This document shows positions 1 to 64,000 of a stretch of DNA of 64,000 nucleotides, piece by piece. The notes below the pieces were generated by a model. The model was not told the DNA's origin. It saw nothing but the letters and a program-made list of their open reading frames with translations, and did no database searches. The stretch is from Escherichia coli (lineage in GTDB: Bacteria > Pseudomonadota > Gammaproteobacteria > Enterobacterales > Enterobacteriaceae). The stretch is taken from the NCBI RefSeq assembly GCF_044647545.1, contig NZ_CP172818.1. One strand, written 5' to 3'. Made by a program: the position numbers and the translations under genes. Positions within the stretch are counted from its first letter, which is position 1, and the number at the start of each line of letters is the position of its first letter.

Positions 1-31707: not shown

Positions 31708-32604
31708 TCAGCATGACGCATTTGAGAATGTTGAATTTACAATTGCCGACTCAGGCACGGCAGTCAGCGTCCAGTTTTTGACGGCTGACTGAAGGATTTG
31801 CTCGACGCTGAAATCCTGCCAGTGTGTTTCTACCTGCTGACCCAGAAAATGAAGTGCCGCGATTAACACCGGGCGCGGATCGCCTTTCGGCAACGCAGGC
31901 GCATGATTCTGCTTGGAAAGTTTAGCGCCTTGTGCGTTTAGCGCCAGCGGTAAATGAATGTAATCTGGCACCTGCCAGCCAAAAAGCTGGTACAGCGAGA
32001 TTTGCCGCACTGTCGGTTCGATCAAATCTGCCCCGCGGACAATTTCGCTCACGCCCTGGAAGTGATCATCCACCACCACCGCCAGGTTATAGGCAAACAA
32101 ACCATCACGGCGATGAATAATAAAATCTTCCCGTGCCAGTTTTTCGTCGGCGTGAATAATGCCTCGCAGCAGGTCAGTAAACTGGGTGACCGGATGCTGC
32201 TGGCGGATACGTACTGCGGCGTTGTCTGGTCCATGATGCAAATCCCGGCAATGACCGTCGTAAATACCGCCAATGCTTTGAATACGCGCACGCGTGCAGG
32301 TGCAGTAATAACTTAGTCCTTGCTCATGTAACCAGGCGAGTGCTTCGCGATAGGCGTGGTGACGTTGCGATTGCCAGAGAACGTCGCCGTCCCAGTGCAG
32401 GCCGTAATGTTCCAGCTGGCGCAGGATAGTCTCTGCGGCACCGGGAACTTCACGAGGCGGGTCGATATCTTCTATGCGTACCAGCCAGAGACCTTGCCGG
32501 GCGCGAGCCTGTAAATAGCTGCCAAGCGCGGCAATCAGAGAGCCAAAATGAAGCTCGCCGGAAGGAGAGGGGGCGAAGCGACCAATATAGTGTGTGTCTG
32601 TCAT
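31708..32604 (-). CDS. gluQ: Glutamyl-Q tRNA(Asp) synthetase
   Basis: ORF 31708..32634; start at ATG 32604 ([23 protein letters not shown]...), class I aaRS HIGH-like motif; downstream of dksA. Confidence 0.9.
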
Positions 32605-32670
32605 CTCTTTGAACAAAAAATAAGGCGGGAGCATTTCCCGCCTGTGGTAAACGTGATGGAACGGCTGTAA

Positions 32671-33126
32671 TTAGCCAGCCATTTGTTTTTCGCGAATTTC
32701 AGCCAGCGTTTTGCAGTCGATGCACAGATCGGCTGTCGGGCGCGCTTCCAGACGGCGAATACCAATTTCAACACCGCAGGACTCGCAGTAGCCGAAATCT
32801 TCGTCTTCCACTTTTTTCAGCGTCTTCTCGATCTTTTTGATCAGCTTACGCTCGCGATCGCGGTTACGCAGTTCGAGGCTGAACTCTTCTTCCTGGGCTG
32901 CACGGTCTACCGGGTCCGGGAAGTTGGCTGCTTCATCCTGCATATGTGTAACGGTGCGATCGACTTCATCCCTGAGTTGATTACGCCATGCTTCCAGAAT
33001 ACGACGGAAGTGCGCCAGCTGGGCTTCATTCATATACTCTTCGCCCGGCTTCTCCTGATATGGCTCCACCCCAGCGATGGCGAGAATACTCAGGGACGAT
33101 GTTTTACGGTTTTGCCCTTCTTGCAT
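32671..33126 (-). CDS. dksA: RNA polymerase-binding transcription factor DksA
   Basis: ORF 32671..33144; start at ATG 33126 ([31 protein letters not shown]...); C4 zinc finger [25 protein letters not shown]; 151 aa. Confidence 0.95.
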
Positions 33127-33303
33127 GTTGCTTCTCCTTAACACGCACTATCGATCCCCATGTTCGGGGGAAAAATGAGGCCGCTATAAATAGCAGATGC
33201 TTTTCCGGATAGCAATTATCTAAACGTAACACTTGACAACTGTGTGAGGAAAAGCGTATTTGCGCACGCGACCAGAATGTAAATTAACCAGTTACTTACT
33301 CTA

Positions 33304-34553
<1,250 letters not shown>

Positions 34554-34626
34554 GTGAGGCACTCGGTTATGAATTACCGCGATGCTACAATGTGGCGCGA
34601 AGAATGTTAACCCTCTGGAGCGTTTT

Positions 34627-37056
34627 GTGTCGTCGTTGCCCGTTGCTGCCGTCTTACCTGAGTTACTTGCTGCCCTCGATGGTGCATCGCAGGTGTTATT
34701 AAGTGCGCCGACCGGGGCCGGGAAATCAACCTGGCTGCCGCTGCAACTGCTGGCGCATCCAGGCATTAACGGGAAAGTTATCCTGCTGGAGCCGCGTCGT
34801 CTGGCGGCGCGTAACGTTGCGCAACGACTGGCGGAGCTGCTTAACGAAAAGCCAGGCGATACCGTTGGCTACCGGATGCGTGCGCAAAACTGCGTCGGGC
34901 CGAATACCCGCCTGGAAGTGGTTACCGAAGGCGTGCTGACGCGGATGATCCAGCGTGACCCGGAACTGAGCGGTGTTGGATTGGTGATCCTTGATGAATT
35001 TCATGAGCGCAGCTTGCAGGCGGATTTGGCGTTGGCGCTGTTACTCGATGTGCAACAAGGTCTGCGTGATGACCTTAAACTGCTGATTATGTCGGCTACG
35101 CTGGACAACGACCGCTTGCAGCAAATGCTGCCAGAAGCGCCCGTCATCATCTCAGAAGGGCGCTCGTTTCCGGTTGAACGCCGTTATTTACCGCTGCCCG
35201 CGCATCAGCGTTTTGACGAAGCCGTTGCGGTAGCCACCGCCGAAATGCTGCGTCAGGAAAGCGGATCATTACTGTTATTTTTACCTGGCGTCGGAGAAAT
35301 TCAGCGTGTGCAGGAACAACTGGCTTCGCGCATCGGCAGTGATGTGTTGCTCTGCCCGCTGTATGGCGCGTTGTCGCTGAACGATCAGCGAAAAGCGATC
35401 CTCCCGGCACCGCAAGGGATGCGCAAAGTGGTGCTGGCGACCAATATTGCTGAAACCAGTTTAACCATTGAAGGTATTCGTCTGGTGGTGGATTGTGCCC
35501 AGGAGAGGGTGGCGCGTTTTGATCCGCGTACAGGGCTTACGCGGTTGATTACTCAACGCGTTAGTCAGGCGTCGATGACGCAACGTGCCGGGCGTGCCGG
35601 GCGTCTGGAGCCGGGTATCTGCCTGCATTTAATCGCCAAAGAACAAGCCGAACGCGCCGCGGCGCAAAGTGAACCGGAAATATTACAAAGCGATCTCTCC
35701 GGTTTGCTGATGGAATTACTGCAATGGGGATGCAGCGATCCTGCGCAGATGAGCTGGCTGGATCAACCGCCAACGGTGAATCTACTGGCCGCGAAACGCC
35801 TGTTACGGATGCTGGGGGCGCTGGACGGTGAACGGCTTAGTGCGCAAGGGCAAAAAATGGCAGCGCTGGGTAACGATCCGCGTTTAGCGGCAATGCTGGT
35901 TAGCGCGAAGAACGACGACGAAGCTGCTACCGCGGCAAAAATTGCCGCCATTCTCGAAGAGCCGCCACGGATGGGCAATAGTGACCTGGGCGTGGCGTTT
36001 TCGCGCAATCAACCCGCCTGGCAGCAACGTAGTCAGCAACTGTTAAAACGCTTAAACGTACGCGGCGGTGAGGCAGACAGTTCGCTTATCGCGCCGCTAC
36101 TTGCCAGAGCGTATGCCGATCGCATTGCTCGTCGCCGTGGGCAAGATGGACGCTATCAACTGGCGAACGGCATGGGGGCGATGCTCGATGCCGACGATGC
36201 GCTAAGCCGCCACGAATGGTTGATCGCACCGTTATTATTGCAGGGCAGCGCCTCGCCGGATGCGCGGATTTTACTGGCGCTACCGGTCGATATTGATGAG
36301 TTAGTACAACGCTGCCCGCAGCTGGTACAGCAATCGGACACCGTGGAGTGGGATGACGCGCAAGGTACGCTGAAAGCCTGGCGTCGGCTGCAAATCGGTC
36401 AGTTGATGGTGAAAGTGCAGCCACTGGCGAAACCCTCGGAAGACGAGTTGCATCAGGCGATGCTTAACGGCATTCGTGATAAAGGTTTAAGCGTGCTCAA
36501 CTGGACGGCGGAAGCGGAACAGTTACGCTTGCGTTTGTTATGCGCCGCAAAGTGGTTGCCGGAATATGACTGGCCAGCGGTTGATGATGAGAGTTTGTTG
36601 GCGACGCTGGAAACGTGGCTACTGCCGCATATGACAGGCGTACATTCGCTACGCGGCTTGAAATCACTCGATATTTATCAGGCACTGCGTGGATTACTTG
36701 ATTGGGTAATGCAGCAACGTCTGGATAGTGAATTGCCTGCGCATTACACTGTGCCGACGGGAAGCCGGATCGCCATTCGTTATCATGAAGATAACCCGCC
36801 CGCGCTGGCGGTGAGAATGCAGGAGATGTTTGGCGAGGCCACCAATCCGATGATCGCCCAGGGGCGCGTGCCGCTGGTGCTGGAGTTGCTTTCCCCTGCC
36901 CAAAGGCCGCTGCAAATCACGCGTGATTTGAGCGCCTTCTGGAAAGGAGCGTACCGTGAGGTGCAAAAAGAGATGAAAGGGCGTTATCCCAAACATGTCT
37001 GGCCGGACGACCCGGCAAACACCGCACCGACGCGACGAACGAAAAAGTATTCGTGA
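34627..37056 (+). CDS. hrpB: ATP-dependent RNA helicase HrpB (DEAH-box)
   Basis: ORF 34582..37056; start placed at in-frame GTG 34627 (VSSLPVAAVLPELLAAL...) giving 809 aa; Walker A APTGAGKST, DEFH box. Confidence 0.88.
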   Translation: MSSLPVAAVLPELLAALDGASQVLLSAPTGAGKSTWLPLQLLAHPGINGKVILLEPRRLAARNVAQRLAELLNEKPGDTVGYRMRAQNCVGPNTRLEVVTEGVLTRMIQRDPELSGVGLVILDEFHERSLQADLALALLLDVQQGLRDDLKLLIMSATLDNDRLQQMLPEAPVIISEGRSFPVERRYLPLPAHQRFDEAVAVATAEMLRQESGSLLLFLPGVGEIQRVQEQLASRIGSDVLLCPLYGALSLNDQRKAILPAPQGMRKVVLATNIAETSLTIEGIRLVVDCAQERVARFDPRTGLTRLITQRVSQASMTQRAGRAGRLEPGICLHLIAKEQAERAAAQSEPEILQSDLSGLLMELLQWGCSDPAQMSWLDQPPTVNLLAAKRLLRMLGALDGERLSAQGQKMAALGNDPRLAAMLVSAKNDDEAATAAKIAAILEEPPRMGNSDLGVAFSRNQPAWQQRSQQLLKRLNVRGGEADSSLIAPLLARAYADRIARRRGQDGRYQLANGMGAMLDADDALSRHEWLIAPLLLQGSASPDARILLALPVDIDELVQRCPQLVQQSDTVEWDDAQGTLKAWRRLQIGQLMVKVQPLAKPSEDELHQAMLNGIRDKGLSVLNWTAEAEQLRLRLLCAAKWLPEYDWPAVDDESLLATLETWLLPHMTGVHSLRGLKSLDIYQALRGLLDWVMQQRLDSELPAHYTVPTGSRIAIRYHEDNPPALAVRMQEMFGEATNPMIAQGRVPLVLELLSPAQRPLQITRDLSAFWKGAYREVQKEMKGRYPKHVWPDDPANTAPTRRTKKYS

Positions 37057-37149
37057 AGACCAAAGCAAATTTGAGAGATATCTTCTTCTGTCTTGCAACA
37101 GAAGAACAGAAAATCGGGCTTTTGCGCCTGAATATTGCGGAGAAAAAGC

Positions 37150-39684
37150 ATGGCCGGGAATGACCGCGAGCCAATTGGACGCAAAGGGAAACCGACGCGT
37201 CCGGTCAAACAAAAGGTAAGCCGTCGTCGTTACGAAGATGACGATGATTACGACGATTATGATGACTATGAGGATGAAGAACCGATGCCGCGCAAAGGTA
37301 AGGGCAAAGGCAAAGGGCGTAAGCCTCGTGGCAAACGCGGCTGGCTATGGCTGCTGCTAAAACTGGCTATCGTTTTTGCCGTGCTGATCGCCATTTACGG
37401 CGTTTATCTCGATCAAAAAATTCGCAGCCGTATTGATGGCAAGGTCTGGCAATTGCCCGCGGCAGTTTATGGCCGAATGGTCAACCTTGAGCCAGACATG
37501 ACCATCAGCAAGAACGAGATGGTGAAGCTGCTGGAGGCGACCCAGTATCGTCAGGTGTCGAAAATGACCCGTCCTGGCGAATTTACCGTGCAGGCCAACA
37601 GCATTGAGATGATCCGCCGTCCGTTTGATTTCCCGGACAGTAAAGAAGGGCAGGTGCGTGCACGTCTGACCTTTGATGGCGATCATCTGGCGACGATCGT
37701 CAATATGGAGAACAACCGTCAGTTCGGTTTCTTCCGTCTTGATCCGCGCCTGATCACTATGATCTCTTCACCAAACGGTGAGCAACGTCTGTTTGTGCCG
37801 CGCAGTGGTTTCCCGGATCTGCTGGTGGATACTTTGCTGGCAACAGAAGACCGTCATTTTTACGAGCATGATGGGATCAGTCTCTACTCCATCGGACGTG
37901 CGGTGCTGGCAAACCTGACCGCCGGACGCACGGTGCAGGGGGCGAGTACGCTGACGCAACAGCTGGTGAAAAACCTGTTCCTCTCCAGCGAGCGTTCTTA
38001 CTGGCGTAAAGCGAACGAAGCCTACATGGCGCTGATCATGGACGCGCGTTACAGCAAAGACCGTATTCTTGAGCTGTATATGAACGAGGTGTATCTCGGT
38101 CAGAGCGGCGACAACGAAATCCGCGGCTTCCCGCTGGCGAGCTTGTATTACTTTGGTCGCCCGGTAGAAGAATTGAGCCTCGATCAGCAGGCGCTGTTGG
38201 TGGGTATGGTGAAAGGGGCGTCCATCTACAACCCGTGGCGTAACCCGAAACTGGCGCTGGAGCGACGTAACCTGGTGCTACGTCTGCTGCAACAGCAACA
38301 GATTATTGATCAAGAACTCTATGACATGTTGAGTGCACGTCCGCTGGGTGTTCAGCCGCGCGGTGGGGTGATCTCTCCTCAGCCAGCCTTTATGCAACTG
38401 GTGCGTCAGGAGCTGCAGGCGAAATTAGGCGATAAGGTAAAAGATCTCTCCGGCGTGAAGATCTTCACTACCTTTGACTCGGTGGCCCAGGACGCGGCAG
38501 AAAAAGCCGCCGTGGAAGGCATTCCGGCACTGAAGAAACAGCGTAAGTTGAGCGATCTGGAAACCGCGATTGTGGTCGTCGACCGCTTTAGTGGTGAAGT
38601 TCGTGCGATGGTCGGTGGTTCTGAGCCGCAGTTTGCGGGCTACAACCGTGCGATGCAGGCGCGTCGTTCGATTGGTTCTCTTGCAAAACCAGCGACTTAT
38701 CTGACGGCCTTAAGCCAGCCGAAAATCTATCGCCTGAACACGTGGATTGCCGATGCGCCAATCGCGCTGCGTCAGCCGAATGGCCAGGTCTGGTCACCGC
38801 AGAACGATGACCGTCGTTATAGCGAAAGTGGCAGAGTGATGCTGGTGGATGCGTTGACCCGTTCGATGAACGTGCCGACGGTAAATCTGGGGATGGCGCT
38901 GGGGCTGCCTGCGGTTACGGAGACCTGGATTAAACTGGGCGTACCGAAAGATCAGCTGCATCCGGTTCCGGCGATGCTGCTGGGGGCGTTGAACTTAACG
39001 CCAATCGAAGTGGCGCAGGCATTCCAGACTATCGCCAGCGGCGGTAACCGTGCACCGCTTTCTGCGCTGCGTTCGGTAATTGCGGAAGATGGCAAAGTGC
39101 TGTATCAGAGCTTCCCGCAGGCGGAACGCGCGGTTCCGGCGCAGGCGGCGTATCTGACACTATGGACCATGCAGCAGGTGGTACAACGTGGTACGGGGCG
39201 TCAGCTTGGGGCGAAATACCCGAACCTGCATCTGGCAGGGAAAACAGGGACTACCAACAATAACGTAGATACCTGGTTTGCGGGCATTGACGGCAGCACG
39301 GTGACCATCACCTGGGTAGGCCGTGATAACAACCAGCCGACCAAACTGTATGGAGCCAGCGGGGCAATGTCGATTTATCAGCGTTATCTGGCTAACCAGA
39401 CGCCAACACCGCTGAATCTTGTTCCGCCAGAAGATATTGCAGATATGGGCGTGGACTACGACGGCAACTTTGTTTGCAGCGGTGGCATGCGTGTCTTGCC
39501 GGTCTGGACCAGCGATCCGCAATCGCTGTGCCAGCAGAGTGAGATTCAGCAGCAACCGTCAGGCAATCCGTTTGATCAGTCTTCTCAGCCGCAGCAACAA
39601 CCGCAACAGCAACCTGCTCAGCAAGAGCAGAAAGACAGCGACGGTGTAGCTGGTTGGATCAAGGATATGTTTGGTAGTAATTAA
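37150..39684 (+). CDS. mrcB: Penicillin-binding protein 1B (bifunctional glycosyltransferase/transpeptidase)
   Basis: ORF 37135..39684; start at ATG 37150 ([19 protein letters not shown]...); acidic D/Y-rich N-terminal tract, TM anchor, transpeptidase motifs; 844 aa. Confidence 0.93.
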
Positions 39685-39849
39685 CGTCTAAGCGTGACAT
39701 ACCGGATGGCGAGTTGCCATCCGGTAAAATAACATCCCACCTAAAGTATTAACCCTTTCTTTTCATCTGGTTGTTTATTAACCCTTCAGGAACGCTCAGA
39801 TTGCGTACCGCTTGCGAACCCGCCAGCGTTTCGAATATTATCTTATCTT

Positions 39850-39866
39850 TATAATAATCATTCTCG
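39850..39866 (+). promoter_or_regulatory. Fur box (iron box) in fhuA promoter
   Basis: tataataatcattctc resembles Fur consensus gataatgataatcattatc; about 40 nt upstream of fhuA start. Confidence 0.7.
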
Positions 39867-39903
39867 TTTACGTTATCATTCACTTTACATCAGAGATATA
39901 CCA

Positions 39904-42087
39904 ATGGCGCGTTCCAAAACTGCTCAGCCAAAACACTCACTGCGTAAAATCGCAGTTGTAGTAGCCACAGCGGTTAGCGGCATGTCTGTTTATGCACAGG
40001 CAGCGGTTGAACCGAAAGAAGACACTATCACCGTTACCGCTGCACCTGCGCCGCAAGAAAGCGCATGGGGGCCAGCTGCAACTATTGCGGCGAAGCACTC
40101 TGCTACTGCGACTAAAACGGATACACCAATTGAAAAAACGCCGCAGTCTATTTCGGTTGTGACAAATGAAGAGATGCAGATGCATCAATTTCAGTCTGTA
40201 AAAGAAGCATTAGGTTATACACCTGGCGTTACAGTTAGCAGTCGTGGTGCTTCTAATACATATGATTTTGTTATCATTCGTGGTTTCTCATCTGTTGGCC
40301 TGAATCAAAATAACTACCTTGATGGACTAAAACTTCAGGGCAACTTTTATAACGATGCTGTGATTGATCCTTACATGCTCGAGAGGGTTGAACTGATGCG
40401 TGGGCCGACGTCTGTTCTCTATGGAAAAAGTAATCCTGGTGGGATTATTTCTATGGTGAGTAAGCGCCCGACCACTGACCCCCTGAAAGAAATTCAGTTT
40501 AAAATGGGGACGGATAATCTGTTTCAGACCGGATTCGATTTCAGTGATGCGCTGGATGATAACGGTGAGTTCTCCTACCGTTTGACTGGCCTCGCTCGCT
40601 CAACAAACGAACAGCAGAAAAACTCTGAATCTCAGCGTTATACCATTGCTCCATCATTCTCATGGCGGCCGGACGACAAAACCAATTTAACTTTCCTGTC
40701 CTATTTCCAGAATGAACCAGAAACGGGTTATTACGGTTGGTTGCCGAAAGAGGGGACCGTTGAGCCATTGCCTAATGGTAAGCGTCTACCGACTGACTTC
40801 AATGAAGGTGCGTCGAATAATACATACTCCCGTAACCAGAAAATGGTGGGATATAGTTTTGAACATGGTTTTAATGACACCTTCACCGTGCGTCAGAATC
40901 TGCGTTTCAGTGAAATGAAAACCTCACAGAAAAGTGTTTATGGCCACAGGGATTGCCAGCGATGGTCATACCCTAAACCGCGGGACAGTGGTGGATAATG
41001 AGCGTCTACAAAACTTTAGCGTTGATACCCAACTTGAAAGTAAGTTTGCTACAGGTGACGTCGGGCATACTTTGCTGACAGGGGTAGACTTCATGCGTAT
41101 GCGCAATGATATCAATGCCAGCTTTGGATCTGCACCATCCATCGATCTTTATAACAAATACCATCCTGAATACTTTGCATTTGGTAGCGCAGAGCCATAC
41201 CAGATGAATGAAAGCAAACAAACAGGTATTTATGTTCAGGATCAGGCGGAATGGAATAAATGGGTATTCACTCTGGGGGGGCGCTACGATTGGTCTAAGC
41301 AAGCGACCAAAAACTCTTATACGCCGACTGAAGGTTATATTGAGCGCAATGATCATCAGTTCACCTGGCGCGGTGGTGTAAATTACTTATTCGATAATGG
41401 TATTTCACCTTACTTTAGCTATAGCCAGTCCTTTGAACCGAGTGCTTTCGATCTGGGAACAAGCAACCCGCGCGTTTCCTATAAGCCATCGAAAGGTGAA
41501 CAGTATGAAGCTGGCGTAAAATATGTTCCGAATGATATGCCGGTCGTTGTTACGGGCGCAGTCTATCAATTGACGAAAACAAATAACCTGACAGCAGACC
41601 CAACAAACCCCATTAGCGAAGTCCCGCAGGTGAGATTCGCGCTCGTGGTGTGGAACTTGAAGCAAAAGCGGCGTTAAATGCCAATATTAACTTGACGGCT
41701 TCTTATACCTACACCGATGCGGAATACACCAAAGACACCAATCTCAAAGGTAAAACTCCAGAACAAGTACCGAAGCATATGGCATCTCTCTGGGGGGATT
41801 ATACCTTCAATGAAGGGCCGTTTTCTGGTTTAACATTGGGAACAGGTGGTCGTTTTATTGGTTCCAGCTATGGTGATCCGGCGAACACTTTTAAAGTGGG
41901 TAGCGCAGCTGTAATGGATGCTGTTGTAAAATATGATCTGGCACGCTTTGGTATGGCGGGATCCAGCCTTGCTGTGAACGTCAACAATTTGCTCGATCGT
42001 GAGTATGTTGCCAGTTGCTTCCAGACCTATGGCTGCTTCTGGGGCGCAGAACGTCAGGTCGTTGCAACCGCAACCTTCCGTTTCTAA
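39904..42087 (+). pseudogene. fhuA: Ferrichrome outer membrane transporter / phage T1-T5-phi80 receptor FhuA, disrupted by two compensating 1-nt indels (apparent pseudogene or sequencing error)
   Basis: Three ORFs 39904..40998, 40934..41677, 41650..42087, each with clear FhuA homology; frames 1-2-1; switches near 40941..40950 and 41618..41632; total span is a multiple of 3 (727 codons). Confidence 0.65.
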
Positions 42088-42137
42088 TTTCTCTTTTGGG
42101 GCACGGATTTCCGTGCCCGTTTCACAAGTTGGCTGTT

Positions 42138-42935
42138 ATGCAGGAATACACGAATCATTCCGATACCACTTTTGCACTGCGTAATATCTCCTTTCGTGTG
42201 CCCGGGCGCACGCTTTTGCATCCGCTGTCGTTAACCTTTCCTGCCGGGAAAGTGACCGGTCTGATTGGTCACAACGGTTCTGGTAAATCCACTCTGCTCA
42301 AAATGCTTGGCCGTCATCAGCCGCCGTCGGAAGGGGAGATTCTTCTTGATGCCCAGCCGCTGGAAAGCTGGAGTAGCAAAGCGTTTGCCCGCAAAGTGGC
42401 TTATTTGCCGCAGCAGCTTCCTCCGGCAGAAGGGATGACGGTGCGTGAACTGGTGGCGATTGGTCGTTACCCGTGGCATGGCGCACTAGGGCGCTTTGGT
42501 GCGGCAGATCGCGAAAAGGTCGAGGAAGCTATCTCGCTGGTTGGCTTAAAACCGCTGGCGCATCGGCTGGTCGATAGTCTCTCTGGCGGCGAACGTCAGC
42601 GGGCGTGGATCGCCATGCTGGTGGCGCAGGATAGCCGTTGTCTGTTGCTCGACGAACCGACCTCGGCGCTGGATATCGCCCACCAGGTTGATGTGCTGGC
42701 GCTGGTGCATCGTTTAAGTCAGGAGCGTGGCCTGACGGTCATTGCCGTGCTGCACGATATCAATATGGCTGCGCGTTACTGTGATTATCTGGTCGCCCTG
42801 CGCGGCGGTGAAATGATTGCTCAGGGAACGCCTGCGGAAATTATGCGCGGCGAAACCCTCGAAATGATTTATGGCATCCCGATGGGTATTTTGCCGCATC
42901 CGGCGGGTGCTGCACCTGTGAGTTTTGTTTATTGA
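42138..42935 (+). CDS. fhuC: Iron(III)-hydroxamate ABC transporter ATP-binding protein
   Basis: ORF 42015..42935; start at ATG 42138 (MQEYTNHSDTTFALRNISFRVPG...); Walker A GHNGSGKST; 265 aa. Confidence 0.93.
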   Translation: MQEYTNHSDTTFALRNISFRVPGRTLLHPLSLTFPAGKVTGLIGHNGSGKSTLLKMLGRHQPPSEGEILLDAQPLESWSSKAFARKVAYLPQQLPPAEGMTVRELVAIGRYPWHGALGRFGAADREKVEEAISLVGLKPLAHRLVDSLSGGERQRAWIAMLVAQDSRCLLLDEPTSALDIAHQVDVLALVHRLSQERGLTVIAVLHDINMAARYCDYLVALRGGEMIAQGTPAEIMRGETLEMIYGIPMGILPHPAGAAPVSFVY

Positions 42936-43825
42936 TGAGCGGCTTACCTCTTATTTCGCGCCGTCGACTGTTAACGGCGATGGCGCTTTCTCCGTTGTTA
43001 TGGCAGATGAATACCGCCCACGCGGCGGCTATTGATCCCAATCGTATTGTGGCGCTGGAGTGGTTGCCGGTGGAATTACTGCTGGCGCTCGGCATCGTGC
43101 CTTACGGCGTGGCGGATACCATCAACTATCGCCTGTGGGTCAGCGAACCGCCATTGCCGGACTCAGTGATTGACGTTGGTTTGCGTACAGAACCTAACCT
43201 TGAACTGCTGACCGAAATGAAACCATCGTTTATGGTCTGGTCGGCAGGATATGGCCCTTCACCAGAAATGCTGGCACGTATTGCGCCGGGTCGCGGATTT
43301 AACTTCAGTGACGGCAAACAGCCGCTGGCGATGGCGCGTAAATCACTGACGGAAATGGCAGATTTACTTAACCTGCAAAGCGCAGCAGAAACGCATTTAG
43401 CGCACTATGAAGACTTTATCCGCAGCATGAAACCCCGCTTTGTGAAGCGTGGTGCACGCCCGTTATTGCTGACGACACTTATCGATCCGCGCCATATGTT
43501 GGTCTTCGGTCCAAACAGCCTGTTCCAGGAAATTCTTGATGAGTACGGCATCCCAAATGCCTGGCAAGGGGAAACCAACTTTTGGGGCAGTACCGCCGTC
43601 AGTATCGATCGTCTGGCAGCGTATAAAGACGTTGATGTGCTCTGTTTTGATCACGACAACAGCAAAGACATGGATGCGCTAATGGCAACCCCGCTGTGGC
43701 AGGCCATGCCGTTTGTCCGCGCCGGACGCTTTCAGCGCGTTCCGGCGGTCTGGTTCTATGGTGCGACGCTTTCTGCAATGCACTTTGTGCGTATTCTGGA
43801 TAACGCCATCGGAGGTAAAGCGTGA
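42935..43825 (+). CDS. fhuD: Iron(III)-hydroxamate periplasmic binding protein
   Basis: ORF 42932..43825 (track start is TTG); ATG at 42935 gives MSGLPLISRRRLLTAMALSPLLWQMNTAHA (Tat-type signal); 296 aa. Confidence 0.92.
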   Translation: MSGLPLISRRRLLTAMALSPLLWQMNTAHAAAIDPNRIVALEWLPVELLLALGIVPYGVADTINYRLWVSEPPLPDSVIDVGLRTEPNLELLTEMKPSFMVWSAGYGPSPEMLARIAPGRGFNFSDGKQPLAMARKSLTEMADLLNLQSAAETHLAHYEDFIRSMKPRFVKRGARPLLLTTLIDPRHMLVFGPNSLFQEILDEYGIPNAWQGETNFWGSTAVSIDRLAAYKDVDVLCFDHDNSKDMDALMATPLWQAMPFVRAGRFQRVPAVWFYGATLSAMHFVRILDNAIGGKA

Positions 43826-45804
43826 GTAAACGAATTGCGCTTTTTCCGGTGTTATTGCTGGTGCTGCTGGTGGTTGCTGCTGCGGCGTTGACCTGGATGA
43901 ACTTCTCGCAGGCGCTGCCGCGCAGCCAGTGGGCGCAGGCCGCCTGGTCGCCGGATATTGACGTCATCGAGCAGATGATTTTTCACTACAGCTTGTTGCC
44001 GCGTCTGGCGATTTCGCTGCTGGTGGGCGCGGGCCTGGGGATGGTGGGCGTGCTGTTTCAGCAAGTGCTGCGTAACCCGCTGGCGGAACCGACGACGTTG
44101 GGTGTTGCAACAGGCGCGCAACTGGGGATTACCGTCACCACGCTCTGGGCGATCCCAGGTGCTATGGCGAGCCAGTTTGCTGCGCTGGCAGGGGCTTGTG
44201 TTGTTGGCTTAATCGTCTTTGGCGTCGCGTGGGGGAAACGGCTTTCGCCGGTAACGCTGATCCTCGCGGGGCTGGTAGTGAGCCTTTATTGCGGCGCAAT
44301 CAATCAGTTACTGGTTATCTTCCATCATGACCAACTGCAAAGCATGTTCCTGTGGAGCACCGGAACGCTGACGCAAACCGACTGGGGCGGCGTTGAGCGT
44401 TTATGGCCGCAGCTGCTGGGCGGCGTGATGCTGACGTTATTGCTACTTCGCCCGTTAACCCTGATGGGGCTTGATGATGGCGTGGCGCGCAATCTCGGGC
44501 TGGCCTTGTCGCTCGCGCGTCTGGCGGCGTTGTCGCTGGCGATTGTCATCAGTGCGCTGCTGGTGAACGCGGTGGGGATTATCGGCTTTATCGGGTTGTT
44601 CGCGCCGCTGCTGGCAAAAATGCTGGGGGCGCGGCGTCTGCTGCCACGGTTAATGCTGGCGTCGCTGATTGGTGCGTTAATTCTGTGGCTTTCTGATCAA
44701 ATCATCCTCTGGCTGACTCGCGTGTGGATGGAAGTTTCCACCGGTTCGGTCACTGCGTTGATCGGTGCGCCGCTGTTACTGTGGTTGCTGCCGCGTTTAC
44801 GCAGCATTAGCGCGCCGGATATGAAGGTGAACGATCGTGTCGCGACTGAACGCCAACACGTGCTGGCGTTTGCCCTCGCGGGCGGCGTGCTGCTGTTGAT
44901 GGCTGTGGTGGTGGCGCTGTCGTTTGGTCGTGATGCGCACGGCTGGACGTGGGCGAGCGGGGCGTTGCTCGAGGATTTGATGCCCTGGCGCTGGCCGCGA
45001 ATTATGGCGGCGCTGTTTGCTGGCGTCATGCTGGCGGTGGCGGGCTGTATTATTCAGCGGCTGACCGGAAACCCGATGGCAAGCCCGGAAGTGCTGGGGA
45101 TTAGCTCCGGCGCGGCGTTTGGCGTGGTGTTAATGCTGTTTCTGGTGCCGGGTAATGCCTTTGGCTGGCTGTTACCCGCAGGCAGTCTCGGGGCGGCGGT
45201 GACGCTGTTGATCATTATGATCGCCGCCGGACGCGGTGGATTTTCCCCACACCGCATGTTACTGGCGGGGATGGCGTTAAGTACCGCGTTCACGATGCTT
45301 TTGATGATGTTGCAGGCAAGTGGTGACCCGCGAATGGCGCAAGTTCTGACCTGGATTTCCGGTTCGACCTACAACGCGACCGAGGCGCAGGTCTGGCGCA
45401 CGGGAATTGTGATGGTAATTTTGCTGGCGATTACCCCGCTGTGCCGCCGCTGGCTGACCATTTTACCGCTGGGCGGTGATACCGCACGAGCCGTGGGGAT
45501 GGCGCTGACGCCGACGCGAATTGCGCTGCTGCTGTTAGCGGCTTGCCTGACAGCGACTGCGACAATGACCATTGGACCGTTGAGTTTTGTTGGTTTAATG
45601 GCACCGCATATTGCGCGGATGATGGGCTTTCGACGGACGATGCCGCATATTATGATTTCGGCGCTGGTGGGTGGTTTACTGCTGGTGTTCGCTGACTGGT
45701 GTGGGCGGATGGTGCTGTTTCCATTCCAGATCCCAGCGGGGCTGCTGTCGACCTTTATCGGCGCGCCGTATTTTATCTATTTGTTGAGAAAGCAGAGCCG
45801 TTAA
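43822..45804 (+). CDS. fhuB: Iron(III)-hydroxamate ABC transporter permease (duplicated-domain)
   Basis: ORF 660 aa, polytopic membrane protein; 4-nt overlap with fhuD. Confidence 0.93.
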   Translation: MSKRIALFPVLLLVLLVVAAAALTWMNFSQALPRSQWAQAAWSPDIDVIEQMIFHYSLLPRLAISLLVGAGLGMVGVLFQQVLRNPLAEPTTLGVATGAQLGITVTTLWAIPGAMASQFAALAGACVVGLIVFGVAWGKRLSPVTLILAGLVVSLYCGAINQLLVIFHHDQLQSMFLWSTGTLTQTDWGGVERLWPQLLGGVMLTLLLLRPLTLMGLDDGVARNLGLALSLARLAALSLAIVISALLVNAVGIIGFIGLFAPLLAKMLGARRLLPRLMLASLIGALILWLSDQIILWLTRVWMEVSTGSVTALIGAPLLLWLLPRLRSISAPDMKVNDRVATERQHVLAFALAGGVLLLMAVVVALSFGRDAHGWTWASGALLEDLMPWRWPRIMAALFAGVMLAVAGCIIQRLTGNPMASPEVLGISSGAAFGVVLMLFLVPGNAFGWLLPAGSLGAAVTLLIIMIAAGRGGFSPHRMLLAGMALSTAFTMLLMMLQASGDPRMAQVLTWISGSTYNATEAQVWRTGIVMVILLAITPLCRRWLTILPLGGDTARAVGMALTPTRIALLLLAACLTATATMTIGPLSFVGLMAPHIARMMGFRRTMPHIMISALVGGLLLVFADWCGRMVLFPFQIPAGLLSTFIGAPYFIYLLRKQSR

Positions 45805-45849
45805 TTTTTCCATATAACGGCCCTTAACTCCTGGATGGATAAAGCTTTT

Positions 45850-45952
45850 ACGCGGCAACGGATGCCCGATGCGACGCTGTGGCGTCTTATCGGGCCTACA
45901 AACGGTCCTGATCTGTAGGTCGGATAAGGCGTTTACGCCGCATCCGACAAAC
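45850..45952. repeat. REP / BIME-type repetitive extragenic palindromes between fhuB and hemL
   Basis: Two inverted REP-like units gatgcgacgctgtggcgtcttatcgggcctaca and tgtaggtcggataaggcgtttacgccgcatccgac. Confidence 0.75.
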
Positions 45953-45961
45953 CATGCTGGA

Positions 45962-47242
45962 TCACAACTTCGCAAACACCCGACGTGCAGCATCGATGGT
46001 GTTATTGATATCTTCCATGCTGTGCGCTACAGACATAAAGCCCGCTTCAAACGCTGATGGTGCCAGGTAAACACCTTCATCCAGCATCATATGGAAGAAA
46101 CGCTTAAAGCGTTCCACGTCACAGGCCATTACATCCTGATAGCACGTCACGGACTCGGCGTCGGTAAAGAAAATACCGAACATGCCGCCAACGTGGTTAA
46201 CGACCAGCGGAATTCCGGCTTCTTCTGCCGCTTCCAGCAGACCTTCTGCCAGACGTGTTGTCAGCTCATCCAGCGTTTCGTGAACGCCCGGCTGTGCGAC
46301 TTCATTCAGACAGGCGAAACCGGCCGCCATCGCAATCGGGTTACCGGAAAGCGTACCCGCCTGATAGACCGGACCAGTCGGGGCCAGCGCATCCATTACA
46401 TCACGACGACCACCGAATGCGCCTACCGGCATTCCACCGCCGATGATTTTGCCGAGGCAGGTTAAATCTGGCACTACGCCGTAATAATCCTGTGCGCCAG
46501 CTAGCGCTACGCGGAAACCGGTCATCACTTCATCGATGATCAGCAACGCGCCAAATTCGTCACACAGCGCACGCAGACCTGGCAGGAACTCTGGCAGCGG
46601 CGGAACACAGTTCATATTGCCTGCCACCGGCTCGACGATAATACAGGCAATCTCTTGCGGGTATTGCTCAAACGCGGCGCGTACAGAAGCCAGATCGTTA
46701 TAAGTACAGGTTAAGGTATGTTTGGCGAAATCTGCCGGAACGCCCGGCGAATTTGGCTGGCCTAACGTGAGTGCGCCAGAACCGGCTTTCACCAGCAGGC
46801 AGTCAGCGTGACCGTGGTAACAACCTTCAAATTTAATGATTTTGTCGCGACCGGTAAAACCACGGGCCAGGCGGATGGCGCTCATCGTCGCTTCAGTGCC
46901 GGAGTTCACCATGCGCACCATATCCATGGTCGGGACCAGTTCGGTCACCAGTTGCGCCATTTTCACTTCCATTTCGGTTGGTGCACCAAAGCTTAAACCA
47001 CGCTCGGCGGCTTCAATCACGGCATTGCGGATCGCCGGATGGTTATGGCCCAGCACCATCGGCCCCCAGGAACCGACATAATCGATATAGGCTTTGCCAT
47101 CAACATCGTACAGATAAGCGCCGTCCGCTTTTTCGATAAACAGTGGAGTGCCGCCCACGCCAGTAAAGGCGCGAACAGGGGAGTTCACACCGCCAGGGAT
47201 CAGCTCGCGCGCTGCGCTGTAAAGATTTTCAGACTTACTCAT
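45962..47242 (-). CDS. hemL: Glutamate-1-semialdehyde 2,1-aminomutase
   Basis: ORF 426 aa [26 protein letters not shown]...; PLP-dependent class III aminotransferase. Confidence 0.95.
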
Positions 47243-47448
47243 GGAGGGTTCCTGATTCGTAGAAAAAGTGAATGGCTGCTATTCTATGTTATTCATAACA
47301 AGTTAAATACTCGTCAAACATCAGGCTGCTTGTACTGGTGCAATCCTGATTTCTTAGAGTATAAAAGTTTTGTGCATTTGAAACATTACGCTTTGCAAAG
47401 GATTTTCATGGAACGTGCGAGTAAAATGCCGTCATCTTATTTGTATGA

Positions 47449-48888
<1,440 letters not shown>

Positions 48889-48969
48889 ACGAAATACCAG
48901 GGTATTAGATAATGGCGATTATTATTGGGTTAGAATTTGCCCAATTGCCGATGTCGTTTGGAGCAAAAT

Positions 48970-49314
48970 ATGAGTGATGACGTAGCACTGCCGCTGGAGT
49001 TTACCGACGCAGCAGCCAACAAAGTTAAAAGCCTGATCGCTGACGAAGATAACCCGAATCTGAAATTACGCGTGTATATCACCGGTGGCGGTTGCAGCGG
49101 CTTCCAGTATGGTTTCACCTTTGATGATCAGGTGAACGAAGGCGATATGACCATCGAAAAACAGGGCGTTGGCCTGGTGGTTGATCCGATGAGCCTGCAA
49201 TATCTGGTCGGCGGTTCCGTTGACTATACCGAAGGACTGGAAGGTTCTCGTTTCATCGTGACCAACCCGAACGCGAAAAGCACCTGCGGTTGCGGTTCTT
49301 CCTTTAGCATCTAA
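48970..49314 (+). CDS. erpA: Iron-sulfur cluster insertion protein ErpA (A-type carrier)
   Basis: ORF 48937..49314; start at ATG 48970 ([22 protein letters not shown]...); C-terminal CGCGSSF; 114 aa. Confidence 0.93.
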
Positions 49315-49324
49315 TCTGTTGTTC

Positions 49325-49351
49325 ATGTGCCGGATAAACTATCCGGCACAT
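49325..49351. terminator. Hairpin between convergent erpA and yadS
   Basis: atgtgccggata-aac-tatccggcacat inverted repeat. Confidence 0.6.
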
Positions 49352-49360
49352 CTTCTCTCT

Positions 49361-49984
49361 TCAACGCCCATTCTCATCCAGCGCAAACGTCGGTAGCTTA
49401 AGATGCCAACGAATAGCCGCCAGCCGAATCAATAGCGTCACGACCATGCCCATCATACTGGCTGTTTCCAGTGGTACGGAAAATGTGTAATAAGCCGTAG
49501 CGTGGACAATACCGCCGATAATACAGGCTGTTGCGTAGATTTCTGTACGTAAAATCATGGGGATTTCGCGGGCCAGTACATCACGAATGATCCCGCCGCC
49601 AACGCCAGTAATGACGCCCATACAAACCGCGATTAACGGACCGGCTTCCGCATTAAAGGCTTTATTCACGCCAATGCCGACAAACACCGCCAGACCAACG
49701 GCGTCCAGCACCGGCAACATCCATTTTGGTAAGCGTCTTGGCTGGCGCACCAGCACGATGGTCAGCATGCTGGTGACCATTGCAACGACCAGATCGGTGG
49801 GATCTTTCACCCAAAATACCGGGCCGTGATCCAGCGCCATGTCGCGAATTGTTCCGCCGCCTACTGCGGTAACCACGCCCAATACCAGTACACCAAAAGG
49901 GTCCATACGCAATTTTCCGGCTAACAAAACGCCAGAGATAGCAAATACCGCTGTGCCGACTATATCCAGCCAATAGACGAGCAT
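49361..49984 (-). CDS. yadS: UPF0126 family inner membrane protein
   Basis: ORF 207 aa, polytopic, two internal repeats with GGGxIRD motif. Confidence 0.88.
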   Translation of the reverse strand: MLVYWLDIVGTAVFAISGVLLAGKLRMDPFGVLVLGVVTAVGGGTIRDMALDHGPVFWVKDPTDLVVAMVTSMLTIVLVRQPRRLPKWMLPVLDAVGLAVFVGIGVNKAFNAEAGPLIAVCMGVITGVGGGIIRDVLAREIPMILRTEIYATACIIGGIVHATAYYTFSVPLETASMMGMVVTLLIRLAAIRWHLKLPTFALDENGR

Positions 49985-50021
49985 TGTTCAATCCCCACTG
50001 AGCACCTGAAAAGGTCAGGCA

Positions 50022-50822
50022 CTAATCTACCTGTGAAAGCGCATTACAGAGCTGTTGTGCAGCGAGGATAATACGTGGGCTTGCACGTTCAAACCAGTCA
50101 CTCGTGAGAGGAATAACGGGAATTTTGAGCTGTTCACCCCAGTATTGTTTGATTTTAGGAATTTGGTCCGATCCGCCTGTAATGACAATCGCCTGTGGCG
50201 AGCGTGCTAACACCTGTTCACGGCTAACTTGCGGCCAGGGAACCCGGCTGTCTTTAAAGATGTTTTCTCCGCCACAAACTTCGAGTACCTGGTTTTGAAT
50301 CGACTCTTTTCCACTGGTAAATGGCGGATTAATGCCGAATTGCAGAAAAACACGTTTTTTAGGTTTATCAGCATATTGCGCTTTCAATTGCGCGTACTGA
50401 TCCAGCAGGGATTGCGCGGCTTGTTCGGCCTTATCCGGTTGCGGACTCCAGGGGGCCAGTTGACGTAACGCATTGGCAATTTGTTCAATGCTTGTCGCAT
50501 CGACCCACATCACTTTTATTCCCAGCGAAGCCAGCTGGTCAACCTGCCGCTCGGCATTACCTCCACGCCAGGCAATCACCAGATCGGGTTTCAGCGCGAC
50601 AATGCGTTCCAGATTCATCCCCTGCCAGGTGGAAACCTGCTCAATCTTTTGCGCTTGTGGAGGATAGTCGGAATAGCTGCTGACCCCAACCGGCGTGATC
50701 CCGGCGGCAAAGGCAAGTTCAGTGTTGGCGGGAGAAAGCGTGATGACGCGCGGCGCGGCATTGAGCCACAGCGGCGCGAGAAAAGACAGGGCGACCAGCG
50801 CCCTGAACAGTGACTTAGCCAT
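50022..50822 (-). CDS. btuF: Vitamin B12 periplasmic binding protein
   Basis: ORF 50022..50849; start at ATG 50822 ([30 protein letters not shown]...); 266 aa; start overlaps mtn 3' end by 8 nt. Confidence 0.9.
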
Positions 50823-51513
50823 GTGCCAGTTTCTGCACCAGTGACTCAACCATCAGGCTGGACTGTTTAGCGGCAACAGCCAGGAACTCATCGAAGCTAA
50901 GATGAGACTGTTGATCGGCCACGTCGGAGATGGCGCGTACTACGACAAACGGGACGTTGAAATTGTGGCAGACATGGGCGATTGCCGTCGCTTCCATCTC
51001 TACAGCAATGGCCTGTGGGAAGTTGTGGCGGATTTTCGCCAGACCAACAGAACCGTTGATGAATGCGTCGCCGCTAACAATCAGGCCACGTACAGCGTTA
51101 AGATTCAGTTCGGCAATGCAGGCCTCAGCGGCAGCGATCAGTTTATCGTCAGCTTTAAAGCCTGCCGGGCAGCCTGGTAACTGGCCGTATTCATAACCAA
51201 ATGCCGTGACATCCGCGTCGTGATAACGAGCTTCGTCCGAGACAACGATATCGCCCACTTTCAGCGTTGGTGCCAGGCCACCGGCAGAACCGGTGTTAAT
51301 AATCACATCTGGCTTGCAGTGTTCCAACAGCAGAGTGGCACCCAGCGCCGCAGCGACTTTACCGATGCCCGATTTCAGAAGCGCAACCTCGGTTCCATTC
51401 AGTTGGCCGGTATAGATTTCGCAACCGCCCAGACTGATAGTTTGACGGTTTTCGATTTTGTCACGCAGCAGCGTAACTTCTTCTTCCATTGCACCAATGA
51501 TGCCGATTTTCAT
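50815..51513 (-). CDS. mtn: 5'-methylthioadenosine / S-adenosylhomocysteine nucleosidase
   Basis: ORF 232 aa [40 protein letters not shown]... Confidence 0.95.
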
Positions 51514-51596
51514 AGATTTACTCGCGATAAGCCCGATTTGAAGGCATAGTTTACCATGCGCTTACGGGGAAGCGTATTTCTCACGCGGGAGAGGAC

Positions 51597-53114
51597 ATGG
51601 CACAGATTGATTTCCGAAAAAAAATAAACTGGCATCGTCGTTACCGTTCACCACAGGGCGTTAAAACCGAACATGAGATCCTGCGGATCTTCGAGAGCGA
51701 TCGCGGGCGTATCATCAACTCTCCGGCAATTCGTCGTCTGCAACAAAAGACCCAGGTTTTTCCACTGGAGCGCAATGCCGCCGTGCGCACGCGTCTTACC
51801 CACTCGATGGAAGTCCAGCAGGTGGGGCGTTATATCGCTAAAGAGATTTTAAGCCGCCTGAAAGAGCTTAAATTACTGGAGGCGTATGGTCTCGATGAAC
51901 TGACCGGGCCCTTTGAAAGCATTGTTGAGATGTCATGCCTGATGCACGATATCGGCAATCCGCCGTTTGGTCATTTTGGCGAAGCGGCGATAAATGACTG
52001 GTTTCGCCAGCGTTTGCACCCGGAAGATGCCGAAAGCCAGCCTCTGACTGACGATCGCTGCAGCGTGGCAGCACTACGTTTACGGGACGGGGAAGAACCG
52101 CTTAACGAGCTGCGGCGCAAAATACGTCAGGACTTATGTCATTTTGAGGGGAATGCACAAGGCATTCGTCTGGTGCATACATTGATGCGGATGAATCTCA
52201 CCTGGGCGCAGGTTGGCGGTATTTTAAAATATACCCGTCCAGCGTGGTGGCGTGGCGAAACGCCTGAGACACATCACTATTTAATGAAAAAGCCGGGTTA
52301 TTATCTTTCTGAAGAAGCCTATATTGCCCGGTTGCGTAAAGAACTTAATTTGGCGCTTTACAGTCGTTTTCCATTAACGTGGATTATGGAAGCTGCCGAC
52401 GACATCTCCTATTGTGTGGCAGACCTTGAAGATGCGGTAGAGAAAAGGATATTTACCGTTGAGCAGCTTTATCATCATTTGCACGAGGCGTGGGGCCAGC
52501 ATGAGAAAGGTTCGCTCTTTTCGCTGGTGGTTGAAAATGCCTGGGAAAAATCACGCTCAAATAGTTTAAGCCGCAGTACGGAAGACCAGTTTTTTATGTA
52601 TTTACGGGTAAACACTCTAAATAAACTGGTACCCTACGCGGCACAACGATTTATTGATAATCTGCCTGCGATTTTCGCCGGAACGTTTAATCATGCATTA
52701 TTGGAAGATGCCAGCGAATGCAGCGATCTTCTTAAGCTTTATAAAAATGTCGCTGTAAAACATGTGTTTAGCCATCCAGATGTCGAGCAGCTTGAATTGC
52801 AGGGCTATCGGGTCATTAGCGGATTATTAGAGATTTATCGCCCTTTATTAAGCCTGTCGTTATCAGACTTTACTGAACTGGTAGAAAAAGAACGGGTGAA
52901 ACGTTTCCCTATTGAATCGCGCTTATTCCACAAACTCTCGACGCGCCATCGGCTGGCCTATGTCGAGGCTGTCAGTAAATTACCGTCAGATTCTCCTGAG
53001 TTTCCGCTATGGGAATATTATTACCGTTGCCGCCTGCTGCAGGATTATATCAGCGGTATGACCGACCTCTATGCGTGGGATGAATACCGACGTCTGATGG
53101 CCGTAGAACAATAA
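51597..53114 (+). CDS. dgt: Deoxyguanosinetriphosphate triphosphohydrolase (dGTPase)
   Basis: ORF 505 aa; HD-domain motif [11 protein letters not shown]...[12 protein letters not shown]. Confidence 0.95.
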
Positions 53115-53170
53115 CCAGGCTTTTGTAAAGACGAACAATAAATTTTTACCTTTTGCAGAAACTTTAGTTC

Positions 53171-53198
53171 GGAACTTCGCGCTATAAAACGAATCTGA
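53171..53198 (+). promoter_or_regulatory. Sigma-E (RpoE)-type promoter of degP
   Basis: -35 ggaactt (53171..53177) and -10 tctga (53194..53198) with 16-nt spacer, about 45 nt upstream of degP start. Confidence 0.75.
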
Positions 53199-53243
53199 AG
53201 AACACAGCAATTTTGCGTTATCTGTTAATCGAGACTGAAATAC

Positions 53244-54668
53244 ATGAAAAAAACCACATTAGCACTGAGTGCACTGGCTCTGAGTTTAGGTTTGGCGTTA
53301 TCTCCGCTCTCTGCAACGGCGGCTGAGACTTCTTCAGCAACGACAGCCCAGCAGATGCCAAGCCTTGCACCGATGCTCGAAAAGGTGATGCCTTCAGTGG
53401 TCAGCATTAACGTAGAAGGTAGCACAACCGTTAATACGCCGCGTATGCCGCGTAATTTCCAGCAGTTCTTCGGTGATGATTCTCCGTTCTGCCAGGAAGG
53501 TTCTCCGTTCCAGAGTTCTCCGTTCTGCCAGGGTGGCCAGGGCGGTAATGGTGGCGGCCAGCAACAGAAATTCATGGCGCTGGGTTCCGGCGTCATCATT
53601 GATGCCGATAAAGGCTATGTCGTCACCAACAACCACGTTGTTGATAACGCGACGGTGATTAAAGTCCAACTGAGCGATGGCCGTAAGTTCGACGCGAAGA
53701 TGGTTGGCAAAGATCCGCGCTCTGATATCGCGCTGATCCAGATCCAGAACCCGAAAAACCTGACCGCAATTAAGATGGCGGATTCTGATGCACTGCGCGT
53801 GGGTGATTACACCGTAGCGATTGGTAACCCGTTTGGTCTGGGCGAGACGGTAACTTCCGGGATTGTCTCTGCGCTGGGGCGTAGCGGCCTGAATGCCGAA
53901 AACTACGAAAACTTCATCCAGACCGATGCAGCGATTAACCGTGGTAACTCCGGTGGTGCGCTGGTTAACCTGAACGGTGAACTGATCGGTATCAACACCG
54001 CGATCCTCGCACCGGACGGCGGCAACATCGGTATCGGTTTTGCTATCCCGAGCAACATGGTGAAAAACCTGACCTCGCAGATGGTGGAATACGGCCAGGT
54101 GAAACGCGGTGAGTTGGGTATTATGGGCACTGAGCTGAACTCCGATCTGGCGAAAGCGATGAAAGTTGACGCCCAGCGCGGTGCTTTCGTAAGCCAGGTT
54201 CTGCCGAATTCTTCCGCCGCGAAAGCGGGCATTAAAGCGGGTGATGTGATCACCTCACTGAACGGTAAGCCAATCAGCAGCTTTGCCGCACTGCGTGCTC
54301 AGGTGGGCACTATGCCGGTAGGTAGCAAACTGACCCTGGGCTTATTGCGCGACGGGAAGCAGGTTAACGTGAACCTGGAACTTCAGCAGAGCAGCCAGAA
54401 TCAGGTTGATTCCAGCACCATCTTCAACGGCATTGAAGGCGCTGAGATGAGCAACAAAGGCAAAGATCAGGGCGTGGTAGTGAACAACGTGAAAACGGGC
54501 ACTCCGGCTGCGCAGATCGGCCTGAAGAAAGGTGATGTGATTATTGGCGCGAACCAGCAGGCAGTGAAAAACATCGCTGAACTGCGTAAAGTTCTCGACA
54601 GCAAACCGTCTGTGCTGGCACTGAACATTCAGCGCGGCGACAGCACCATCTACCTGTTAATGCAGTAA
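53244..54668 (+). CDS. degP: Periplasmic serine endoprotease / chaperone DegP (HtrA)
   Basis: ORF 474 aa; signal peptide, catalytic GNSGGAL, two PDZ domains. Confidence 0.95.
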   Translation: MKKTTLALSALALSLGLALSPLSATAAETSSATTAQQMPSLAPMLEKVMPSVVSINVEGSTTVNTPRMPRNFQQFFGDDSPFCQEGSPFQSSPFCQGGQGGNGGGQQQKFMALGSGVIIDADKGYVVTNNHVVDNATVIKVQLSDGRKFDAKMVGKDPRSDIALIQIQNPKNLTAIKMADSDALRVGDYTVAIGNPFGLGETVTSGIVSALGRSGLNAENYENFIQTDAAINRGNSGGALVNLNGELIGINTAILAPDGGNIGIGFAIPSNMVKNLTSQMVEYGQVKRGELGIMGTELNSDLAKAMKVDAQRGAFVSQVLPNSSAAKAGIKAGDVITSLNGKPISSFAALRAQVGTMPVGSKLTLGLLRDGKQVNVNLELQQSSQNQVDSSTIFNGIEGAEMSNKGKDQGVVVNNVKTGTPAAQIGLKKGDVIIGANQQAVKNIAELRKVLDSKPSVLALNIQRGDSTIYLLMQ

Positions 54669-54675
54669 TCTCCCT

Positions 54676-54710
54676 CAACCCCTTCCTGAAAACGGGAAGG
54701 GGTTCTCCTT
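54676..54710 (+). terminator. Hairpin terminator downstream of degP
   Basis: aaccccttcc-tgaaaac-gggaaggggtt followed by ctcctt. Confidence 0.6.
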
Positions 54711-54822
54711 ACAATCTGTGAACTTCACCACAACTCCATACATCTTCATCATCCTTTGGGCATTTGCACAATGCCGTACGTTACGTACTTCCTTATGCTA
54801 AGCCGTGCATAACGGAGGACTT

Positions 54823-55980
54823 ATGGCTGGCTGGCATCTTGATACCAAAATGGCGCAGGATATCGTGGCACGTACCATGCGCATCATCGATACCAATATC
54901 AACGTAATGGATGCCCGCGGGCGAATTATCGGCAGCGGCGATCGTGAGCGTATTGGTGAATTGCACGAAGGAGCATTGCTGGTACTTTCACAGGGACGAG
55001 TCGTCGATATCGATGACGCGGTGGCACGTCATCTGCACGGTGTGCGGCAGGGGATTAATCTACCGTTACGGCTGGAAGGTGAAATTGTCGGCGTAATTGG
55101 CCTGACAGGTGAACCAGAGAATCTGCGTAAATATGGCGAACTGGTCTGCATGACGGCTGAAATGATGCTGGAACAGTCGCGGTTGATGCACTTGTTGGCG
55201 CAGGATAGCCGTTTGCGGGAGGAACTGGTGATGAACCTGATTCAGGCAGAGGAGAATACTCCCGCACTTACTGAATGGGCGCAACGGCTGGGGATCGATC
55301 TCAATCAACCGCGAGTGGTGGCTATTGTTGAGGTCGACAGCGGTCAGCTTGGTGTGGACAGCGCAATGGCGGAGTTACAACAACTGCAAAACGCGCTGAC
55401 TACGCCCGAGCGTAATAATCTGGTGGCGATTGTCTCGCTAACCGAAATGGTGGTGTTGAAACCGGCGTTGAACTCTTTTGGGCGCTGGGATGCAGAAGAT
55501 CATCGTAAGCGAGTTGAACAACTGATTACCCGCATGAAAGAGTACGGCCAGCTGCGTTTTCGCGTTTCACTGGGCAACTATTTTACCGGTCCTGGCAGTA
55601 TTGCCCGATCCTATCGTACGGCGAAAACGACGATGGTGGTGGGTAAACAGCGAATGCCAGAAAGTCGCTGCTATTTTTATCAGGATCTGATGTTGCCTGT
55701 GTTACTCGACAGTTTGCGTGGCGACTGGCAGGCCAACGAACTGGCGCGACCGCTGGCGCGGCTGAAAGCGATGGACAATAACGGCTTGCTGCGGCGAACG
55801 CTGGCGGCGTGGTTTCGCCACAATGTGCAACCGCTGGCAACGTCAAAGGCGTTGTTTATTCATCGTAATACTCTGGAATATCGGCTTAATCGTATATCGG
55901 AACTGACCGGGCTTGATTTGGGCAATTTTGATGACAGGTTGCTGCTGTATGTGGCGTTACAACTGGATGAAGAGCGGTAG
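54823..55980 (+). CDS. cdaR: Carbohydrate diacid regulator CdaR (SdaR)
   Basis: ORF 54805..55980 (track start GTG); ATG 54823 gives MAGWHLDTKMAQDIVARTMRIIDTNINVMD...; C-terminal HTH; 385 aa. Confidence 0.9.
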   Translation: MAGWHLDTKMAQDIVARTMRIIDTNINVMDARGRIIGSGDRERIGELHEGALLVLSQGRVVDIDDAVARHLHGVRQGINLPLRLEGEIVGVIGLTGEPENLRKYGELVCMTAEMMLEQSRLMHLLAQDSRLREELVMNLIQAEENTPALTEWAQRLGIDLNQPRVVAIVEVDSGQLGVDSAMAELQQLQNALTTPERNNLVAIVSLTEMVVLKPALNSFGRWDAEDHRKRVEQLITRMKEYGQLRFRVSLGNYFTGPGSIARSYRTAKTTMVVGKQRMPESRCYFYQDLMLPVLLDSLRGDWQANELARPLARLKAMDNNGLLRRTLAAWFRHNVQPLATSKALFIHRNTLEYRLNRISELTGLDLGNFDDRLLLYVALQLDEER

Positions 55981-55998
55981 GTCGATTACAAAATTACA

Positions 55999-56021
55999 GC
56001 CGGGTGAGACTTTACCCGGCC
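55999..56021 (-). terminator. Hairpin downstream of yaeH (minus strand), also between cdaR and yaeH
   Basis: gccgggtgagactttacccggc inverted repeat; U-rich tract follows on minus strand. Confidence 0.5.
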
Positions 56022-56034
56022 CACAGAATGACCA

Positions 56035-56421
56035 TTATTTACGCGTCAGTTTTTCCAGATCGGCTTCAATCTCGCTGATCTTATTGGTTACTACTGACTC
56101 CAGGTGACGTAAGTCGTCGAGGATCTTACGCTTAAGATCAACTTCGCTGCGGTCACGCTGGCAGATTTGATCAAGCTCATCAATGATATACCGTAGATTC
56201 GGGCTGATTTCCTGGACTTCTTTATAACCCTGACCCACACCATCAGCGACGACCGTTTTACGCTGACGCGGATATTTAAACTTCACGCTCTTGGCGAAAA
56301 ACTCGCCTTTGTCTTTCTGGAAATAGATTTTCAGAATATCGTTGTTGGCTTCCTGCCGGAGGCTGTAACGATCAATTTCTTCAGGATTGGTAATACCCAG
56401 ACTTTTCAGATTGTCGTACAT
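56035..56421 (-). CDS. yaeH: UPF0325 family protein
   Basis: ORF 128 aa [42 protein letters not shown]... Confidence 0.88.
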
Positions 56422-56582
56422 AGCGTTACCTCAAAATGAGTCAGTAAATTGTGCTTATTTTAGCATTTGGCCTGGCCCGCCCGGCTCGACTGTGATCGCA
56501 GAAAGCCTTTTTCTTCCAGACTTCTATCATGGCGTAAAAATCAAAAAATTACCTGCTTTATTGTGGCGATAAAATTCACGTT

Positions 56583-64000: not shown

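Follow-up and report, generated by a model that had tools for sequence, protein, structure and literature searches.

The FhuA protein of Escherichia coli K-12 (b0150) is the structurally and genetically characterized receptor for phages T1, T5 and phi80, as well as for colicin M, microcin J25 and albomycin. Loops 4 to 11 of FhuA contact the receptor-binding protein of phage T5 (bioRxiv 10.1101/2022.09.22.509047). A Salmonella-like class of fhuA alleles is present in 562 of 5,426 complete E. coli genomes, and its intact form encodes WP_022645191.1, a protein of 729 residues found, for example, in FDAARGOS_497, MS6198, IMT16316 and WB61, with an intact gene copy at NZ_CP033850.1:2525998-2528187. 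This protein falls into the same family as K-12 FhuA (NCBIfam profile NF007465), is encoded at the same locus and shares the plug-and-barrel layout, but the two are only 77% identical. Loop 4 of K-12 FhuA exceeds that of the allele by 17 residues and contains a pair of cysteines that the allele does not have, and further length differences lie in segments that we take to be loops 5, 7 and 8. In contrast, the FhuA of Salmonella enterica (729 residues, the representative of its 90%-identity cluster) shares 94% identity with the intact allele without a single gap and has the same short loop 4, even though it comes from a different genus. Over its first 63 residues (189 coding nucleotides), however, the E. 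coli allele is identical to K-12 FhuA, which suggests that the gene may be a mosaic.

The window analyzed here is a stretch of 64,000 nucleotides of E. coli DNA that carries fhuA between mrcB, which ends at 39684, and fhuCDB, with fhuC starting approximately 50 bp past 42087. This is the position of fhuA in the annotated closest genomes, where the order is mrcB-fhuA-fhuC-fhuD-fhuB. As deposited, however, the gene is split into three segments. The first encodes the signal peptide, the plug and the first third of the barrel, and follows the true frame until 40943, after which 18 out-of-frame codons lead to a stop at 40996-40998. The third has its first usable start at a GTG at 41650 (ORF 41650-42087). 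The resulting products of 364, 245 and 145 amino acids score 707, 355 and 291 bits against NF007465, whereas the intact allele reaches 1405.6 bits across positions 1-726. Membership in the FhuA equivalog is defined by a whole-protein score to the full model above a curated cut-off of 803 bits, and none of the ORFs in the deposited sequence encodes a complete FhuA or reaches that full-length score; the DNA itself is fhuA. The split is thus real in the deposited sequence, and the locus is an ordinary fhuA of the allele class shared with Salmonella. The initial annotation had read the gene in frames 1-2-1 with the stop as given above, a total length divisible by three and FhuA identity for all three segments, and the ORF list, the measured length and the consecutive profile matches bear out each of these statements. 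It had also attached the K-12 list of phages, bacteriocins and albomycin to this gene. The list holds for K-12 FhuA but is not simply transferable to the allele in the window, because of the 77% identity, the shorter loop 4 and the missing cysteine pair.

Table 1. Segments of fhuA and private differences of the window, with positions counted from its first nucleotide.
Feature	Position	Strand	Description
fhuA, Salmonella-like allele class	39904..42087	+	2184 bp, three frame segments
fhuA segment 1	39904-40998	+	364 aa; NF007465 positions 1-352
fhuA segment 2, mid-barrel	40934-41677	+	+1 frame; NF007465 positions 348-573
fhuA segment 3, C-terminal barrel	41626..42087	+	original frame; NF007465 positions 582-726
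fhuA event 1	40943..40944	+	extra C, GGCCAC vs GGCAC; frame +1; truncates FhuA
fhuA event 2	between 41309 and 41310	+	9 bp CTGTTCGTG lost; frame kept; middle-frame TVRE -> K
fhuA event 3	41455-41461	+	complex CTGTGGAGC>CTGGGAACAAGC; net +3, frame kept; W -> GT
fhuA event 4	41608-41611	+	extra C in C run, CCCC vs CCC; frame +1
fhuA event 5	after 41618	+	C lost, GCGAAG vs GCGCAAG; frame -1; offsets event 4
fhuA event 6	after 41625	+	G lost, CCCGCAGG vs CCCGGCAGG (CCCG^GCAGG); frame -1, original frame restored
YadM-like fimbrial subunit, frameshifted	24760-25329	-	CCAATAGTTCCTGGG>CCAAATTACTTCCGGG at 25140-25148, net +1
Private 1-nt deletion (T)	462..463		aceF-lpdA spacer; 5 nt from end of K-12 homology
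Private 2-nt deletion (TG)	11281..11282		cueO/gcd spacer; in 3-nt break of K-12 blocks (12096/12100)
Private extra C	56032		cdaR/yaeH spacer; 1 nt from 21-nt K-12 insertion site
Private complex 5-nt loss	62931..62932		rpsB-tsf spacer; starts 1 nt past K-12 block end (64031)
rpnC 3' end	20169..20330	+	garbled repeat GGGAAAAAGAAAAAGAAGAC; two homologous 3' ends merged into one

Global alignment of fhuA and 1.5 kb of each flank (5.2 kb in total) to the intact WP_022645191.1 gene (2190 bp) reveals that the two sequences have the same synteny and differ solely by six events of indel type, which are confined to 40944-41625, with zero clean substitutions. Together these events leave the window copy 6 bp shorter, spread over three frames and stopped after codon 364. 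The two frame-switch points proposed in the initial annotation were placed correctly, with the extra C at 40943/40944 and the missing G after 41625. Its count of two indels was too low, since it missed the 9-bp loss, the replacement with a net gain of three and the pair formed by a gained and a lost C. When C40944 is removed and the G after 41625 is restored, one uninterrupted ORF of 727 codons results, which is the continuous frame that the annotation had named in advance as evidence against its own reading. Compared with the intact allele, this corrected ORF carries only the changes TVRE>K, W>GT and LAQ>ISE, the last being the joint product of events 4 and 5, which lie 10 bp apart. The residues TVR, W and LAQ that are altered by events 2, 3 and 4+5 are conserved in both the intact allele and S. 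enterica FhuA, and E471 of the TVRE change is Q in the Salmonella protein. The variable segments in the middle of fhuA presumably code for extracellular loops 4, 7, 8 and 9, and the unalignable block that holds events 4 to 6, of which 4 and 6 are close to its edges, is what we take to be loop 9, both according to the K-12 loop numbering.

None of the six events is found in any of the 562 complete E. coli genomes that carry this allele class. By megablast, 80 of the 5,426 complete genomes match the window fhuA at 99% identity or more, and the top matches listed are all 2190 bp long, compared with 2184 bp in the window, and annotated as intact fhuA encoding WP_022645191.1. When only 40930-41640 is compared, the best identity is 97.5%, and the matches listed span 717-718 bp versus 711 in the window. 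Event 3 is absent from three metagenome contigs with the allele, all of which have the reference version, and the junction created by event 2 was not found in the metagenome contig collection or among species-representative genomes. Furthermore, a search of approximately 15 billion proteins traced the exact 364- and 245-residue products to one NCBI contig only, and neither occurs in a read-derived (Logan) assembly within that collection. At 4,499,902 bp, or 4.50 Mb, this contig is smaller than every ST648-type chromosome listed (4.69 to 5.31 Mb). The 145-residue C-terminal ORF also exists in two ENA metagenome contigs, and we rejected these as independent support because the splitting there has other causes (a run of N for the first contig, another mutation for the second), with none of the six fhuA events in either. 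A homology search for natural FhuA variants carrying QATKNSY or DLGTSN used a database with one representative per 90%-identity cluster. The disrupting mutations of a genuine pseudogene are expected to be reproducible in independent data, and these were not reproduced in the 562 genomes, the three metagenome contigs or the two ENA contigs.

Differences private to the window were called against the best-matching genome for each third of it. The window is 99.9-100% identical to FDAARGOS_497, MS6198, IMT16316, WB61 and WP4-S18-ESBL-09, and has no ambiguous bases. These closest genomes, IMT16316 and WB61 for example, are probably of sequence type ST648, and the strain is accordingly presumed to be ST648-like. 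Relative to them, the window has 12 private indel events and four isolated substitutions, and all four substitutions fall in the yad fimbrial operon. Between 25149 and 56031, there are zero differences outside the fhuA cluster. Six of the 12 indels lie within a 682-bp stretch inside fhuA, an arrangement seen in none of 200,000 random placements. The earlier remark that two single-base errors in one gene would form an unusual pattern concerned two events; with the six found here, the clustering is far beyond chance.

The accompanying claim that about 55 neighboring genes are intact does not quite hold. A YadM-like gene is frameshifted and split into ORFs of 85 and 64 amino acids by a change that is private among 204 genomes with the allele and sits at a 3-nucleotide K-12 gap, and the 3' end of rpnC is rearranged. 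At rpnC the window is single-copy, as in K-12, and lacks part of an extra remnant copy that is present in FDAARGOS_497, the ST648-type reference; the missing part amounts to 179 bp of the reference, at positions 21160-21339. The same single-copy structure could also be obtained by a natural recombination deletion. The four isolated indels at 462, 11281, 56032 and 62931 are all intergenic, although 91.6% of the window is coding (chance 5e-5 if placed at random), and the 5-nucleotide loss at 62931 destroys the palindrome GCTCGTACGAGC.

What these private differences have in common is their position relative to K-12. Alignment of K-12 MG1655 to the ST648-type reference over the same region yields 51 sites of structural difference, and all private indels of the window lie at such sites, with 13 of the 51 hit and zero indels elsewhere. 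By comparison, only 1.45% of positions lie within 5 nucleotides of a K-12 structural-difference site. Blocks of BLAST homology between K-12 and the reference end at reference positions 1272, 12096, 42038 and 64031, and private indels are found at 1277, 12097, 42038 and 64032. Position 42038 is event 1 of fhuA, which thus falls exactly on the end of a block, the left-hand boundary of the length difference in loop 4. The four isolated indels are 1-5 nucleotides from such sites, and the probability of this coincidence is approximately 4e-8 under uniform placement and 1.5e-5 if only intergenic DNA is available.

Within fhuA, the bases missing in event 2 lie inside a 16-nucleotide gap of K-12 relative to the allele, event 3 is 8-10 nucleotides from a K-12 gap, event 4 is 8 nucleotides from one and in the unalignable block, and event 6 is 3 nucleotides from one. 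The new bases of event 3 create TGGGAA, the hexamer that K-12 has at the corresponding position. Private bases at 24048, 24052, 41456 and 41458 also equal the K-12 base, giving four of seven substituted bases, when one in three is expected by chance. The remaining three (22234, 25015 and 25144) differ from K-12. The middle of fhuA is the part most divergent from K-12, with 65% protein identity, compared to 85% and 79% in the flanking parts, and with 16 gaps in approximately 600 bp.

Natural divergence is dominated by substitutions. The private differences in the window are instead dominated by indels, are confined to one record and coincide with sites where K-12 is structurally different, and for these reasons we favor the interpretation that the broken fhuA is most probably a reference-assisted assembly or consensus artefact rather than a biological loss of the receptor. 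Discrepancies of this origin should be private to one record, rich in indels and co-localized with the structural differences between the helper sequence and the lineage, and each of these features is seen here. Evolution has no reason to put private indels where the sequence of an unrelated lineage diverges. Judging from the sequence comparison, the true gene most likely corresponds to WP_022645191.1, the intact Salmonella-like allele of 729 codons, and we infer both the kind of pipeline and the presence of this allele in the underlying reads. The initial annotation had leaned toward a selected loss-of-function allele while flagging sequence error. Of these two options the error is now favored, and the selected loss fits poorly with events that are private among 5,426 genomes and dominated by indels.

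We propose that a K-12-like E. coli sequence served as a helper when the consensus of the deposited sequence was made. This helper could have entered through reference-guided assembly, through local re-assembly or polishing on a reference scaffold, or with reads of a second, K-12-like strain in the sample. In a consensus made this way, single-base differences would be called correctly, and insertions, deletions and unalignable blocks would be stitched imprecisely, with occasional leakage of helper bases and loss of a lineage-specific insertion. Six small errors would then have piled up in the variable middle of fhuA because K-12 gaps are dense there. Likewise, the coincidence of the isolated indels with K-12 breakpoints would account for their avoidance of coding sequence, and selection is not needed to explain this distribution. 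Purifying selection as the cause of gene avoidance was consequently set aside, because the breakpoint coincidence explains it better.

Known assemblies that are guided or polished by a reference resemble the window in having errors at sites of difference from the helper and correct single bases, and perhaps also in leaked reference bases and a collapsed insertion. They differ in that strongly divergent alleles have been rebuilt almost perfectly here, beyond what many such pipelines achieve. Indeed, it is unusual that an allele only 77% identical to K-12 FhuA would be reconstructed nearly without fault while small gaps are fumbled. Two further observations count against an artefact, namely that three of seven private substituted bases are unlike K-12 and that 38 of the 51 sites are free of any error.

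The alternative that survives best, although we consider it unlikely, is that fhuA is a genuine pseudogene in a natural ST648-like isolate under pressure from phages, colicins or microcins. In-frame changes of the loops (TVRE>K, W>GT and LAQ>ISE) would have come first, to be followed by the null frameshift at 40944, with the YadM-like gene lost in parallel. Loops 4-11 of the surface receptor FhuA touch the T5 receptor-binding protein (10.1101/2022.09.22.509047), all events lie in the loop-coding, hypervariable segments of the gene, and both fhuA and the YadM-like gene, which encode surface structures, are the only coding sequences of the window in which indels of this kind appear. Moreover, three of the changes (event 2 with its loss of nine, event 3 with its gain of three, and the compensating pair 4 and 5) preserve the frame in loop-coding segments, and selection on a surface receptor would give the same pattern. 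However, the loop segments are dense in K-12 gaps as well, which weakens this argument for a pseudogene and also means that the coincidence within fhuA cannot by itself count as independent support for an artefact.

Other observations fit a genuine pseudogene poorly. First, six indels in 682 bp with no substitution over 31 kb (25149-56031) constitute an unnatural mutation spectrum, and the pattern expected from natural mutation and selection is not seen in the gene, which combines six indels and no substitutions with redundant events past the first stop. Second, those later events, such as the G lost at 41625, have no selective rationale once translation has ended at 40996, and the pair that gains and then loses one base requires a frameshifted intermediate. 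Third, the four intergenic indels at 1-5 nucleotides from K-12 breakpoints and the K-12 bases at private sites are not explained by selection on a receptor. Fourth, the events occur in no independent genome, metagenome or read-derived assembly among those searched, and the residues they change are conserved even in the 94% identical, gapless Salmonella FhuA. If the six events were nevertheless all real, then three loops of a Salmonella-type FhuA would have been remodeled in-frame before the gene was knocked out, and a Yad fimbrial subunit would have been lost in parallel. This full history appears quite unlikely to us, and it would be the footprint of intense, recent, multi-step pressure from phages or bacteriocins, or of localized, indel-prone repair.

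A second alternative is that no reference was involved and that the errors reflect generic low-quality sequence, such as a poor single read, a gap-filling patch or an unpolished long-read stretch of about 700 bp. The differences are all indels, the cluster at 40944-41625 is about as long as one Sanger read, several of the events are one-base changes in runs of C or G, and the isolated intergenic indels adjoin hairpins. Random errors would not, however, spare coding sequence in four of four cases (5e-5), nor would they fall within 5 nucleotides of K-12 sites. Random read error would likewise not be expected to yield a loss of 9 bp, a K-12-like TGGGAA or a K-12-like structure of rpnC, and there are zero ambiguous bases in the window. 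We therefore regard this explanation as very unlikely.

It is also conceivable that the losses and gains of events 2 and 3 and the LAQ>ISE change are real polymorphisms of a functional FhuA, with only 40944 and 41625 being errors. Correction of just these two sites does restore an uninterrupted FhuA of 727 codons, and in-frame loop indels are the usual mode of FhuA variation between alleles. Yet the in-frame events are located at K-12 gaps just like the out-of-frame ones, K-12 sequence is present in event 3, conservation of the altered residues extends to Salmonella, and the events are found in zero of the 562 genomes and zero of the three metagenome contigs. Such a mixture of real and erroneous changes is scarcely credible.

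Three narrower explanations were discarded: nanopore errors at methylation motifs, because only two or three events are near GATC or CCWGG; simple homopolymer errors of the 454 or Ion Torrent type, because 9-bp, 5-bp, 2-bp and complex changes are among the events; and copying from the K-12 allele, which is partial at most, since event 3 and two yad bases are K-12-like and the other events are not.

Taken together, these findings indicate that the biological reading of the split fhuA is probably wrong. If the break were real, it would represent repeated hits on a phage receptor in one lineage, and resistance to FhuA-dependent phages and to albomycin would be expected. With a reference-assisted artefact as the preferred explanation, the coincidence described here offers a reusable diagnostic, wherein private indels that match, to the nucleotide, the structural differences from a common reference point to a reference-assisted consensus in a public genome. 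For studies of phage-host interactions or of the E. coli pangenome, neither pseudogenes nor receptor-loss alleles should be scored from the frameshifts that this record contains in its variable surface genes.

Differences absent from the nearest genomes (termed private; these genomes probably belong to ST648 and are called ST648-type here) are not confined to fhuA. All four isolated private substitutions in the 64-kb window fall within the yad fimbrial operon, whose identity to K-12 reaches only 84-87%, and two of the four sites carry the K-12 base. The same region holds a private complex change (net +1) that shifts the frame of a YadM-like fimbrial subunit gene, leaving two ORFs of 85 and 64 amino acids. 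This disrupted gene contradicts the initial annotation, which had described the genes neighboring fhuA as intact.

Each of the four private intergenic indels adjoins a hairpin and lies 1-5 nt from a point at which alignment between K-12 and ST648-type sequences stops or starts. One of them, in the rpsB-tsf spacer, has removed the palindrome GCTCGTACGAGC. At the 3' end of rpnC, an odd, low-complexity stretch (GGGAAAAAGAAAAAGAAGAC) replaces GAAGACAGGAGG-type repeats. Here the window carries one copy formed from two homologous, collapsed 3' ends, as does K-12, whereas FDAARGOS_497, the closest ST648-type reference, retains an extra 204-bp remnant ORF annotated as hypothetical. The mechanically called ORF for mrcB takes as its start a TTG that lies five codons upstream of the annotated one, giving 849 rather than 844 amino acids; this results from the way ORFs are listed and is not a real feature.

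Locations of the features discussed
Feature	Sequence	Position	Strand
Private substitutions	window	22234, 25015	
Private substitutions, K-12 base present	window	24048, 24052	
YadM-like gene	window	24760-25329	minus
Private complex change (net +1)	window	25140-25148	
Private intergenic indels	window	462, 11281, 56032	
Private intergenic indel, palindrome lost	window	62931	
rpnC 3' end	window	20169-20330	
mrcB mechanical ORF	window	37135-39684	
fhuA of the window	window	39904-42087	
Intact fhuA allele	L001 (comparison locus)	1501-3690	
Site within split fhuA	L005 (ENA metagenome contig)	3914-3929	
Split fhuA	L006 (ENA metagenome contig)		

Split fhuA genes of the window's allele also occur in other public assemblies, namely two ENA metagenome contigs, whose C-terminal ORF of 145 amino acids is identical to that of the window. 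Because the causes of the split differ between assemblies (one contig has a scaffold gap of 10 Ns accompanied by a CAAATA duplication, the other a single G>T change), an identical truncated FhuA product is not evidence for a shared mutation.

Of the 5,426 complete genomes of E. coli, 562 carry an fhuA of this allele's class. The protein encoded by the intact form of the window's allele is 94% identical, with no gaps, to FhuA of Salmonella enterica and only 77% identical to that of K-12; over the first 63 residues (189 coding nucleotides) it does not differ from K-12 at all, and its loop 4 is 17 residues shorter than that of K-12 and lacks the K-12 cysteine pair. The intact form of the window's fhuA looks like a mosaic allele common to different genera.

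Follow-up and report, generated by a model that had tools for sequence, protein, structure and literature searches.

The window analyzed here, a 64-kb stretch of E. coli DNA, contains the gene order mrcB-fhuA-fhuC-fhuD-fhuB-hemL, as deduced from its open reading frames (ORFs) and from the annotation of near-identical genomes, which is the syntenic position of FhuA. Over the 64 kb it shares about 99.9% identity with E. coli FDAARGOS_497 and with a group of genomes to which "strain ST648", MS6198, ECONIH1 and IMT16316 belong, and in the 6 kb on either flank of fhuA no mismatch to FDAARGOS_497 is found. Judging by these identities, the host genome is an ST648-like clone, its closest genomes being ST648, that is, phylogroup F.

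In this sequence fhuA (39904-42087, plus strand) displays an E3-type allele in the form of a frameshifted pseudogene, split into three ORF fragments at 39904-40998, 40934-41677 and 41650-42087, and a single uninterrupted fhuA reading frame is not present in the window. Intact copies in near-identical genomes measure 2190 bp (729 aa), versus 2244 bp (747 aa) in K-12. The genes fhuC (42138-42935), fhuD (42935-43825) and fhuB (43822-45804) follow on the same strand; all are intact, and the segment 42138-45804 shows 0 differences from FDAARGOS_497. The fhuA promoter region carries a Fur-box-like site at 39847-39865 (plus strand) that matches 14 of the 19 positions of the 19-bp Fur consensus, a score reached by only 8 sites within the 64 kb. 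The stretch from 39747 to 40073, which includes this promoter region, is identical to K-12. The initial annotation had described a truncated fhuA preceded by a Fur box and followed by an intact fhuCDB, and the description holds in each of its parts: three ORFs with a stop codon at 40996-40998, a consensus match within a promoter region of K-12 sequence, and three whole downstream ORFs identical to those of ST648 genomes. The fhuA-fhuC spacer contains a stem-loop, GGCACGG ATTT CCGTGCC, with a 7-bp stem, at 42100-42117 and 20 nt 5' of the fhuC ATG; compared to K-12 this spacer holds only one difference, at 42119, directly 3' of the stem.

Membership in the FhuA family was assessed with the NCBIfam profile NF007465 ("ferrichrome porin FhuA", an equivalog), the curated cut-off of which is 803 bits. 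With 1405.6 bits over profile positions 1-726, the intact ST648 allele clears this cut-off, whereas none of the window fragments does: they reach 707, 356 and 292 bits and cover profile positions 1-352, 348-573 and 582-726, respectively. Since the intact allele lies above the cut-off and the fragments lie below it, the allele class is, by profile score, a member of FhuA and the window copy a broken member. The allele conforms to the FhuA architecture of a TonB box, a cork domain and a 22-strand barrel, with the TonB box, DTITV, at precursor residues 40-44. Eight of ten putative ferrichrome-contact positions in the K-12 structures are identical (the exceptions are Q100 -> L and Y315 -> T), while an eleventh candidate position did not show the expected residue even in K-12. 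Every solved FhuA chain is matched by the allele from end to end (E-value 0), and none of these chains belongs to the allele class itself. An AF2 model shows the strand pattern of the barrel; its confidence is low outside residues 250-520 (mean pLDDT 55.8), and it was used only for boundaries in residues 250-600. With K-12 FhuA (PDB 1BY3, 2FCP and 8A8C) the window allele shares family and architecture, from which it departs in being 77% identical and in having an L4 without the disulfide loop.

Extent and nature of the divergence from K-12

The FhuA of the window is 77.4% identical to the K-12 protein (about 78% at the DNA level), while the flanking genes differ from K-12 by only 1-4%. The divergence from K-12 delimits a replaced segment at 40074-42027 (plus strand), defined by mismatch density, GC content and pS. 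The first dense mismatches are found at 40074-40093 and the last one at 42027, with K-12-identical sequence on both sides; fhuA itself begins with 170 nt and ends with 60 nt that are identical to K-12. In a 14-kb alignment the mismatches per 200 bp amount to 25-68 inside fhuA and 0-19 outside; intervals within the block contain 37-68, and the 200-bp interval over its 5' edge about 29. When fhuA was set against its neighbors, a comparison with mrcB and fhuC that the initial annotation had suggested, a pS of 0.67 was obtained for fhuA (0.73 for the cork and 0.77 for the barrel) versus 0.06-0.135 for hrpB, mrcB, fhuC, fhuD and fhuB, and dN was 0.17 overall and 0.157 in the cork. The GC content of fhuA is 46% versus 55-58% in the flanks, and its GC3 43% versus 62-71% in the flanking genes.

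Identity to K-12 by region is 81% for the cork, 75% for the strands, 75% for the periplasmic turns and 66% for the extracellular loops, with strand and loop boundaries taken from the moderate-confidence AF2 model of the intact allele. Loops L3, L9 and L10 are almost unchanged, whereas L4-L8 are strongly different and carry most of the length differences, the loops holding 24 of the 34 gap columns. Relative to K-12, L4 has 17 residues fewer and no cysteine pair, L5 has 8 fewer, L6 has 5 more and L7 has 2-3 more; L7 and L8 are different as well.

The initial annotation had proposed that fhuA is divergent among conserved neighbors, had located this divergence in the surface loops as a localized receptor diversification, possibly by recombination, and had quoted two peptides, SVVTNEEMQMHQFQS and NASFGSAPSIDLYNKYHPEYFAFGSAEPYQMNESKQTG, as examples. 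Both peptides are present in the window FhuA, their K-12 counterparts being SVVTAEEMALHQPKS and NAWFGYDDSVPLLNLYNPVNTDFDFNAKDPANSGPYRILNKQKQTG, and the divergence among conserved neighbors is confirmed by the identities given above; likewise, recombination is supported by the sharp edges of the block and by a synonymous saturation found only inside it. The placement in the surface loops, however, is only partly correct, as the differences form one continuous block that includes the cork, and the first of the quoted peptides lies in the cork domain instead of a loop. That a native K-12-like fhuA was locally diversified in its loops under phage and colicin pressure could appeal to the known role of FhuA as a phage and colicin receptor (PMC10373560) and to the low conservation and the gaps of L4-L8, but the synonymous saturation extends over the whole block, and this divergence at synonymous sites already refutes it. 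Moreover, the cork and the periplasmic turns are 19-25% different, the block is sharp-edged and of lower GC, and the allele clusters with those of other genera, which makes such an origin practically untenable. Because the loops are the most different part and yet the whole gene is divergent, a different allele lineage accounts for the data, and not a local diversification of a K-12-like allele. Based on these comparisons, the whole fhuA gene has been replaced in the window by one from an old and distinct FhuA lineage, which occurs in other genera too.

Relationship to known fhuA alleles

Four clusters of E. coli FhuA, E1-E4, have been described, and the FhuA tree was reported to conflict with that of fhuCDB (10.1101/320069, Wang et al. 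2018). Cluster E3/S2 is without the insertions Indel 3 and Indel 4, which E1/S1/E2 bear at two loop apexes, and carries the insertions Indel 5 and Indel 6 at two other apexes (10.1101/320069). The window allele agrees with the losses in L4/L5 and the gains in L6/L7, in the order of the paper, and like the E3/S2 genes (Wang, Chen, Zhu, White and Koster 2018) it is present once in the chromosome, in the syntenic position. Accordingly, the allele matches FhuA cluster E3, an assignment set by the published description of the indel pattern and not by the sequences of that paper. In contrast to the cluster as described, the window copy is also frameshifted.

The B4/H24RxC clone of ST410 was reported to have acquired, through recombination, an alternative allele of fhuA with <74% nucleotide identity (PMC6715731), and a gene cluster named "fhuA_2" is described for ST38 and for sequence types of phylogroup F (PMC9836092). 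The window allele matches the "fhuA_2" of phylogroup F. As in these two cases, two classes of fhuA, of <74-78% nucleotide identity, coexist and are moved by allelic replacement; by its description the ST410 allele (WP_039023099.1) resembles that of the window and may belong to the same class. In addition, "fhuA sequence divergence" has been tied to natural resistance to microcin J25 (PMC10926693). Hence the allele class and its recombinational spread are already known and the central observation is published; the sole element beyond this published picture is the cluster of private small indels in fhuA.

Distribution and origin of the allele

Carriers of the allele, at an identity of at least 95%, make up 562 of 5,426 complete E. 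coli genomes (about 10%); among the remaining ones, 85 are at 80-90% identity and 4,777 at 60-80%. In a scan with one genome per species, the closest proteins are those of Citrobacter sp. Res13 (93%), Superficieibacter (91%), Lelliottia nimipressuralis (91%) and Kluyvera intermedia (89%), and a separate clade at about 77% contains K-12, E. whittamii and S. enterica arizonae.

A recent import of the E3 allele from another genus, as opposed to an old polymorphism passed within Escherichia, would be in line with the nearest non-E. coli relatives belonging to Citrobacter, Superficieibacter and Lelliottia, as well as with the low GC3 of the gene. Nevertheless, the best foreign homologue stands at a dS of 1.8, which is saturated, and therefore no sampled species is a recent donor, while the fhuA copy of SCPM-O-B-8794, a divergent Escherichia lineage, stands at a dS of 0.093, an ordinary within-species depth, from which it follows that the allele has long circulated within Escherichia. 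We thus consider a recent import very unlikely. E. coli SCPM-O-B-8794 (NZ_JAATUR010000035.1) carries the same fhuA allele class as the window, and in a rough count from the listed mismatches the two differ by about 3% in fhuA and by about 6% in fhuCDB. Since fhuA is closer than its flanks, the comparison suggests that the sharing of fhuA by recombination postdates the split of the lineages.

The segment, which represents a second, old allele class, was most probably acquired by homologous replacement at the native mrcB-fhuA-fhuCDB locus, with crossovers within the conserved 5' end of fhuA, which comprises the signal peptide and the TonB box, and within its conserved 3' end. Taken as a whole, an E3-type allele brought in by homologous replacement, and present in this genome as a frameshifted pseudogene, is the best explanation of the locus, and one in which we have considerable confidence.

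Private lesions in fhuA

Relative to FDAARGOS_497 and DFL.5, the fhuA of the window contains six private indel events with a net loss of 6 bp, all given here on the plus strand. At 40943-40944, at the upper end of the strand preceding L4, an additional C (GGC -> GGCC) causes a +1 frameshift that leads to the premature stop codon. A 9-bp deletion at 41309-41310, on the boundary between a strand and L6, removes CTGTTCGTG and changes TVRE to K, and a complex change at 41456-41461, in loop L7, converts CTGTGGAGC into CTGGGAACAAGC (W -> GT, net +3). The remaining events form a cluster in loop L8 (41608-41626), with an additional C at 41608-41611 (CCC -> CCCC), the loss of a C after 41618 and the loss of a G after 41625. 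The +C/-C pair, 7 bp apart, is in frame when taken together and replaces LAQ by ISE, whereas the lost G is a -1 frameshift back to the ATG frame; the +1 at 40944 and the -1 at 41625 are two uncompensated frameshifts. The placement in L8 was made by alignment to K-12 D552-F558, with the loop definition of PMC10373560, in which L8 is the loop needed by T5, phi80 and SO1-like phages. Based on the K-12 alignment and the AF2 model, all lesions map to the extracellular face, in L4, L6, L7 and L8, and the residues that they alter are conserved in the FhuA lineage ("ATTVR" at the L6 site, W/Y at the L7 site).

These lesions are absent from all 562 carrier genomes, in which the best identity over 40900-41700 is 97.8%; the junctions of the L8 cluster and of the 9-bp deletion gave 0 hits each in metagenome contigs, and an exact look-up of the truncated 364-aa product in the gene-position collection found no entry. 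Two candidate sources were tried and rejected. Patches from another fhuA allele were sought in about 80 homologous loci, among which K-12 was the sole representative of the other E. coli allele classes, and no novel 12-mer or 13-mer spanning a lesion was present there. For template switching or a quasi-palindrome origin, no direct or inverted template of 8-10 nt was found within 200 bp.

Pseudogenes of fhuA that arise from indels of 1-2 bp have been described, and most fhuA frameshifts were reported to be polar on fhuCDB (10.1101/320069). The fhuA pseudogenes of Salmonella Typhi and Paratyphi A, as well as laboratory tonA mutants, resemble the window copy in their small frameshifting indels and in the retention of fhuCDB; the window differs from them in that its several lesions belong to a single, very young clone and are absent from the relatives of that clone. 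A K-12-type fhuA with an internal stop codon is found in Escherichia sp. MOD1-EC7003 (3001-5241), a genome that represents its species, and this internal stop indicates that disruption of fhuA recurs in other Escherichia.

The lesions are strongly clustered, as six of the approximately 13 private indel events of the window fall within 682 bp of fhuA (P ~2e-9 for the clustering). In about 37 kb around them there are 0 private substitutions, and almost none among the lesions themselves; over the whole window there are about two private indel events for every private substitution. The other private indels are non-coding, with the exception of one in a Yad fimbrial subunit gene, and about 50 other genes are untouched. 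Such a cluster is not what neutral decay leaves. Given that a single frameshift suffices for resistance, selection does not explain the lesions that came after it.

Some of the lesions have the look of consensus artefacts, because single-base indels that compensate each other stand close together, because a CCTGG site is turned into CCGG at 25148, and because one change adjoins a GATC site. We weighed whether all six lesions of fhuA, together with those clustered in the gene for the Yad fimbrial subunit, are sequencing or assembly errors, in an organism that would possess an intact E3-type fhuA identical to that of ST648. The ratio of indels to substitutions agrees with such errors, and so do the micro-clusters of partly compensating single-base indels at 41608-41626 and 25140-25148, the conserved nature of the residues hit and the fact that, among complete genomes and metagenome contigs, no independent sequence bears the lesions; furthermore, a polishing guided by a reference or by proteins would be expected to concentrate the remaining errors in spacers and hypervariable genes. 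On the other hand, random errors should fall mostly in the approximately 80% of the window that lies in other genes, where none is found (0.2^7, ~1e-5, even when each cluster is counted once). There is no long homopolymer among the private differences of the window, which is unlike the error profiles of nanopore, 454 and Ion Torrent, and the 9-bp, 5-bp and 278-bp differences resemble genuine deletion events. On balance, we regard errors as a serious possibility, a little short of even, and lean slightly toward lesions that are real and not errors of the consensus. If they were errors, the locus would caution against trusting the consensus in hypervariable genes.

If the lesions are real, they may reflect repeated selection on an exposed receptor, in which FhuA was alternately lost and restored under the opposing pressures of phage or bacteriocin attack and of the need for iron, the loops being reshaped along the way and the gene being now "off". 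The extracellular position of all four lesion sites accords with this reading, as do the requirement of L8 by T5, phi80 and SO1-like phages (PMC10373560), the retention of the frame by three of the events, including the +1/-1 pair 7 bp apart, and a similar private cluster in the Yad fimbrial subunit, a second gene for a surface structure. However, no intermediate was found among the 562 carrier genomes and the metagenome contigs, the altered residues are conserved and not hypervariable, the two uncompensated frameshifts cannot both have been selected, and no templated source, either another allele or a nearby repeat, was detected. We therefore hold repeated selection to be unlikely. Equally doubtful in our opinion is the broader proposition that real lesions would represent a rapid, repeated remodelling or switch-off of exposed receptors within one ST648 clone, which, if true, would imply either an indel-biased process focused on genes for surface proteins or cycles of selection for frameshifts and compensating frameshifts.

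Predicted consequences for FhuA and FhuCDB

The class of the fhuA allele decides the exposure of a strain to the phages T1, T5, phi80 and SO1-like, to colicin M, to microcin J25 and to albomycin, and it is consequently relevant to phage host-range prediction and to phage or bacteriocin therapy against ST648, ST38 and ST410, as is established knowledge. In the intact allele the differences in the loops would be expected to alter the docking of phages, colicin M and microcin J25, with most ferrichrome-binding residues kept. In the window copy, the +1 shift at 40944 would yield a product of 364 residues composed of the signal peptide, the cork and roughly the initial third of the barrel; the rest of the homology would lie in another frame, together with three more in-frame loop changes and the -1 shift at 41625. 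With only about a third of the barrel, this product is not expected to form a receptor. If the lesions are real, the cell would probably be devoid of FhuA, resistant to FhuA-dependent phages and toxins, and incapable of ferrichrome uptake.

The initial annotation had also raised the question of polar effects on fhuCDB. From the premature stop to the fhuC ATG (42138) there are 1,139 nt, and about 1.1 kb of untranslated fhuA mRNA could lower the expression of fhuCDB by Rho-dependent polarity. C-rich, G-poor stretches are found at about 41089-41170 and 41669-41780, and terminator-like hits across fhuA are somewhat above expectation (7 vs 3.0). The second ORF, which begins 5' of the premature stop, displays no evident ribosome-binding site. 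In a search for an internal fhuC promoter, hits across fhuA were fewer than in shuffled sequence and none stood before fhuC, which gives no support to such a promoter. A polar effect of the fhuA truncation on the intact fhuCDB genes is predicted and plausible, and with real frameshifts the isolate would be without FhuA and maybe have less FhuCDB, which is needed for the uptake of aerobactin and other hydroxamates.

Other private differences in the window

Within the yad fimbrial operon, which holds four of the approximately six private substitutions of the window, the gene encoding a Yad-operon fimbrial subunit (24760-25329, minus strand) carries a private complex change at 25140-25148 (and 25015). 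The complex change consists of +2, one substitution and -1 (net +1) and causes a frameshift after approximately residue 61, the deleted T lying within the CCTGG site that becomes CCGG at 25148. As a natural allele this lesion was sought and rejected, being absent from all complete E. coli genomes, with a best identity of 98.2%. A neighboring fimbrial-like gene (23517-24113, minus strand) shows two private substitutions 4 bp apart, at 24048 and 24052, which turn A21 of its signal peptide into G.

Compared to the ST648 genomes, the window is missing about 278 bp at 20169-20330, in a region that comprises the 3' end of rpnC and a small HTH_Rpn_C ORF, and a 12-bp tandem repeat, AAGACAGGAGGT, is present there in 4.8 copies versus 6.8 in the ST648 genomes. 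The rpsB-tsf spacer shows a private loss of 5 bp at 62931-62932, at the 5' edge of the palindrome GCTCGTACGAGC. Further private indels in non-coding sequence are -T at 462 (aceF-lpdA spacer), -TG at 11281 (past the gcd stop) and +C at 56032 (past the yaeH stop). Finally, codon 9 of hpt (13903) encodes L in the window and I in FDAARGOS_497, a variant that is private to FDAARGOS_497; the Hpt of the window is the common one, with 1,934 blocks of the collection containing it.

Follow-up and report, generated by a model that had tools for sequence, protein, structure and literature searches.

A BIME-2 element in the convergent fhuB-hemL spacer of Escherichia coli

REPs and BIMEs have been known in Escherichia coli since the 1980s and 1990s, and the short spacer on which the genes fhuB and hemL converge raises the question of which kind of element it harbors and whether that element acts on either of its neighbors. 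We addressed this question in a 64,000-nt stretch of an E. coli genome (NCBI RefSeq assembly GCF_044647545.1, contig NZ_CP172818.1), hereafter called the window. A first-pass annotation had described the spacer as a REP/BIME cluster and had listed mRNA stabilization, transcription termination, and the binding of IHF and gyrase as its functions. This account proved correct in outline but over-generalized in its list of functions.

Composition and class of the repeat element

In the window, fhuB (plus strand) and hemL (minus strand) are convergent and separated by an intergenic spacer of 157 nt (45805 to 45961). Gene names are those of the RefSeq annotation of E. coli FDAARGOS_497, which is 100% identical to the window over the 211-nt stretch around the element (K-12, 93.9%). 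K-12 coordinates correspond to window coordinates plus 127,640, an offset derived from both stop codons and a gap-free alignment. The NC_000913.3 annotation between 127.5 and 177.4 kb consisted of CDS features only, and no curated REP number for the locus was found there. Counterpart spacers of other Escherichia genomes were fetched with a degenerate pattern of the FhuB C terminus and then aligned. The spacer and its flanks are made up of the following features:

43822 to 45804, plus strand: fhuB coding sequence, ferric-hydroxamate ABC permease, with the stop codon TAA at 45802 to 45804 (open reading frame list and RefSeq annotation of FDAARGOS_497)
45805 to 45815, no strand: unique left spacer TTTTTCCATAT (alignment to Escherichia spacers; the direct repeat begins at 45816)
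45816 to 45829, plus strand: remnant CTAC-to-GTAG linker AACGGCCCTTAACT, to be compared with the internal AAACGGTCCTGATCT (direct repeat; aligns with AACAGCCCTGAACC of E. whittamii)
45830 to 45856, plus strand: decayed third y-type REP (alignment to the y units of E. coli SCPM-O-B-8794 and E. whittamii, which are intact)
45857 to 45863, no strand: head-to-head linker AACGGAT, 7 nt, from the decayed y to the z2 unit, corresponding to the S-type linker of BIME-2 (alignment)
45864 to 45899, minus strand: z2-type REP, GCCCGATGCGACGC-TGTG-GCGTCTTATCGGGC, then CTAC at 45896 to 45899 (degenerate-pattern match, folding, and alignment)
45900 to 45914, no strand: linker AAACGGTCCTGATCT, 15 nt, from CTAC to GTAG; strain-variable, with 5 differences from K-12, whose REP stems match those of the window
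45915 to 45948, plus strand: y-type REP, GTAG at 45915 to 45918, then the hairpin GTCGGATAAGGCG-TTTA-CGCCGCATCCGAC at 45919 to 45948
45949 to 45961, no strand: 13-nt spacer AAACCATGCTGGA from the y hairpin to the hemL stop codon (comparison with the y-z2 junctions of E. whittamii L127)
45962 to 47242, minus strand: hemL coding sequence, glutamate-1-semialdehyde 2,1-aminomutase, with the stop codon TGA at 45964 to 45962 (open reading frame list and RefSeq annotation)

The REPs of E. coli are imperfect palindromes of 30 to 40 nt with a conserved GTAG foot and a stem mismatch, and they are divided into the types y, z1, and z2; the mismatch is needed for binding by TnpA_REP (PMC3333891). The two inverted palindromes reported by the first-pass annotation are present almost exactly where it had placed them, in opposite orientation and with 15 nt between them. 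The z2 unit appears as an iREP on the plus strand and in its GTAG form on the minus strand, and its stem consists of 7 bp, a 2-by-2 mismatch, and 5 bp closed by a 4-nt loop. Both hairpins fall within the REP size range (32 nt for z2 and 30 nt for y), both carry the foot (CTAC for z2 and GTAG for y), and both contain noncomplementary stem bases (GC opposite TT in z2 and, as is typical of y REPs, AA opposite GC in y). The whole element lies between the stop codons of fhuB and hemL and is hence extragenic, as are other REPs, and the y hairpin is the first structure downstream of the stop codon on the hemL mRNA. A degenerate REP pattern matched once, at the z2 palindrome, against 0.00 matches expected from 100 shuffles. 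Each intact hairpin is stable on both strands (-17.4 to -21.7 kcal/mol, z scores of -5.1 to -7.1 against shuffles), with values of -21.7 and -20.7 kcal/mol for z2 and -17.4 and -18.4 kcal/mol for y, and the entire spacer also folds better than its shuffles (z scores of -2.5 on the plus strand and -3.7 on the minus strand).

Upstream of these two units, a third, y-type REP has decayed. It reads CCTG instead of GTAG, carries stem substitutions and a 7-nt deletion in the 3' arm, and forms no hairpin (its folding energies, -2.0 and -1.7 kcal/mol, do not surpass those of shuffles). The region around it forms a direct repeat with the intact part of the element, positions 45816 to 45862 being 72% identical to positions 45901 to 45947. 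On the opposite side, AAACCATGCTGGA resembles an S linker joined to a truncated foot of z2 (AAACAATGCCCGA in tandem arrays), which suggests that this 13-nt spacer is probably derived from a BIME as well; it has this length also in E. albertii, E. whittamii, Escherichia sp. genomes, and K-12. Taking together the linker copy, the decayed y unit, and the probably BIME-derived spacer, the element extends from about 45816 to 45961. The interval originally proposed, 45850 to 45952, thus encloses both intact units, but the repeat-derived DNA is wider and accounts for about 146 of the 157 nt, the 11 nt of TTTTTCCATAT being the sole part of the spacer without repeat homology.

BIME-2 elements are tandem arrays of y and z2 units with short linkers and a copy number that varies between strains (PMC3333891; also PMC1187871), the linkers being of type S between heads and of type s, l, or r between tails (PMC3333891). 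The spacer displays this organization: the units alternate in orientation in the order y (decayed, plus), z2 (minus), y (plus), and the linkers measure 7 and 15 nt, the longer one aligning with a linker of the yhdP-tldD array. By alignment, the z2-linker-y unit also occurs in the yhdP-tldD, yfcL-mnmC, and dolP-yraQ spacers, and the y unit is invariant across these three loci and the window. Among its paralogs, the 88-nt unit matches the yhdP-tldD array best (87.6% over 97 nt). The first-pass annotation had named a lack of further genomic copies as the finding that would speak against it; as lower bounds, at least 34 z2-linker-y copies per genome, with a median of at least 40, were present in 5425 of the 5426 complete E. 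coli genomes searched. Judged by its sequence, the fhuB-hemL element is a BIME-2, and the proposed REP/BIME cluster between two convergent genes is borne out both by the RefSeq annotation and by its y and z2 features. Every testable sequence feature of REPs and of BIME-2 was found, whereas the features that define BIME-1, intrinsic terminators, or naRNA4 were not.

The naRNA4 family was considered because its Rfam model is built on the Y-l-Z2 repeats of REP325 (PMC4550694). RF02564 gave three matches of 39.9, 35.5, and 31.4 bits, one of them spanning 45833 to 45896, but its gathering score is 59.5 bits. Since even the best score lies below this threshold, the element is not a naRNA4 locus, and the Rfam scan of the whole window returned nothing at the BIME at or above a gathering threshold.

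The cluster had further been called the only interspersed repeat of the window. This holds for canonical elements: half-site and hairpin scans of the whole 64 kb found only the z2 and y palindromes, and ERIC/IRU core motifs gave no match in the window with 3 mismatches allowed. It does not hold for repeated DNA in general. By megablast against about 5424 genomes, positions 24001 to 45810 and 45955 to 64000 are single-copy, whereas positions 1 to 24000 match 2 places in the median genome and as many as six. The second place is not a canonical REP. Paralogy of rpnC as its source proved wrong, rpnC having a median of 1 place, and a plasmid search for the source identified none.

Several other features of the window were recorded on the way. 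Four tandem 96-nt repeats, 67 to 87% alike, lie at 2122 to 2505 (minus strand) in the coding region of yacH (DUF3300), where the protein presumably has repeats of 32 residues. The 12-nt unit AAGACAGGAGGT occurs about five times in tandem at 20182 to 20241, at the 3' end of the rpnC open reading frame, which is 259 aa long in the window (19416 to 20195) compared to about 300 codons in K-12 (903 bp); the closest genomes have about 279 extra bases in this stretch. An 18-nt tandem repeat, TTACGAAGATGACGATGA, is present in 2.7 copies at 37230 to 37277, near the position of the mrcB start in K-12. Above the gathering score, Rfam identified the t44 RNA (62086 to 62172, plus strand, 83.5 bits) and the HtrA 5' UTR thermometer (53204 to 53249, plus strand, 77 bits). 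Finally, the best match to positions 24001 to 45810, from the yad fimbrial genes to fhuB, was only 90 to 95% identical in 4788 of 5424 genomes, and the neighboring segments are less divergent (95 to 99% identity in most genomes).

Alleles of the spacer

Two alleles dominate the locus in E. coli. The 157-nt BIME allele, which is also that of K-12, was found in 1700 complete genomes and a 34-nt hairpin allele in 3704, and 68% of the complete genomes have no BIME at all between fhuB and hemL. The 34-nt allele, TAAAATGCCTCGCCCGGTGGGCGAGGCAAAATCA, is single-copy, and O157:H7 is among its carriers. Its hairpin (-20.6 kcal/mol) begins 6 nt past the hemL stop codon and is directly followed on the hemL strand by UUUUAUUAA, so that the allele scores as an intrinsic terminator of hemL. 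We also considered that the short allele might be a deletion derivative of the BIME, and we rejected this origin, as the two share nothing between the stop codons but the first base. Homology ends at both stop codons, with one shared base after that of fhuB, so that the short allele is a replacement and not a deletion. All alleles, whether BIME or not, have in common a stable GC hairpin 6 to 13 nt from the hemL stop codon.

Among the BIME-carrying Escherichia genomes, the number of units differs:

E. albertii: 2 units
Window, K-12, and two Escherichia sp. genomes: 2 units and 1 decayed unit
E. coli SCPM-O-B-8794: 3 intact units
E. whittamii: 9 units, in a spacer of 440 nt

Counting the alleles without BIME, this locus varies from 0 to 9 units across Escherichia, as expected of a BIME-2, and such strain polymorphism of BIMEs has been described before (Bachellier 1997, as cited in PMC1187871; PMC3333891). 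The 440-nt spacer of E. whittamii L127 consists of nine alternating REPs, five y and four z2, whose units are nearly identical.

The BIME is dispensable at fhuB-hemL, since most E. coli strains carry a compact terminator hairpin there instead. Because most strains do without it, a neutral or selfish passenger stays a serious rival to a functional element: the BIME would be tolerated in a promoter-free convergent spacer and would spread or shrink through RAYT activity and recombination without any selected effect on fhuB or hemL. Besides its absence from 68% of the complete genomes, the decay of one of the three units, the range of unit numbers, and the unrelated palindrome families in the same spacer of other Enterobacteriaceae are all in line with a passenger. 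BIMEs are moreover known to make intergenic regions polymorphic between strains (PMC1187871), and presence/absence polymorphism fits the neutral reading equally well. The pattern of substitutions argues in the other direction. Between the window and K-12, both intact stems are identical, while about 9 positions differ in the loops and linkers, and the decayed unit carries differences too. The stem changes that we did see are compensated: the z2 stem has C:G in the window and T:A at other loci, and the y stem has T:A in the window and C:G in E. albertii. Gene conversion among REP copies could, however, mimic such stem conservation. The recurrence of a stable GC hairpin just past the hemL stop codon in all alleles likewise suggests that a hairpin is wanted there. 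Weighing both sides, we regard the passenger as possible, yet we favor an element that acts on its neighborhood.

Palindromes are also common in this spacer outside Escherichia. Over 115 enterobacterial species, the fhuB-hemL spacer ranged from 33 to 538 nt, with GC-rich palindromes in nearly all of the sequences listed. According to crude counts of patterns, 49 spacers had GTAG/CTAC-footed REP-like units of genus-specific sequence, 39 had palindromes of the CCCTCTCC...GGGAGAGG type, and 32 were no longer than 60 nt. The spacer looks like a hotspot of palindromic repeats. In Citrobacter spp. (L017, L040, and L055), a 36-nt spacer contains the stem GCCTCGCC...GCGAGGC, which resembles GCCTCGCCC...GGGCGAGGC of the short E. 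coli allele; this likeness hints at an old short allele or at an exchange of it between genera, although chance could explain it as well.

Probable effects on RNA ends and possible effects on DNA

We consider it very likely that the locus holds a BIME-2, composed of one decayed and one intact y unit with an intact z2 unit between them, in a convergent spacer and with a local effect that is mainly exerted at the RNA level. The most likely role is that of an RNA 3'-end hairpin, mainly for hemL. According to the literature, the repeat would belong to a nonautonomous family recognized by TnpA_REP/RAYT through the GTAG foot and the stem mismatch. Both convergent transcripts would read into the BIME and would there fold two stable hairpins. 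On the hemL mRNA, the y hairpin, 13 nt past the UGA, probably blocks 3'-to-5' exonucleases, which would leave a stable 3' UTR fragment. Removal of REPs from 3' UTRs has been found to shorten the mRNA half-life (Newbury 1987, as cited in PMC12306157).

A second effect may concern translation. With fewer than 16 nt between it and a stop codon, a REP reportedly stalls ribosomes and reduces translation (Liang 2015, as cited in PMC12306157). At 13 nt from the stop codon of hemL, the y hairpin is within this distance, while the first intact hairpin past the fhuB stop codon is 59 nt away and thus outside it. Such closeness to the stop codon (within 15 nt) may let the y hairpin slow termination on hemL and lower HemL output; by analogy with these REPs, the BIME may damp translation termination of hemL.

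An RNA that fits this picture has been listed in K-12. Table S1 of the RepRanger paper (PMC12306157) contains a putative 76-nt RNA, AC0173, at positions 173,549 to 173,624 of NC_000913 on the minus strand. Converted to window coordinates, it corresponds to one further feature:

45909 to 45984, minus strand: window equivalent of AC0173 (coordinate conversion from the K-12 entry)

This interval comprises the final 23 nt of hemL, the 13 nt between the stop codon and the y hairpin, that hairpin itself, and another 10 nt past it. If a 3' exonuclease is halted by a REP, a fragment like AC0173 is what would be expected. The suggestion that the element stabilizes mRNA is thus plausible, in that a K-12 hemL 3' UTR RNA of 76 nt ends 10 nt past the y hairpin; both the stabilizing and the translational effect are extrapolated from other REPs and from this one putative entry derived from K-12 RNA-seq. 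Since no curated Term-seq 3' end maps to the REP, any protected species may be minor or specific to certain conditions.

We then asked whether the BIME could itself end transcription, as the first-pass annotation had supposed, by serving as a bidirectional terminator for the convergent fhuB and hemL transcripts. Its hairpins are stable on both strands, terminators are usually found between convergent genes, the other allele of this site resembles an intrinsic hemL terminator, and termination is among the functions proposed for BIMEs in reviews (PMC1187871). However, neither hairpin is followed by a T-run on either strand, and a scan for hairpins with a T-run from 45500 to 46300 on both strands returned 0 sites, while the same scan detected the hairpin of the 34-nt allele. 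In K-12, which has the BIME allele, Adams et al. reported bicyclomycin-sensitive Rho termination regions on both strands. The one at 173,376(+) falls within fhuB; the other, at 173,016(-) with a Rho score of 8.6, is antisense to fhuB and sits about 430 nt inside it. Their curated Term-seq list for K-12 has no 3' end inside the fhuB-hemL spacer. Given the missing U-tract and the Rho-dependent termination on both strands nearby, the BIME is not an intrinsic terminator. With Rho regions on both strands and no curated 3' end in the spacer, transcription would read through the REPs and be ended by Rho further downstream, and we consider a bidirectional terminator unlikely.

The two alleles invite a more far-reaching interpretation, namely, that they form a natural switch in hemL 3'-end formation. 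With the terminator allele, hemL transcripts would have a clean end, whereas the BIME allele would give a REP-capped, Hfq-associated 3' UTR RNA and let hemL transcripts run antisense into fhuB until Rho acts, thereby coupling the synthesis of heme precursors to the uptake of ferric hydroxamates. We regard this as an improbable scenario, and if it were true, the coupling would be confined to about one-third of E. coli strains.

AC0173 also raises the possibility of a dedicated sRNA locus, in which the hemL 3' UTR fragment would act in trans in association with Hfq and the REP would provide its 3' hairpin. The entry is described as a putative sRNA that is differentially expressed under microaerobic conditions, and Hfq binding was among the criteria by which it was selected (PMC12306157). 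No target, seed region, or validation by Northern blot or other means is reported for AC0173, though, it is missing from two-thirds of E. coli genomes, and we found no literature linking hemL with RIL-seq. Because AC0173 consists mostly of multicopy REP sequence, the mapping of its reads and any base-pairing specificity are doubtful. A trans-acting sRNA is thus very unlikely in our view.

At the DNA level, the BIME is a candidate gyrase site and not an IHF site, gyrase binding being a possible second role next to the RNA hairpin. BIME-2 elements, and especially y REPs, are overrepresented among gyrase cleavage sites (PMC6379681), which makes binding of gyrase to a candidate site in the fhuB-hemL BIME plausible by analogy; in the part of the gyrase Topo-seq supplementary text that was available, no fhuB or hemL entry was found. 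IHF binding, for which only the general notion of BIMEs as IHF-binding elements speaks, is characteristic of BIME-1, in which a y and a z1 unit surround a long conserved L linker, often with an IHF site (PMC3333891). An IHF site in the spacer was rejected, as the consensus WATCAANNNNTTR had no match within 45805 to 45961 even with 1 mismatch allowed. With no such consensus, with linkers of only 7 and 15 nt instead of a long one, and with a partner unit that has the long z2 inner stem (GCGACGC...GCGTC), the element is not a BIME-1/RIP, and an IHF-binding pair of REPs has next to no probability here.

Relation to known repeat systems

The element is already known in kind and does not depart from published REP/BIME biology. 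Its discovery value is small, and the gain is a cleaner annotation, namely, that of a BIME-2 that is wider than stated before, counts a decayed unit among its parts, and has its y hairpin close enough to the hemL stop codon (within 15 nt) for the effect on translation that is reported for REPs. The sole mildly interesting point is the two-allele swap at the hemL 3' end: the clean exchange of a BIME for a 34-nt terminator hairpin represents a natural experiment on the effect of a REP upon its neighbor gene.

Compared to that 34-nt terminator allele, the BIME allele shares a stable GC hairpin just past the hemL stop codon (-17 to -22 kcal/mol, against -20.6 kcal/mol). However, the short allele is single-copy and has a U-rich tail on the hemL strand, whereas the BIME allele is multicopy, 157 nt long, and without a U-tract.

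The REPIN/RAYT systems of Pseudomonas and other bacteria likewise consist of inverted REP pairs with a conserved foot motif, and their repeats are thought to be mobilized by a single-copy, domesticated Y1 transposase. Their sequence family differs from that of the window element, and no RAYT gene was found within the 64-kb window.

BIME-1/RIP elements are intergenic and also made of an inverted REP pair with one y-type unit. The z1 unit, the long L linker, and the IHF consensus that characterize them are missing from the window element.

The closest relatives are the BIME-2 arrays, such as that of yhdP-tldD and REP325 between yjdM and yjdN, in which the same two palindromic units, y and z2, alternate in orientation and are joined by linkers that are short and variable. 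Unlike REP325 with its six Y-l-Z2 repeats, the window element has two working units and one decayed unit, and its z2 unit has C:G at the pair that normally separates y from z, where z2 usually has T:A. Nevertheless, it shares with these arrays the GTAG/CTAC feet, the stem mismatch, the extragenic site, and a copy number that varies by strain and species.

Follow-up and report, generated by a model that had tools for sequence, protein, structure and literature searches.

The window, that is, the whole stretch of DNA analysed here, comprises 64,000 nt of an Escherichia coli chromosome, from lpdA to tsf, and comes from a strain other than K-12. Gene coordinates were those of the RefSeq annotation of strain FDAARGOS_497, carried over at an identity of about 99.9% over the whole window; all transferred genes were intact save fhuA and a yadM-like fimbrial gene, and rpnC together with a neighbouring hypothetical gene could not be mapped in the transfer. 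Positions 49000-53000 were matched by BLAST in 5,424 of 5,426 complete E. coli genomes, with a top identity of 100%. Overlapping junctions were found at six of the 40 co-directional adjacent gene pairs (15%), with sizes of 1, 4 or 8 nt only (ATGA twice, GTGA and TGATG once each, 8 nt twice), and the identical six are present in the curated annotation of K-12 MG1655. The junctions, and the two genes that meet at mtn/btuF, are the following (SD, Shine-Dalgarno).

16150-16153, plus strand: yadG/yadH, a 4-nt ATGA overlap with a strong SD (AAGGAG) within yadG; identical in K-12.
30251-30254, minus strand: pcnB/folK, a 4-nt ATGA overlap with a moderate SD (GAGG).
42933-42937, plus strand: fhuC/fhuD, a TGATG junction with a 1-nt overlap (base 42935) and no SD; identical in K-12.
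43822-43825, plus strand: fhuD/fhuB, a 4-nt GTGA overlap with a GTG start and a strong SD (GGAGGT) within fhuD.
48970-48977, plus strand: yadW/erpA, an 8-nt overlap, ATGAGTGA, between yadW (48912-48977) and erpA (48970-49314); the same in the K-12 annotation.
50815-50822, minus strand: mtn/btuF, an 8-nt overlap, ATGGCTAA, present in the sequence, in the annotation transfer and in the K-12 annotation.
50815-51513, minus strand: mtn (mtnN/pfs), a coding sequence of 232 aa for 5'-methylthioadenosine/S-adenosylhomocysteine nucleosidase.
50022-50822, minus strand: btuF, a coding sequence of 266 aa for the periplasmic vitamin B12-binding protein, with an N-terminal signal peptide.

Five of these junctions (mtn/btuF, yadG/yadH, folK/pcnB, fhuC/fhuD and fhuD/fhuB) had been named in a sequence-only reading of the window, and all five overlap both in the sequence and in the K-12 annotation; the 8-nt yadW/erpA overlap is a sixth, absent from that list. 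The same reading had described several of the overlaps as ATGA-type. The description is literally correct for yadG/yadH and pcnB/folK and holds for fhuD/fhuB (GTGA) in the wider NTGA sense; it does not apply to fhuC/fhuD, which is a TGATG junction with a 1-nt overlap. In the pcnB/folK pair the upstream member is pcnB, and a pcnB-folK transcription unit is documented (PMC4161252).

At the mtn/btuF junction the minus strand reads ...CTGGCACATGGCTAAGTCACTG... The 3' end of mtn is CTG GCA CAT GGC TAA, with the TAA stop at 50817-50815, and the 5' end of btuF is ATG GCT AAG TCA, with the ATG at 50822-50820, an exact match to the claim that btuF starts 8 nt inside the 3' end of mtn (50815-50822). The two genes encode functionally unrelated proteins. 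A consensus scan of the mtn strand returned no sigma-70-like match, and the overlap leaves no intergenic space for a promoter. The six overlaps are genuine and rightly positioned; they are typical of bacterial operons and belong to a kind already known.

Start codons and Shine-Dalgarno sites at the overlaps

The overlaps could be artefacts of annotation, with true starts lying further downstream and genes that do not overlap. In-frame starts that would remove the overlap do exist in four genes, namely the GTG at codon 3 of folK, the GTG at codon 7 of yadH, the GTG at codon 10 of fhuB and the ATG at codon 16 of fhuD (the last three lying 6, 9 and 15 codons in). At btuF, however, the 40 codons that follow the annotated ATG contain no in-frame ATG, GTG or TTG in the window, and the possibility raised by the sequence-only reading, that alternative start codons remove the overlaps, fails there; a still later start is implausible because the signal peptide would be deleted. 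The sole other candidate for btuF is a TTG 27 nt upstream, which is found in only some species and would lengthen the overlap. For folK, at least 19 solved PDB entries of HPPK begin at Thr2 of the ORF, in agreement with the ATG start. The alternative start of fhuD would drop the SRRRLL twin-arginine signal region, and the curated K-12 annotation agrees on all six starts. Two near alternatives alter the overlap and do not abolish it: a second ATG one codon downstream in yadH would still leave 1 nt, and a TTG at 42932, one codon upstream of the fhuD start, would make that overlap 4 nt. The choice of start for fhuD, fhuB, yadH and erpA rests on annotation and N-terminal features only.

The position of the btuF start was followed through the btuF loci of 80 species-representative genomes (69-98% BtuF identity), a set that includes Escherichia, Salmonella, Citrobacter, Enterobacter, Klebsiella, Kluyvera, Kosakonia, Lelliottia, Leclercia, Raoultella and others. 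In all 80 of these Enterobacteriaceae species the start codon lies exactly 8 nt inside mtn, as ATG in 29 and as GTG in 51, and the junction pattern [A/G]TG-NN-TA[A/G] (RTGNNTAR) is kept in 80/80. Codon 231 of Mtn is limited to NAT or NGT across the set; codons 3-6 of btuF vary freely. Judged from these sequences, conservation of the -8 start exceeds chance, and its fixity in every species while ATG and GTG interchange points to selection on the position of the btuF start relative to the stop.

Overlap-removing starts were accordingly rejected, as there is none for btuF and those in the other genes are implausible. The artefact reading is thus highly improbable for the overlaps at large, and for btuF it is largely refuted. 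The start-codon choices in the window proved sound, on the evidence of the 80 species for btuF and of the HPPK chains at Thr2 for folK, and the start codons are confirmed as correctly placed. The start of pcnB itself, at 31646-31648 on the minus strand, is annotated as ATT in RefSeq and has a moderate SD upstream (-7.2 kcal/mol); this is the AUU start for which poly(A) polymerase I is known.

Shine-Dalgarno strength was scored for all 55 genes of the window as the best pairing of the 21 nt upstream of the start with the 16S rRNA tail (anti-SD duplex). The median duplex energy in the window was -5.2 kcal/mol. Values for btuF (-2.8 kcal/mol, at a useless spacing of 13 nt) and fhuD (-2.2 kcal/mol) were among the weakest, those for fhuB (-10.8 kcal/mol) and yadH (-8.5 kcal/mol) among the strongest, and those for folK (-6.2 kcal/mol) and erpA (-5.6 kcal/mol) average. 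Of the six downstream genes, only btuF and fhuD are without a Shine-Dalgarno site, and they are for that reason the best candidates for dependence on upstream translation. Both probably rely mainly on ribosomes coming from the upstream gene; yadH and fhuB, and less markedly folK and erpA, probably can also initiate independently from their own SD inside the upstream gene.

The sequence-only reading had called such overlaps ordinary for operons, a judgement that stands, as co-directional spacings in prokaryotes are enriched in three classes, -4, -1 and -8 nt. These spacings have been linked to coupling by termination and reinitiation (PMC10666635; PMC12548453). According to the latter, a 2025 review, -4 (NTGA) is by far the commonest co-directional spacing, -1 and -8 (NTGNNTGA) are also enriched, and lengthening the overlap weakens coupling more quickly than lengthening the spacing does. 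A survey of 1,695 genomes gave the ranking -4 > -1 > -8 and found re-initiation to be less efficient at -8 (PMC10666635).

We consider it very probable that the junctions of the window are ordinary short start/stop overlaps between co-transcribed neighbours of the core genome and work by termination-reinitiation. A ribosome that ends the upstream gene would already be only a few nucleotides away from the next start and could re-initiate there; at mtn/btuF the P site would need only a 2-nt backward slip, from GGC to AUG. Lacking a Shine-Dalgarno site, btuF and fhuD would probably depend most on such re-initiation, and yadH and fhuB, less so folK and erpA, would probably be served by independent initiation too. 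Coupling, its efficiency and the interplay of btuF translation with the hairpin described below are what we infer from the sequence. The coupling interpretation is reasonable, but it holds unevenly from pair to pair.

The overlaps might also be a by-product of genome compaction and easy mutation, with downstream genes started de novo by free 30S and with no coupling. This account draws on the start codon supplying three of the four NTGA bases, and on yadH, fhuB, folK and erpA each having an SD within the upstream gene. Also in its favour, the yadW/erpA overlap motif, kept in 78 of 79 species, is kept simply because ErpA begins Met-Ser-Asp, even where a YadW-like ORF is lacking; the 21-aa YadW-like ORF is found in only part of the species (Escherichia, Salmonella, some Citrobacter and a few others). 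Matched amounts of the unrelated products of mtn/btuF and pcnB/folK, moreover, bring no obvious benefit. Against it stand btuF and fhuD, which are essentially without an SD, and the btuF start, which stays at -8 in every species while its codon is swapped. Experimental work on E. coli speaks on both sides: four of the five overlapping pairs tested by Huber et al. (2019) were coupled, whereas bioBF, one of the five, initiated de novo despite a weak SD. We regard the compaction account as unlikely, and termination-reinitiation is retained as the reading of the six junctions.

Unmasking of the downstream start by unfolding of the RNA is a further route to coupling. In folds of 100 nt surrounding each junction, none of the six was more stable than shuffled sequence (z from +0.96 to -1.22). 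As no junction had a significant z-score, RNA structure masking the downstream starts was rejected as a general explanation, and the unfolding route is unsupported since the junctions fold no better than shuffled RNA. In practical terms, polar effects on btuF and fhuD are to be expected from deletions or insertions in mtn or fhuC; the result matters little beyond good annotation.

Frameshifted fhuA and other features of the window

The fhu junctions lie downstream of a disrupted gene.

39904-42087, plus strand: fhuA, frameshifted by an extra C at 40944; the ORF stops at 40998.

The fhuA ORF of the window has 364 aa, of which the first 347 are identical to a 729-aa FhuA, and the frame is regained only near 41626. 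The gene has also lost 9 nt near 41310 and gained 3 nt at 41459. Neither variant stretch of fhuA had an exact match among 5,426 complete E. coli genomes. The gene could be a strain-specific pseudogene, arisen for example through phage resistance, or the frameshift could be an error of sequencing. Apart from those in fhuA, yadM and the rpnC region, the indels relative to the closest genome (at 463, 11282, 56032 and 62932) are all intergenic, which argues that the window is clean sequence and that its frameshifts are not random errors but real. Upstream of fhuC, about 1.1 kb of RNA would go untranslated, and expression of fhuCDB could be reduced through Rho. The sequence-only reading had considered the overlaps relevant to fhu polarity; for polarity and expression of fhu in this window, the frameshifted fhuA is more direct and more consequential than the overlaps.

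Terminator-like hairpins were noted at 42195-42212 (plus strand), 57 nt into fhuC, and at 42903-42919 (plus strand), just before the fhuC stop. Such hairpins in the fhu operon were rejected as candidates, their count (13) showing no excess over shuffled sequence (8.2 ± 3.0). In the Term-seq 3'-end tables of PMC7815308, the entries for fhuA, fhuC, fhuD, fhuB, folK and yadH were limited to two Rho-region rows for fhuB.

Four other features were recorded. The yadM-like fimbrial gene (24760-25330, minus strand) carries an AT insertion at 25140 and a 1-nt deletion at 25149 relative to the reference; the resulting frameshift gives ten internal stops in the annotated frame, and this member of the yad fimbrial operon is probably a pseudogene. 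In the rpnC (yadD) region (19416-20340, plus strand), reference sequence between rpnC and panC is missing from the window, and the rpnC ORF, with 259 aa, is shorter than the 310 aa of the reference and the 300 aa of K-12. Two known RNA elements scored above the Rfam gathering score: the t44 RNA upstream of rpsB (62086-62172, plus strand, 83.5 bits) and the HtrA 5' UTR thermometer upstream of degP (53204-53249, plus strand, 77 bits).

Hairpin and mtn RNA 3' end inside btuF

Shortly beyond the mtn/btuF overlap, a further element lies within btuF.

50777-50805, minus strand: a terminator-like element in btuF codons 6-15, from a consensus scan and K-12 Term-seq 3' ends.

The hairpin, CAGGGCG-CUGGU-CGCCCUG at 50805-50787 (minus strand), is followed by UCUUUUCUCG. 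In the consensus scan it has a 7-bp stem with six G-C pairs, a 5-nt loop and a U-tract directly after the stem. Its start, at +18 from the btuF AUG, is 9 nt past the mtn stop, roughly where a ribosome halted on that stop would have its leading edge.

An RNA 3' end was predicted near K-12 positions 178,417-178,425 before Term-seq data were consulted. The supplements of PMC7815308 list minus-strand 3' ends in K-12 at 178423 and 178421, classed as 'primary: mtn; internal: btuF', with read counts of about 46,000 and 59,000. These correspond to window positions 50783 and 50781, 40-42 nt into btuF and 4-6 nt past the stem; they come from K-12, a strain other than that of the window. In supplementary files 1 and 3, the mtn 3' end has a Rho score of 1.37 and is marked 'No' for a Rho termination region (PMC7815308). 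The listed intrinsic-terminator score is 2.32, under the cut-off of 3.0, and coverage in the Rho analysis is 106 upstream and 75 downstream. Three btuF rows in the three-condition table suggest that the 3' end occurs in all three growth conditions. The supplements of two other Term-seq studies gave no usable mtn or btuF entry, and a literature search on a btuF/pfs terminator returned nothing relevant.

In K-12, part of the mtn RNA thus ends inside btuF, and the cause could be weak intrinsic termination or a processed end protected by the hairpin. Since the score is below the cut-off and the ends lie only 4-6 nt past the stem, a processing product is possible rather than a termination site; ends at that distance fit trimming after termination and protection from exonuclease alike. 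Because of this K-12 end, 40-42 nt into the downstream gene, mtn/btuF differs from a simple operon junction.

At the same distance, 63 of the 80 species have a hairpin with an energy of -8 kcal/mol or better. In some lineages its 5' arm lies in a different codon phase (ACA-GGG-CTG in Kluyvera, CAG-GGC in the loci L071 and L078). Only 11 of the 80, mainly Escherichia, have a good U-tract (6 or more T in 9 nt) after it. Because some lineages are shifted by 1 nt in the alignment, tests were made per sequence: in 95% of species, synonymous recodings folded less stably than the native hairpin (mean z -1.25), and this signal ranked first of 15 btuF windows, the next having -1.06. Column-wise covariation in the 81-sequence alignment was 0.081, compared with 0.079 after shuffling (175 of 500 shuffles reached the observed value), and the RNAalifold consensus for the hairpin was negligible (-2.2 kcal/mol). 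Taken from these sequences, the indications of selection for the hairpin are suggestive.

The hairpin and U-tract mark an in-vivo 3' end of mtn RNA inside btuF, so that some transcripts encode Mtn only, and BtuF would be made solely from read-through transcripts. Synthesis of BtuF by inefficient re-initiation at -8 would fit a low BtuF-to-Mtn output. The 3' end shows that genes may overlap without forming a simple operon: mtn-only and read-through transcripts coexist, which could explain differing levels of Mtn and BtuF, and mtn/btuF would be a compact test case for the interplay of re-initiation and termination.

The hairpin may, on a rather doubtful view, be a translation-sensitive attenuator. 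A re-initiating ribosome close behind RNA polymerase would melt it and allow read-through; without re-initiation, transcription would stop and only Mtn would be encoded, in principle as at pyrBI and rph-pyrE. The start of the hairpin, 9 nt past one codon and at +18 from the other, would place it at the edge of a ribosome on either, and the 3' end in vivo is not Rho-dependent. A hairpin at the same distance recurs in most genera, including the lineages with a different codon phase, and its strength relative to synonymous recodings in nearly all species also speaks for this view. The argument is, however, purely inferential. The terminator score of 2.32 is weak, and the U-tract is poor outside Escherichia and a few other taxa; the tabulated coverage differs only modestly (106 and 75), suggesting a leaky site. 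The alignment, moreover, gives no covariation support, and the recoding signal is no clear outlier.

A broader proposal, to which we assign a still lower probability, would make one control unit of the hairpin and the fixed 8-nt overlap. The hairpin would end most mtn transcripts, or block the forward sliding of post-termination ribosomes and so favour their 2-nt fall-back onto the btuF start, or do both, and re-initiating ribosomes would melt it. If this were true, BtuF output would be set jointly by re-initiation and read-through, making a translation-gated attenuator in an overlapping gene. The ordinary reading of the junction, an overlap that works by termination-reinitiation, is the one preferred here.

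Comparison with known overlaps and attenuators

The junctions of the window share spacings, motifs and operon context with textbook overlaps (Huber et al., 2019, 2023; Brown and Wade, 2025), from which they show no structural difference. The -4 NTGA, -1 TGATG/TAATG and -8 NTGNNTGA classes are all represented, and the overlapping fraction of 15% agrees with the approximately 15% of co-directional pairs found in most prokaryotic groups. Short overlaps are 4.5-fold enriched in E. coli for subunits of the same complex (PMC10666635); yadGH and fhuCDB, which encode ABC-transporter subunits, fit this class, whereas mtn/btuF and pcnB/folK, with their unrelated proteins, do not.

The mtn 3' end is among the ORF- and operon-internal ends catalogued by Term-seq (Adams et al., 2021), with which it shares a GC-rich hairpin, a U-tract and the lack of Rho dependence. 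It differs from them in lying within an overlapping downstream ORF, 40-42 nt beyond the start codon of that ORF, and below the intrinsic-terminator cut-off; its entries are in the supplementary tables of the study. As a finding it is a modest curiosity, already present in the catalogue.

The pyrBI and rph-pyrE operons of E. coli are translation-coupled attenuators. They differ from mtn/btuF, where a nucleotide-sensing pause site or regulatory signal is not known. The likeness lies in a terminator hairpin just beyond or inside a translated ORF, placed such that hairpin formation could depend on where the leading ribosome stands. By analogy with pyrBI and rph-pyrE, translation of btuF might, speculatively, gate read-through in the same way.

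Follow-up and report, generated by a model that had tools for sequence, protein, structure and literature searches.

The sigma-E-dependent promoter of Escherichia coli degP: motif, transcription start, conservation and neighbouring control elements

From which promoter is degP (htrA) transcribed in Escherichia coli, and is it a promoter of the sigma-E (RpoE) type? The question is raised by a GGAACTT-N16-TCTGA motif found upstream of this gene in a stretch of E. coli DNA of 64,000 nucleotides (NCBI RefSeq assembly GCF_044647545.1, contig NZ_CP172818.1), which was analysed as a whole and is called the window below. The sigma-E regulon was first defined from two promoters, one of them that of degP, and the dual control of the gene by sigma-E and Cpx is textbook knowledge. 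Both the sigma-E promoter and the CpxR site of degP are already known. The value of the locus is that of a positive control, a mapped promoter having been found to the base from sequence alone.

The genes of the locus are arranged in the order btuF, mtn, dgt, degP, cdaR and yaeH. The segment 52900-53500 matches 5424 of the 5426 complete E. coli genomes at at least 95% identity, and its best matches are 100% identical records in which dgt and degP are annotated by RefSeq. Between the end of dgt (53114) and the start of degP (53244) there is an intergenic region of 129 nt with 64% A+T. The motif is contained in this region, 46-73 nt 5' of the degP ATG. On the 3' side of degP, cdaR is described as a pseudogene ("incomplete; missing N-terminus") in the identical RefSeq record NZ_AP018808.1 (4926-6077). 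This interval corresponds approximately to 54805-55980 of the window, where the open reading frame has 391 aa and a GTG start. In K-12, cdaR is annotated as intact, and the pseudogene call is probably an issue of start-codon annotation.

The motif occupies exactly the coordinates given in the original prediction, 53171-53198, and its 16-nt spacing is likewise exact. Read directly from the window, the sequence around the promoter is ...cGGAACTTcgcgctataaaacgaaTCTGAagaaca... (the individual elements are listed in Table 1). GGAACTT-N16-TCTGA has a single exact match on the two strands of the 64-kb window, with 0.02 matches expected from dinucleotide-preserving shuffles. The relaxed pattern GAACTT-N15-17-TCNNA is at the chance level in the same window (2 found vs 1.29 expected). 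What makes the motif significant is thus the complete match, taken together with where it lies and how well it is conserved. The other relaxed sigma-E-like match, GAACTT-N17-TCTTA at 33330-33357 on the minus strand, is likewise at the chance level. It is located near the 3' end of a minus-strand ORF of 234 aa (33304-34008) and 5' of another minus-strand ORF of 157 aa (32671-33144). Going by K-12 coordinates, these two ORFs would be sfsA and dksA, respectively.

Table 1. Features of the dgt-degP region in the window. Relative positions are counted from the transcription start site (TSS) at 53204.
Feature	Position in window	Strand	Relative position	Remarks
CpxR site 'degP2', GTAAATTACCGTCAG	52975-52989	+	-229..-215	in 3' part of dgt; PMC9600279 Table S1
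CpxR-P binding region, GTAAA-gacga-ACAAT-aaatt-TTTAC	53125-53149		-79..-55	one perfect GTAAA per strand
A/T-rich stretch, possible UP-like element	53141-53170	+		73% A+T vs 49% in the window; overlaps CpxR box
Sigma-E -35 element, GGAACTT	53171-53177	+	-33..-27	7/7 to GGAACTT consensus (PMC1312014)
Spacer, CGCGCTATAAAACGAA	53178-53193	+		16 nt; GC vs K-12 AG at 53179-53180; conserved TATAAAA
Sigma-E -10 element, TCTGA	53194-53198	+	-10..-6	
Discriminator, AGAAC		+	-5..-1	5 nt; between TCTGA and TSS
TSS (A)	53204	+		40-nt 5' UTR; transferred from K-12 start 180844
HtrA 5' UTR RNA thermometer	53204-53249	+		fourU-type hairpin over Shine-Dalgarno GAGA 53231-53234; Rfam RF02700
degP (htrA) CDS	53244-54668	+		474 aa; ORF; 'serine endoprotease DegP' in identical RefSeq records

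In the genome-wide K-12 map of transcription starts by Kim et al. 2012, degP has a single start, 180844, with a 5' UTR of 40 nt; the upstream sequence printed with this start is TGCAGAAACTTTAGTTCGGAACTTCAGGCTATAAAACGAATCTGAAGAACA, ending ...GGAACTTCAGGCTATAAAACGAATCTGAAGAACA (PMC3415461 supplement). The map was transferred by way of the degP ATG, which is at 180884 in K-12 and at 53244 in the window. Transcription had been predicted to begin about 7 nt downstream of TCTGA, and the transferred start, which falls 6 nt past the last base of this element, does not contradict the prediction. According to the sigma-E model of Rhodius et al. 2006, the -35 element is GGAACTTTT and the -10 element is (T/C)GGTCAAAA (PMC1312014). 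The spacer of such promoters has 15-19 nt, with 16 nt strongly preferred; a discriminator of 5 or 6 nt is followed by a purine start, and a 30-nt window 5' of the -35 element is rich in A/T (PMC1312014). With the K-12 start transferred, all the geometric features of a sigma-E promoter are found at degP, namely the 16-nt spacer, the 5-nt discriminator and the start at A. The A/T-rich stretch at 53141-53170 is possibly a UP-like element, a function suggested by its base composition.

Transcription of degP is said to be sigma-E dependent in the work of Lipinska (1988) and of Erickson and Gross (1989). The older consensus GAACTT-N16-TCTGA was reportedly derived by Erickson and Gross in 1989 from the degP promoter together with rpoH P3. 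Agreement with a "textbook consensus" is therefore partly circular here, since the older consensus was drawn from the degP promoter itself and rpoH P3. The motif had been described as matching the RpoE consensus closely; this holds for the -35 element at every one of its seven positions, but less so for the -10 element, the weaker match of the two, since TCTGA has just 3 of 5 bases in common with the modern TCAAA (T, C and the last A). The C of the sigma-E -10 element, described as invariant (PMC1851643), is present. DegP belongs to the core sigma-E regulon (PMC1312014), and a review assigns degP to the control of sigma-E as well as of Cpx (PMC6737893). In a library of 60 promoters, degP was found among the basally active sigma-E promoters and was also an outlier in the model of in vivo promoter strength (PMC3326320). 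The latter is consistent with extra regulatory inputs at this promoter. A full-text literature search with the promoter sequence gave a knockout primer as the sole match.

Conservation was assessed by a scan of 80 Enterobacteriaceae degP loci, one genome per species; with the window added, 76 upstream regions were extracted, 70 of them distinct. Among the distinct regions, the -35 element is GGAACTT in 55, GGAACTA in 12 and TGAACTT in 3, and the core GAACT is kept in all 70. The -10 element reads TCTGA in 61 regions, TCTTA in 6 and TCTCA in 2. The spacer is 16 nt long in 67 regions and 17 nt long in the remaining 3. The upstream GTAAA stands at 45 or 46 nt from the -35 element throughout (70/70), and the CpxR box TTGTAAAGA....CAATAAATTTTTAC is nearly invariant among these Enterobacteriaceae sequences. 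In the spacer GCTATAAAA the per-position conservation is approximately 0.8-0.9 or higher, which is about equal to that of the -35 and -10 boxes. Conservation in fact extends over all of the sequence between about 53122 and the ATG in the 70 regions, the spacer and the leader included. It therefore speaks for a function of this entire segment and does not single out the -35 and -10 boxes. The prediction of a sigma-E promoter for degP is borne out by the geometry, the K-12 start, the core-regulon listing (PMC1312014) and the conservation, and it can be held with high confidence that the feature is the sigma-E-dependent promoter of E. coli degP/htrA.

Half-sites for CpxR (gtaaa) had been proposed just upstream, at about 53127..53160. 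The proposal is right, the first half-site being contained in a known CpxR site (PMC9600279 Table S1), but the coordinates are slightly different: GTAAA stands at 53125-53129 on the plus strand and at 53145-53149 on the minus strand (as TTTAC). The arrangement GTAAA-N15-TTTAC has a single match in the window against 0.03 expected. The sequence GTAAAGACGAACAAT at 53125-53139 is the site listed as 'degP1' (PMC9600279 Table S1). A criterion for CpxR sites is that they lie no further than about 100 bp from the TSS of a Cpx-regulated gene (PMC8831704). Counted from 53204, the box at -79..-55 lies inside this distance. When degP1 is read as a direct repeat, it gives GTAAA-N5-ACAAT, and the second half-site agrees with GTAAA at 2 of 5 positions. 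Binding of phosphorylated CpxR is reportedly documented by Pogliano et al. (1997) and De Wulf et al. (2002).

The contribution of CpxR to degP expression is seen from induction data. Expression of degP was induced 27-fold in cpxA24 and 32-fold on overproduction of NlpE; when cpxR was missing, NlpE induced it 6-fold (PMC9600279). The drop from 32-fold to 6-fold indicates that much of the inducible degP output under the NlpE condition is CpxR-dependent. The second listed CpxR site, 'degP2', lies approximately 27 nt 5' of a TATTAT hexamer (53016-53021, plus strand, inside dgt). A start about 7 nt past TATTAT (~53029) would give a leader of ~215 nt, like that of Salmonella htrAp1. A TSS near 53029 is absent from the K-12 start list (PMC3415461 supplement).

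Part of the conservation described above could belong to a second, overlapping promoter of the sigma-70 type. Its -10 element would be a hexamer inside the sigma-E spacer (53185-53190; TAAAAC in E. coli, TAAAAT in relatives), its start would be the G of TCTGA (53197), and it would be the main target of CpxR-P. Such a promoter is possible, though on balance rather doubtful, and it would add to the sigma-E promoter, not replace it. In its favour, the spacer GCTATAAAA is about as conserved as the two boxes, and its TATAAAA(C/T) (53183-53190) coincides with a second mapped TSS in Klebsiella and with the 47-nt leader of Salmonella. In Klebsiella pneumoniae, two degP TSSs have been mapped 9 nt apart, and the stronger of them (25 vs 11 reads) falls on the G of TCTG and lies 7 nt past TAAAAT; in E. 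coli, however, the hexamer is TAAAAC, without the final T, and no recognizable -35 element stands 17 nt upstream of it. Salmonella has a constitutive 5' UTR of 47 nt and a stress-induced one of 40 nt (PMC5602114), whereas the K-12 map gives 180844 alone for degP (PMC3415461). The outlier status of degP in the sigma-E in vivo strength model (PMC3326320) also speaks for an additional promoter, but a scan of 52900-53350 with the sigma-70 consensus found no site at the threshold used. Because of the TAAAAC hexamer, the negative sigma-70 scan and the sigma-E start standing alone in the K-12 map, E. coli may have the overlapping promoter in a weak form or lack it.

A more specific proposal, regarded as unlikely, is that the conserved spacer TATAAAA marks a CpxR-dependent sigma-70 promoter equivalent to Salmonella htrAp2 and to the upstream TSS of Klebsiella. 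Through the C/T difference at 53190 (TAAAAC vs TAAAAT), E. coli would then have this promoter turned down, and its relatives would have it switched on. If true, this single position would shift the share of constitutive vs stress-gated degP expression between genera.

Between dgt and degP (53115-53243), the scan of 52900-53350 revealed no intrinsic terminator-like structure at the threshold used, and read-through of transcription from dgt into degP may occur. It is nevertheless highly improbable that the motif is a chance one and that degP is transcribed by this read-through or from a promoter inside dgt like Salmonella htrAp1: the missing terminator-like site after dgt, the long Salmonella leaders of 215/449 nt that start inside dgt (PMC5602114), the listed CpxR site (52975-52989) and TATTAT (53016-53021) inside dgt and the chance level of the relaxed motif would all agree with such a reading, but the exact motif is expected only 0.02 times in the window, the mapped TSS is at the distance predicted by the sigma-E model, the motif is kept, with a spacer of fixed length, in dozens of genera, and promoters inside dgt would be additional, not alternative. 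Chance as the sole explanation is ruled out by the uniqueness of the motif, the published TSS 180844 and the conservation.

The sigma-E promoter of degP is followed by a leader with a control element of its own. The Rfam model RF02700 matches 53204-53249 with 77 bits (gathering score 52; E=1.7e-16) over its full length (1-46/46), and the first base of the model coincides with the TSS at 53204. In Salmonella, SHAPE and reporters demonstrated that the thermometer occludes the Shine-Dalgarno sequence in a temperature-dependent manner (PMC5602114). The predicted fold of the E. coli leader is weak, -3 kcal/mol, and no better than that of shuffled sequences (z-score 0.94). A weak predicted fold is expected of a thermometer and says little, and the covariance model is the informative test.

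The following scheme can be proposed for degP. RNA polymerase carrying sigma-E would bind GGAACTT (-33..-27) and TCTGA (-10..-6) across the 16-nt spacer and would begin the transcript with the A at 53204. Under envelope stress, the cell would release free sigma-E and in this way raise degP transcription. Phosphorylated CpxR on GTAAA-N15-TTTAC (-79..-55) would increase transcription further. The 40-nt leader, as an HtrA RNA thermometer, would place translation under added temperature control. In this scheme, the motif, its uniqueness, the geometry relative to the published TSS, the conservation and the covariance match were computed here, and the sigma-E dependence, the CpxR binding and the thermometer function are taken from the literature. 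Three layers of control are thus stacked in ~125 nt, comprising a response-regulator site, a promoter for an ECF sigma factor and an RNA thermometer. CpxR may act either via the sigma-E promoter or via an overlapping one with the sigma-70-like -10 element in the spacer.

Among the closest known systems is the sigma-E-dependent promoter degPp of K-12 MG1655. It shares with the window the locus, the -35 and -10 elements, the spacer length, the TSS position and the CpxR box, and the sequence 53095-53260 is identical but for two bases. K-12 has AG at spacer positions -25/-24 (53179-53180), outside both boxes, whereas the strain analysed here has GC. Of 5424 complete E. coli genomes, 4023 contain a 66-nt promoter query unchanged, and 1401 differ from it by 1-3 bases. 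Three divergent genomes that were examined (K-12, SC516 and EC-07) all have AG in the spacer, and their -35 and -10 elements are intact. The GC form of the spacer also occurs in other Escherichia species and in many other genera. Since the GC form is widespread in E. coli and its relatives, the AG form of K-12 looks derived. The GC allele presumably behaves like the K-12 allele.

Compared with the sigma-E consensus of Rhodius et al. 2006, the degP promoter has in common GGAACTT, the 16-nt spacer, a -10 element that begins with TC and ends with A, the 5-nt discriminator, the start at A and the A/T-rich upstream sequence. It differs in having TCTGA instead of TCAAA, CG instead of TT after GGAACTT, and no GG before TC. 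With the CpxR sequence GTAAA-N5-GTAAA of De Wulf et al. 2002, degP shares a perfect GTAAA half-site less than 100 bp from the TSS. Unlike that sequence, it has its second perfect GTAAA on the other strand at a distance of 15 nt, so that the repeat is inverted and not direct. The E. coli leader deviates from the RF02700 consensus by C in place of U at 53235 (GAGACUG vs GAGAUUG), which creates an A-C mismatch and weakens a pair of the stem.

Salmonella enterica htrA and Klebsiella pneumoniae degP have the orthologous intergenic region, the same -35 and -10 elements, the CpxR box and the 40-nt thermometer leader in common with E. coli. In both of these organisms an extra start is mapped 7-9 nt upstream, whereas the K-12 map shows the sigma-E start alone. 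Salmonella differs further by a distant start inside dgt, its promoters being designated htrAp1, p2 and p3.
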